Part shown: in pieces, positions 1 through 64,000 of the stretch
Layout: every line of letters starts with the position of its first letter
How positions within the stretch are numbered: the first letter of the stretch is position 1
Source: Okamejei kenojei
Lineage: Eukaryota
NCBI GenBank assembly: GCA_035221665.1
Contig: CM069166.1
Span: 9,238,001-9,302,000 of the forward strand
Direction: 5' to 3'
DNA: 64,000 nucleotides
Position numbers and translations under genes: made by a program
The notes under the pieces: model-generated
Seen by the model: the letters and a program-made list of their open reading frames with translations, nothing else
Databases searched by the model: none
Told to the model about the DNA's origin: nothing

Positions 1-320
1 TCGTGTATATGAATGTGAGTTAGTTCCCTTAATGGCTGCCAAGTGCAACTATTAAGTAAATTCAGCATTGGATCAATTGTATGCTTAAAAAACTGTAGAT
101 TGCAAGTTTTAGGCTCCAGATCAGCATACATTTACTAAATTTAATTCTTCATTGGAGACCCATTGGAGTTGCACAAATTCTGAAAAAACATTTACAACCT
201 TCAATATTGTAAGATCACGGGTTTACAGAAAATCAAATTCCACATAAATGCTATTTGCATGCAGCAGTCCTGAACTACCCCTATGAAAAATGCAAAATGA
301 TAATTTTGTTTTTAGCATAC

Positions 321-478
321 CTAGAGCTTCAATCATTCCCCTGATATCAGCCAGCAAATACTCAATTTTGTAGTCACTCCGGTCTTGCGGTGCATCAGAA
401 TCCCCGTATCCACGCAGGTCCATAGCCACCACTCGGTACTTACTTTTGAACTCACGCAGCTGGTAACGCCACGAATAC
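321..478 (-). CDS. EPHX3: Epoxide hydrolase 3/4-family gene, coding exon 3 (gene continues beyond window start)
   Basis: AG/GT-bounded 158-nt exon encoding (W)YSWRYQLREFKSKYRVVAMDLRGYGDSDAPQDRSDYKIEYLLADIRGMIEALG, with the alpha/beta-hydrolase DLRGYG motif. Symbol assigned from adjacency to BRD4. Confidence 0.9.
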
Positions 479-743
479 CTGTGACACAAACAACAATTGT
501 TCAACGCAGCAACAATTAACAAGCTAGGGCCTGCGGCACACTTTGGATGAATACATGCAGATATTGCCCTTGGTTCAATGTACCCGCAGCCACATACTGA
601 AGAATCAATAAGGGCTTTCATTCCTATAAACAGCACAGTATTTTTTCTTCGTCCAGAAAGTTTTGATTCCTTGCTGTTAAAAAAAGTTTGATTTTCAGTG
701 GTTACACAACCAAGGAGATGTATTCATCAGGATGAGTCAGGTT

Positions 744-1035
744 GGGGTGGCACTATGGCGCAGCGGTAGAGTCACTGGCGTACAGCGCCAGACACCCGGG
801 TTTGATCCTGACTACGGCTGCTGTCTGTACGGAGTTTGTACGCTCTCCCTGTGTCCGTATGGGTTTTCTCCGCACTCCAAAGACATACAAGTTTGCAGAT
901 TAATGAGCTTTAGTAAAAATTTCAAATTGTCCCTAGTGTGTAGGATAGAACTAGTTGCATGGGGGTGATCGCTGGTTGGCACAGACACGGTATGCTGAAG
1001 TGCCTGTTTCTATCTGTATCTCCAAAGTCTAAAGA
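744..1035 (+). mobile_element. HE1-type tRNA-derived SINE (V-SINE) of elasmobranchs
   Basis: A box TGGCGCAGCGG, B box GGTTTGATCC, core GGAGTTTGTACG...GGGTTTTCTCC, CR1-like tail. Same family at 33225-33513 and 50074-50384. Confidence 0.8.
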
Positions 1036-1251
1036 TTCAAATGTATAATGTCACTCTGCATCTCATGACATCCTAAATTGCTTTATAGTAAACAATGTGG
1101 ACTGTGTGGATATTATGGGCTGAAGGGCCTGTTTTTGTGCTGTACAGTTCTATGTAGAGTCCACATTCGTATTTATTTTGCTATGACTAAATAGGGCAAC
1201 TCTCTACTGACAGGAAAAATTGGTAAGTAAATAACAGGGGACATTGTTTAC

Positions 1252-1337
1252 CAGATCTCAGGAAAGCCATGGAGTAGCAACATCAACTGCTTGTTCCTCT
1301 CGCCAGCTGCCACATAGTGAAATCGCAGCCCTGAATC
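1252..1337 (-). CDS. EPHX3: Epoxide hydrolase 3/4-family gene, coding exon 2
   Basis: 86-nt exon (ag|GATTCA...ATCTG|gtaaac) encoding [29 protein letters not shown], with the HGFP oxyanion-hole motif. Phases match exons 1 and 3. Not in the ORF track. Confidence 0.92.
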
Positions 1338-1904
1338 CTGTCGAAAGAGGATCGAGGGGTCAGTTCCCATCCAACACAACTGTCGCTTAGGAAACCACAG
1401 CCGTAGGTTTCAAACATAAGGACTTCCATCTTTTAAGTTATGGTAACCCTTGTAATTATTACATTCTAACTTTTAATCACCTTCAGGTGGCTATAAAAGT
1501 CAGCATTTTTCCACAGGCAGGACCTCAATACCCAGCATTCTGGACAATATGAATGGCTCAATTAATGTTACTGAAATAGTAGATATGTTCAGTCATTGTG
1601 CTGCTTTAGTAGTGCAGGAAGTGAGCAATTGGGGATATACTGAGTCACACAGTCAAAGGCTTAGCAGAGGGTTGTAAACATTTGGAAAACGCAGGCAGGT
1701 ACATTTAAAATAAAAATCCCAAATTAATGGATTTTTAAAAAATCAAGTAGGAACTAATCTGGTGAATCTTTGCTGCATTCCATCTACAAGCAAATCCTTT
1801 TATTTGGAAGGAGACCAAAACTGTACAATACTGGGGAAAAGGCCATGTTTATGTCATCATGGATCATGCATGACTATTACATGAGGAACAAGGGTCTAAA
1901 TGAC

Positions 1905-2500
1905 TGTTTTACTCCTGTCTTCATCAACAGGATGGTGGTGGAGAGAGTCAATAGATGCAGTATCTCTCTGATGATCTGTTCTGCGCCCAGCACAATGAAG
2001 CAAATGAAACTCACCAAGCTTCCTTAGAAGCTTCGACATGTCGCCAAATATGCTACCAAACTTCTGCAGGTGTACAGTGGAGAGCATGAGGCCTGCTAAG
2101 GTAACTTGAATGCCTATGAATAAGGAAGGCTGTAGAAAGGGTGGACATTGCCTGGTGCATAAGCGCATTGACTTCCCTACCATCAAAGTGATCTACTGGA
2201 AGCACTGCTTCAAAAAAGCAGCTAATATCATCACAGACCTACACCATCCTCGCCACACTGTCGTCATGCTGTTAATATTAATATCAGAAATAAAATCTCG
2301 ATTTCCATTCAGGAACAACTTCTTCTCATCAAGCATCAGGTCTCTGAGCTACCTTAAAACCCTGCCTCAGCTCTAAACTACCATGGACTTTGTACCGTGA
2401 AGATTGCTTTGGCTTGCACGATTGTGGTCTGGTTTATCTAGTTTAAGCGATCATTTACTTTATCTTCATTTGGTGTGCTATTGTGTATAATGTACGTGTA
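1905..2500 (+). mobile_element. Degraded Rex1/Babar LINE 3' fragment
   Basis: Remnant peptides (VERVN, KKAANIITDLHHP) similar to those at 56040-56760 and 36710-38140; many stops and frameshifts. Confidence 0.6.
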
Positions 2501-2884
2501 AAGCTGCCGCACCCATCCACACTAATCCCATTTTATTTTACAACATTCCCAACATTTCCTTCACCACCAAATTGAAGCCATATGCAAATTGGAATAAGTG
2601 TACCGCATATTCTGCTTGGATAAATTTCAATCCAATGGCATGAATGTTACTTTCTCCAATTTCAAGTAAAGCATCTTCTCTCTGTTGGGGGAGTGCAGAA
2701 GCAGGGGCCACAGTTTAAGAATAAGGAGTAAGCCATTTAGAACGGAGACGAGGAAACACTTTTTCTCACAGAGAGTGGTGAGTCTGTGGAATTCTCTGCC
2801 TCAGGGGGCGGTGGAGGCCGGTTCTCTGGATGCTTTCAAGAGAGAGCTAGATAGGGCTCTTAAAAATAGCGGAATCAGGGGGTG

Positions 2885-3336
2885 GGGGTTGCACGCAAGG
2901 TCACTGGGTCATAGGGCTTGACGCACGGAGCCGCTCATTCCATCTGGAGGACATCCGTAACTACCGGTATATGTTATTAATGCAAGAAACGCGTACTTTC
3001 CTACCTGTTAAAAACCGCCAAAAAGAATCGGTAAAAAAATCGTGAAGCGTGAGAGACATGTACCCAACTTCAGAATTCCAAAAGTGAAGCGAAAGGAAGG
3101 TAAAGAGAAGCGTCATTTCTCCTCACTTTTGGAATTCTGAAGTAGGATAAATGTCTCTCACGCTTATCCCGATTTCCATAATTATTTCCAGCACAAAAAT
3201 TGACAAATTTCAATGGGCCCGCTACGCTGGAAACAATGGTAAGTGCTTACCTGCAGTTCATCGCGTCTACTCCACTTGGCGTAGCGTTGCAACAGTAGGG
3301 GTCACAGGTCGTGACCCGACTGCCGTGAAACCTCCC
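2885..3336. mobile_element. Non-autonomous DNA-transposon-like element with internal inverted repeat
   Basis: About 45-bp inverted arms (AAGCGTGAGAGACAT...CTTCAGAATTCCAAAAGTGA at about 3045-3089, complement at about 3123-3165) and imperfect GGG...CCC termini. Confidence 0.5.
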
Positions 3337-3348
3337 TATTGTGTATAA

Positions 3349-3565
3349 CAGGGGTTCTCAACCAGGGGGGAATTTCAGGTTTTCAGGTGGGGAATTGGGA
3401 CCACAGATTAGCAAACTCAAACTGTTAGAAATAAAGGATTTTCAGTATTATATGCATATTATTTGGAATGCACTTTTTGAGGCAGACAATCGTGGAAAGG
3501 GGGGGAATGACATTCTGACATATGGTGAAAGGGGTGCATGGGGCAAACAAGGTTGAGAACCACTG
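3349..3565. mobile_element. hAT (Charlie-like) MITE
   Basis: TIRs CAGGGGTTCTCAACC / GGTTGAGAACCACTG; perfect 8-bp TSD GTGTATAA at 3341-3348 and 3566-3573. Confidence 0.9.
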
Positions 3566-3766
3566 GTGTATAATGTACGTGTAAAGCTGCCGCACCCATC
3601 CACACTAATCCCATTTTATCTTACAACATTCCCAACATCTCCTTCACCACCAAATTGAAGCAATATGCAAATTGGAAGAAGTGTACCTCTCATATTCTGC
3701 TCGGGTAAATTTCAATCCATTGGCATGAATGTTACTTTCTCCAATTTCAAGTAAAGCATCTTCTCT

Positions 3767-4010
3767 CTGTTGGGGGAGTCCAGAACCAGGGGCCACAGTT
3801 TAAGAATAACGAGTAAGCCATTTAGAACGGAGACGAGGAAATGAATTCTCTGTCTCAGAGGATGGTGGAGGCAGGTTCTCTGGATGCTTTCAAGAGAGAG
3901 GGCTCTTAAAGATAGCGGAGTCAGGGGATATGGGGAGAAGGCAGGAACAGTGAATGGCGGTGCTGGCTCGAAGGGCCGAATGGCCTCCTCCTGCACCTAT
4001 TGTCTATTGT
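3767..4010 (+). mobile_element. CR1 LINE 3' end (internally deleted)
   Basis: RTRGHSLRI-type ORF2 terminus and the conserved GAAGGGCCGAATGGCCT 3' hairpin, followed by a CTATTGT tail. Confidence 0.8.
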
Positions 4011-4109
4011 CTCTCCCCCCCACCATCTCTGTACACACGGAGGCCCCCTTGTTGGGGGAGGGGGGGGACACACACACACACACTCTCACAGGGGGGGGGG
4101 GGGCACACG

Positions 4110-4550
4110 TGATGCACGCGCACGGCGGCTAACGGTCGCGGCGGTTTGAAAGGCGGCCGTTTAACCGTCCCCGCCGCCCGTACCTTGAGGCGGACGAAGC
4201 CGTGAGTCCCCAGCGACGGGTCGCTGAGGCAGGCGGGCGGGCTCTCCCGCACCCGCCACTCGAAAGCCCGCCGTCGCTTCTTCGCCACCACCACGGCGGC
4301 CCGCAGCAGGACGACGGCGCAGATGACCGCGGTCAGCGTGTGGACGGCCAGCCAGCCCAGGGCGGCCAGCACAGCGCGGGTGGGCAGCAGCAGCAGACGC
4401 CGCCAGCGGGGCCGCAGCGTCGCCATCCCCGCTCCGAGTCCCGACTCCGCTCCCCCTCCCCCCTCACAAACCCATTGGCTGGCGCGCCCGCCACTCAGCG
4501 GTGGGCGGGTCGTGGCCGCAGGTGAGGCGGGGCTCAGGTGAGCGGAGGCT
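4110..4550 (-). promoter_or_regulatory. CpG island and compact promoter of the EPHX gene
   Basis: Very GC/CpG-rich stretch in an AT-rich window. Minus-strand AGCCAATGG (CCAAT box, 4474-4478) and GC boxes (GGGCGG about 4503, GAGGCGGGGC about 4524) lie just upstream of the ATG. Confidence 0.65.
4184..4426 (-). CDS. EPHX3: Epoxide hydrolase 3/4-family gene, coding exon 1 (N-terminal membrane anchor)
   Basis: ATG at 4426 in context GGGATGG. Encodes MATLRPRWRRLLLLPTRAVLAALGWLAVHTLTAVICAVVLL...PPACLSDPSLGTHGFVRLK then AAG|GTAC donor. PPACLSDPSLGTH is typical of EPHX3/4. Confidence 0.9.
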
Positions 4551-4574
4551 CCAAAGGTCATCAGGGACTCATAC

Positions 4575-5096
4575 ATAGAAACATAGAAAATAGGTGCAGG
4601 AGCAGGCCATTCGGCCCTTCGAGCCTGCACCGCCATTCAATATGATCATGGCTGATCATCCAACTCAGTATCCTGTACCTGCCTTCTCTCCATACCCCCC
4701 TCCCATCTCTTTAGCCACATCCAACTCTCTTAAATATAGCCAATGAACTGGCCTCAACTAGCTTCTGTGGCACAGAATTCCAGAGATTCACCACTCTCTG
4801 TGTCAAAAATGTTTTTCTCATGTCGGTCCTAAAAGATTTCCCCCTTATCTTAAACTGCAACCCCTTGTTCTGGACTTCCCCAACAATCTTCTTGCATCAA
4901 ACCTGTCCAACCCCTTAAGAATTTTGTAAGTTTCTATAAGATCCCCCCTCAATCTTCTAAATTCTAGCGAGTACAAGCCGAGTCTATCCAGTCTCTCTTC
5001 ATATGAAATTCCTGACATCCCGTGGATCAGTCTGGTGAACCTTCTCTGTACTCCCTCTATGGCAAGAATGTATTTCCTCACATTTGGAGACCAAAA
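4575..5096 (-). mobile_element. CR1 LINE 3' end
   Basis: ORF2 C-terminus IEGVQRRFTRLI...SYEERLDRLGLYSLEFRRLRGDLIETYKIL; 3' hairpin and ATAGAAAC tail repeats. Confidence 0.92.
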
Positions 5097-5112
5097 TACG
5101 TCGCTTGAGGAT

Positions 5113-6325
5113 AAGACACAAAATGCCGGAGGAACTCAGCGGAACAGGCCCTGAGAATCAGGGGAGAGGGAGACACAGATAAAGAAGGGTATAGTGTGTG
5201 GAAATGAGAAATCAAGAGAGATCTGGGTCAAGGAAAATATAGAATCGATCATTGTTAGCTAAGAGAAGGTGACATCAAAGCAACGCAAGCTTGGGCAGCT
5301 TCCAACCCAGTGGCATGAATATTGATTTCTCTAACTTCAAAGTAACCCATGCATCCCCTCTCTCCCCCCCCCCCCCCCCCCACTCAATTCATACCATCCT
5401 CAAATTGTTGAGTCTCATTGTCTAAAGGGCCTGTCGCACTTACGTGTTTTTGGCACGCAAATTACGCGACCTCGTGGTCGCGTTGAGCCGAGACGGCCAA
5501 GCGAAGGTCGGGTGCGATTACATGCATACGCACAGCCATGTGGAGCATATGATGTCATTTGAAGATGGACACAAAGCTGGAGTAACTCAGCGGGACCGGC
5601 AGCATCTCTGGAGAGAAGGAATGGGTGACGTTTCGTGTCGAGACTTCTTCAATCCGAAAAGGGTCTTGACTCGAAACGTCACCCATTGCTTCTCTCCAGA
5701 GTCCCGCTGAGTTACTCCTGCATTTTGTGTCTATCTTCCATTTTCTTGGCCCTGCTCTGGGAGTAGAAGTGGGGGCAGATCCGGACCGTAACAGCCGTGA
5801 GCCCCAGGCCGAGTTTGGCTATCGTTTGCCTGCTTCTGCTGCTGTTGAAGGCGAGACGTTGCGTTGCGCCAGTGTCTTGGGCCTGTCCCACTTATCCGTC
5901 AGTTCCACGACAGGCCGTTGGCAAAGATTTTGTTCACTGCAAGAATTTCGGAGCCCCGCGCGATGTTGGGACCGGATCCGCACAACTCCATACCCCTCCG
6001 CGCTTCTAAGTGGGACCGGCCCCGCACGGCCATACGGTGCCCGTACGCCTCAAGCAACCACGAGATCGCGTAATTTGCGAGCCAAGGAGGTGTGAGTGGG
6101 ACAGGCCCTTAACTCGTTCTCACCCGGCACACAGCGAACAATGGCCAGTTTTCTTTATCATTGTTACTTTTTTGCATATCTTTCATTCATTTGTTCTATA
6201 TACCTAATTTCTCTTTCCCCTGACTGTCTGAAGAAGGGTCTTGACTCACAACATCACCTATTCCTTTTCTCCAGCAATGCTGTCTGACCTGCTGAGTTAC
6301 TCTAACTTTAATGTCAATCTTTGTG
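5113..6325. mobile_element. Penelope-like element remnant in inverted arrangement, hosting nested insertions
   Basis: GIY-YIG C-terminal remnant LGSFQPSGMNIDF at about 5291-5330; pLTR-type ends in opposite orientation at 5113-5150 and 6225-6320. Confidence 0.7.
5426..6109. mobile_element. PIF/Harbinger-type MITE (contains a Penelope mini-palindrome at 5568-5731)
   Basis: TIRs AGGGCCTGTCGCACTTAC / GTGAGTGGGACAGGCCCT with 3-bp TAA TSD; a second internal pair of TIR-like motifs at about 5879 and 6006. Confidence 0.8.
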
Positions 6326-6604
6326 TTCCATTATCATATGCCCCAGATCCAAGGCTCCAAGTCTTTATTGTGGAATATTAGCTGCGTATCAGTTAATCCA
6401 TCCCTCGGGGTTGAAATGATTCCAGTTATGTGGAAAATAATTCCTTAATCTATCTCCTTTCCTAGTCCTTACACCCAATCTATTTTTTTAAATAAATGTG
6501 CAGGCAAGCAGCTGAATTTAGATCGCCAAGATTTGTACCCATAAATGAAAACATCTGTATTATAGGAAAATCACAAAGGAATGAAGATTACAGGACTCAC
6601 AACT

Positions 6605-6820
6605 GTTTGTACGTTCTCCGTGACCGCATGGGCTTTCTCCAGCTGCCCCGGTTTACTCCCATATTCCAGACATGCAGGTCTGTTGGTTAATTGGCTTCTG
6701 TAAATTGCCCCTAGTGCATTGGGTGAAAACTGGGATAACTAGTGTACGGCTGATCATTGTTCAGCACGGACATGGTTGGCCAAAGGGTCCGTTCCCATGC
6801 TGTATCGCTAAACGAAACCT
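6605..6820 (+). mobile_element. HE1-type SINE, 5'-truncated
   Basis: GTTTGTACGTTCTCCGTGACCGCATGGGCTTTCTCC core and GGGCC-type 3' tail. Confidence 0.7.
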
Positions 6821-6959
6821 TTAAAAGTTCAGTGTGGGAATGGCTTCTTGAAGTATGTGAAAGGCCTAGCTTGTGAACTAATTCAAAAGTCACTGGCTTT
6901 CTTAAAAAATGGCTTGTAGTTATACAAATTTTGCAATGTCAAAACATGACAAAGCATTA

Positions 6960-9900
6960 CAAGCCAATGGTACGTTTATTTCAAGTGCAGCCAGATTAAT
7001 AATATACAGAATATTAAATATCACAAGGAGCAAGAAGCAATACTTCTTCAATACTATACTTAAATTTAGCATAAAACTTAAATCAGATTAAAGGATGACG
7101 ATGGAACCCATTAGTTGAAGGTTTGTCATTAATTTTTCCTGATTGCATGTGTAGGGGTTATAGTAAAATAAACAAATTAAACAATTTTCACTTCATTCAG
7201 CTGCAGTATAAATTCTGACAATGCACGACACAGATTATATTTTTGTTCAAAAAGTAATTGTGGCAAAACTGTTTTTGTTACTTGTTCAATTTGATTTTCA
7301 CACTTTATATTGCACAATTCAATCACATTATCCCAAATTGGAATTAGTTATTCCATATTCAGTAAAAATGTTTATTTCAACAATAACTGCACAAAAACTA
7401 GGAAAATCTAGTAATTTCTTTCCACATATATTCAAAATGTTTAATACAAGCATTTTCATATTTAATATAATTAGAACTTGAATATGAGTGACATTGTGTT
7501 GCATTAAAAAAAGCTAACTATTTAATTTGATTACTGGTTTACATCACATTGATGCCATTAATCTGCAAGTTAAATTGCCCGCAAAAACATTAAATAGTGT
7601 GTAAAGTGTGCTCAGCATGTACAGCGCAAACATGAAAATTAAACTAAATATGCCTGATGTATCCAAGAACAAGACAGTTGTATTGTCTAGCAAGCAGTCC
7701 ATTTAAGGGGTGGAGTGCACACAAAAAAAATTGAGCAGGATACAAATAAAGTCACATTATTGGAAAACGTAAAAAAATACACTGGAGTAATATCCATAAA
7801 TGTGTACATCTGAAAGTTTTAAGTGTTTTGATCAGAATATAATGAAATCACCTCAGTCTCAGACTGAAAGGCTAATCTATTAACAAATGACAATATTTGG
7901 CAAATTCAAAGTACAATTGAAAACATTAAAAAGGCTATTATTCTAAATCTGAATACAAATATTTTGTTCTCTGCATACATATACAATTTAAATACATCGT
8001 TTTTTTCACCCCAAATGTGCCTTTGGGGTTTAACGTTAAGGACTTGCAATCCATTATGATATGCATTGATATCAGTTCAGAACATATTTATACCACTGTG
8101 CGCAAAGTACCCACTGAACCCTGAGCGTAGACAGCAAGCAACTCATGTAGAAGAAAAAAGTGAACTGCAATTGCCCTTTGTCCGAAATATCACTTGTGCA
8201 ATAAATCGTGCCATACTTGAAAAAATTGCTTAGAAGGAGCCGACAGTCAACCATTGTACGTTACACAAATATTACCCATCCAAAGATAATTTGAGGCTGT
8301 TGCAAATGAAAGCCTAATACAATTGGAAGTGATTTCCAGATATTTGGCATTCACAAAAATGAAATTCAACAGAACACCAAAAGAGGATGGTTTTGGCCCT
8401 ACCTCCTAACAAGCCATTTTCAATTACAAGTACAGGAAGCAACTGAAACATCAAAAGTATAAGATGCACCGATCTACAAAAACAATTATGTATCGTTGGA
8501 ACTTTTCAGAAGTAGTGTCTCTGGTATAATTGGAACCTCATAGAACAAGGGACAATTGTTGTCTTTGACCAGTCAAGTTGCCAAATAAATAGATTATAGT
8601 TTGATAGTTCTGTATATCTACATTACTAGTAATAGTAAAATAATTACCAGCCATTTTAAATTAGAAGCCCAATGTTATCAGAGTATCTACTTTTAAAAAT
8701 GCAATGAATCTCAATTGTCAATAAATGCTCAAACAAAACATGGATGGAAATTCTGTGAACCAAACTAATGGGCAATATAAAACCAGATTCAGCTGATTTT
8801 GGTGTGGTGCAATATTTGTTGATAAAGGGTTGTTAAAGGTGAAATTAAAGTTAATGAAACACTTCCCATCTAGTCTGCATAATCACAAAAGCTTTCTTTT
8901 CCTGCCTCCTAGTGGTTGAACGTTCACACTTTGAAGCAATAAAAATAACAATCTAATCCTCCACACTGGGTATACTGGTAGGGTAAATCAATTGTTTAGG
9001 GTGGCCCCAACAGATCATCAGCTACTTAGCAAACCCCAAAAATCAATGGAGACAAGGAACTGCGGAAGCTGAAATCGTGGAGGAACTCAGTTTGTCAGGC
9101 AGCATCTGTGGAGGGATTGGACAGAAGACATTGAAGAGGGCCATGACCAGAAACATCACCTGTCCATTCCCTTCACACTATTGGCCTTGCCCTATAAATC
9201 AATGCTTTGTTAATGTGCATACATTTTAAGATGTAAATATTTGACAGATCACATTTAGATTTAGAATTTATCTACAAAAGAGACAAATCTACCAATAATC
9301 CAATCCTGCCACCTGAATGACAAAACTATAGTTATGGATGGAATAGATTTGCCCAAGCTGCACAGGCTAGTGTGACAGAGTTCGCAGGACTATGATCTAT
9401 GGGCTGTTGGTTCAACCGCCCAGTCAAGGTCAACTGCCATGCTCAGATTATTGCTTATACTTTAAAAAAAACAAATGCTGCACAGGCACTTAAATTTACT
9501 GTTTTAGTCCTTGGTTAAACAACACTATTTAAGCAGAGGACACACAAACCCAGAAAAAGATCAGATTAGAGCATAGATGCATATTTACATGAGACTGCAG
9601 GAGTATCCACTTTTCATGGGACATATTACGAGGTTAGTGAAAATCATGTACAGGAATTAATGTTTTAGTCAAAATCTACAGGGTGTCCTTTTACAGGACG
9701 CTAAACTGCCATAACTACAGTCAGTATTTTGTTTTGAAGCAGAGCAGATGTGTGTGCTTGTGCTTGGGGGAGGCGAGATAATTAAATATCAATCACCAAA
9801 ATCCCTATTTCACACCAACTGCAGAAATCAGTGCCATAAACAACCAACTCTTCTCAAGTATCTCCCTTGCAGTAATGAGGCTTGTGGACTAATGTTTCAA

Positions 9901-12900
9901 AGAGAGTACTACAAATAAATATTATAAGCTTCCAAAATGCAAGCTCTCCGACTTCATGAAACCGTTACAAGATAAATTTACATTATAAATGCCCCAATTT
10001 TCTAATACCGTAGTAAACTTATACAGGGCATTAATGTCACCAACTAAATAATATTTAAATGCACAAATTCTATTTATTGCTGCGAAAAACTCCAGCATTG
10101 GTAAACAAAGCAAAGCATCTCTCAAATGCTAAGACTGATAGGCAATTTCATCATTGCTGTGCTGTCCTGAGGGACAGGGACTCTCTTGATTCCCGATCTC
10201 AAAGCTCATTGTAACAGCAGCCTCCAAAATCCCTAAATGTATTTTATCTCAGTCAAGCATCAAGCTGGGGCCAATTCTGTGATTTGATTTACACCCAGCG
10301 TCCTGCCTTCTTCCTGTGTCTCTACTACAAGTAATAAATAGCATGACTAATGTGGACAGATAAGAAGGATGTGGTAATTTTTTTTTTCTCCTTTGAGAAT
10401 TGGTTAAAATACCTTTCAAGTAACTGAAGTAATTGGAAATGGTGATTTCAAGGAAAGTATTTCTTCATGAAGTTGTTAATCAGATAAATCAGATTTAAAT
10501 GACTTGTTGGAGGAACAAGAGGGAGGTGACAAGTATTCTTTTTACACTTCTCAAAACATGTCGCCTGAAGAGTGGTCAAAGCTAAATCAGCAACTTTCAA
10601 AAGGGAACTGAATTTAAACTTGAAAAGTTAAACATTTACAGGGCTATGAGGAAAGATCAGGGATATGGGTCCAATTGTGCAACTCCTTCACAGTGTCAGC
10701 ATAATCATGAAAACGCAAATGGACTCTACTCATTCGGGATGATGCTCTGAATCGGTTGAACACTGACATTGCACAACATTTTTGACAAGCACCTGTATCA
10801 TAATTTTGCCCTTTTCCAAACGTCCGACTGTCTGGGTTTGAGAAATTTTTCTGGAAGCGATAGTTTTGATTTGGAAGATTAAAAAATTCTGGATTTAAAA
10901 TGAAACCATTTTATATATGGCCGTGAGTAAACAATTTGGAGAAAAAAAAAATCAGCTTTGTTTGCAATCAAGATCAAAAGATCCCCTTTTGGCTGAGATA
11001 TGCAAGCATGCTATAAATGAATATAGGCAAGATACAAATTACAAAATTGGTTTTCACATAATAATCTTTTGAAGATCAATTCCTCCAAGTTCCAAACTCA
11101 GCATCACAAAGAAGTTAAACTGTAAACATTTCCCTACCTCATAACTAGATGCACCTCTTTATAAATCGGTTCTTAAGTGCATCATTATACTGGTGTATGG
11201 AGATAATAGAGACTGCTGCAATGGATATTAGTTGAGCTACTCTAGGTTCTTCATTTCCTTTCTTTCTGAAAATGTTTTGATAACACTTTAGTTATATGCA
11301 CTCATTCTGTTACTGATATTGGAAAATATCCATGATTTTTCTTTCAATATCTTAAGAGGAAAACTAAATTGAACCAAGTCTATAACTCAATCTTGTCCTT
11401 GCATTAACAATGGAAGGACTCATTGCCGAGAGAAGAATATTCAGGCTTTAAGAGACAAGTTTCTTTGAGCAATTCAAATCCAATTATATATCTTGCTCTC
11501 CTCCTAGACACGGGTATCTTTCTCCACTTTCCAAAATCTATTGGCACCAACTTCAGGCAATAGATTGGAAAGTAATTTCCAATATTTCTCGCACAGCCAA
11601 CTAAAAAAAGTGCATCTCTTGTGCAGAGCTGTCTGTGGAATAACTTTCTCCGAAGCATTTTTATATCAAAAGGCATGGAAAGTTGGCCCATGAAACAAAT
11701 TAAATTATTGCAGGGTCCAATTGTTCCAAATTAATCAGATTTACCATGTACTGAGTTACTCAGCTGACTATTTTTCTAGCAAATACCTGAACATTCATCA
11801 GAACTATAGTCCTGACACCATGTTGACAATTAACAGCAGGGTTGTTTAAAAGTGCTTTTTAAAAAAAAAATCACTTTTTCTTCCTGTGGCAAATGTGTCA
11901 TTTAACTTTTAATAATGGAGTAATTTTAATCAAGATGTATCATAAGCAAGCTACGTTATCAGTGCATTCTGAAAGCATGATCATTAGGTATAGGTGATCA
12001 CTCCAATGGAACAGATTCTAGGCTAAAGAAAAAAGACACCAGTGTATTGTATAAAAGGTGTGTTTATTCAATAATCGATACAGACCAAATGCAATTTTTC
12101 TGCCTCTCAGTAAAACCGACTTTAAACTGAGGTTACCAACACTGGAGCTGGTACTGTATAGTGGGTATTTTGGCACATTAAAATATGTTCATTTAAAAAA
12201 AAAAGAAAAAGGTTAAAAACAGCTGAAAAAATAAAATTATATTTAAAGGCAAAGACGAGGAATGGTACATTAATTTAAATTTTGCCATATTTGCCATAAA
12301 ACAATCACTCGTCTAATTCTTGCTGCAGAGTTTAACTAGGAGAACCAGCACTTCACTTGATGCTTTTAGCGAATACTAAAGAGACACTTGCACAGAAACA
12401 GCTTGTATATTTTGTACAACCCTCTGAAGAAAAAAAAGGAACGCCCAGAATCGACCATATAAAGATAAAACTCACACCTGGGCCTCCAAATCGTATGGAA
12501 GTCTGCTACATTAATAAAGTAAGTTTTTTTAATTACAGAAAACATACAAGTTAAGCATCGCACACCAACCATACCCACTATACAGCATCGGTTGAACTAC
12601 TCAAGGGCAGCTGAAACCTCTGGTTATTTGCAGAAAAGAAAGTCAGCTCTTGTATCTTTACTATTCAGAGGGACAACAGTACAAAACAGTTTCAGCAGTG
12701 CCATTCAACATTCGTATCTCCTGAGGTAATGAGACAAAACAATTTTACCTACTTTGGTTGGTAGTCCAGCTTTGATCCCAAACACTGCAGAAAAGAAATT
12801 AAAACAGGGAAAAACAAAAAAAAATGCTTTAGATGGGACAGCTGTTTAAACTCATAACCTCTGACATACGATTTTTTTTCTTCCCTTTTTTGTATTGCCA

Positions 12901-13614
12901 TAACCATCACATGGCTTGTCAGAACATACCCAGCCTAGTATGTGAAAACTCTGTAGATAAACAAAACCCGCAGACAGCACTATGCACTGTTAAAAAAAAA
13001 ATGAACACATAGTTGCACTGCTTAAATAGTCCATCCAGATTATACTGTTGTAACTTAGTGAAGGGGCCAGTTTTCCCAATTACAGGGGAATCCACCCATA
13101 TATATCATAGTATCGCCCCGTTCTCTCATGAGCAGTGAAGGAGACGAACTAGATTTATGGAGCCAATGCAGCAAAACCGTTCAGGAAACAGGGCCCTGAT
13201 ACTGTAACCCCGTTTGATTGAGTACATCAGAATGTTGTGTCTTTTCGTACATAGTGAAGGAGTTTGGCGAGGACAGCCTTGCAGCTAATGGGTAACCCCT
13301 CCCTACCCTCTTTACAGTAGTATCATTCGGAAAGCTGGACGCACATTTGTGCACGTGTTTTCTAAACAACAATAAGTTTTTTTTTGTCTATTTGTTCATT
13401 CCTATATTGTGGGTTAAATGTAAGGCAGACTTCTGTCCATCCATGTCCATCCATCCATTCAAGGCATCGACTGAACGATTCGCTCACTCACTGGGTCACA
13501 CATGCAGAAAGACCGTGCACCAAGAACCTGGCCCAAACACTACGGTGCCACGCAACTCATGGAAAACAGTTTCGTAGTACTTTCAAAAGTCAGGATATCC
13601 AGGAAAAGGAGTCC
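6960..13614 (-). other. BRD4 long-isoform 3' UTR (inferred), with candidate poly(A) signals at 12063-12068, 7371-7376 and 6975-6980
   Basis: AT-rich, largely transposon-free stretch after the stop codon. Minus-strand AATAAA hexamers, those at 12063 and 6975 followed by GU/U-rich tracts. The true end cannot be fixed without transcript data. Confidence 0.55.
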
Positions 13615-13683
13615 TCAGAAGAGATTCTCTTCAAATATTGCCATTAAGTCGCTCTGAAAATTCATGTCAATCGTAGCCGCCAT
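13615..13683 (-). CDS. BRD4: BRD4 terminal coding exon (C-terminal P-TEFb-interacting motif)
   Basis: tttag|ATG; encodes MAATIDMNFQSDLMAIFEENLF*, nearly identical to the mammalian BRD4 C-terminus. Confidence 0.97.
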   Translation of the reverse strand: MAATIDMNFQSDLMAIFEENLF

Positions 13684-14880
13684 CTAAATCACAAAAGAAA
13701 TGTATGAGAAAACAATCACGTACGGTTTGTCTATTCTGTCAGTAACTTAAAACTTTATTTTTTTCCAGAAATCTTCAAATGATTGCTTGCTATATAGCCT
13801 CACTAATATAAGAAACAGGCAAAGTCAATCTTTAGCGGATCAAAGGGCAAAAGTAGAGTTAGAAAACAGACTGGCAGAACAGACTTAAGAGGCTGTGGTC
13901 TGCCCTGCTCCGGTTTGTTAAATGGCAAGGGGGTTGTATTTCCAATGTTTGCTCAGAATTTCTAATGCCTAGTCGAGGGCCATGCCCAATGGATGCATGC
14001 ATCAAGGTTAGTTTACTCGAACATTCCTTTCTAAACTCAATGAGGATCAATAGAAGACCCCTATTCATAACCAGGAGGTCAAAACTTTAAAGTGAAGGGC
14101 AAACAATATATTTTAATGACAAACTTGTTAATTTGTCAACTTCACCTCTGCATTGATAACCCAAGAGAACACAGTCATTATCAGCTATAAAATAATGACA
14201 TAGTGGATCCTTAAATAAAGATCTTAGCTCTCCCCTCTTTTAGTATCACATCCCTTTTTTGTATCCATCAGTGTTTAACTCAGGGGCAGGTAAAAATCAA
14301 ATCCCCATCAACTAGCCAGAGTCCCTTCTGTTTCAAATATTTTTAGATGGTTCTTCTCACTTCACCATTAAAACTATCTTAAACTCGCTAAATGGTTGCT
14401 GGTCAAAAATTCAAAGTATCACCTTAATATATCACGATTTCAAATGCTAATCAGTATTTTCATACTGACCCTAATTTTTGCAATTTGTGTATTTAATCAT
14501 CAGTGTCCAATGAAAACAATTATGTAAAAAAAAATTTTTTCACCAACTCCCAAAGGTACTAATAAGTCCCAAAGGTGTACTAATATTCCCAAAGTTACCA
14601 ATATTGCACAAGTGCACTGGCCCTTCAGTAACAACTTATTTAACACACACTGCAGAAATGTTGAACCTATTCTATACTTTTACAATATTCATACACAAAA
14701 TTCTTCTGGCTGATATCAATGGATTCCATATCACAAAAAAAAATTAGGGACATTTTTTCCCCTCTGTAAACCCACGGCAAACTTTCTAAAATGTTATCAC
14801 AAACTAATAGGCCTGGTTCTAAGGGACTGCAAATCTTGTTCAGCAATCCATCCCATCTACGAGTTGCACTGGGAACTTAC

Positions 14881-15169
14881 TGCTTCCTTCCGCCTTCGTT
14901 CTTGCTCCCGCTTCCTTGCTAGCTCTCGCTGCTGATCCAGCATTGACTGTGAGNNNNNNNNNNNNNNNNNNNNNNNNNNNNNNNNNNNNNNNNNNNNNNN
15001 NNNNNNNNNNNNNNNNNNNNNNNNNNNNNNNNNNNNNNNNNNNNNNNNNNNNNNNNNNNNNNNNNNNNNNNNNNNNNNNNNNNNNNNNNNNNNNNNATGC
15101 TGCTGCTGTCTTCTCACCTCCTCGTGAGCCCTCCGAGCACACTCCAAAGCATCCTCCTCATCCCGACTT
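14881..15169 (-). CDS. BRD4: BRD4 penultimate coding exon (contains the N-run)
   Basis: (R)SRDEEDALECARRAHEEVRRQQQH-[N]-SQSMLDQQRELARKREQERRRKEA; ccag acceptor and GTAAGT donor. Confidence 0.93.
14954..15096. other. Undetermined sequence (143 N) inside a BRD4 coding exon
   Basis: Run of N at the position of the Gln-rich tract. Confidence 0.99.
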
Positions 15170-15284
15170 CTGGAAATTCAAACCAATATTCGGTCAAAAG
15201 CATTACAAGGACGGCAAAGCGCCACATGTTGAGTTCTTGCTCAGTCAGCTGTAGACATATTCAATACACTTGAGCAATTGTTTT

Positions 15285-15445
15285 GAGTTTTAGTTTTGAA
15301 GATACAGCCAGAAACAGGCCCTTCTATCCACCGAGTCCGTGCCAACCAGCAATCCCAGCAAACTAACACTATCCTACATACACACTCAGGACAATTTACC
15401 ATTATACCCAGGCAATAAGCCTACAAATTTGTTTTGCTTTGGAAT
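15285..15445 (-). mobile_element. HE1-type SINE 3' fragment
   Basis: GAAACAGGCCCTTC...CCACCGAGTCCGTGCC...AACACTATCCTACA is the reverse complement of the SINE tail. Confidence 0.7.
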
Positions 15446-16437
15446 AAAAGCAATACCGAAAGCAATGGCTTAGAGTTTTGCTGCAAACGAATATCAAAGA
15501 AAATCTGATGACCTCTGATCATTTACTTGTACATTTAAGATTTTCCCCATAACATTGGCTGAAAACCTGAGCTAATAATATGACCAGGATAACAAAGCAG
15601 TTTGGAGCCAGAGAGGACAAGCAAGCAATCACGCATCTCCTCCACCAAGTTGATTAGGAAATTAAAAGTGACACAAGTATCAATAGGAATAGTGATTTCA
15701 ATGTTAAATTAGATTTAAAAGAAACAAAGGAGGGGAAAAAGTAATGAATTGAGGAAAAAACTGTTTTAAAGCCTCAATCAACAACAAAAATTTGAAGGAA
15801 ATTACATTGCAATCTTTCCCCTTTGGTACTATTCAGATTGATTTGCTTTATTAATGCACAGTGGTGTTAAATGGGCATTTAGACAGGAAATTAATAAACC
15901 TCTGTGCATTGAGTTTGTATCTGATATGCAAGCATACAAAACAGCCTTCAAGGATGGGAGGAACAGTGTGACGCAACTCCTACGGTAACTTTACCAATAT
16001 TTCAAATAGGCCATTTTGTCAGAAGAAACTTGATCATAATATTCAAGTTTCTTCTGCTGCATTCCAAAGACTCAACCTGAAAACACAGCACAGGCCAACA
16101 ATGACTACTTAGTAGACAAATCAAGAAAGAAAGTTGATTTAACAGAGTAATCTTCATCCACAATGGGCCTTCCTTGTAACAGAGAATTGCTCCTTTCCAT
16201 CCGCATGTTAACCTGGCACACGTCTACAGGTGCTGAGGTGTGAACATTTTGTGCACAATGAGTTCAGTGGCAATAAGCACCGGGCACCAAGGACGGCTGA
16301 CAAGAAACAAAGGAACCAAGGCAAACCTTACAGTAAATACAAAAATGAATTTCACTGTACCTTGGTGCATGTGACAATAAAGTACAATTGAAATATGTAA
16401 GCTAGATTGTGCTCAGAAATGGAAAGGCTAGACTTGC

Positions 16438-16664
16438 CGCTGTCTCTCCTGCTCCATGCGGAGACGCTCCTTCTCCGCTGCCTCGTGTTGCATCTTGCGG
16501 TACTCTTCCTGTGCTTTAAGCGCCTTTTCTCGCTCCTCTTTCTCTCGCGCCGCTCGCCTAAACTGCTCAAAGCTATCGCTTGATGATTTTGCCGTAGATG
16601 AGGGAGTGGAAGGAGTCTTCTTAACAAGACTTGCCCATGATCCCATGTTCTTGATCTTGAGATC
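16438..16664 (-). CDS. BRD4: BRD4 coding exon with non-canonical GC donor
   Basis: [52 protein letters not shown]...EQERQ(R). 227 nt; only CG|GCAAGT keeps frame with the next exon. Confidence 0.93.
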
Positions 16665-17045
16665 CTAAAACATGCACGCATAAAGAATGTAGAACTCCAA
16701 TATGGTAACAACGCACAATTAACTCTCAAGCTGAACAGGTCTGAGAAACCAAAATAAACGATTTAGGTACAATTTAAGACTTAGTAATTCAAAGAAAAGG
16801 AATTTTGAACATTTCTATTTTTAAATAATATTTAACGTTAGTTCATTGATAAATAACTAAGTAGCTCATTCATCCAGTTTCATGGACCCAAATGATCACT
16901 GAATCGGAATGAATTACCAAACATCAGGGATACAATTCAGGAAAATAACAATCAAAATATATATATTTTCCCACAATGGAGGAGTCTCCTAAGGGGACTT
17001 CAGGACAGGAATAAAAACAAGTGGATTGGTCATCAGTTAATAGTA

Positions 17046-17553
17046 AGGGGCTGTCCCACTTGGGCGACATAATTGGCGAGTTTAGAAGTTTGAAAAACGA
17101 CATGTTGAAGACCTCCTTCGACTATATAGAAGATTTCCTTCGACTATGTTGAAGACCAGTTTCGAATAGCTACGACTAACTTCGGGAAAATTGGACACCG
17201 AATAGTGGAGAGTGAAGATGACCTCCTTCGACCTCCCTTCGACTATGATGAAGGCGCTCTACGACTACCTTCGACAACCCTCGATTAATTACGACTAACA
17301 TGCCGATCTACTACGATTAAACTTACGAGTAAAAAAAGTATCGATTTTTTCCATGGCGACCTTTTTTTACTCGCGGGCATTTTTTAACATATTGAAAAAA
17401 CCGCTGCGACCTAACTGAGGCCTCGAGTTCGCGGAGACCACTCTCGACCATGAAGGAGAGCTACGAAGACCTACTACGACCATGCTGCGAGTATGAGTCG
17501 ATGGCAAACTCGCCAGAATTCGCGGATTAGGTCACCCAAGCGAGACAGGCCCT
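17046..17553. mobile_element. PIF/Harbinger-type MITE with internal TTCGACTA-like repeats
   Basis: TIRs AGGGGCTGTCCCACTTGGGCGAC / GTCACCCAAGCGAGACAGGCCCT, same TIR family as 5426-6109. Confidence 0.8.
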
Positions 17554-17615
17554 TTAGTTATCGCTCCATATTGGAGTGGACAAGGTAATCAGTTAATGCA
17601 TGCAATGCCTCTCAC

Positions 17616-17746
17616 CTTTTTGGGAGCCACAGGAGTTTTGGGCGTCTGTTGTTTATGTTTGTCTTTGTCCTGAGGAGAAGGCTGCGAGCTGTGTTCCGGA
17701 GGCCGAATCACTGGCCCAGCAACTTCCATCTGCTTCATCTCCGCCC
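17616..17746 (-). CDS. BRD4: BRD4 coding exon
   Basis: 131 nt; (R)AEMKQMEVAGPVIRPPEHSSQPSPQDKDKHKQQTPKTPVAPKK; cag acceptor, GTGAG donor. Confidence 0.93.
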
Positions 17747-17852
17747 CTGCAGGAGGAAAGAACACAAAGTCCCTCAACACACATTTGAACAAAAATGATG
17801 GAAGCCTCTGTGGAGGGAGAAAAAAAAAGTGCAACTCGATGGGCCAAAGATT

Positions 17853-17963
17853 TGTAGGAAAGAACTGCAGATGCAGTCAGAAGAAGGGTCTCGACCCGAA
17901 ATGTCACCCATTCCTTTTCTCCAGAGATGCTGAGTTACTCCAGCATTTTTGTGTTTACCTTCA
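17853..17963. mobile_element. Penelope-derived mini-element with degenerate hammerhead-like core
   Basis: CAGAAGAAGGGTCTCGACCCGAAATGTCACCC; flanked by ATGGG(C/T)CAAAG repeats. Confidence 0.65.
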
Positions 17964-18225
17964 ATGGGTCAAAGGGCCAGCTTCCACATTGTTTCTAAAG
18001 TAAATGACAATTTCAGTGGAAACAGACATTGAGAAATGAGCTGATGCAGTCCTCCTGCTTGTGTTTGCAAGCGGAGTTCCTGAGATTATCTCTGAAGGGC
18101 AATGCTCTGATTTTTAAATTATGTCTCTTGTTCTGAAGGAAGGTCATAATCAAAGCAGGCGAAGAACCTCCGTCATATCTGAAAGGATGATAATGATCCC
18201 CAAGGCCATAGAATGTGCTACTTAC

Positions 18226-18391
18226 TGTGACCAAGATGTGGAGGTGGTTTGTTTCCCTCCCTCGGCTTTGATGGCTCCTGGCGCATTGAAGGACTAAATG
18301 GCTCATTTTTGATTACGGGTGAAGAGTGACTCTTCTCTTCTTTCACGTGCACCATCGGTTGCGACTGTACTATTGACGGTGTTCGGGGTTC
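18226..18391 (-). CDS. BRD4: BRD4 coding exon
   Basis: 166 nt; [55 protein letters not shown]; cag acceptor, GTAAGT donor. This frame is not in the ORF track. Confidence 0.92.
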
Positions 18392-19849
18392 CTGCGAGAG
18401 AATAAATATTTCTCAGACCATAGCAATCCAAATTAGACTGTTGAGATAAAAGTATCCAAGCTACTGTGAATCAGTGGAGTTTCCATTCATGCTACACTAA
18501 TATACACCCATAGTAAAATGAACGCATGTAAACAGCAGAATCAAACAGAAAAGGGCACCGTCTGGCAAGTTAGTGTAGACGAATATTGTAGTATTAAAAC
18601 ATGCTGGAAACAAATCAGGTCAGGCACCTTCTTAGAAAAGAGAAACATTTAAGGACAGAGACCTTTCGCTTGGAGTAGTCAGGCTCACTGTATTTTTCTG
18701 AAACACAATAGTTGCGTCAGTTCCAAGTAAGTTTGCAAAGATTGCTCCATGCATCGGAAATCTGTGCCCATTTCTGACAGGGAAGATTTTCCCAGGCTCA
18801 GAGGGGAGGAAGATTTAGAGGACAAGTCACAACAGGCCTTGTACAAAGCTGGAGAATTAGTATGCAGAGAAACTAAACTGCCCAGATTATATGCACTCAA
18901 AGTAAAATAGGTCAGTGTTCATTTCTCTACAGTGTCAATGCCAAAATATCATAACTATGCATGAGAATGATAGTTTTAGCTCATTACTATATATTTAGTT
19001 TCATGTTAATGGGTAGGTTTAGAATTTCAGGGTCATGATAACTTTCACAAAACTTCAATTTGCTTCAAATAAATTCTCAACTGGAATCCCTTGTGAAATG
19101 AGAGGTTGCCTGCAAAGTGTATGTGCAAAATCATACGTACAATTACACCAAATTTAACAAAGATTGAATGCACACTTTTCTGTCGATTACTTGAATTTGC
19201 CTCTGATAGAGGCTTCATTATCAAAGAACAGCTTTAGGAAAAATGCACGTGAAGTTGCACAGGGGGCGTGAGAGCAAGAGAAAAAATAACTTTTAAAGGA
19301 ATTAGTCAATTTCCAGAACAACCATTCAATTGGTTCGATTCACTGTTGCTGAATTTGACAAGCTGAATCCACTGAACTATTGACAAGCTTAAATTCATTA
19401 TATTGTGACTGTTGCTGTACCAAACATTCATCATATAAAGTGTGAGAACATTCTTCATGAACAATGCTTCTCAAAGATTCCCTGATTAGGACAATGTGAA
19501 ATTGTAAAGGCATCTGGCTTGATCTCAAGTCTATGACGATCTCAACACAAATAGTGACAGGGGAATTAAAACTGGACAAAGATCCTGCTCTTCATCACTA
19601 GCCACTGAACCTTCATGCGAGTCTAAATGTGCGTAGACAGATTATTAGTATCGTTTTTTTTTTAAATGCCCAGCAAAGCACTTTATTAGATGCATATTTT
19701 TAACCAAATGTTTTTTCACCATGTCCTGCAAACACTAATCGTTTTGTAGATGCTGATTTAAAGGCTCCCAGGAAGGTGCACAGAAAACTCCAAAACATTT
19801 GTGCCTTTGGCACAAATTTATTCACCTCCAGAAAAAAAAGTAGGAAGTA

Positions 19850-19883
19850 AGGCCAGGGCTCCTAGAGGCCGGCTAGGCCCCTG

Positions 19884-19915
<32 letters not shown>

Positions 19916-20847
19916 TCAGGGGGCTCCTGCATTTTCAATAAATTGAAAGTAATTCCTAAGCTTTCTGCTGGTAGTTTACATAACAGACGCTTAGAATTTA
20001 TTCTAACACGTAACCAGTAAAATTGCCCCCAAAAGATAAATATTTCATGAAATAAAGCCAAAAGAATCTTTACAAAAAATGTTTCCTGAATTTCTAAATG
20101 AGCTATTTGTAGCGATGCCAAAAGAACACAAAAGTAAAACTTACACATCACCTTAGAAAGGTACCATCAAGGCATAATTATGCACAATACTGCAAGGCAG
20201 TTAACTGTCAATACACTGATGTCACATCTACAACGCTACGGTAGAAAACTAAACACCCCTGCCAATAACAATAAAAACAAAAATTCCCAATTTAAACAGA
20301 AAATCGCCAGAAAGGGGAGGGGATAGCCGCTGCCCAGGAGGTAGGGCCCCACATTCCTCTAACCCCCACTATCATCGCCGGTCCCTTTCCAGTCGCAGCT
20401 CCATATGGGAAACACAAAACACTGTTGTGTTAATTTATTTATTTTCCCCATAAGAGAGGAGGGGATCAACGCCCCACAGCCATCACCCGTCTTAGCTGTC
20501 CGGGCGCCCAGGTCACCCCGAGCCCGTTCGTGGCCCTGTATCTTACCCACTCTGGTTCCCTCCAACTAACGGGCACCGTCACAGCTTGCATGGCGCCGCC
20601 GGGCTGATCTCAGCAGCAACCAAAGAGCGTTGTTGTGCCCCCCCCCGCTATTGGCTGATCTTGCTGACTTCCATCATGAATCACAAACTTGCCCGCCTCC
20701 AGACCAGTAGCTCCACTGACTCATCTTCCCTCACCCTTTTATTTTATAATCTTACAAAATCCGGCACAAAAAAAATTGAAAAATCTGATTCATTGTTAGA
20801 AAAAAAAAATCAGAATTCCGATTTAAATCGGAGGAATATCATGCCTG
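19850..20847. mobile_element. Probable DNA-transposon remnant(s)
   Basis: GC-rich GGGGTCCAGGGGCAGAGCCCCGGTGGGGG motif common in non-autonomous DNA elements; A-rich subterminal repeats ending CATGCCTG. Boundaries uncertain. Confidence 0.35.
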
Positions 20848-20897
20848 TTTGGAATAGATTATGCTTTGCCCCATTATATGGAAAATATGCTGTTTAC

Positions 20898-21004
20898 CTG
20901 TTTCTTAATCTGTACATTTCTTGGTGGTGACTGGACAAGGGATGGAAATTGTGGCAGTGGTGGAGAATGCATCAGGAGCGGAGAAGACACATCTGTCATA
21001 TGAG
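20898..21004 (-). CDS. BRD4: BRD4 coding exon
   Basis: 107 nt; (A)HMTDVSSPLLMHSPPLPQFPSLVQSPPRNVQIKKQ; phases fit both neighbours. Confidence 0.9.
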
Positions 21005-21159
21005 CTGAGAAAAGCAAGCAAGAAAAATTAAAACCACAATTTTCCACCAAAGGAAATTTAATCTAGCACTTTTTGTACCTTCAGAATTTCCCAAGAACTT
21101 TGCAACTTAAAAATGATGAGACATTTTTTCAAAGTAGTTAAGGGGTAAATATTTACCAG

Positions 21160-21510
21160 ATCAATGGGGTTTTGAAAGGCCTATAGAGTGGACATGGAAA
21201 GGATGTTTCCATTAGTGGGAGAGTGCAGAACCCATGGGAAAAGCCTCGCAATAAAATCAAAATAGGTTTGGATTGAAGATGGAGGTATTTCTTTAGCCAG
21301 AAGGTGGTGAATCCGCGGAATTCATTACCGCAGACACTGTGGAGGCCGTCATTGGGCACTTCTAAAACGAAGATTGATAGGTTCTTGATTAGGAAACGTG
21401 TCAAAGATTACAGGGAGAAGGCAGGAGAATGGGGTTGAGAGGGAAATATATATCGAATGGCGGAGTAGACTCAATGGGCCAAATGGCCTAATTCTTTCCA
21501 GTGCCTTATT
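21160..21510 (+). mobile_element. Older CR1 LINE 3' end
   Basis: TTTAGCCAGAAGGTGGTGAATC...GGAATTC and GGGCCAAATGGCCTAATTCT tail; degraded. Confidence 0.75.
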
Positions 21511-21895
21511 CTTCAAATTCTTCAAAACAGTATCAAGAAATCTTTTATGTTAATTTGAGTGAAAATGGACTGCTTAGAAAATTATTGTTTAATGAGTTTA
21601 TCAAAAGGTGCATATTGATTTTTTTTAACTTCAAATTGAATTATTATTTCAATGAAATTTTATCATTTCAAATACTACTTTATGATTATGTAGTTAGGTC
21701 TGTTTTGGACCTAACATTCTTTAGTTCTGGAACCAACTTGAATTTTTAACTTTAAATAATTCTGAAAAATCTTCACGATTTGTAAAATCTTGCTTAACAA
21801 AATATTTCCCAGGAATTCATCCCTTTTGTAAATCAAGGATTATTTGATTTGCTGCATAAATGACAAAGAGACGGATGTTTTTTAAGACTCCTTAC

Positions 21896-22489
21896 CTGTG
21901 GAGTAGGGATCAGGTTTTGGCTGCCGTGGGGAGTGGTGATGCTGAATGACTTGCTGAGGTTTTGCCTGCGGGGGAGGTTGGTGGGGAGGCTGCGGGTGCT
22001 GGATGTGTGGTGGAAACTGCATGGGCTGCATGTGAAGTGGCCTCGGCTGCTGCTGCTGCTGCTGCTGTTGTACCTGCTGTTGGGAAAGAGGCTGAGGCTG
22101 GGGATGTGGCACAGCCTGAATGTGGGGTGGAGGTTGGGGCTGTGCGTGAGATACCTGGGGTTGGCTGAGGATCGTCTGGGGCAGGGGCAGGGGCAGAGGC
22201 TGGGGCAGGGACGCAGTCTGCACCGTTGAGAGAAGCGGGGTGTGACTCTGGGCCTTTTGCAGCTGTTGCAGATACAGGTGCATCTGAGAAGTATGTAGGG
22301 GGATTGAGAGATGAGATGGTAGTTCTTCCTCTTCTAGAATAGCTGGCGGCTGAGTCATCTGTGGGGGCTGTAATATAGGCTGTGGGACCATGGGCGGGGA
22401 CTGTGCAAGAGGACGAGGCTGTTTGGGAGGTAATGGTGCCGCTTTACCACTGGGTCTGGATGGCTGTTGAGGCAAACTACTGTGCAAGG
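21896..22489 (-). CDS. BRD4: BRD4 large Pro/Gln-rich exon
   Basis: 594 nt; (A)[22 protein letters not shown]...[10 protein letters not shown]...[23 protein letters not shown](G/A); poly-U AG acceptor, GTAAG donor. Confidence 0.96.
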
Positions 22490-23418
22490 CTAAAAAAAAG
22501 AAAACAAAAATATATTTACTTTCAACATACAGCAGAACGTTGCAAGGCAAATATTGATATGTGTAGCCAAACCGCACACCCACAGTCAGTGCTTAGATCA
22601 CAAGGAAGTACAATGCTGGAATCGTAGGGAAAACACAAAGTGTTGGAGTAACTCAGTGGGTCAGGGAGCGTCTCTGGAGTGGATAAATAAATCACATTTT
22701 AGGTCAGGATGCTTGAAGAAGGCCCCCAACTCGAAAAAGAGTCTGAAGGAGAGTTCCAATCCGAGATATCGCCTATCCATGTCCTTTCTTTTTTATTATT
22801 TATTGAACCTTTTTTTTGGTCAATTTCTTGTGTTATCTATTGAGTACTGCATTTACAAACCTGTTATGGTGTTGATGCACGTAAGAATTTAATTGCTCTG
22901 TTTAAGGGTCATATAATAATAAAACACTCTTAAATGGAGCTCTCTTAAATGGATGCCACCTAACCTGCTGAATTATTCCAGTGCTTTTAATATAGACAAA
23001 AATATACTGGTACTCGTATAACAGTTCATGCAAAGCTATTGGCTGCTGTACATCAATCTACACTTTAAACGTTTTAGAGATGCTGGCATGCCATACAGTC
23101 ACTAAACAAAAAGCACTGCCTAGTCATCCTATAGTGTCTTCATTTTCTCCTCTTATTATTTGCTCCCGAAATATTGGCGCCTTCACTTATCAATTTTAAA
23201 ACTGTATACCAATCATTGACCAGTAAAACTGTACATAACTGTATTCCAATCATTGAATGATTTCTTGACCAGCACAAAATGTACCCATCAACAGCAGTAC
23301 ACGTCCCCATCCCCCCACCCCAACATTTTCAATAAAATATTTGGAAGGTGGCACACACCATTTGCATTTGCTCAACCATTTTACACATCCTGACAGCAAG
23401 CCACATCAACAGCAGAAT

Positions 23419-23841
23419 TAGAAACATAGAAACATAGAAATTAGGTGCAGGAGCAGGCCATTCGGCCCTTCGAGCCTGCACCGCCATTCAATATGATCAT
23501 GGCTGATCATCCAACTCAGTATCCTGTACCTGCCTTCTCTCCATACCCCCTGATCCCTTCAGCCACAAGGGCCACATCCATCTCCCTCTTAAATATGGCC
23601 AACAAACTGGCCTCAATTACCTTCTGTGGCAGAGAATTCCACAGATTCACCACTCTCTGTGTGAAAAACGATTTTCTCAACTCGGTCCTAAAAGACTTCC
23701 CCCTTATCCTTAAACTGTGACCCCTTGTCCTGGACTTCCCCAACATCGGGAACAATCTTCCTGCATCTAGCCTGTCCAACCCCTTAAGAATTTTGTAAGT
23801 CTCTATGAGATCACCCCTCAATCTTCTAAATTCCAGCGAGT
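23419..23841 (-). mobile_element. Young CR1 LINE 3' end
   Basis: Open ORF2 terminus RGDLIETYKILKGLDRLDAGRLFP...RVVNLWNSLP; ATAGAAAC tail. Confidence 0.93.
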
Positions 23842-24294
23842 ATTAATTAAACATTAATACGCACATCTCTTCATGCGTTTGGGAATTCGGCTGGTCTTGG
23901 TGAATGGCAATGAGATACAGCAGGATGGTAGACAGAAGGGAAGGAAGGAGGTCCAATATTACGGTAACATTTATTCAATACACTGGTGGGAACCACAAGA
24001 TACTTTAAACCTTGTGATCTTTTAAGCAGAGTACATGGTATAAAGATTAAGACATAAAACTAGATGATTAAATCTTAAGAAAAGATCAAATGCTTTTGGA
24101 ACTCAGTAGCTCAGGCAGCATTCCCTTCTGATCAGTTGGATTCCTCCAGCACTGTGTGTGTTTTCTCAGAATAAAAATAACCCAGCATATAATTTCAGTG
24201 AAACCCAGAGGAAAAATTAATAGATTCTATAAAATTTCCAGAAGGTTTCTCAGGTGCTAGACCTCACTAAAAGGCTGTGATGCTAGCCACACAC

Positions 24295-24535
24295 CTGGTG
24301 GAGACACCACCGAATGCTGGGTGAGGTGAGGGGGCGAATGTTGTTCGGGTGGTGGCGGCAAATGCGTCTGCAGCTCGCTTTGGTGAGGAAGGTGCATCAT
24401 GGGTTGTCCAAAGTGCGGCATGGCATCATAGGCATTGGTCAATATCTGTGGCTCCATGATTGGAAGGGGAGTAGGTACAAACTGTGGAGGTGATTGCTTC
24501 ATCGGCTGTGGAAGCTGATGGTGGTGGTGATGTTG
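24295..24535 (-). CDS. BRD4: BRD4 poly-His/Pro exon
   Basis: 241 nt; QHHHHHQLPQPMKQSPPQFVPTPLPIMEPQ...EQHSPPHLTQHSVVSPP; strong polypyrimidine acceptor. Confidence 0.94.
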
Positions 24536-26898
24536 CTGCAGAGAAAAAAATAACAATTCATTAAAGTTAAGTTTTTGTTTTAAAAAACATGCTATTTTAA
24601 TGTATGCATTTGGATTTATGCTGAATGCATTTTCCTAACATTTCTTTTCTAATTTCCTTGCCAATTTTCTCTCGAACCTTCCAATATTTGGAACTCATTT
24701 TCACCCAGTCCACAGATCCAGTTGTCGGCACGTTCAAGTGATCCAGAAAGCACAACCTCACTCCAGTTTTTCCAAGTCTTCCAGCTTCTAAAGTAGATAG
24801 AACTGGCCTCCATCTTCACAACTAAAATAATGAACCAGGAATGACCACAAGTACAGAACAATCAGATCGACTTCTACTCAATTCTAACAGCCTAGTGCAA
24901 AATACAATGCCACAACCTTACATGGTCAGACCATTGTGAACTGCATGCTGAGACATTGCTATGGTAGCCTTTGACAGAATTATATTGGAAAAGCAGTCTG
25001 AAACTCAGTTATAAAAATTAACTAGACACTGTGACAATGACATTAATTTTCTCCCTTCTGGTCTTGGATGTTGTGAGAAGAGAGAACATTATATCTCAGA
25101 GTTTATGTTCTAAATCAACATCCTTCAGGAAAGAGGAAGGAAAAATGTGTTAGGTTGGGAAGGAAAGAAGCTGTTGACTCAGTCGAGAAGATTCTTAACA
25201 CCTGTCCTACGTAAGAATCATTGAGTAACAACATGCAAAATAATATTTCACTGTGCTATTTCCATCCATCTCCTGACAACCCATCCCACCACTCTTCAAT
25301 CAAAGTACCAATTGGACAGGTCTTGCACAGCCAACACTAAATTAAACATTCACAATTACGTTCAGGAACACAGAGAACCACTCATTAGCTAGCTGTTTCT
25401 GCAGTCTGTTGAATTTCCTACAGCAATGAATTAACTGCACAGGATCCAAATGTCAGGAGTTTGTGAGACCCTCGTGCAGTAATAAAATAATTCTTAAGAA
25501 GAAGAAAAAATGAGCACCAAGCTCTCAGTCGTGTCGTAGACTGGAAATATTAAGGTATTGAACTTGGATTATAATGGAACTTTTAAAATCAAGCCTTTAC
25601 AATACATTTTGTGGATACGATACATTCCACCAGATCTGTGTCCTCTACAATGATAATTACAGGAGTGATTCTTAACTTTGTACACAGAAGATGTAGTAGT
25701 GATCGCATTAGGCAGTTTAAAAATGTTATTAGAATTTCATAAGGTAAATATAGAGGAGTAATTCTACTGCAGTAATCAAGAACCAGGAGGTATTTGTTAA
25801 CAATGAAAGTGACATTGTCAGAGATGTCACAATTCAGAGATATTTTTAAAGGACTGCTAAAACTAGTAACTGCTTCCCCTAAAGACTTCTTGGGAGGGGG
25901 TGGGCTTAGAGCTCTGGGGACTAAGATTAACAATGGTTATTGTGGATAAGAGCATTAAGAAAATGTCTAAGCAAACAATTGCTATTCTGACCTAAATAAA
26001 TGACAGCACAAAAGAATGCAAGCAATGCAATTTTAAAATGTTCTGAATTATGGATTTTGGATAGAATTGAAAAATGCCATGCGGTGAAAACTTGGGACAT
26101 CTCAAACATGTTTATTTGAAGTTTTATTTGGAAAGTTAACATTTATTGAGCTTGACCTTTGGCTATGGTACAAATAGCAAATGCTTTCTTATTTTGTAAT
26201 CTTCCTAGCAAATTATCATTAATTTCCAATTTTGTGCTATTATTCTGTTGGAGGGAGACAACTTTCTTCCTCCCAAATACAAAACTGAACTTTCAGCCAA
26301 GTGTTTTCCATTATTTTCTACCACATTTAGTTTCTGCATCATTAATGGCTCAAGCTAAAAAAAAGTTGACAACCAGTTCAAAAGGACATCAAGGAGAACT
26401 GAGTGGTGCATAGGAAGGAATGAAGGAATCTCCAGTAAAACATCTACTAATTAGCCAAGCAGGGGTTGCTGAGATTATGGGCAGCTTCTGGGAGAAATTT
26501 ATCTGGCATCTTTCAAAGGTCTCGAGCTGTGCAGCTATTTCCCGCTAGTAAAAAGTTACGAAACTTCTTTTACTTAGGCAGAAAGTCAAATGGCTGGATC
26601 ATGCTCTTAATACCCTCCATCCAGACATATATCAACACAAAACAGTTTTCAGGAAACTTGCAAATACAGTTTTAAAATAAATTAAGTTGTGTTGGTTGGT
26701 TGTCTTTCAAATAAAACAGGTCAAGGTCGCAGAATCATGAACATGCTGGGGCAGGAGAGGTGGAGGAAAGAAATACCAGAGGAAGGAGCCCGAAATGTTT
26801 AGATTCTTTTAAGCGGTAAACGAAGAAATGCTCAAAACCCAAGCCACCCCCACCAGTAAACAAACAGCACAGTGTCTCAGACCAATGTTCATTCCTAC

Positions 26899-26960
26899 CT
26901 TCTTTTGCTCCCGTCCAGAGCGACTCTTGTGGCTGCCATGTTTGGTTTTAGGTGGCACCT
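26899..26960 (-). CDS. BRD4: BRD4 first long-isoform-specific exon
   Basis: 62 nt; (E)VPPKTKHGSHKSRSGREQKK, matching mammalian EMAPKSKKKGHPGREQKK; AG/GTAGG; phase 1 to 0. Confidence 0.9.
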
Positions 26961-28279
26961 CTGCAGAAGAGAGTTGAAATTGAGATGTGCCGCCTGATGG
27001 ACAACTAAATCTAAACTATACTATACACACAAGAGCTCCAGGTGACGACTTAAAAAAAACTCTAACAGAGGACCTCCTTGCAGCAAAGCACGACAGGAGC
27101 TGTGTTTGCAACTAAATAAATCTATAGGTTTTTGTTGTAGATTGTGAATTTTATTTTTAAAACAGCTGTTGGTTAAGTATTTCCATCAATTTCCTTTGTT
27201 TTATCATCTTTTCATCTGCACCCTAAAGGAGAGGCATATGATATGCCATTAACTACCAGTTTTTGACCAGTTGAAGATTTTACCAGGAGATCCGAGTTCT
27301 GTTTCCATAACCTTGCACATTCATTCCCAGTTTGCCCACAGCATTTCACTGGAGACAATTATCCGATCACAGAAATGGCTACAATTGAAGATGGAATTTG
27401 TAATTCTTGATCAAGTATATCCTTGTCATTTGATGGTGCTCCTGCCGAATAAAGTCATCTATATCTCCATTAATCACAGGTAACACATTTCTAGGTTGTT
27501 CAAACTAATGGCACCAAGTGGATCATAGTGGTTCATCTGCCATTCTCCCCCTACAATGAGGAACTGGTTGGTTTCAGACAACATGCATCTTTTGTTCAAT
27601 AGATGTTCTGTAATGAGACGAGCCTACTGCCCCATGCCTTTAAGTTTGACTTACCCCGTCACCTTAACCCCCACTGAAACTAATTCAAGCTAAAGCTGGC
27701 AATTATACAACTTCAATTCACAACATGAACAGTATTTTATAAGAGCATGAAATAAGCATTAAGGCACTGTATCTGGTTAACTATATTTTTCATTGCTTCC
27801 AAATGATCTTTATATGCTGATCAAATGCATATAAAGACCATTTTTCAAATGCTATGCAAAAGTTAATGCCCCTTGGTACATTACTGTTTATTTAATATTT
27901 CCATTAACAAGGTATGTATTACATCATATTGCACTGTAGATTAATAGAATCACAATTAAACCAATTGCTTGGATCACATCACAGGTTTCAAGTGCAAACT
28001 CAATTTATATTGTATATAGAAGGATGGCCCACATGGGTTAAAGCAGTCCCCAGAAGTTTACAATAGTAAAGTGGATGCTGATAAGACATGGGCTCTTTGT
28101 TTCCACCATTGCCTCCCCAATGATCCTGTCTGCACGGGGCACCAACCTTATATATTATGCAGCAAAGGTGATTGTTCAATAATTCCGTGGCAATATATAG
28201 CACATTGCAAAGCGGTTATACTTAAAATGCGATGAAAAGATATGCAAAGCTTTTACATTATGGCAACTGCTTATATATA

Positions 28280-29451
28280 CTAGACCAAGGAGGACCCGTT
28301 GGGTCCCGTCCCTTCGGCGAGCGGTTGCGGGGGGGGCCCTTCCACTCATACCCCTTGCATAACCCCCAACTGCGCAGGCGCGGCTGGGGGGGGGGGGGGG
28401 GGGCGGAGGTAGAGAGGGAGAAGGAAGGGGTAGAGATTGAGGAGTGGGGGTGGGTGGTGTGGCGTCACAGGGAAGGGCTGGTTCCCAAACGCAATACTCC
28501 ACCACTCACCCTTAAGTCCCAATATTCACCTATCCCTGGGGGGGGGGGGGTGGGGGGGGGGGGGGGGGTCAGAGGGAGGGGGCAGAGAGGGAGGGGGGAC
28601 AGAGTGGGAGGGAGGGGCAGAGCGGGATAGGGGGCAGAGAGGGAGTGCCCCCTTCTCCCTCTCCTACCTCCATCCACGCCCCCTCTCTCTCTGCCCCAGG
28701 GAGGGGATAGAGAGGGAGGGGGAGGGGGAGGGGGTAGAGGCAGCACCTACCCAGGTCGTAGAGCAGAAGCCTCCCCAGGCGCCGAACCTGAGCTAGGCTG
28801 TGGCCGGAGTGGACCAGACCGAGGCCCGGAGTGATCCGAGGACGGTCAAAAGCAGCGGAGGGCCAGCCGATCGTGGCTTCCGCGAGGGTAAGCCCACCCA
28901 CCAGCGCGACAGACGATTGGGCGGGGGAAACGGAGATGAGGTCTTCCCCTGTGACGGCCGCCACGGCCACTTTTCACTATGCTTGTCCACGCCCGCTAAG
29001 CAATAACAACCGCCGCCGCTATGTTGTAGAACTTCAAGGAGCCCAGCAGAGCGTGCAGCACGACTTGAGCACGTGTTCAACGGCTTCAATCCAGAGCCCG
29101 GGTGGGGGGGGTGGGGGGTGGCTGGGCCATGTAACTCACAGCTGGTGGAAAACAGTGGGGCTGCGCGTTGAAAATTCTGCGCAGCTTGCCGCGAGGAGCA
29201 GAGGCATTGTGACGTCACCCAGCTTGCTTGGGCACATTAGATTTAAAAAATGTCAGATTGGTGAACAATTTTAGTAAAAACCATAGCAAATAATGAATCC
29301 AATTTTCAGATGAGGGGGGTTTTGAAACCATGAGGTAAATCTCCACCGGAAGATGTAAAAATTTCACCGTTACCACGTTGGTTTTTCGAGATTTGAATCA
29401 AAGAAAAAGTTCAAGCAAGCAAACATCCAAGATGAAGATCTATAATATAGA
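28280..29451 (-). mobile_element. Non-autonomous Helitron
   Basis: Minus strand starts A|TCTATATT and ends GGACCCAACGGGTCC hairpin...CTAG|T; no TSD; G-run-rich interior. Confidence 0.8.
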
Positions 29452-30783
29452 TACGCACACACACACACACACACCAAACAAAACTAAGCAGAGGGTGGTA
29501 ATTTATTTAAGTGCTTACGCTGCCAAGTGCGACGGCAAATATCAAAAGATGCAATCACCTCCATCCCACCTACATCAATTTCCTCTTTACATTAGCAGAC
29601 CGTGTTAAAATATTTGGGAAAAGCATCTTTGACCATGAATACTTGTAACAATAGGTAAGTATAAAGCAGGTACAATAGCCAATCCTGAGCTTATTGCAAT
29701 TACTTTCAATTTCCAAGAACATACATGGATGGTAAATACCATTTTGTGATGTATATGCTTAAGTTCAAATCAACAATTTACAGCTTTTCTCTTACAATTT
29801 TAACCAAGTAACATATTTTAACATACTTCTATGAAGCTTAATGAGAAACATATTGTTCAACGCTCAAGGGTTGTTTTTAGAAAATATGGTAAAAGATTAA
29901 TCAAAGAATCAACTTTTAAAGGCAGGGTGCAAGGGAAGTAACTGATTTAGGAAGGACATCTGGATATTAAGCCTCTGACAACTTGGAAGACAAAGGGAAT
30001 GGAAAAGCAGCCATATTTAAGGAACAAAGATGTTAAACATAGTTTTGGTAGTTAACTCAAAGCAGACTGTCATTTTACAACAGACCATGGATGCAGTTTT
30101 TTATATCAATCACCTTTTCACTACATAAATATTAACAACTCTTTAATGGCTGACAGTTTCACAGGCGTCTTGCTTGATGAACGAGCAAAATCTGAAGTAA
30201 TCCATTAGGCTGTGACTTGTTCAGATTATAGGATCATAACCAACTTCCATTTTGTGGAAGTGAAAAGTGAATACACAATTTCTATATTACATCATGACAA
30301 TACTTCAAGGATACTTGATGAGGTGCTTAACGACATCATGAACCTAATGCAAGAGGTGTCATATAAATGCAAACCTGTTTTTTATTTAAATATATTTTGA
30401 CCACACACAGGTCTAAATTTTCAAAAAATGTTTTTAACCTTAGGCCTCTTCCTTCTACACTTGATCAAATGGATGGGGGAAATGTAACAAGTGTATCAGG
30501 AAGTGGTGAATAGGAGCCAAAGTGTTGATGTCCAATAAGAGGGGGAAAAAAATCAGGCAAGAATAAAATAAGATATGGTGGAAATGAGCAAGAAAATACA
30601 CCTGGAAACCTTTGGTTCACAAAACACCCGCTCAATGTTTATATTCAGGATAATGGCTTCATTGAACTTCAAGATTAAAAAGATAATTACAAATTAGAAA
30701 TTTATATTGACAACTTTAGGACCTACATGGTTCTAATATAGGAACATCTGGATTGTCCAAAACGCAATATCAACATAATTATA

Positions 30784-30872
30784 CACAAAAATGCTGGAGA
30801 AAATCTGCGGGTGCAGCAGCATCTATGGAGCGAAGGAAATAGGCAACGTTTCGGGCCGAAACCCTTCTTCAG
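30784..30872 (-). mobile_element. Penelope-derived pLTR fragment with minimal hammerhead core
   Basis: Minus strand CTGAAGA-A-GGGT TTCG GCCC-GAAACGTT; flanked by TAATTATA on both sides. Confidence 0.7.
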
Positions 30873-31333
30873 TAATTATATGCAGCCTCTGCTGGCAATA
30901 AGATTCTGACAGACCTGGTCAGACTTTAAGGTGCAATCCCTGGTAGAGATGTATCGAACCAGGTGCAATTATTTAAAGATGAGGGTAATTATTTCAAATC
31001 AGAATTGGAGGAATAAGAGTTGCTTTGGCAGGTTTGCAAATTTGGGGAATTCTTTATCTAAGAGCTGTAGATGTGGATTCATTAAATATATTCAAGACCA
31101 GTAACAGGCTTATGTGAACATGAAGGGAAAAAGAGTGACGGCCAAACGGCAGATTGTCTGTAATTAATACTTTAAAGTATACTCAAGTCGTTATGTGACA
31201 AATAACTAAATATTTAATATCAGAAGCCGATTAAGAGAGAAAATAGTCAACAGGCCGAGAGGTTTAAAGAGGGAACTTCAGTGTGTGACCCTTTGGAAGC
31301 TGAAAGCACAGTTGATAATGGAGAACGATCAAG

Positions 31334-31558
31334 TTTTTTGTTACCATGTGATTTGACTATTCCCACGCAGTCTTGGTCTAGCTTTCTTGCCCATCTGTTA
31401 ACTCTGTTCACTGACTTTTGATTGTGGTATTAAAAGTAATTGTCTTGTATCTAGTCAGTGCTTCAGTATATTTACTTTCCCCAAATTCCTTCAACAGATG
31501 GGCAAGAAAGCTAGACCAAGACTGCATGGGAATAGTCAAATCACATGGTAACAAAAAA
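31334..31558. repeat. 66-bp inverted repeat (65/66 identical) with 93-bp spacer
   Basis: Arms 31334-31399 and 31493-31558 are reverse complements except one C/T position. Confidence 0.97.
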
Positions 31559-33224
31559 ATATTGGAGGGTTTTGCTAACAAGCAGAGATAGACTTATTCT
31601 GGCAAAGTCCCCAAAGTTAAACAGAAGTCGAGTTGGATGCTTTTCTTAGTCAAATATGACACTATGATTATGAATTTCATTGTCCTGTCAGGGACACATG
31701 ACAATAAACTCTTTTGACTTTGACTTTTGAATTATCTGGTTCAGTTACAGGAAGGTAAATGGAAGCAGTAGCTAGGCTTATTTGAATGTAGGAAATTACG
31801 GCTCATTTAAAACTTTGATGTCAAACAAAGCATTGGAACTTAAGTCAGTGGAAGGTCAAAAATGGTGAAGTGGCTTCACCTTGACTATTCTTGCCAGTAG
31901 TCCATTCCCAAGTTGTCTTTCTTCACAGGAAATTAGTACATACCCATCATAAATTGGGATTAAGAGTTTTGAAATGAGTTGTCTGTTTCTGACTTGTTTT
32001 CTTGGTGAAATACAGTCATTATTCTAATGCCTAAATCGAATCTTCCATTTGTTTTTTTATTGAATGCGCTCAAATGGTAGAATCTTGGAAAAGATAGAGC
32101 TAAATAATAAATTCTTCAAGAAACAGTCAATAAGAGTGAAATCATGAAGGTAAAAAGTGTATGTCACACCACATGGTGTTTGACGGTCAGCAGCGACTCC
32201 ATAGACCGAAAGGCCTATATCCTTGCTGTATCTCCCTGTAAATCCATGACCATGCAAACAAAGCCTACAAAAAATAAACAACGCTAAAGCGTTGATTTTT
32301 TCTTAACTATTCGAGCCAACACCGCCATTCAATATGATCATGGCTGATCATCCAAAATCAGTACCCCGTTCCTGCTTTTTCCACATATCCAGAGCTGCCA
32401 AGTTTTGTCAGAGCATTTCAGTATTCTAGTACCCGAAAATCAGTATTTTGCTGAAAATCAGTATTTTCATGCGGTGCCATTTTGCTGGAAAAAAGTGTTG
32501 TTTTTTTTATGTGCGGTCATACCCATGTTAAGAGTACAAGAATGCATAACTGTGCTACAAATGACAGGTCTTCTACGCACCTTACTTGACAGTGCATTCA
32601 TTGCCATCTCTTTGTATACTGCTGTTTGAACGGCTGCTTCCTGCTTTCAGCACCAGATGATGCAGAAGCCATTTTGGAAGACTCCCTCTCCCTCCTTACT
32701 CTCTTTTCCACCCACTCCCTCCCTCTTTCCCTCCCACCTTCCTTTTTTTTCTCCCTCCCTCTCTTATTCCCTCTCCTTCCCCTAACAGTCTGTGACCCAT
32801 AGCACTGTGCTCATAGCGCTATGTGTGAAGCCCATAGCGCTATGTGTAAAGGCAACAGTGCTTCAACTGGGAGTTCCATTTTTAGAACCCATAGCGCTGT
32901 CCACTTAAATTTGCACGCGTTAAAACCTGGAGCGGGACAGGCAGATCAATTTGCAAGGTTGTGCTTGAAAGTGCACCTGGGTGAATATCATAATGACGTT
33001 TAGATCTGGTAACAGCATCAGCCCAACAATTGAAAGCTTGGACGAATCACTAATGGATAAAGTCCAAAACAGCCAATATTCTTCTTGTGAAATAATATCC
33101 AAAGACTTATTATTCCCAATTAATAGTTTCAATTACTGATGACACTGCTGATCTGGATACTTTTATTTTGATTTGTGATGCGTTGGTCCTGGAACTTTAA
33201 AAAGTCTTCCCCATTGTTTTTTGG

Positions 33225-33513
33225 TTTTTAGTTTTAGAGATACAGCACGGAAACAGGCCCTTCAGCCCACACCGTCCAGCTATCCCCACACATTAACACT
33301 ACCCTACATGCGCGACCATTAAAAAAAAAATACTGAGCCAAGTAGCCTACAAACCTGTATGTCTTTGGCGGGTGTGAGGAAACCGAAGATCTCGGAGAAA
33401 ACACATGCAAGTCACAGTACAAACTCCATACAGACAGCTCCCGTAGTCAGGATCGAACCCAGGTCTCCAGTGCCGTATGGCAGCAACTCTAGCGCTGTGC
33501 CACCATGCTGCCC
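33225..33513 (-). mobile_element. HE1-type tRNA SINE, near full length
   Basis: Minus strand GGGCAGCATGGTGGCACAGCG...GGGTTCGATCC...GGGCTGAAGGGCCTGTTTCC...CTAAAA tail. Confidence 0.85.
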
Positions 33514-36500
33514 ATTGATATATCAATTTCTTGTAAGATGCCTCCAATAAATATCCCAATATTAGACCAGTTTTAGCAGCCCAGGTTTCTAAACAAAAAG
33601 GTCTTTCCAGAGAGACCACCTGCCACGAAACTGCAAAAATTCTATCTGCCCCTATGGAAAAGTTAAAGTCGCAGAATAAGGTTGGTCAAATCCCTCTACT
33701 GTATGCTATGCAAGATCAATGGAGCATATTTTATTTTACATTTTTCCTAGCCAGCTTATTGATACATATTTAATAGTGCTCTTCAAGCAGACGAGAACTC
33801 AAGGACATTCTCAACTTCAGCAGAATTAATTGGATTAAGCTGTAAAAGACAGATTTTGGGAAATATTGATTATTTTGTATTTCTTGTTTCAAGAGGAACA
33901 ATTCACGCAGTGAATTCACTGAAAATAATTGTCCTGCTCTGGATTAGCAATGTTGAATTTGTCAACCAGTTATCTCCTAACTAATATTAATTTTAAAACA
34001 ATTACTTGGTAAATTAACAATGATTGAGGGGAGGTATTAAGAGTTTTTCTCATTGGCCAGACATGGACGAGCCAACGCTGTCAGGATGCAAACATTTCCT
34101 TTCGTTTCTATTTGAAAGCTAAACTCCAGTTTCAGATACTCAAAAGTTCACTGTTACATTTCATCACATTGTGAATATTTGGCTGGGGTGTGGGGAAAGA
34201 ATTCTATTAAATGGTGACCAGACTTTCAGCATCCATTTACTGGACAGGAAAAACTTTTCTCCAACTAAACATTGACTGGTCACCGTCGTTACCATTTTTA
34301 TTTATGACAACTATCTGAAACCATTCACCAATGTTGTTGCCTTGTTTGACCTCCAACCATACACTTTTGGCATCACAAAAACAGTGAACCGTGCAGCACA
34401 AAGACAGGCTCCAGGCCACATGTCTGCGTTGAACAGATAACACTTTTTGCCAGCTATGTAATGTCTCCCAACTCTGCCTTCTCAAGCTCAACTGTTGCCA
34501 AAAGCCTCATCCATATGTTGCTAACTTTAGGCTCAACTTTCCCAGTGCTGTTTCAGCTACCTCCCATGTTCCATCATATAAATACAAGAGGTAATTCTGT
34601 GCCACAGGTCTCCCATTCAAGTTCTGTACATCCATCATCCTGTAAAATCCCTGATCTTTATTGGTTACTAGTTAAGCAGAAATCCATTAAAAAAATGTAG
34701 CATCATTGTCATATTGTTCTCCAGCCTCATCTCTTCCCAGTTATCCTCCTAGTCCGACTAATTCCTCCAAATCTGGCTTCTTGGCAATCCCACATTTTAA
34801 TCACAAGCCTACACCTACCAAGACACTAACTAAGCTTTGGTTATCCCCAATTATTTATTCCCATCCTTCAAGGTGGTCCTTAAAACCATCCTGTATCATC
34901 CGTAACATTTTATATGGGTCCACATAAAGGTTTGTTTGACAAAGTTCCTTTGAAGCACGTAAATAACTCTCAATAAAGAATAACTTTCAGTCTGGATCCA
35001 GTATCCAGCCCAATATTTTACCCAGCATATTGGTGTGGACATTGGTGCACCCAACGACATTGTAGACTATTCACGAGCACATTCGAGTTAAACATGTGTG
35101 ACCAACACTTGGATGAAACAGAAAATATAAACTAATTTGAATTACGGAGGGATAAGGGAAGGAGCATTAAAAATTCATTAAAATGTTAATTGAGCTAACA
35201 GATAACTTCCTTGCTGGAAAGAATATTGTAAGTTCTTGTAATGATCATGGGTTGCAAAGTACATGTCAACTAAGGACATCAGCAGTCCATGTGTTACTTC
35301 ACAACCCACTATAACTAAACATTTCCATGACCCAAGAAACAAGCCAAATTCTTTAAATGCACATGATCAATTTGATCAAACCACAGAAATCTACTCTGTG
35401 ATATAAAGGGTGAGCAACTTTTGATGCCAATTATAGGAACCATAAAATCCTTCTGTTAGGCAAAACAAAGAACATCTTCTGGCACAGGAAATGTACAGAC
35501 CCTACTCCACCAGCAGAAATACATATAACACAGTGCAGCACAGGAACATGCTCTTCAGCCCACAATTCTGTGCCGAACATGAGTCAAGTTAAACTACTAT
35601 ATATAACAGGACAATCATATAAATATTGGGAACATGTACCTGAAACATCTACGACAATGAACCTAACCAGGAAGTGCAGAAATACTTGAAAATAAACTAC
35701 ATCTGTATTACATAGCTTGGGAATTTTAGACAATTAAAAATACAACTTAAAGAGACACCTCTTAATCTTTTTCTCTAACCTCGTCTAAAAATACCAACTC
35801 TCGGGGTCACACACTCTGAGGCCCATTCCATCTTGTCAAATTCTTGACCACATTAATTATATTGTTAACCAAGTACAAGAGCAAGCCCAACCCCTGCTTC
35901 AATAGACATTGAGGAAGGATAATGGCATTTTTCCCCCCTCAAAGTGGAACTGTAGTATTAAAGAATGACATCTTGAGGCTGCAAGTTTGGAGAGGGTGGC
36001 AGAATACTGGTTGGGTAAGAAGAAAGCAGATTGAAAGAATAGCAAGAGGAGTGAATTACAGGTCAAAGATAAATCAGCTGGCCTATTCATTTTACATAAC
36101 CACCCGACATGGCTCATTATTTCTTTGCTACGTTCATGACCTTGCCTTTGTTTATTTCCAATGACACTTGCATTCAGTTGATAAATTATCCTGTTTACAA
36201 TTTTTTTTTTAAGTTGGCCATTTCAGCATGGAAACAAAGGCCATATGTCATTTTGCAGTCAGGGAACCAAAGTCCTTTATGCACAAAGAGGGCAAGGCAG
36301 ATGTGAAGACAATAAATTCCCTTCCCTTCAGATGGCTCACGCATCCCTTTTGAAGCAAGTTCATATTTATTATTTCAGTTGCTTCCAAATAGCACCATCA
36401 ATAATTAAGGAAATTTCTATTTCCAAACCAACATTTGACGGTCTGACTTTTTTTCAGGTAACTACATGCGTATTACTCGCAACACTACAACTAGTGTTTG

Positions 36501-36709
36501 TTTGAATTAACCAAGTTAATTGTGCTGATTATTCAAACCACTATTATCTTCTTGCAAAAATGTACTCTTAAAAACAAAATTGACGCTTGAACTTGCCTCA
36601 GTTTTTAGTCATTGGACTTAAATGACTTAATTTAAATTGGATTTGTCTGCACTCAAGCCACAAGTTTAGCCTTGACAGTATCTTCCAGCAACATGGCAAA
36701 TGTCCAACT

Positions 36710-38140
36710 AGTCAACCAATCCCTGCAAACCTGTACTGTCCCTGCCTGCTGCAAAGTCTCCACTATTGTCCCTGTACCCAAAAAGACAAGGATTACTGGT
36801 CTTAATGACTACAGGCCTGTCGCACTGACCTCTGTAGTCACGAAGACCCTTGAAAGACTTGTACTGGCCAAGCTGAAAAATATCACAAACACCCTGCTGG
36901 ACCCTCTGTAGTTTGCATATCAGGCCAATCGATCAGTGGATGAAGCAGTCAACCTAGGCCTGCACTTCATCCTCCAGCACCTAGACCACCAGGGACCTAT
37001 GCAAGGATTTTGTTTGTTGATTTTAACTCTGCATTCAACACTATTTTGCCAGAGCTACTACACTCCAAACTCTCCAAGTTGACTATGCCTGAACCCCTCT
37101 GTCAGTGGATCACCAACTTCCTGTCACACAGGAAGCAGAATGTGAGGCTGGGAAAGCACGTCTTGGACCCTTAGACCTTCAGAATAGGAGCACCGCAAGG
37201 CTGCGTACTATCTCCTCTCCTTTACTCTCTCTACACCAACGACTGCACCTCCACAGACTCCTCTGTCAAGCTTCTCAAGTTTGCGGACGACACAACCCTG
37301 ATTGGACTGATCCAGGATGGGGAGGAATCTGCTTACAGACAGGAAGTGATACGGCTGGCGTCCTGGTGCCTTCGTAATAACCTGGAGCTCAATGCTCTTA
37401 AGACAGTGGAATTGATAGACTTTAGGAGAACTCCCCCTCCCCTCGTCCCACTCACCATCAACATCACAGTCACATCTGTGGAGTCTTTTAAGTTCCTTGC
37501 AACCATCATCTCCAAGAACCTGGAATGGGTGGCCGCCATCGACTACACAGTAAAAAGGCCCAACAGAGGTACATCCTGTGGCAGCTGAGGAAACACAATC
37601 TGCCACAGGCAATGATGGTCCAATTCTATTCTGCCATCATAGTCTGTCCTCACCTTCACCATCATGGTCTGGTTTGGCTCAGCCGCCAAGCACGACATCC
37701 GAAGGCTGCAGTGAATCGTCCGATCAGCTGAGAAGGTTGTTGGCTGCAACCTCCCCCCCCCCCATTGATGAACTGTACACTGCAAGGGCCAGGAAGCAAG
37801 CGGGCAAGATCATCTCTGACCCCTCTCACTCTGGCCACTAACTCTTTGAAGCACTTCCCTCTGGAAGGCGACTCCGGACTGTCAAAGCCGCCACAGCCAG
37901 GCATAAAAACAGCTTTTTTCCCCCACGAGTAGTAGCTCTACTCAATAACCAAAAGTCTGTAGCCTCATTTTGCTCTGGTATTTTATTTAATTCACATGTT
38001 TAAACTCTGTTTTATTATTAATGTTTTATGTGTCATTCTTAATTGTCACTGTTTGTCGTGTTGTTACTTGCGAGCGGAGCACCAAGGCAAATTCCTTGTA
38101 TGTGTGCATACTTGACCAATAAACGTATTCATTCAATCAA
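36710..38140 (+). mobile_element. Rex1/Babar LINE, 5'-truncated RT pseudogene
   Basis: [68 protein letters not shown] motifs with stops and frameshifts; AATAAA plus ATTC-repeat tail. Confidence 0.92.
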
Positions 38141-40504
38141 ACAAAATCATATAATGCATTGAGCATGGTGGAGTGTCAGAGATCCCATAAATCAATAGAT
38201 GATTGATGCAGAAACATTAATTCGACGGCTCTCCCACAACTGCAGTGTGCAATCAAGATCCTGCTTCACCTCACTGTTTCTTGTGGAGCCCAGTGTATTT
38301 ATGTCTGCTTACACAACAACATTGTTCACTTTGTGATGCCCTGCAAAACTTGGGTGTATTCCATACAGTCTAAATGGCTACTGGGAAGAGACCTCTTCTT
38401 TCAGGTACACCAAAACCTCTTATTTGCAGAATCAACTGACTTTATAAATCATTTTAACTTTTAACAAATGGCTCTCAAAAGCCTCTCTCGCTCACAATAT
38501 GTATGATAGTTTGAGAAAGTAACAATTCGCCAATAAAAATTACCCAATGATCCTTATTCCCAATCTGTTGATTACCAAGTCGAAATACCAAGATTAATGG
38601 TTTAATGTTTAAGATACAAGCAGTAAAAATGCCTACCATAATTTTATTCATGCACAGATACATTGATGTTCCACGAGTTATGAATTGCTAACTGAAGTCA
38701 TTTGTGTCACATTTAAAATCCCAAGACAGTTTTCGCAGAATTTTCTTGAGGTTTCTGCTGATGTTTACCACTAACATTCCTCAGCTGCAGCAAACACTAC
38801 CCACACTCCACCTTCCAAATACTTTCCCCACTATGAAGTATTTTCTTAAAACACCATCACACTATTTGGATGGAATAACTGCTTGAAATGAAACTACTCA
38901 ATTTGCAGACAAGGGCAACAGGCTGAGATGAGTAAACAGCATTGTGTATAAGAGTGGATAGCTTGTTAGGATCATTAAAATCAAGTTGAAGATATATTGA
39001 CGAGGGAAATTAAAAAGATAAAGGGCTTTCTGATTGCATGTGGTCATGTTAATTATTTATGTCTTGTGATTTTCATTCTCATGTACTGGATCTGCTGTAT
39101 ATTTTCACCAGAGCTTTGTGGAAAAAAATCAGTAGGAATAGAATATTTATGAAAGTTATGGCAATAGTTTATCATGTGATTTTTGATGGGACATCTGGTT
39201 TAAATTGATCATTTTTGATGTATAGCCAACTTACCTGTGTAGGTGGTCACCAAAGCAATGAGGTATATTGCAGGCATAGAAATGTGCAAGATAATTCAGG
39301 GACCTATGCGGACCTGGACAGTCTAAAACTCAACCCAGCAAGCAAACACATTCTTGTTTGTAAACTTGTTTTATTTGAGAAATAATGAAAATAGAAAACT
39401 ATACAAAGTAAAAAAAATACATATAATTTAACCCCAAATATAGAAAGTCAACATGCATTGGATACATATTAAACGAGAAAGTAGAAAGAGTAAATAAAAT
39501 ATACCACAAAAGCTGCATTTCTGGTAACAAATATCCAGTTAATAGTTCATTTTGAAAGGGGCACACTTAACAAATGCTACAGTCATCAGCTAAGGATGTT
39601 GGCGAGTTCACTTAAGAACAACCTCTTCCACCGCATATTCAGGCAACGATGTTTAACAACTTTTTAAGTAACTTTCTGGGATTTCTGAGGCTAAGAGGCA
39701 GTTAAAAAACATCCATAAATGCATTTACTCAGCAGTTCACACTTCAAATAAAATCCAGCTTTATTGCAAACCAAGCCAAGTCTCTGTAATAACTGAAAAT
39801 ATTTAAACAATCCTAACTATGGTACATTTAGTTCTGAAAGATTGATTATGTACTTTATGCCTCAAATCTAGTTGAAGTAATGACGAGGCACATTTGGGAG
39901 AAGGGGAGGATATATCTAATTAGCCTTTGGAAATACCAATTCCCATGTACAAACTCAACATTATTGAGATCCACATGAATGCTGTATTGGGAACTCATTG
40001 CGGATTCAAGCGACTTGGAAAGGATGTGTTCAAATCTCCAAAGAAATGGTTTGCAGCCATGCCAATTCCAAAGCCCATTATCACTATGTTCCTGCTTGTA
40101 CTATCAACAGTTTGCAGCAAATAGATTGAGGGATAATTTCAATGGACTCTGCCCTTTGCATTCCTTCAAAGGTGACACTTCAACTCTTTGGGAGCAAAAA
40201 TAAACTATGGAATATTAAACGCTTGGATTCCAAGCACAGGCTAACATTCCTAATTTCCCAATAAACTGAATTCCACAATGCAAGAGACTGTGATGGAACC
40301 AAGTCATGCAACATTATAAGAATAGAAGAGTGGCAGTTGTCTAGAATGCCTGGGAGGGTAAAGGTTCCTAAATGATTCACTGGTTGGCTTGAGGGATGTC
40401 ATGATTAAGGAAAGAATGTGGTCTAATATCTCATGCTTACCAATACTATCAACATTCTTACGTCAGAGTCCAGCATTGACCTGTTATGAGAGTACAGGCA
40501 AATC

Positions 40505-40733
40505 TAAGGTAGACACAAAATGCTGGAGTAACTCAGCGGGACAGCCAGCATCTCTGGAGAGAAGGAATGGGTGGCGTTTCGGGTAGAGACCCTTCTTCAT
40601 ACTGAGACTGAGAAGGGTCTCAACTCAATACTTCACCCATTCCTTCTCTCCAGAGATGCTGCCTGTCCCGCTGAGTTACTCCAACATTTTGTGTCTACCT
40701 TCAATTTAAACCAGCATCTGCAGTTCTTTCCTA
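40505..40733. mobile_element. Penelope-derived palindromic mini-element
   Basis: About 100-bp arms in inverted orientation centred on two back-to-back degenerate CTGAAGAAGGG cores; flanks ACAG(G/T)CAAATC. Confidence 0.8.
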
Positions 40734-41148
40734 AACAGTCAAATCCAATTTGCTGTAGCCTCAAGAACACACCATTCAGTGCAATGGTGCAATTTTGCTC
40801 TCACGTATCCATCATTTGTCGCATGCAATACTGATTAGGGTTTTCTCCTGTTGTGAACGGGATAAAAATATCTGGAAGGGACTTCCAATTTTCCGAATGA
40901 TATACAAGCCCATTTCAGCCAATTGAATTGATGCTGGCTCAGAGTAACCAATTGCTCCTGTACCTACTTTCTCCACATTCTCATCAATTTTACAACCCAC
41001 CTACCCATTTGGGGCGATCTGTAGCAGCCAATTAACCTACCAACTGTGGGAGGGAACTGAAACACTTGGGGAAAACCACGTTCATAGGTGTAATATGCAA
41101 CCTCCAAACAGACAGTGCTGAAGATCAGGGCTAAATCCAGATCAATGG

Positions 41149-41352
41149 AGTAGAAAGGAACTACAGATGCTGGTGTATACTGAAGATAGACACAAAGCGT
41201 CAAGTAACTCAGCAGGTCAAGCAGCATTTCTGGAGAAAAAGGATGGATGATGTTGGGTCTGAAGAAGGGCCCCGATCCGAAGAATCACCCATCCTTTTTC
41301 CTCAGAGATACTGCCTGATCTGCTGAGTTGCTCCAGCACTTTGTGTCTATCA
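41149..41352. mobile_element. Penelope-derived palindromic mini-element inserted into an old HE1-type SINE
   Basis: Inverted arms; 12-bp TSD CCAGATCAATGG at 41137-41148 and 41353-41364. Confidence 0.8.
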
Positions 41353-44300
41353 CCAGATCAATGGTGCTGTGAGGCAACAGAATTAATCGCAGAGAAGCAG
41401 GCTCCAGCAGTGCCCCAAACTATCAATTGGGTTGGTTTCAATATTTATCCAGGCATGTTGGATCAAGAGGGAGGTACAGCAACTGAATAAACATTACACC
41501 ATTTGGAGCTTGTGTCTCCAAAGTATTCATTCAAATTTTAAAGGACAGCACCTCTGTTCAGGAGTGGTATGTTCTTATGTTTTTTTAAATACGATAACTA
41601 GTAGTTAACACATTTGCCACAGCAAGACCCCATGGAGTTTAACAGGACTATTATTAACCAAATGTGGTACTGTGGCAAATGTCAGTGAAGATGTTCAGAT
41701 GCTTGGCTAAGGGGTAGTTTGAGTTATAAACAACAAAATATAGAAGTTTATGGGAGGATTTTTATTATTTGAATGCCTGCCCGTTGACGGTGAACACGAT
41801 CAAGAATGGGTCAAGAAATCAGAATGCGAGTTTAAATACGTCAAAGCTGTCCAGCTCGGGAATACTTGAGTTGGTAGGCTATTAGTCATGTATGTGTTCA
41901 AAAAGAATTCAAAAATGTGTCTGTCAACTGGGAGTCAAAGGTAGGTCACCAACAAGAGTAACAGGCAAATGGGAATTCTTGCAAGATGAAATTTATTTTG
42001 GGTTTATAGAAATATGAATGAGCAAGAGCAGTCAGGATTGCATTGTTATCTTTCTTACCTCTGGAATGCTTATCACGTGTCTGGGTGGAGTTTGCATGTT
42101 CTCTGCGACTATGTGGGTTTCTTCCAGGTGCATCCATTTCCTCCCACAACCCAAAGACATGGTAGTTGACAGGATAACTTCCCAATGCAATTTAGTGCCA
42201 GTGGTGAGATGCAAGAGTAAAAGGGGAGGCGAGAAATAGTCGATGAACATGTGTGGGATGGACAGAGAGAAGGGGAGTGGACAGAGAGAAGGGGGGGAAA
42301 GAGTGAGCAAGAAAAGGGAGAGAAAGAAAGAATAAGAGAGTGAATGACATGGTCTTCATTGGGCCAAAGGGCCGAGCGCCTGTATTGTATAATTTCATGC
42401 AGAGTATTCTGTTCCTTGGAAAGTATAAGCCAATTATATAAAAATGTAATTGTGGTGTCTGGTAATATTGTCATGGGTGTCAATTTCATGAATCTATTTA
42501 AGCCAAGTGGCAACCCTTCTGAATGCCTTTGAACAGTTCTACGTTGTGGTATCTGGAAGTAAAATACATAACATGGACATGTATCGCTGCTTCCCATTTT
42601 AATAATGTATCAGCTCAATTAACTCAACTGATAAGAACAATGTGCCACTTTATTTAAGCTACAGGAACGAGTCTGTCTACAAACAAAGCAACTCAATAAC
42701 TGACACTTGGGTAACAGGCAATGTAAGGTGTTCTAAGGTCCAGTTGTTTAACAGCTGTTTTTACCAGAAATACAGCTTTCAATCTCATTTTATTAACTGC
42801 CAATCACTACGCAAGCTCTGCTTTTCTTTCATGCGATCCATATAAAACAGCTATTCCAAGCAACCAATCGATCCCTGTGACTCCAAAGTCAAAAGTAAAA
42901 TACATGTGTTTTAAAAGCAAAAAGAATGTTCACCATTACAAAACATGCAAGTCAAAATAAATAAGATATACAATTGCATACAAAACAGTTTTGGAACAGC
43001 AAATTTTTTTATCACAATAAATTGGAATACAATGTCCAGTTTCTTTTTCCAAAAAAAAAATCACATCTGTTTTGGCTTACAAATTTCTTTTTAAAAAGTA
43101 AAAAAACAAAGTAGCCAACGAGTGCTAAAGTTTTGACTGAGGGGCCAGCTATGCCAGCTCAAAGATAAGTTAAGGTTTCTGTTCTGCTACTTGGATTCAA
43201 ATGGATATTTAACGAAACACCATGTTTGATACCTTGATAACAATGTTACTTCTGGTTGAATGCAATGTATGAATCCAGACAAATATTGATTTTAAACATA
43301 GGGCTATGATCCACTCTGAAATCCTGCACCAACTACAAAGAAAGAATTGTAATGAGCCATTCCCAACCATCACCAGACTGGCAAGTGGTCAAGAGACTGG
43401 CAAGTGTGCACCATCCTTGATCCCACGTCAATTTAGATTTAAAGTGATATATTAAACTGTAGTAGCAAATGCACACTAATCAGGGCCTTTTTCAGAGACC
43501 ATACAGCACCATTCTCAGAATAATTCAACCCAATCCTAAAAAAGATTGCAGCACCAATTCCTATCCAAAAGACTAGGACTAGTTCCCAAATAGGCAAATT
43601 CAATTTGTTACAAAATATGGCTTCCACATAATTAACTTTTCTCCAAAAAATGCATTTTAGACTTGCGGCCAAGACTCTTTCAAAGGCAAATGTCCAGCCC
43701 CACAGTCAAAAAGACCTCCAGTGTAAGTATACCAACAAGAAAACTAACCACACCATCACAGAATTTGCCCCGGCAGAAATATCAAGGTTTGAAAACCTGC
43801 AGATTAAATATTTTTATTTATACACTTTTTTCTAAAAAAAGCAAGTCTCACCAGTGTTTAGAATCATGCATGTCACGTGTACAAATTTTAATGCACTTTA
43901 AAAAAAAATTAAAGAGTAAAGTTAAAGAATTTCAAAATGTTCAGTCTGAAATATTTATGAGCTGAAACGATGGCTTCAAATTTACCAACAAATCTGAATG
44001 GCTCAAATATCACCTGCCTTTAAAAGCAGAACCAATATTGCCATACTGGTCAATTTCTACAGGGACAAACAAGTGAGATTGTAACTTCCAATGGTGAAAG
44101 CAATCGCGATAAATATTCAGGGAAACGGGGTTTGATGCAAGTGCATTAAATCCACCAGACTTGAAATACTGTCACAAATCTCAATAAATTAAAGAAAGAT
44201 GCAAAGTCACATATAGTGATACTGTACATTACTTCACTTCCATAAGAATTTCACGAAAGGTTATTGACAGGTAAGAGAAGATTTTTACTTGCATGACAAG

Positions 44301-47300
44301 GGTGAAACTATTTATCCTTTTGTGTCAGATCACAAGGAGAGCAGTGGTTGGAAGAATTTAATACAAATGTAAGTGATGCAATACACACAATGGGTGACAA
44401 CTCCCCAAATAATTTGAATGTCAATAAAGTCATTTGTTCTTCTTTCACTCAATGACTTGTGCTCCATTATACATTCTTCTGCCTCGGGGGAATCAAAAGC
44501 TGATGGGAGCACCAATAACCTCTGGACAAAAATGCACAAAGAAATCGTTACTGCAGAAAATTCACACTCAGTGGGGGTTGCCATAAATTTCCAAAAGGTG
44601 GGAGCTGATCTGAAGAACAAAAATCAAATGCTCTCTGCATCATTGCAACTAAACAGTTTAAAACTTAAAATCTTCCTGTGGCATATAACGCAAGGAAATA
44701 TTCCAAAGTTTCAAAGCACAATTTGTATCTCTGCAAACCTTGCTGAAAATTCAACAGTAAAATATACTGTAATGACAATATGAACTGTAATAGGTGCATA
44801 TGTTGAGTACAAAGCCGGCCATTTAGATTGAAAATCTGATCACATCTTAATACACCGGCATAATACGATGTGTACATGGATGACTGCCCCAACAATCTGA
44901 AGCTGAAACCAATGCTTGGCACAGTAGAAAGGTTTGAGTTTTGAATATTAATCTGTGATGAATCAGTGGATTTGAACCAGAATATAACACCTGGCATTAT
45001 ATCACAAAATTCTCATTGGAAGACCAAGTCTCAAGCATTTCTGCATCACCCGAGTGAAAGTTCACACATCTACATAGGAATAGGGTATTGGAGATGAACT
45101 CAATCAAGCAATGCTGTGCTGCCTCTGGTAATCAAATTATCTTAACATCCAATATGGATATCTCGGAGCGCACGCTTGATAACTTTAAGCAGTGCGAGCT
45201 ACAGCAAAGCACGAAATATGAATTTAATCACAATGTTTCATCCAAAAAAATTTGTGACCCGTCATATCTAAGAATTTGAAATATTACTTAATTGCCAAAT
45301 TCAATAACGTAGAAATTTGAAGAATCACACAATATCCACGTGTCTGAACTCGTCTTCACAGGCAATTTACCCATTGTTGGCAGACAATTCACAAATTTTT
45401 ATACATCTTTGAAAAAATTGTTCCATGTACTCCAACCTTTTTGTTTTGGTTTAAATCGAGTTTGCTACATCGCAAAATGTTAGCTCTCTAAAATTAGGCC
45501 ATTGCCTTCTCACAAAATAAAGACAGATGGTGCAATATTACCAAGCTGTCCTGTACATTTAAAAATACTTCTCAATTGTATTTTATTAGATGTATTTACT
45601 AAAGCCAATGTGTTAACTCTGAAGGAAGCTTTTGGACTTCCCAACTCTGTGCAGTTTACATTGCCTCAACATCCAAACACATCTACGACCCAGCCCCAAT
45701 ACAAGATTTTATCTTGTACTTATATGATAATCACAGCAGGAACAATGTAATATGCAGCCGGCTGACCTCTCAGTTCCAAACTCTGCACTCTGTGGCTATT
45801 ACACAATTCAATCTGTAGAAAGGTACAGCTTACAACTAAAAAAAATCAACTCATCTCAAAGATAGCATTTGTGTAAGAAATCACAGCATCCAAAGACCAT
45901 ACATACCGTAACACGCTTGAACATTACAAAAATAAAACTGTTGACAATTATCTTGGATATATTAAATACACACAGCAAGAGCACCTTAATCGTTCTGTAA
46001 CCGAATCTTGAATGACCAACTAATGTACATAATGAAATTTACCCACTAAACTGGAGGTGCACATAATGTTAATTAGAAACCTTTTGCTCAATTATTCCTC
46101 ATCAGAATATCAATTACTGATATTTCAGTGGAAAAAATACTTTGATTTCATGACATTTGGATGGGTGGGGGGTGGGGGATAGAGAGCGTGAAAGGAGAGC
46201 AGCTAAAGAACTCCGAAGGTCAAAATTGAAGAGATGAAAAATTTGAAATGATCTACAAGACTAGAAAACAAGCTTCCAGAAAACTTGACCGCACTTTTCC
46301 ACATTTCAAAATTAGCTCGGTTACGAGTCAGCACTGCAGACAATTCCTCTGCAGTCAGTGGAAGCAATCAGGAACAAGGAAGAGGGGCCTTGGGTCAAGG
46401 GGTCCTGGCAACTTGCAGCCCTCAAACAATCTTCAGGGCAGAACTCTTGACTTAATGAAAGCCTGTGTATTAAACATATTTTAATGGTGTGCAACTTAAT
46501 AGGCAGATCACAGGATATGCTAGGATTTTGGTTCAAATGTTCAGCAATGACTCTTTGCTATGGGTAGTGACAATTAACAAAGTCTGACATGGTCATATAT
46601 GCACAACTGGTCTTTTCCGAAAATTATAGTTAAGTGGAAACATCTAGGTGGTAAATTACAAGACCATAATTTTTAAATTACGACTGACGCAAGAGAAAAT
46701 ATACAAGCATAAGTTAGAAATAACTGGCTCCAAGATTAAGGGACAGCCTTGCAACTAACTAACCGGGCGTTTTCTACAATAGTAAAAAATAATGGTACAT
46801 AATTAAATAGCTTACTTGCTTTAAATGCGAAATCTCACTGAGTCGACGGCCATGAAGGTGTAGCAGTAGAACGCAGGATGTTGATAATTTTTTGCCAATT
46901 GTAACAGTTGAAAAGGATAAAGATCTGTAGCCCACCAGGTTTTTTCTCCTCCTTTTGCTGTCCTCTTACTGTTTATATAATCAAATTTAGACAATGCACA
47001 TGTACCTTACTGCGCAAGAGTCCACAGTGCACATGGAGTTGGGGAATATCTTGAAACCTGCCCCTTTCACAGCAGATCTGTGTTAGCACCAACCATCTGA
47101 AATGCTACACGAACTGCACTCAGGTGAACGCCATGTTTTGTAAACAGCATTCCAAATGCATGTCCTGACCAGAAATCCTTCATACATTTTTTTTTAGACA
47201 GGTGAAGCAAATTTCATTTGCTGGTAGTCAAACGTCGATCTTTCAAAAGACGAGGTAGAAAAAAAAAACAATCCTGCTTTTTCCAAGAGCAAAACAATTT

Positions 47301-47638
47301 TCTCTGTTGAAGCTGCTTTCTAATTTAAGTGCAACTTAAGCTCTTTTTATGGCTTTCAATGGTCACTGTCAGCATTATTGCACTTTTTATATGCAGCTTA
47401 AACAGACTAGCGCTAGAATTTCTTCCAGACATGTTGTTCTTTTAACACAAGGAACTACTGGTAAAAAGCTCCATTAATCTGGCAAACTGTATGTATTGCA
47501 GTGATAATTAGAAGTCACTGGTTGTCGGTTGGAAACTACGATGGGTGGTTTACAGAGAGTACGTGGGGCAGAGGGGAAACAGACTTTGCCAGCGCCAGGC
47601 TAGCAACAGGCTCAATTACTGAAAGAATTGACGCTAAC

Positions 47639-47761
47639 CTGTTTCAGAGTCGTTGCTCTCAGAGGAGCTGGAGTCACTGCTACTGTCTGACTCAGAAGAA
47701 CTGCTGCTGCTTCTCATCCTTGAAGGGCCTCCCACATCCATGCTTACGTCATGCTTCTCAG
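47639..47761 (-). CDS. BRD4: BRD4 SEED (Ser/Glu/Asp-rich) exon
   Basis: 123 nt, phase 1-1; (A)EKHDVSMDVGGPSRMRSSSSSSESDSSSDSSSSESNDSET, matching mammalian [37 protein letters not shown]; tacag acceptor, G|GTTAG donor. Not in the ORF track. Confidence 0.92.
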
Positions 47762-48324
47762 CTGTACAAAGAGAATTATTGTGTAAGTAACAGGACTAAG
47801 TAATCTGCTAAACATCAATACTGAAACTAACTGGCTTATCTACAGTTTTAAGTTGCAATTTATCTTTGGGTTTTGTTGATTACTATCAATTATGGGCACT
47901 ACTTAAGACAATGTTGTACATTAATACATTACGAAGGAGTCTCAATTCTTACTTAATCTATTCTTAAAATGATTTAAACAAGTTCAATAATTGTCATTTC
48001 AACTCAATTTGTAGAATCAGCCAAAATGAAGTTAAACTGGTTAACCTCTAACTGTTCAAGTTAATTAGGTGTCAAACGCAATTTACTGCAAACCACCATC
48101 AGGGCACATATGAGCAAATGGACTCAATTCATAACGCTACTTCTCCCTGTAGAACATTACACAAACACTCATTTCATAACAAGCAAATTAAACATATTCT
48201 GTGTTAAAGAATGAAACTCTAAAATATTTAACCGATGGATAATTTAATAGTTTTCTCCTAATATAAGTGGATAGATAATAATAATTAAAGAAACAACAGA
48301 TGTATGACAAGGTCTATCACAAGG

Positions 48325-48865
48325 AAATTCAGTTCTGCTGCAATGTGATAATTGCGTTCAAACAAAATCTCGTGTCACAGAAAATCACGTTTTTAAAACA
48401 ATGTTGACAATGGAGAAAGGAGGGTCTGGGGCAAGAGCGTTTTAGATTCACAATAACCAAGTTACAAATGTGGGACATTTTAATATTGAAAACATTTTGA
48501 ATATTGAATGTTGAAAATATTAAAGTATCATAGAATGTCAATTTCAATGGATTTCAATATCATAGGATTATTTGTCAATTTCAATGGGTATCTGAGGTGA
48601 AACTTGAAAACTGTTCTTAAGACACAACGGCGTCTGATTATTGCAGGGAAGTTATGTGGAAACAGCAGACTATTTTTATTTTCCCCAAAGGGGCTTTCTT
48701 TTTCTGCATGTCAATTTCCAAAGTAACTTTTTAAGTGGTTCTCTAGTTCCCCATACAAATCATATAATAAAGTCAGCCTGTATAAAACTAATAATGTTCC
48801 CCAACTCATCAATTGTGTTCCATCCACTGAGTGGATGAAACACACGTTATAGCAGAATGACTTAC
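48325..48865. mobile_element. Old Tc1/mariner-like MITE (second copy at about 57700-58510)
   Basis: Ends GTTCTGCTG.AA.G.G / CG.T.TAGCAGAA; internal TGTCAATTTCCAAAGTAAC and TAATGTTCCC shared between the two copies. Confidence 0.55.
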
Positions 48866-49399
48866 ATTCACATTAAAGTTATTAATTTAAGCACAAGTTC
48901 AAATTCCGGGCTTATTGGATTCAATCATTGGAGAGTGCTTTTGAATCCTCCTCGTGGACGAATGAGGTCAAGGTTAAACACTGAGAATTATATTTAGGGA
49001 CTGGCCACATTGCAATTTATTTTCATACTTTGAATCAAAATGATTTTAGCAACGCACTACCCAGGTCCAATACAGCAACTTATGAGTCTTGATATTCCAG
49101 CAGCTTCATGAGCATTCATTTAGGGCAATCAAGTGTGCATGAGGAAGCTATGCTGAACCAACCCGAATGTCTTCACTCAATATAAAGCGACGATGAGCTC
49201 CTACTTTACCGCAGCCATCATACTTAGATTACTTAGAGCATTAAGAAAATTTTATTTTGACATACCTTCCCACTTAATTTAGTTTGCTTTACAATTTTGA
49301 CAAATACATTTTTTAATTCATTTCACACACATTCCACAATAACTAACAATTGTTACATTAATATGAATAAAGATTAGTCAACTGTTACATTAATATGAA

Positions 49400-49499
49400 T
49401 CAGTCTGAAGAAGGGTCTCGACCTGAAACGTCACCCATTCCTTCCCTGCAGAGATGCTGTCTGACCCGCTGAGTTAACCCAGCATTTTGTGTCTACCTT
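49400..49499 (+). mobile_element. Penelope-derived pLTR fragment with minimal hammerhead core
   Basis: CAGTCTGAAGAAGGGTCTCGACCTGAAACGTCACCC; TGAATCA on both sides. Confidence 0.72.
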
Positions 49500-50073
49500 T
49501 GAATCAAGATTAAGAGAGCAGGAGAGCACCCAGTCCCTCCAACAAGTTCATATTATTGCTTAATAGAATTAGTTTATTATTTTGTTTACACCAGCTCGTA
49601 AACCACATCCATGAAAATAATTTGGATGGGGATTCTGTGCATTCGATATACAAGGATATCCATGTCCCTTTGACTGCTTAAAAAATTCAGCATTTCTGAT
49701 TTTTCTACCAAAGCAGATAAGCACACATTTTTACACTTCCTATTCCAACTGCCAAATTACTTTGCTTGAGTCTATCACTTCTTCACATCCTCAGCACAAC
49801 TCACATCCACACTATTTAGTGTCATTAGATATGTTACATTTTGTCCCCTTGACTAAAGTGTAAAATAACAATTGTGGAAATTTGGGACCAAAGCTCCAAT
49901 TCCCATGGCACTCAATGAAAGGGAACAATTTATACCCACTGTGTTTTTTGCTGTCCAACTCTCAATTCAAGCTAGTCTATTGCTCCCAATTCCACGTGCT
50001 CAAACCTTTTTCGCCAACCCATTGAGTGGAAATCAGAAGCCTTCCAAAAATGCAAATGCCCAAATCACATCAA

Positions 50074-50384
50074 TCACGGTGGCACAGCGGCAGAGTTGCT
50101 GCCTTACAGCACTTGCAGCGACGGAGACCCGGGTTCGATCCCGCCTACGGGTGCTGTCTGTAGGAGTTTGTACGTTCTCCACGTGACCGCGTGGGTTTTC
50201 TCCGAGATCTTTGGTTTCCTGCCACAATCCAAAGACGTACAGGTTTGTGGGTTAATTAGCTGATATAAGTGTAAATTGTCACCAGTGTGTGTAGGATAGT
50301 GTTAATCTGCGGGGATTGGACTCGGTGTCGATGCGGACTCGGTGGGCTGAAGGGCCCGTTTCCGCCCTGTATTTCTAAACTAAA
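50074..50384 (+). mobile_element. HE1-type tRNA SINE, near full length
   Basis: A box TGGCACAGCGG, B box GGTTCGATCCC, central core, CTAAA tail. Confidence 0.88.
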
Positions 50385-51509
50385 TCTATACTAGATATTT
50401 CAAAACATTATGGAGTACAGAGGCAAATAATTAAATGATGGATCTTTGTCCCAAATATTATGGATGGCACTGTATATATCATCTTTATATATTATTCATT
50501 TTCAGGCATATTAACTCCATCTGTAAATTTCTATACTAATGTATTTTAGTTCCTCATTTGCATTGGACCCACAATATTTCTGGAAGATTTTTCATGTCCA
50601 TGACATCAAAATATTTGCTGAATTTGCCATTTCCGTATCCCCCCCCCCCCCCCCCCCAAGGAGCTAAACATTTCCAATTCAGATGAAATAATAGTAAAAT
50701 AGATAGAGGTTAATGTATGTGTGAAAAAAATGATTAAAAAAGTCAGGAGTTCACACAGTTGCACCACAGTTTGTGCACGTGCTGCGTAGCTCTGGCAAAA
50801 TAATTATTCATCATCTGAAGTTGTCTTCATTTAATCTCTTGTTAATTTTCATGAATTATAGATTTCTGTACATAATTTAAGTAATATATGGGTCTGAAAT
50901 CAAGAAGTGAGTAGATAATAGGGCAGTTTAAATGGTGGACATCACTGGAAATAGCCTGGTATTTTGTCCTATAGCTTCCAAACATAACTTTTCTCGGAGA
51001 CAGTTCATGTCATTTATTACTTAATGTAACAGAATTCAGGACTCTAATCATTCCCTTACTGCACCCACTCACATTGAAGTGAACAGTGGAACATAAAGAA
51101 CATTGTCTCCATTTATTGTTATCATGTTATAAACTTAAACAGGCCAGAAATTGTCCTTGAATCTACGTGAGCACAGTATAAGCATAATTGACTGCTAGAT
51201 GCAAGTAAGGCATAGGCCCAAATATCAGGTTACAGACAAGGCAATACTCATCAATAACATAATCTGATAAGGTAGTGCTGGCAATTCATGGAATTTACAA
51301 ATTTGTCCTTCAGCCTAGACAAGCTATGAATGATTTGCTGTCTCAAAAGTAACTTCAGGCAAAGTTCATTAGCCAGCAGTTCATTTCTTCTTCACAAGAG
51401 ACATAGATTTTCGCTGGTGAAACATTCACAGACGATGATTTGTGCAGGAGTAAATATTAATGAGTATTTATTTTTGTGTACTGACCAGGGTGTATACTTT
51501 TCTATGGTA

Positions 51510-51628
51510 CGAGTGTGGGAGGAAACCGAAGATCTCGGTGAAAACCCACGCAGGTCATGGGGAGAACATACAAACTCTGTACAGACAAGCGGCCGTAGTC
51601 AGGATCGAACCCGGGTCTCTGGCGTTGT
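51510..51628 (-). mobile_element. HE1-type SINE fragment
   Basis: GGAAACCGAAGATCTCGG...CAGGATCGAACCCGGGTCTCTGGCG, as in 33380-33475. Confidence 0.75.
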
Positions 51629-52029
51629 TAGGGAGTACCCACGTTCTTCTACTTTTCCCAATGATTATTGGATAATCATACCTGGCCATAATTAGCACCC
51701 CAAAAGTAATCTCAAAGCAATGACACAAATTCTTGCCCCACATTGATTCATGCGTTGCGAAAAACACAGCAACTGGACTCCTGCTTTTTATCTATCCATT
51801 TCCCATGTCAGACTACACACATCTGTCACAGATGCAGAACATTGCTAAACAATGAAAATTAATGGCTTGAAATGTACAACTTGTTGCAACTATTGCCAAC
51901 TGTCATTTTCAGCAACTACTACATCTGAACTAAACAGCAGGGGCCCAAATGAAGCAAGTCAAGCTAATGGTTAAACACAGCTAGTCCAGACTTAAAATGC
52001 ACGTGAGGCAGACTTTGAGAGACTTATTG

Positions 52030-53177
52030 TGTAAAAATGAACTGCAGATGCTGGTTTAAACCGAAGATAGACACAAAAAGGTGGACAGCTAACTTAGCGG
52101 GACAGGCAGCATCTCTAGAGAGAAGGAATGGGTGACATTTCAGGTCGAGACCCTTCTTCAGACTGGTTAGGTATAAGGCAAACGAGAGATATAGACGGTG
52201 ATGTGGAGAGATAAAGAACAATGAATGAAAGATATGTAAAAAATAACGGTGATAAAGTTTGTAGGGTGAAAATGAAAAGCTAGTGCGACTGGGGGGGGGG
52301 GAAAGAGAGAGAGGGAGAGAAAGAGAAAGAGAAAGAAAAAAGAGAAAGAGAAAGAGAAAAAGAGAGAGAAGTTTGAAGTGAAAGAAATCAATATTCATAC
52401 CACTGGGCTGTAAGCTGCCCAAGCGAAATATGACATGCAGTTCCTCCAATTTGCGTTTAGCCTTACTCTGTTCTCTGTCATTGTCAGAGTGAGGCTAAAT
52501 GCTGTTTCCTTTACTATCTTTACTTTTTTGCATATCTTTCATTCATTGTTTTTTATCTCTCCACATCACCGTCTATATCTCTCGTTTCCCTTAGTACCAG
52601 ACTGATTCCTGGGATGGCACGACTTCCATATGAAGAAAGACTGGATAGACTTGGCTTGTACTCGCTGGAATTTAGAAGATTGAGGGGTGATCTCATAGAG
52701 ACTTACAAAATTCTTAAGGGGTTGGACAGGCTAGATGCAGGAAGATTGTTCCCGATGTTGGGGAAGTCCAGGACAAGGGGTCACAGTTTAAGGATAAGGG
52801 GGAAGTCTTTTAGGACCGAGATGAGAAAATCATTTATCACACAGAGAGTGGTGAATCTGTGGAATTCTCTGCCACAGAAGGTAGTTGAGGCCAGTTCGTT
52901 GGCCATATTTAAGAGGGAGTTGGATGTGGCCCTTGTGGCTGAAGGGGTCAGGGGGTATGGAGAGAAGGCAGGTACAGGATACTGAGTTGGATGATCAGCC
53001 ATGATCATATTGAATGGCGGTGCAGGCTCGAAGGGCCGAACGGCCTGCTCCTGCACCCAATTTCTATGTTTCTATGTTTCTATCCCTAACCAGTCTGAAG
53101 ACCCAAAATGTCACCCATTCCTTCTCTCCAGAGATGCTGCCTGAACCGCTGAGTTAATCCAGATTTTAGTGTCTACA
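52030..53177. mobile_element. Penelope-like element 3' end with inverted pLTR, interrupted by CR1
   Basis: Minus-strand GIY-YIG terminus KLEELHVIFRLGSLQPSGMNIDF (about 52385-52455); inverted copy of the 3' region at 52520-52592 and 53084-53177; 12-bp TSD AGAGACTTATTG at 52018-52029 and 53178-53189. Confidence 0.85.
52595..53083 (+). mobile_element. Young CR1 LINE 3' end nested in the Penelope element
   Basis: Open ORF2 terminus (track ORF 52614-52985) and TTTCTATG tail repeats. Confidence 0.93.
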
Positions 53178-54409
53178 AGAGACTTATTGACAGGAGAGCA
53201 AGGGTCAGGAAGAAAAACGTACCTTTCAAGGTGAGGATCATGAGTGATTAAGATGGAAGACGTTAAGAGAACAGATAGCTGTTCATAATGGCAACATTTC
53301 TATTTGCAGGGGTTAGGAGATCAATGGAACAAAATGTTAGTTTATGTGCAGATCTTCCATAAAACTTCCAAACCGTGTGTGACGTGTTTAGTCATGACAA
53401 AGTAGAGTTAAGAAGAATATTCAGTAACATGAACAGTGACTGTGCAGATCCCTGGATTTGTTTGACTACATTAAAGATATTAGAGAATTTTCAAAGATTA
53501 CTTACATATTATTACTTTGGATTTCACCTTACCCAATGGTTATTGATTTAACATACATCATGATACTCAAAATGATGGCATAGTCCCATGTACTTTAAAC
53601 TATTGCAGTCCTGCTTTCTCTTCCTAGCTATCATTTTCAAAATCTTTGATGGTGCTTTAAAAAAAATCTCTGATGTTTTATTCTTTTTAGAATTTACCTT
53701 CCCTGAGAAATTGCTTGAACAAATTCTCTAGTTAAATCTCCAAATATTGAACTGTTCATTTTTATCTGACCCTATGCTATTAACAAAGTATCTAAAGCAC
53801 TTTCAATCAGCTGGCACTGGAGACTCACATTAACACGGTCTCTTACCACAATATTCCTTTATATAACCAGGCAAAAGTCAACGGGAGGGACAAGAAATAC
53901 GGCAACCAGAAAAACTTCACTTCCACATAAGATACCTTACAACATGGTAATCAAGAAAACTTAACCAAAGAACAAGGAGGATTATGCTTTCGTACATTAA
54001 TATATTTCTTAAATAACTGATTTTAAAAATATTTGCATCATTCCATTCAATGACATAAAACACGCAAGACCATTTTACTTTCACTTAATTAGTTGTTAAG
54101 TATAACAATAGCTAAAAACGTAGCATTACAGTGTGGTTCCACCCTCATTGTTTGAGCATAATCATGATTTAAAACATTTATCAACACTGGACATACTACA
54201 GCCAAGCACTATTATAGCTTTCTGGGTTTCAGTAGGAATAACTGTACTGAGATCTAGAGTACAAGACCATTCCAACTTACCCACACCACAAAAAACACAA
54301 GGCCTTAGGGCAGAGAGGCAATTGCTGCATCCATATCATCATCCATGCTGATACAAAATTGTTCAGCTCAAGCATGGAACGAAACCCAAAGGAAAACCTT
54401 TTTATTTTT

Positions 54410-55745
54410 TTGAGAGGCCAGGATTTATTGTCCATCCCAAAATACCTTTGAAGATGAGGAGGTGAACAAGTATTTTGAACTGCTTCAGAGATTTTGGTGA
54501 AGGAACTCCATTTTTGACGATGACTACCAGGATTTAGAACCAGCAATGATGAAATAATAGCAATACACTTCCAAATCTGAATGATGTGCAGTACAAAGGG
54601 GAAACTGCACATGCTAATGTCCCATATGCCTAACGTCCCTATTCTGCTTGGTGATGAGAGGTTTTTGGCTTGGGAAGACCTTTCCTCGTGGTCCCGATGA
54701 AAAACTGCAGTGCATTTGTGGATGGCACATGGCGCAGCCACCGATCCAGGAAAGGGAGAGAAGTCCAACACACTCCCGAATTGCGATAAGGCTTCAGGAG
54801 ATGATTAGTTCACTGAAAGATAATCGTATCTTGAGCTGGTCTCATAACCACATTATTGATGTGGCTGGCTCTTTTGATCAATGGTTGTGAGTGGAGTCAC
54901 CAAAGTAAAACCAAACTTGGGCAGCAGCCATTTATCGGCACTGTTAATTAAAGATTGAGAGTAGGCAGTAATGTGAAATCGTATTTCTTTTTGTGAACGG
55001 TATATGTGGTCATTTTGCCACAAGATCAAGCAGATACCAATGTTGCATCTGGACCAGTCTGAAGAAGGGTCTCGACCCGAAACGTCACCTATCTCCTTCG
55101 CTCCTTAGATGCTGCTGCACCCGCTGAGTTTCTCCAGCTTTTTGTGTACCCTCGATTCTCCAGCATCTGCAGTTCCTTCGTTAACACTTTACTCCACTGC
55201 GATATCTCCTCAAGGTATGCCTACTTTGAAGAAGTTCTCCTCCTCCCTACTAAAAACACCAGTCTGAAGAAGGGTCTCGACCTGAAACGTCGCCTATCTC
55301 CTTCGCTCCTTAGATGCTGCTGCACCCGCTGAGTTTCTCCAGCTTTTTGTGTACCCTTGCATCTGGAACAGCTTGGCTGGAGACAGTTCATCAACTGCAG
55401 TTCTACAATGAGGAGAACTGGAGCCAGCAGCCTTTATTATAGCCATTGTTCTCGGTGAGTTTCATGTCATATGAAGTGAATCAAATAGATTGAACACGTC
55501 TTCTGTGAAGGTTTGACCATGAAAAGTATCATTATCAATGGCAAAGGCATTGGCCTCTTCTTCAGCACTAACGTACTAGCTGCCCACCATTGTCAAGAAT
55601 GGGGATATACTATGAGCTGTTGTTGCATCCCAATAGCATCTTCCTGTCCACCACCATTCGTGACTAAATGTGTTTGGATTGCAAAGATTTGATCTGATGG
55701 TTGAGAGACTGCTTACTGCATGCTGTCTAACAAATAAGTAGTGTT
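54410..55745 (-). mobile_element. Old degraded LINE fragments
   Basis: Pattern resembling common elasmobranch LINE sequence on the minus strand; no intact frame; family not determined. Confidence 0.4.
55054..55356 (+). mobile_element. Retrozyme-like non-autonomous Penelope derivative: 1.5 tandem copies of a 205-nt unit, each with a minimal type I hammerhead core
   Basis: Direct repeats start at 55054 and 55259 (CCAGTCTGAAGAAGGGTCTCGACC(C/T)GAAACGTC); 11-bp TSD TTGCATCTGGA at 55043-55053 and 55357-55367. Confidence 0.75.
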
Positions 55746-56039
55746 TTGTTGCAGCTTCAAGTCAGAACCATACAAACATCAAGGAATCTCAAAATTGTCG
55801 TAGTCTAGGTTTTCATTTAAAACTAATTCTTGTTTTCTTTAAGGAGTAAATTTATGGCCCACAACATTTTCACCCAAGACCATGAGTGTACAATTCATTT
55901 CAGTGTCTTCATGCTCAGTGGGAAGTGTTGCATCAGTTGCAAAGTGGCCAGGTTTCATCTCATTATTGCATTCCAGTAAACAGAATGAAAAAGACCAACA
56001 AATGTTGCCAGTGCATTAGATATCCAAAAATCACTTGGC

Positions 56040-56760
56040 ATTGATCATCTGACTGAATGGTACCAGAAAAACAACCTTGCTCTCAACATCAGTAAAACTA
56101 CGGAAATGATTGTTGGCTTTTGAAGAAGCAGGTGAGGATGCATGAACCTGCCTTCATCGACGGTCAGTTGTGGAGAGGGTCAATAACTTCAAGTTCCTAG
56201 GTTTGCATATCTCTGAATATCTGCCCTGGACACAGTACATTGATACAATCATAAAGTAAGCCCATCAATGCCTCAACTAGCTTAGAAGATGGAGGAGTTT
56301 CAGAACGTTGATGAATACTCTCTTGAATTTCTACAGCTGTATGGTAGAGCGCATATTGACTGGTTGCATCACTGCCTGGTTTGGCAACTCAAACGCTCAG
56401 GAACAAAGGAGATAAAAAATGGTGTATACTGACTGCCCAGTCCGTCAAAGGTACTGACCTTCCCACCATCAAAGGGTTCTTCTGGAGGTGCTGTCTGAAA
56501 AAGGCAGCCAACATCATCAAGAACCCACACCACCCTACCCATACTCTCATTTCACTCCTGCCATCAGAAGGTAGTACAGGATCCTGCAAACTGTAATGTC
56601 CACACCCAAGTACAGCTTCTTCTTTAACTTTTTCTTTGTGTTTGTTTATTATATTATCTATTGAGTACTGTGCTTAGAAACCTATTGTGCTGCTGCTGCA
56701 AGCAAGAATTTCATTGTTCCATTTTGGTGCATATGAAAATAAAACACTCTTGACTTCTGA
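56040..56760 (+). mobile_element. Degraded Rex1/Babar LINE 3' part
   Basis: NNLALNISKTTEMIV, VERVNNFKFLG, LKKAANIIKNPHHP remnants; AATAAAACACTCTTGACTT tail. Confidence 0.8.
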
Positions 56761-57994
56761 CTTGAATATCATTGCAATTGAGTATCGTTAAAACTTGTAA
56801 AAACATTAATGCCAATGTGTTGCAAAATGAATCACAGCCTTCATGCTTGTGAAACTTAAATTATGCAATACTTCATGCACTGGATTTAATTCGAAAATGC
56901 CACAAATTACACAGAATTTTGCAATATTGCAGCTGTTCGTATAAGACAGTTTCGTAAGAAACCAGTGTCTCGATCTCTCAAATACTCTACAAACACGGAT
57001 GTGATTCTGTGGCTGTGTGGAATGCCAAAATCTGGCATTAACTGTACACTCTTATCTACAGAAGAGATAAACCTCAACCTTCAAAAGTGAGCGTGTCCAC
57101 ACAGCAGTGATAACTGGGAACAATTAAAACAGTCAGGCCTTTCAGTAGCTTGTTACCAGCCATTTGCATTGAAATGCCCAATCATTTGAGAGATTGGGAT
57201 GAGAGAGGGGGAGGGAGGAAAAGTGATGTTTCACCATTCCATGCAAGTTTAAATTTATCAACATCAAAAGATGAGGCAAAATCCATCGTATCACAAAGAC
57301 TTCAAACATGACATAAGAACATTCATGAACCACTCAGCTTATAAACCTATTTCCTCAATAAGATGATCAAGGCTAATATTTTCCTCAGTGTCAGCTTCTG
57401 GAATTAAACTCATTTCATTTACTTTCCTTAATATATTGACTTCTATCGTGAATATTTATAGCAACTGAATCTCATAAGTTCCTTGTATAATTAATTCCAA
57501 AGATTCATCCTCAGTGATGAAATGTCTTATTTCAGTCCAGAACGGCCAACATCTGAAATTGAAACTGTAATCTTTGGTTCCAGATTTCTAGCCATGCAAA
57601 CATTATCCTTGCATCAACCCGTCAACCTCCTTTACAGTTTTCTATGCTTCAATGAGATCTCCTTTAATACTATAGATAAGTCTGCTTAATCTCTACATAT
57701 ACAGAAAGTTCTGCTGTAAAGCGATAGTTGTGTTCCTAAGAAACCTTGGGTTATAGAAAATTGAGTTATTAAAAACTATTGGGTTAATGGGGTGAAAAGT
57801 GAGCTAGGGGCTGGGGAGGTTAAGACCAACAATTAGTTATTTTTCCCCATACAGAGTTTTCAAAAAGATTTTTCTAATAGCTGTAATTTTATTTTTGTTA
57901 CTGAAAGCTGTATGTAACATTGTTTAATAGAAGTCAATATATTAAGGAAAACTCATTGCACAAGTGTCAATGGAAACGATTGTTTGTCAATTTC

Positions 57995-58229
57995 GTAGTC
58001 AGGAACGGAAGATGCTGGTTTACATCGAAGATGTAAACCAGTAAACCACAAAATGCTGGAGTAACTCAGCGGGACAGGGAGCATCTCTGGATAGAAGGAA
58101 TGGGTTGATGTTTCAGGTCAAGATCGTTCTTCAGTCTGAAGGGTCTCAACCCAAAATGTCACCCACTCCTTCAATCCAGAGATGCAGCCTGTCCTGCTGA
58201 GTTACTCCAGCATTTTATGTCTAACTTGC
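57995..58229. mobile_element. Penelope-derived palindromic mini-element nested in a MITE
   Basis: Inverted arms around CTTCAGTCTGAAG; 11-bp TSD TTGTCAATTTC at 57984-57994 and 58230-58240. Confidence 0.8.
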
Positions 58230-59448
58230 TTGTCAATTTCTCAAGCCACTGGCCTCTGTTCTTACAAGACAATGATTACAACGGGACAGTTACATAGAAA
58301 GTATTTGTCCCTTCGATTTCTCTCCCCCCGCTTTGTCTCTGCTTGTCAATTTCCAAAGTAACATTAGTTCCCTCATTTCTGATCAAAATTGTATTATTAC
58401 CAATTTGGCCCACATAATACAGTAATGTTCCCTAATTCCTCAATGATGTTACACCCAATTAGAGATACGAGTTTATGAGTTACAACATGTGTTGTAGCAG
58501 AACAACCTGGAGAACAAACTTCACCCAAATATATACTGGTTTGGTAATGAGAAAGAATGCGCTGTCCACAATTTTGCTTTCTGGGACAGTAGGGGGAAAG
58601 AGGAACATGTACGTGTTATCAAATTTGTGGCTGCCACATGTATTAAATTGGTGCCTTTGATATCCATTTTAATATCAAGTCCTCAAATTATTAGTTATTG
58701 GGTTCAGTGTACAAAATTAGAGAAAAGACAGGAGAAAATACAACTATAATCCCATTGCTCTGGTCTGAAAATGTAAATGAGAGAATCATGCTCTCACTTT
58801 TACCAGTGCATCTCTGGCTTCCTGTTTTAATGTTAAACATTTCCATACAAACAATTTTCCATCAGCAGAATTTACGACAATTCAAAGAAGTAATTGTTAA
58901 TTTCATATGCTACATTCACGGCAAGAAATAATGATCTGGAAGAAGCAGCATTGAAATTGATTTCTCATCATAGGCAGAATACAGGACCACATAGAACTCA
59001 ATTTGCAGCAAAGCTTCGAAAAGGAAAAAAAAAGAAAAAAAATCACATCTTACCCACTGCCTACGGTTGCAGTGATTTCCTGCAGTTCACATCCAGATTA
59101 AACAAATAAGACCGTTTCAATCTATTAAATCACAAATACTGATGAAATCACCACCATACCTCTCAACTGTATGCTTTTTAAAAAAATTACTGTGACGCAA
59201 TATAAAGCTGCACACATAGAAATAGCAGCCAAATGAAACCAATCAAAATCAGGCAATTTACAAATGCTACCAAAAGCCGCATTCTTCTGAAAGCATAAAC
59301 CAGAATTCTGCCAATAAACGCATTGCAGTTTGAGAGGTATGTGCACCACAAAATTAAAGCCGTTACAAATACGTACAAATTTATTTTAACCTTGGCCCCA
59401 ACCTAGGATAACCTAAGGGTCTACTTCACAAGGTTGCACTACACCAAC

Positions 59449-59568
59449 CTTTTATGCCTGGTTTCTTCCCAGTGCTCAGCTGGCCGCTAACGTCATGTAA
59501 CCTGGTATCCAGCTCACTCTTCGAGTCTAGCTGGAGGTCATCGTTCGATTTCCCTGGGACTTTTTTCA
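59449..59568 (-). CDS. BRD4: BRD4 post-ET exon homologous to the BRD2/BRD3 coiled-coil exon
   Basis: 120 nt, phase 1-1, tttgcag acceptor and G|GTTGGT donor. xKKVPGKSNDDLQLDSKSELDTRLHDVSGQLSTGKKPGIK aligns with BRD3-type [31 protein letters not shown] and joins in frame to the SEED exon. Not in the ORF track. Upstream ET and bromodomain exons were not found in the window. Confidence 0.85.
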
Positions 59569-62319
59569 CTGCAAACAGCATCACACAACAAGATTTGGAC
59601 CAAACACTTTGGTACCATTATACAGGTACAACACAGTGAATAAAAATGACTCTAATTTTGCACATGGGATCAGATGCAAATTGAAGGAAGGAAAAGCAGC
59701 TAAAGGAAAAAAAGGATCCATTCATTGTTTGCAACTTAAAAGGCCAATAATCTAAAAGAGAATTTAGCAAATGTTTGGAAGCATGTAGCGAGGTCATGAT
59801 AATTTTGTTTTGTGAAACATAAACCACATTTAAAAAATACTGAAGTATATAGAATGCACAATTCAATTTATTGCCAAAAACATTCGAACCAAAGAGCTGC
59901 TCAGACGATCAGACCAGAGGGAAAGGGAGTGAGTGTTAAAAAACATTCCTGGCCACTGATTATAAATAAGTCAAATTTAGAAAAAAAAAACATAAAAGGC
60001 ACATGAATTGTGAGGAATAAAAAAACAATTTTTACTTTAACCAAACTTGGACCAAGTTAAATTTCATTTGAACCACTTGCACTCATAGTAAAAGGCTAAT
60101 GGTTGAAGCAACTGGTCAAAGTTTTTCAACTTTCCCAAACCATATACTAGCTGCCATGACAACCAGAGATTTGCTACGGCAACAGTGGAAGTATCCAGTC
60201 TTTTCCTTCAGCATGGTTAGCATTATAATGAGTTATATGACCCCAAAAAATAGTGTTTCAGTGCACCACTTTCTTTCTCATTTTTTTTGCTATGAGAAAT
60301 ATTACCTAAAATATTTTTCCCCCATAAAGATTTACTTTTATATCATGACGTCACTACTGAAATTCACGATGTTTGCCAAATTCAAAATAAATTTAACTGG
60401 AGAAGCCAAATCTGGTTCAAGATTAAAAAGAAAACAGTGTACCTCTGAAAACCAGCTGTTGCTCTGATCTCTAGGTTAAGCAGTCCCAAAGATGTAAATA
60501 CCCAACCTGTGTGTGCCCATTCACAAGTCCAATGATGCTGTGACAGTGTAGATCATTTAACAATGATCACATATCCAAAGTAAACAGAAGATGATTGTTG
60601 TCATAAAAACTGAACATTACAAATGTCTTCCAACAAAAAAAATGCAGAACAAACCACCCAAATCAGGGCCTGTTCATGGTGCATAATGAAAACATCATAC
60701 ATACATCCTCACTGGAATCAGTGAACTAATTGGTTATTTATCTCATTTGCAACTACCAAGTTATCAAAATACATTGAAGCAGATTATCTACTCTGAAGTT
60801 AATACAGCAAGTCCTCCCCCCCTCCCCCCCCCCATCACCATACAAAAATCCTACAAATTTGAATATCAATAGCTTCTGCAACAAAGAATAAAATTCGTAT
60901 ATGTACAGGCAGAGAAATTTGTGTTCAATTTTACACGTTTCTGGACTGATTGAGGGAAAAATTAAGTACGATAAGTATCTGGATCTAATCTAGACCTTAC
61001 ATATGCGTTCAAGTTAGATACTAAGAGCATGCAAATTCAGATATTTATGTCATTGTTTCAAGGTTAAATTACCAGCACAGAAAACAGTTACAAAGCAACT
61101 GGTCTAAGTTTCTCAACTTTCCTGAAGCATTTCATTAGACAGTATATTTTTATGTACAATGGCAGGCATGCTCCTGGCATTTAGAATTTAGAAAATGAAA
61201 CTGTCCAAATCAGAGCAAGTTTTCAAGGAATGATGATGCAGAAAAATTGTCCATAATTCTTCTAATTTAAGGATAAACTAGTTGTTACTCAAATTGTAGT
61301 TTAGTACATTAAATAATGCTAAAGCAGAATAGGATGTGTTTTACAGGGGAGGACAGGTGGCCAAAACAAATATGGTTGATTTTGCTTAAATCCAAGATTG
61401 CCAAAAAGTGTATTTACAATCATATCCTAAGAATTGAAAGCTAATATTAAGGATAGTAATGTATTGATTCTACCCAATCCCATACAGCAAACCCCCGATA
61501 GGCCCACAAAGACCAGAGTACCTACTGTATATATGATTAGCACTGGTAACATGGACATTCCTAATGCTGTAAATGTACATCAGCCAGGCTTACCTGGAGG
61601 ACCACATTGTGGGTCTGGCTAAGACTTCACTAAAGTCAGTTCAACTGCACCTGAATTGGGCAAGGGTTGGTCTTGTTAAAAATTTATTCTCAGAATCATA
61701 GTATTTTGATGTATAATGTGAGCAAGCCGGAATACTGGGGCAAAGTCTAAGAGATTAGGTAATCTCAAATATCTTGATAATCAAATAAAGCCAAGTCAAT
61801 CTATGCAATATGTTTGGCCCACATACGAGTTCCTGACAATGTATCATCCCTATCATCGAGATCGGCTATCACCACCAGTTTGAGATCCACCCATGATGAA
61901 ACATGCCCTTCCATCTGGGTCAAGAACCCTCAGGATTTTACATTGCAATCAAGTCTCACTCTTCTAAACTCCAGCAGATGCAAGCCAAGCCTATCCAACC
62001 TCATTTTAAATATTTGTCTCAAAAACCTCTCTAAGCTGCTTAACATTCTTAATTTCATAAGTTTACTAATGCTGTATGTGTGCTCCAGATGTAGTCCAAT
62101 AGCCAATGTAATGAAGCATGAACTTTCTACTTGTGTATTCAATAACCCTCGCAATAAACATTAAGATCGTTAGCTTTTCTAATCACTGAGTGCTGGCATA
62201 TTAACCTTTTGAAAAATAATGCACGAGTTCACCCCGATGCCTCTACTGACAGCTGTACTTTTAGACATCTTGGCATCATGCTCCATAATTCTCCTCCTCG
62301 ATAAATGTCCCGTAAGTTC

Positions 62320-62590
62320 CTTAAACACTGTTTTTATCAGTTTTTATCCACGAGTAGTTGCTCTATTCAACAGCCAAAAATCTTTAGCCTCCCTTTCATC
62401 TGGTATTTTGTTGGTTCACATGCCTAATCAATGGTGTTTTATCATTAATGTTTTATTATTATTAATGTTTAGCTTTTACCGAGTCATTCGTAGCTGTCAC
62501 TGTATGTCATGCTGTTACTTGTGGGCGGAGCACCAAGGCAAATCCCTTGTATGTGAATACTTGGCCAATAAACTTATTTACTTATTGATC
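62320..62590 (+). mobile_element. Rex1/Babar 3' tail
   Basis: Matches 37900-38135 (CCACGAGTAG...GCGGAGCACCAAGGCAAAT...CCAATAAAC). Confidence 0.8.
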
Positions 62591-62997
62591 ACTACCATTC
62601 ATATGGCCCGTGACACCATTAAAAGGACACAAACATCACTGTTAAGTGTCCTGGTACATTTAACTACATTAAAGGCACGTTTTATTTGTGTCTGTCAGCT
62701 AATGGTAGTGACAAAATGTGTTGGCAGCATGGGTAGATTTGCAATAGCATCTGTCCCCACAATATGAAGGTCAGAATATCATGGCACATAACCATCTCCA
62801 ATGACAATCTGCAAATAAAAATATCCAAGGACATGTATTTGTTAGCATCTTGGACAAAGAGTAAATTATACTCTGGTTTATTTTATTTCAATATGGTGGG
62901 ATTGTATCATGAGACAAAATGAATTTGTACTGTGTCAGCTCCTTAGAATCAAAAGTAAATAAAAATATTCAGAGAATTCAAATGTTCATGCCGTTAG

Positions 62998-63360
62998 TAT
63001 ATTCTGCTTGAGTGGCTTATAACCCAACAGTATGCACATTGAATTCTCTGATTTTAGGCAAGTACAACCCCCCATCCCACCTACCCCAACCCCTCTCCAG
63101 CTACATTCCTTTTAGCTTCACAATCGCAATGTTTCAATCCTTTTCTCACACACCTGCCTTTTTATCTCTAGCCTTTGTCAACCTGTACGGCACCTGTATC
63201 AACCTATTACCTGCCAGGCTTTGTCCAGTCCCTACACTCTTCCAGCTTTCTTCCCCCTCCCCCTTTAATCAGCCTGAAGGGTCCAACCTAAAACAACACC
63301 TCTATGTTCTTCAGAGATGCTGCCTGGCCGGCTGAGTTACTCCAGCATTGTGTGTCTTTT
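62998..63360 (+). mobile_element. Degraded Penelope-like 3' end
   Basis: ATATTCTGCTTGAGTGGCTTATAACCCAACAGTATGCACATTGAATTC (GIY-YIG terminus remnant) followed by a pLTR-type tail GAGATGCTGCCTGGCCGGCTGAGTTACTCCAGCA. Confidence 0.65.
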
Positions 63361-64000
63361 TTTACAATAAATGTGCCTCGACTTGAATTTCCGCAAATGA
63401 AACCCAACCTGAAGCTTGGGCCTGAAGTAAACCTGGCATTTCTTTTCTTCCCTTCTTATAATGCCCATCAAGATCACTATCACACCTGTTAACATTTTCA
63501 ATTTTGCATTCTTGACTTTGAGTCCCCAACCCAACCAATTACATTCCCATCCAGCACCTCTATCATGCCATGTTGTGCAACTATCCAAGAGGACATCAGC
63601 CAGACACTTCTCTCCCTCCTTCAAGATGTTTGGGGTGGGGAAGCAGCAACCCATATTTTGTTTAAAAAGATGAGCAACTGATAAGATTTAACCTCCAAGA
63701 CTACATAATGAACAGTGGGATTCATCTAATAAACAGTTTTACCTTTAACTTTAATAGATCATCTAATACTTGGTACACATTCTACAGCTCTGACACAATG
63801 GCTTTACTGCTGTCAACGTACTTTAGGGATTTATACGCTACACAGATTTTGATCATTCAAATCAGAAACAATTTACTCTATTCAAATCAGAAACAGTTTA
63901 GTTTATTAATCAAATTAATTGAAAATTGTACTTTAACCTATTATGAATAAATATATTTGATTTCAAAGGTAACATTTTTATGCCCCGCCTCAGGATAACC

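Follow-up and report, generated by a model that had tools for sequence, protein, structure and literature searches.

Typical of Penelope-like elements (PLEs) are copies in partial tandem, inverted copies at the 5' side and, at one end, a tail of 30-40 bp (PMC8557442, PMC3846280), together with target-site duplications (TSDs) of 8-10 bp and non-coding sequence kept between the pseudo-LTRs (pLTRs) (PMC3846280). The minimal hammerheads of PLEs are described as having an extra nucleotide after A9, palindromic positions 15.2-16.2 and no loop 3, and as cleaving poorly even when presented as dimers (PMC4209133). According to the work on purified Poseidon PLE protein, uncleaved RNA is the main template, the ribozyme of Poseidon_Ac cuts only with protein present, hammerhead mutants leave in vitro insertion unaffected, and the tail of Poseidon_Ac separates two sites at which reverse transcription starts (PMC11167929). 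What the hammerhead does in PLEs is considered open (PMC8557442, PMC11167929). Among the animal retrozymes, circRNA was shown for repeats with canonical hammerheads (PMC7229834). A 2026 survey makes the case that the retrozymes of animals are non-autonomous PLE sequences and found them in the single chondrichthyan genome sampled (1/1), with an average family consensus of 363 bp; it also accepts minimal motifs with an MFE below -5, and observed in vitro cleavage of one Xenopus dimer in nine (bioRxiv 10.64898/2026.07.22.740005).

The window analysed here, a continuous stretch of 64,000 nucleotides, contains a 314-bp insertion with an 11-bp TSD. It comprises the following features.

55043 to 55053, no strand: left TSD copy, 11 bp, matched within the window; the single copy at the empty site of organism C
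55054 to 55151, plus strand: upstream pLTR copy, 98 bp, minimal hammerhead and body, 98% identical to the downstream copy
55057 to 55088, plus strand: minimal type I hammerhead 1, with its core from C55059, extra A55066, stem II 55067-55070/55075-55078 and ACGU at 55082-55085
55152 to 55188, plus strand: PLE 'tail', 37 bp, behind the upstream copy only; other window copies stop before or after it
55189 to 55258, plus strand: spacer, 70 bp, with a repeated part (55189-55243) and a rare linker (55244-55258)
55259 to 55356, plus strand: downstream pLTR copy without tail, by sequence comparison, forming the 3' end of the insertion
55262 to 55293, plus strand: minimal hammerhead 2, predicted cleavage after C55291
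55357 to 55367, no strand: right TSD copy, 11 bp, from the window match and the empty site of organism C

The sequence-only reading had noticed two 98-bp direct copies with about two mismatches, 205 bp apart, and this description holds: the starts of the copies are spaced by 205 bp and exactly two positions differ (55078 C against 55283 T, and 55087 A against 55292 G). Both differences are transitions in CpG context, one per copy, suggesting that the copies may have been identical at insertion. The 11-mer TTGCATCTGGA at 55043-55053 and 55357-55367 occurs twice on the plus strand of the window and not at all on the minus strand. The element between the two 11-mers measures 303 bp, or 1.48 units of 205 bp, and reads, in the terms of its family, as a pLTR (98 bp), a tail (37 bp), a spacer (70 bp) and a tail-less pLTR. 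The earlier idea of a tandem array did not stand, as there are only 1.48 units and TRF reported nothing for the insert under either its default settings or the parameters of the 2026 retrozyme survey.

Contigs of four public runs (four of the 24 listed) were compared with the window over 54760-55659; all of these data are contigs. In organism C (run X10), a contig of 2,603 nt matches the left flank up to 55042 and then passes directly to 55357-55659, the join lying at record positions 1908/1909. The 314 bp are absent from this empty site and a single 11-mer is left, which confirms the insertion and the TSD that had been proposed around it; over the flanks, 31 mismatches in 586 positions (5.3%) and two gaps separate the contig from the window. 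Contigs of organism A (run X1, which may be the window's own sample) cross both insertion junctions without a difference. Since the site is filled in organism A and empty in organism C, the insertion appears to postdate the split between them. For organism B (run X6), the listed contigs of the unique flanks end at 55044 and restart at 55449. Over 55045-55448 this run ceases to match the window to the left and to the right of the insertion (loose stretches of 20 and 31 letters, with 55390-55419 uncovered), and a different rearrangement at the insertion site is possible in this organism.

Each copy carries the minimal hammerhead core with an ACGU palindrome that had been read from the sequence, namely CUGAAGA, an A, stem II formed by GGGU and ACCC(U) and closed by CUCG, then GAAAC and GUC. 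In hammerhead numbering, we take this to be C3-U-G-A-A-G8-A9, the extra A, stem II, G12-A-A, A15.1-C and G-U16.1-C17. The minimal type I features are thus all present, with an extra nucleotide after A9, palindromic 15.2-16.2 and no loop 3. Cleavage is predicted after C55086 and C55291, which is 2 nt upstream of the sites suggested previously (after 55088 and 55293), while the suggested monomer length was right: the predicted cleavage-bounded monomer, 55087-55291, has 205 nt and a GC content of 48%. Stem I had been called weak, at about 2 bp; sequence and folding likewise give hammerhead 1 a helix I of 2 bp, and it is 2 bp in both dimer halves with no further pair. Hammerhead 2 has a G.U at the first (basal) pair of stem II in place of the conserved G-C.

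The two ACGU palindromes could form a shared stem III of 4 bp. In ViennaRNA predictions, which take no account of tertiary contacts or protein help, the forced active dimer fold lies 18.6 kcal/mol above the MFE and the shared stem III has a pair probability of 1e-4. The circular monomer folded no better than shuffled sequences (z -0.09), and neither did the MFE folds of the whole element and of the single hammerheads. Against the survey limit of -5, the hammerhead MFE is -5.5 for copy 1 and, depending on the bounds chosen, -2.9 or -5.3 for copy 2. A search of Rfam listed seven weak matches and no hammerhead family at E<=10. In an alignment of 12 decayed copies from the window, 91.7% of the stem II cells are paired, and no covariation measure exceeded shuffles. 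The hammerhead motif is therefore present, and its activity is probably low without help.

Elsewhere in the window, the following features are relevant to the origin of the insert and to its genomic context.

14860 to 14952, minus strand: BRD4 C-terminal exon (PF17105 BRD4_CDT, E 8.6e-11)
30782 to 30872, minus strand: solo pLTR with a direct repeat of 8 bp, the closest other window copy, 90% identical
52029 to 52467, minus strand: PLE remnant with GIY-YIG C-terminus (tblastn), pyrimidine-rich 3' region, sister hammerhead pLTR (core at 52161) and tail

BLAST with the 205-bp unit found 19 pieces in the window, 17 of them besides the two copies of the insert. The 3' ends of these 17 fall at unit positions 88-104 in 13 cases and at positions of at least 125 in four, and the two groups, about 35 nt apart, reproduce the PLE 'tail' pattern; one of the 13 early-ending pieces also has tail sequence behind a short insertion. 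None of the 17 starts at the cleavage site. Over 133 nt, copy 1 shares 79% identity with the copy linked to the GIY-YIG end (52167-52036), and its identity with 30872-30782 is 90%. Direct repeats of 7, 8, 11, 12 and 12 bp surround five other family insertions in the window, in agreement with the published TSDs of PLEs; of seven other loci tried for direct repeats, two gave only 6-mers, and one further locus gave none until it was read as part of a larger insertion at 52029-53178. Four head-to-head pLTR pairs were found (5560-5745, 40501-40737, 41151-41352 and 58001-58227), whose centres (5650, 40604, 41257 and 58135) coincide with the 5' edge of the hammerhead, and in three of the four one arm has a tail and the other does not. 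Contigs of three runs contain opposite-strand joints at 55058/55260. Both the pairs and the joints match the inverted insertions of PLEs. Run X18, which bears the label 'RNA? (probably DNA)', contains pieces of the family with little of the flank, and is not taken as evidence of expression. Exact DNA patterns from the spacer and from the hammerhead had no match in metagenome_contigs, genome_contigs or viral_contigs, none of which are animal genomes, so that this result is uninformative on the family. Altogether, the insert is an ordinary, fairly young insertion of a very abundant repeat family.

The tie to Penelope machinery suggested by the sequence-only reading was strengthened by the remnant at 52029-52467. 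Its GIY-YIG frame (52467-52372, minus strand) matches shark proteins containing reverse transcriptase and GIY-YIG domains in tblastn, with E values down to 7e-10, and a sister hammerhead pLTR with body and tail lies 211 nt downstream of the GIY-YIG end. The remnant belongs to an inverted PLE insertion delimited by a 12-bp direct repeat (52018-52029 / 53178-53189) with a tail-less arm on the plus strand. A second GIY-YIG remnant, at 5291-5347, is likewise upstream of a sister pLTR. This link is seen for the sister subfamily (79% identical) and not for the insert's own subfamily. Another repeat, at about 52600-53085, later broke the inverted insertion; its frame resembles the end of a CR1-type LINE.

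The 43-aa GIY-YIG remnant gave no candidate in a word-based protein search, and HMMER with the same remnant gave 10 matches, of which seven align directly and three are unrelated. The latter (P0002-P0004) were set aside as repetitive proteins. Seven were looked up, and five of them carry names, the species being whale shark, a skate and a stingray. Two longer relatives, P0013 and P0014 (whale shark and zebra shark), have GIY-YIG Pfam matches with E values of 9e-5 and 2e-3, and P0013 also has an RVT_1 match (E 9e-5) and a CxxxxCxxC linker. A Cys-rich linker between reverse transcriptase and endonuclease is found in P0013 and P0009, both shark relatives of the window GIY-YIG remnant. By eye, P0014 closes with a translated hammerhead-like stretch that is similar to that of the insert. 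The CxxxxCxxC linker is regarded as a mark of Neptune (PMC3846280, PMC8557442), and together with the GIY-YIG and RVT_1 relatives it makes it likely, from sequence comparison, that the host is a cartilaginous fish and the repeat family a Neptune pLTR. Two further matches, P0007 and P0008, are public gene models (for the neuromedin-U receptor of a skate and for an isoform of stingray VKORC1L1) which include the GIY-YIG tail of the element, reflecting either exonisation or an annotation error.

The BRD4_CDT match is on the minus strand, so the ribozyme strand is antisense to BRD4, as had been stated before; the hammerheads of the insert could not form in BRD4 pre-mRNA, which would carry the opposite strand. 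A Ser-rich exon-like frame is located at 47637-47795, and from 47.8 to 64 kb no exon for an ET domain or a bromodomain could be recognised, suggesting that the upstream BRD4 exons lie beyond the window and that the insert is likely to be in a long BRD4 intron whose upstream exon is outside it. Hammerhead-like cores are also found on the BRD4 sense strand, at 30872, 52161 and 58134 (all minus). All three are altered close to the cleavage triplet or in a stem, and the persistence of these altered cores in BRD4 introns is in keeping with single copies having little activity. Within a BRD4 intron, 36636-37841 (plus strand) contains disrupted reverse-transcriptase frames that belong to another non-LTR element. 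At 223-723 (minus strand) there is an alpha/beta-hydrolase exon (PF00561, E 6e-8), which is probably part of the epoxide hydrolase gene found next to BRD4 in vertebrates.

Summed contig depths, to be read as relative ranks and not as copy numbers, were about 32 in the flanks, 5e6-2e7 in copy 1, 7e5 in the spacer core (55210-55239) and 422 in the linker (55249) for run X1, with the same ranking in X6 and X10. The part 55189-55243 is repeated in organisms A, B and C, whereas the linker 55244-55258 is rare. The insert might be seen as a one-off chimera, produced by a template switch, by capture of an unrelated repeat between pLTRs or by two adjacent solo pLTRs; in rotifers, unrelated DNA captured between pLTRs within one TSD has been reported (PMC3846280). 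Such an origin would suit a linker so much rarer than its neighbours, as well as the many contigs in which other spacers join the tail to the hammerhead (55178-55187 to 55260-55265). However, organism C, whose site lacks the insertion, has contigs that span both tail-spacer (55159-55235) and spacer-linker-hammerhead (55207-55279, 7 differences in 73). The unit is therefore not the one-off truncated tandem that the sequence-only reading had named as the outcome that would speak against it. In addition, the copies are 98% identical to each other and at most 90% identical to other window copies, and a single TSD encloses both. We regard a one-off chimera as very improbable.

The spacer is likely to be a truncated internal region, of which it would retain the start, from a longer element. 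Its segment 55203-55230 is predicted to form an 8-bp hairpin, and an ATG at 55217 opens a frame of 16 codons. A protein search with this frame, the one frame of the insert that was searched, with the start of a Neptune ORF in mind, returned 21 candidates and no match at E<=10, which is weak evidence either way. A splice-donor-like AG/GTATG is found at about 55213 and a CAG ahead of each hammerhead, but these would give an intron of 49 nt; in Drosophila Penelope, the end of an intron is located at helix I (PMC4209133).

Taken together, we propose, with a probability of roughly 0.7, that the insert is a short non-coding derivative of a Neptune-type PLE, likely copied in trans by the reverse transcriptase and GIY-YIG endonuclease of that PLE from a linear RNA that was likely uncleaved. 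In this model, an internally deleted element with two pLTRs would be transcribed, and the PLE protein would nick the target with an 11-nt stagger. Of the two PLE start sites, reverse transcription would use the inner one, which would explain why the 3' copy has no tail, and would then cross one unit and halt at the 5' edge of the upstream hammerhead, the point where the solo and inverted copies of the family begin. Afterwards each copy would have gained one CpG transition. The hammerheads have likely been inherited as passengers and would show little activity unless assisted by a protein.

The sequence-only reading had taken the more-than-unit length as the product of reverse transcription around a circular template. 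This does not follow, because the order pLTR, tail, internal region and pLTR is the ordinary layout of PLEs as described in PMC8557442 and PMC3846280, and a circle is unnecessary to explain it. The DNA expected from a linear template with two pLTRs is the same as that expected from a religated circle: in either case the ribozyme stays whole across the cleavage site and the copies can be identical, so that the near-identical copies fit both and DNA alone cannot separate the two routes. A true non-LTR retrozyme, in which dimeric hammerheads cleave themselves to release a 205-nt circle that PLE reverse transcriptase copies 1.5 times round, would be consistent with two intact tandem cores having a 4-bp ACGU/ACGU stem III at their disposal, with copies separated by two CpG-context transitions only, and with the presence of both unit junctions in organism C (X10). 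The unit length of 205 nt, the GC content of 48%, the absence of coding homology and a TSD longer than 4 bp agree with the elements described in PMC7229834, and a circle model has been proposed for PLEs themselves (PMC4209133). Nevertheless, the insert has 1.48 units only, no multimer is seen in the window and the 70-bp spacer occurs in none of the 17 other window pieces. Helix I of 2 bp, a copy 2 without the conserved basal G-C of stem II, an active fold predicted to be rare and a circular monomer folding like its shuffles all speak against this route, as do the eight of nine Xenopus dimers that stayed uncleaved in vitro (bioRxiv 10.64898/2026.07.22.740005) and the poor dimeric cleavage reported for minimal PLE hammerheads (PMC4209133). 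We therefore consider a true retrozyme unlikely. That a 205-nt mini-Neptune unit underwent protein-assisted dimeric cleavage by its minimal hammerheads, circularisation and reverse transcription past unit length seems to us decidedly unlikely. A circular RNA from the insert would be possible, if unsupported.

The insert is useful as a presence/absence marker and is a clean example of PLE anatomy. Its 303 nt make up a natural template with two ribozymes that could easily be tested with purified PLE protein, and circles, if found, would make the insert matter more. If the circle reading were true, the insert would be a retrozyme circularising via a stripped-down PLE ribozyme, with no helix III of its own and a helix I of 2 bp; as a natural substrate of small size whose empty site is known, it would allow a circular-template origin of the partial tandems of PLEs to be tested.

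Our literature search retrieved no paper on this specific family, although the supplementary family tables of the survey may list it and Repbase/Dfam were outside the search. Compared with the metazoan non-LTR retrozymes, the insert has a similar 205-nt non-coding unit (against a range of 150-450 bp) with GC below 50%, a type I core in each unit, a TSD of more than 4 bp and a likely derivation from PLEs (PMC7229834; bioRxiv 10.64898/2026.07.22.740005). In contrast to the dimers to multimers that TRF finds in retrozymes, it has 1.5 units and, in spite of its two hammerhead cores, gives no TRF call under the parameters of the survey. The retrozymes with proven circRNA have a canonical type I hammerhead, with a helix I of about 6 bp, a short helix III and loop contacts (PMC7229834), whereas that of the insert is minimal, with 2 bp in helix I, no loop 3 and no Rfam match. 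Of the proposal of a chondrichthyan retrozyme family, what stands is a PLE-derived, hammerhead-bearing unit whose junctions occur elsewhere; the minimal hammerhead and the 1.48 units do not agree with it, and the class has already been reported in one chondrichthyan.

Non-autonomous Chlamys PLEs such as MRC1 are also short and non-coding, with pLTRs, head-to-tail insertions and 3' ends common to autonomous PLEs, but they belong to green algae and to another PLE clade, and are described as mostly without hammerheads (PMC8557442). The closest likeness is to the Neptune-clade PLEs and their pLTR-only derivatives, which share the minimal hammerhead in a pLTR, the partial tandem, the 30-40 bp tail at one end, the TSD of about 10 bp, the inverted 5' copies and the GIY-YIG upstream of the sister pLTR (PMC8557442, PMC3846280, PMC4209133, PMC11167929). 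The insert differs from them in having no ORF and an internal region of 70 bp, and an autonomous partner of its exact subfamily was not found in the 64-kb window or by the protein searches. The insert is thus a short non-autonomous PLE derivative, 'retrozyme-like' and of an already known kind.

Follow-up and report, generated by a model that had tools for sequence, protein, structure and literature searches.

The window analysed here, a stretch of 64,000 nucleotides from the genome of the cartilaginous fish Okamejei kenojei, carries on its minus strand eleven exons of a BET gene whose C-terminal half, comprising the SEED segment, a Pro/Gln region and a C-terminal motif, is colinear with BRD4 and most similar to it. 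The exon at the centre of this study, the putative post-ET helix ('CC') exon of BRD4 (59449..59568, minus strand, 120 nt, phase 1-1), is assigned by sequence, frame, homology and spliced contigs. It is followed, after an intron of 11,687 nt (47762..59448, minus strand) with several dispersed repeat copies, by the SEED exon (47639..47761, 123 nt, phase 1-1), which starts with Ala-Glu-Lys as in bony-vertebrate BRD4 and matches newt and lizard BRD4 at 56%. Further downstream on the same strand lie a 62-nt exon encoding a basic stretch (26899..26960; 80% to the Callorhinchus fragment P0121) and a 241-nt His/Pro-rich exon (24295..24535; 79-80% to Callorhinchus and 42% to gar, newt and lizard), and then four exons placed by comparison with BRD4 and by frame, namely the Pro/Gln-rich exon of 594 nt (21896..22489) and exons of 107 nt (20898..21004), 166 nt (18226..18391) and 131 nt (17616..17746). 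The ninth exon (16438..16664, 227 nt), supported by BRD4 protein matches and frame, has a GC donor instead of GT (16437-16436), which the frame requires. The penultimate, tenth coding exon (14881..15169, 289 nt) is Gln-rich and includes a 143-N assembly gap (14954-15096) across which the frame is kept as assembled, and the last coding exon (13615..13683) encodes the C-terminal motif of the P-TEFb-binding type and the stop codon. The helix exon and the ten exons downstream of it join into a chain of 709 codons whose sole stop is the terminal one, in agreement with the preliminary description of this DNA, which had placed the helix exon in frame with the SEED exon and 11.7 kb upstream of it. Among the intervening sequences, one BRD4 intron holds broken reverse-transcriptase-like frames on the plus strand (36636-37585), likely a decayed LINE, and many short dispersed repeats are found in the BRD4 introns elsewhere.

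Judged from the downstream exons, the gene is very likely the BRD4 orthologue, as had been proposed. The joined exons are 52% identical to lizard BRD4 over 700 residues and 50% identical to newt BRD4, and the last exon shares 21 of 22 residues with newt BRD4 and matches the BRD4 peptide of PDB 2NNU (E 9.2e-9). When the ninth exon was used in a protein search, the named entries among the best 120 of 239 matches were BRD4 or hypothetical proteins, with the single exception of a cattle entry annotated as BRD2 but BRD4-like in sequence; no BRDT-named protein was among these 120. The last point bears on the alternative that the gene is BRDT, or some other BET paralogue in which helix and C-terminal motif ordinarily occur together. 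BRDT does unite a post-ET helix (in the accessible text of PMC11939847) and a C-terminal domain (in that of PMC8353280) in one protein, and in this respect it resembles the gene described here; the present gene, unlike BRDT, has the sequence of BRD4 and its long Pro/Gln region within ten exons colinear with BRD4, and together with the extent of the similarity to lizard and newt BRD4 this makes a BRDT assignment very improbable. Exons of an alpha/beta-hydrolase gene, presumably of the EPHX3/4 type, lie downstream of the BRD4-type gene on the same strand (4007-4636 and 226-723, minus; Pfam Abhydrolase_1 for 226-723). BRD4 and BRDT both adjoin a gene of this type, so the neighbour fits either and cannot separate them, and synteny was dropped as proof of BRD4.

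The helix exon is read from 59568 to 59449 on the minus strand, with AG upstream and GT downstream, and contains 39 whole codons and two split codons. Its 39-residue peptide, whose reading begins at 59566, is free of stops; read in plain frame 1, the same interval has stops on both strands. The clean, symmetric 120-nt exon of the preliminary description was thus recovered at exactly its coordinates. The 3′ splice site (59569..59586, minus) has pyrimidines at 8 of 15 positions, the lowest count of the 11 mapped exons (9-14 in the others). The 5′ splice site (GT; 59443..59448, minus) matches the consensus at 7 of 9 positions, which is ordinary for this gene (range 6-8) and gives no support for a weak donor. 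A loss of GAA-type splicing enhancers is likewise unsupported, the helix exon having the highest GAA density among the 11 exons. No in-gene ET motif was found within the window, and the ET exon lies upstream, beyond position 64000; the placement of the helix after the ET domain therefore rests on homology, while on its other side the helix exon joins the SEED exon directly in contigs.

Several comparisons support, at the level of sequence, the homology of this exon with the post-ET helix exon of BRD2 and BRD3 that had been suggested for it. The counterpart in the paralogues is the ET-adjacent coiled-coil (CC) segment of BRD2, BRD3 and BRDT, reportedly described by Werner et al. in 2020. The best match of the helix peptide among 177,635 PDB sequences is BRD2 (6CUI, residues 100-130, E 1.1e-4). 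A search of 1.84 billion representatives gave six matches, five of which are BET post-ET segments with 51-58% identity; the sixth, the arachnid repeat protein P0122, is a chance match and was excluded from all alignments. Four of the five BET matches are short ORFs seemingly called across genomic exon borders, and these four end their match at the same Lys-Gly (G|GT) boundary as the helix exon; two of them also have its 40-codon length. If these boundaries are read correctly, the shared Lys-Gly end and the shared length suggest a single ancestral exon. In the reverse direction, four paralogue exon peptides, which had themselves been found with the helix exon as query, each have their best match in the window at the helix exon (tblastn E 4e-10, 7e-10, 1e-4 and 7e-3), and the next-best place has an E value of 0.15 or worse. 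No Pfam family was found for the helix exon, and the ESM Atlas gave no usable match. A protein search with the helix exon alone returned four candidates, none of which scored, and this search is weak: a constitutive exon found just one Callorhinchus fragment among 16 candidates, a fragment that starts after SEED and so does not cover the helix region. In one sturgeon BET gene model (P0123), which served solely as a control, the ET-plus-helix block occurs twice, probably a mis-prediction. The module had been described as a mark of BRD2 and BRD3, and it is present in both; it is not exclusive to them, since BRDT carries it too according to the accessible text of PMC11939847, which makes the post-ET helix a general BET state and not a BRD2/3 speciality.

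With the CC segment of BRD2, BRD3 and BRDT (PDB 6CUI) the helix exon shares its position before SEED, its length and its likely exon borders, and it differs in being part of BRD4. Compared with the long isoform of bony-vertebrate BRD4, the gene has ten colinear downstream exons, the same SEED start, the Pro/Gln region and the C-terminal motif, and it differs by 40 extra residues between ET and SEED. The helix motif was found in none of the 58 BRD4 sequences that cover the ET end, out of 59 listed ninth-exon matches of at least 1000 residues, and in none of 89 such sequences from 95 further cluster members, so that the combined count for bony-vertebrate BRD4 sequences with an ET end is 0/147. 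Across 216 fetched proteins, some of them fragments, a helix-family profile never scored above 0.6 bits, whereas a held-out BET control reached 58 bits. The preliminary description had noted the absence from mammalian BRD4; this is correct but too narrow, as the exon is also absent from gar, teleost, newt and lizard BRD4 in the same sample. The newt BRD4 cluster also contains P0146-P0150, four unrelated Cys-containing proteins of 41-45 residues, a clustering artefact; they lack an ET end and are not counted in the 89.

The simplest reading of this distribution is a single loss in the bony-vertebrate stem. All bony-vertebrate BRD4 examined are devoid of the helix, which makes a loss after the split of cartilaginous and bony fishes likely, and a BRD4 with both helix and tail brackets the loss to the bony-vertebrate side of that split. 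The sample spans mammals, lizards, a newt, gar and many teleosts; the date is bracketed just loosely, because coelacanth, lungfish, bichir, sturgeon BRD4 and cyclostomes lie outside it, as does any cartilaginous-fish BRD4 covering the region. The absence from every sampled bony-vertebrate BRD4 would formally also fit a secondary gain, in which BRD4 of cartilaginous fishes acquired a copy of the exon from a paralogue. However, the exon has the position, phase and length of the paralogue exon, none of the five paralogue rows is much closer to it than the others (13-15 of 25 residues shared), and a single loss asks for less than a gain at precisely the ancestral site; we consider a secondary gain extremely improbable.

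Retention of the exon is accompanied by a marked change in its sequence. The 25-residue core has 13-15 residues in common with each of the five paralogue rows, compared with 17-24 between one row and another, and nine of the 25 residues are new with respect to all five. Twelve of the 17 paralogue-invariant positions are kept, including the heptad residues K16, L19, L23, V26 and L30, and the C-terminal motif of the segment is unchanged. The earlier statement that hydrophobic positions are kept while charged residues have changed was accurate: net charge is -3 in the helix exon versus 0 or +1 in the paralogue rows, Glu-Lys/Arg pairs at i+3/i+4 number one as against 5-8, and two new S-x-x-D/E (CK2-type) motifs are present. 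The hydrophobic moment is 0.27 compared with 0.34-0.44 in the paralogues, with the a/d heptad residues retained, and the summed helix cost, on a helix-propensity scale, is 9.6 versus 6.4-7.3 in the paralogues. AlphaFold2 with the five-row alignment gave one helix at residues 8-31 (pLDDT 82-84), and a paralogue control gave the same 24-residue span (pLDDT 73-79). The presence of paralogue rows in the alignment would lead AlphaFold2 to lean to a helix, and a model of this kind cannot report lower intrinsic stability. The exon is accordingly described here as encoding a predicted amphipathic helix with an a/d heptad, which in hydrophobic heptad, C-terminal motif and predicted 24-residue length is like the CC segment of BRD2, BRD3 and BRDT.

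Such a change could mean that the segment is a vestige that binds nothing, a spacer tolerated under relaxed selection and slowly on its way out. Its divergence is faster than that among the paralogues, its helix propensity is lower, and six of the nine new residues lie one third-position transversion from a paralogue residue (E to D three times, K to N, R to S and Q to H), the easiest path for drift; the changes at five of the 17 positions invariant in the paralogue rows also fit relaxed selection and in this respect count against the explanation that we favour below. On the other side, all heptad hydrophobic positions and 12 of the 17 paralogue-invariant positions have been kept despite the age of the duplications, which predate the jawed-vertebrate radiation according to the accessible text of PMC5133849, and in two relatives the exon is ungapped and differs at just 2 of 122 letters, on a par with the SEED exon. 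We therefore regard a vestige as quite unlikely.

The comparison with relatives comes from sequencing runs. Of the 24 listed runs, 20 contain 0.71-1.00 of 7 words sampled from the helix exon; they represent 11 studies and 9 coded organisms, and none of them is recorded as RNA. Four runs (X1, X5, X10 and X13) were aligned to 47500-59700. In X10, a single contig has 47639-47761 and 59449-59570 back to back (record 1711/1712), and a contig of X13 joins the helix exon to the SEED exon likewise and continues upstream for 1037 further unbroken letters. We infer that the X10 and X13 contigs derive from spliced RNA, because the joint is the exact predicted splice across 11.7 kb. In both, each aligned piece has 2 differing letters and no gaps (on the helix exon, 2 differences in 122 letters), and two extra matching letters show that the partner upstream of the helix exon ends in AG. 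In X5, which is probably DNA according to its flag, the bin depth corresponds to 122.0 letters at the depth of the SEED contig, implying that this run has the same helix-SEED contig. The helix exon is thus included in two of the four runs by displayed contig and in two of the four by inference from depth.

In the relatives represented by X10 and X13 the helix exon is as conserved as the SEED exon, and the proposal that the exon is diverging and represents an intermediate in loss receives no present support from them. This equality is a weak test of constraint, because the relatives may be near ones: each of the three SEED differences that were displayed is synonymous. Nor is the exon one that is never spliced in and is disrupted in related species, a circumstance that had been raised against its significance, since the X10 and X13 contigs splice an intact exon.

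The evidence on skipping comes from X1. Here the start of the SEED contig lies 3 letters upstream of the SEED exon, its first letter does not match the intron, and the depths of the bins agree with a second contig that carries 122 letters of the helix exon and overlaps SEED by 27.0 letters. If words of 31 letters are assumed, such a break is expected where two upstream partners that share their three last letters converge. An unspliced intron as the second partner was ruled out by the lack of cover in 47907-48313 and by the misfit of the first letter, and no alternative exon with a matching donor was found in 48250-49200. P0210, an ORF from the lizard BRD4 cluster, leaves the ET exon as Pro-Gln-Gly, which agrees with an end in phase 1; given such an end of the ET exon, skipping would restore the Gln-Ala-Glu-Lys junction found in tetrapod BRD4. 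Of the four runs, X1 alone has a contig break at the SEED acceptor, and there was no sign of skipping in the other three. The claim that the exon can be skipped hence holds as far as its phase allows it and is hinted at by one of the four runs, but the others lend it nothing; we consider the chances evenly balanced that a skipped form exists in some samples. Inclusion levels in RNA are not a quantity that contig depth can give.

A stronger version of this idea is a regulated splice switch, in which inclusion would confer full BRD2/3-like activity (initiation, of the TFIID/PAF type) and skipping would give a bony-vertebrate-like BRD4. The phase 1-1 exon, its pyrimidine tract, the weakest of the 11, and the contig break and depths of X1, which fit two partners converging at the SEED acceptor, are all compatible with such a switch, and short BRD4 acquires BRD2-like activity when given the helix of BRD2 together with ET, in the accessible text of PMC8446420. 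The contigs of X10 and X13, however, run unbroken through the helix-SEED junction, as that of X5 apparently does, and most of the charge pairs of the helix have been lost, so that a switch of this kind is unlikely.

The most likely reading is instead that the exon encodes an ancestral ET-helix module that is weakened but maintained and usually included. In its fuller form, to which we give somewhat more credence than doubt, this is an ancestral docking helix next to the ET domain whose binding face is kept and whose outer face is acidified, which would make the helix weaker, with partial skipping, and with loss elsewhere by a skip that became fixed. Under this explanation the BRD4 of this cartilaginous fish keeps, and in close relatives splices in, a 120-nt exon that probably goes back to the ancestral BET gene, and the predicted helix would likely sit right after the ET domain and act like the ET-CC module of BRD2, BRD3 and BRDT, as an extra, weaker docking surface beside ET for transcription cofactors. 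The heptad face and the C-terminal motif are unchanged, while the outer face has lost Glu/Lys pairs and become acidic and rich in Ser/Thr; for a helix altered in this way, folding would come about chiefly on contact with a partner, and phosphorylation of the CK2 type could modulate it. The alteration itself looks old and now stabilised by selection. Its symmetry and its poor pyrimidine tract make it probable that, in some samples, a fraction of the transcripts omit the exon. In such transcripts ET would pass directly into SEED as it does in bony vertebrates, and fixed skipping is a likely route to the clean loss of the exon in their stem.

Both the module and the gene are already known, and what is new is their combination in the BRD4 of a cartilaginous fish. 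The surprise is limited, because it is an ordinary outcome of gene duplication that a slow-evolving lineage keeps an ancestral exon, and because the two parts already occur together in BRDT. BRDT is restricted to the germ line in mammals, according to the accessible text of PMC11335234 and PMC8353280. Of the structural features that set BRD2/3 apart from BRD4, the post-ET helix is the one best mapped, according to the accessible portions of PMC8446420 and PMC11939847, and a 2025 preprint puts forward, in its accessible text, the hypothesis that BRD4 lost the initiation role of BRD2/3 after gaining its P-TEFb-binding tail (10.1101/2025.09.20.676678). A BRD4 with and without the exon, and with an altered charged face, would be a ready reagent for testing that hypothesis. 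One could go further and see in this protein a living pre-specialisation BET protein that joins an initiation-type ET-helix to an elongation-type C-terminal motif, with a tissue-regulated cassette toggling between the two states and bony vertebrates having fixed the skipped form. If so, the fixed skip would have completed the functional separation of BRD4 from BRD2/3; we hold this reading to be speculative and probably incorrect. We found no report of this exon in cartilaginous-fish BRD4 in the literature searched, which did not extend to most subscription journals, bioRxiv supplements or shark gene models, any of which may contain it; the accessible parts of PMC11335234, PMC13083254, PMC5133849 and PMC2373290 do not treat this exon in fish BRD4.

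A separate observation concerns the other end of the SEED exon. In X5, a contig of 1495 nt runs from the end of this exon past its donor at 47638 into the intron (47500-47668, minus), and reading on past the donor gives a single Gly codon and then a stop. The same kind of end is found in two gene models of lizard BRD4 (P0207 and P0209). The read-through is a candidate for a short BRD4 isoform, the status of X5 as RNA being uncertain.
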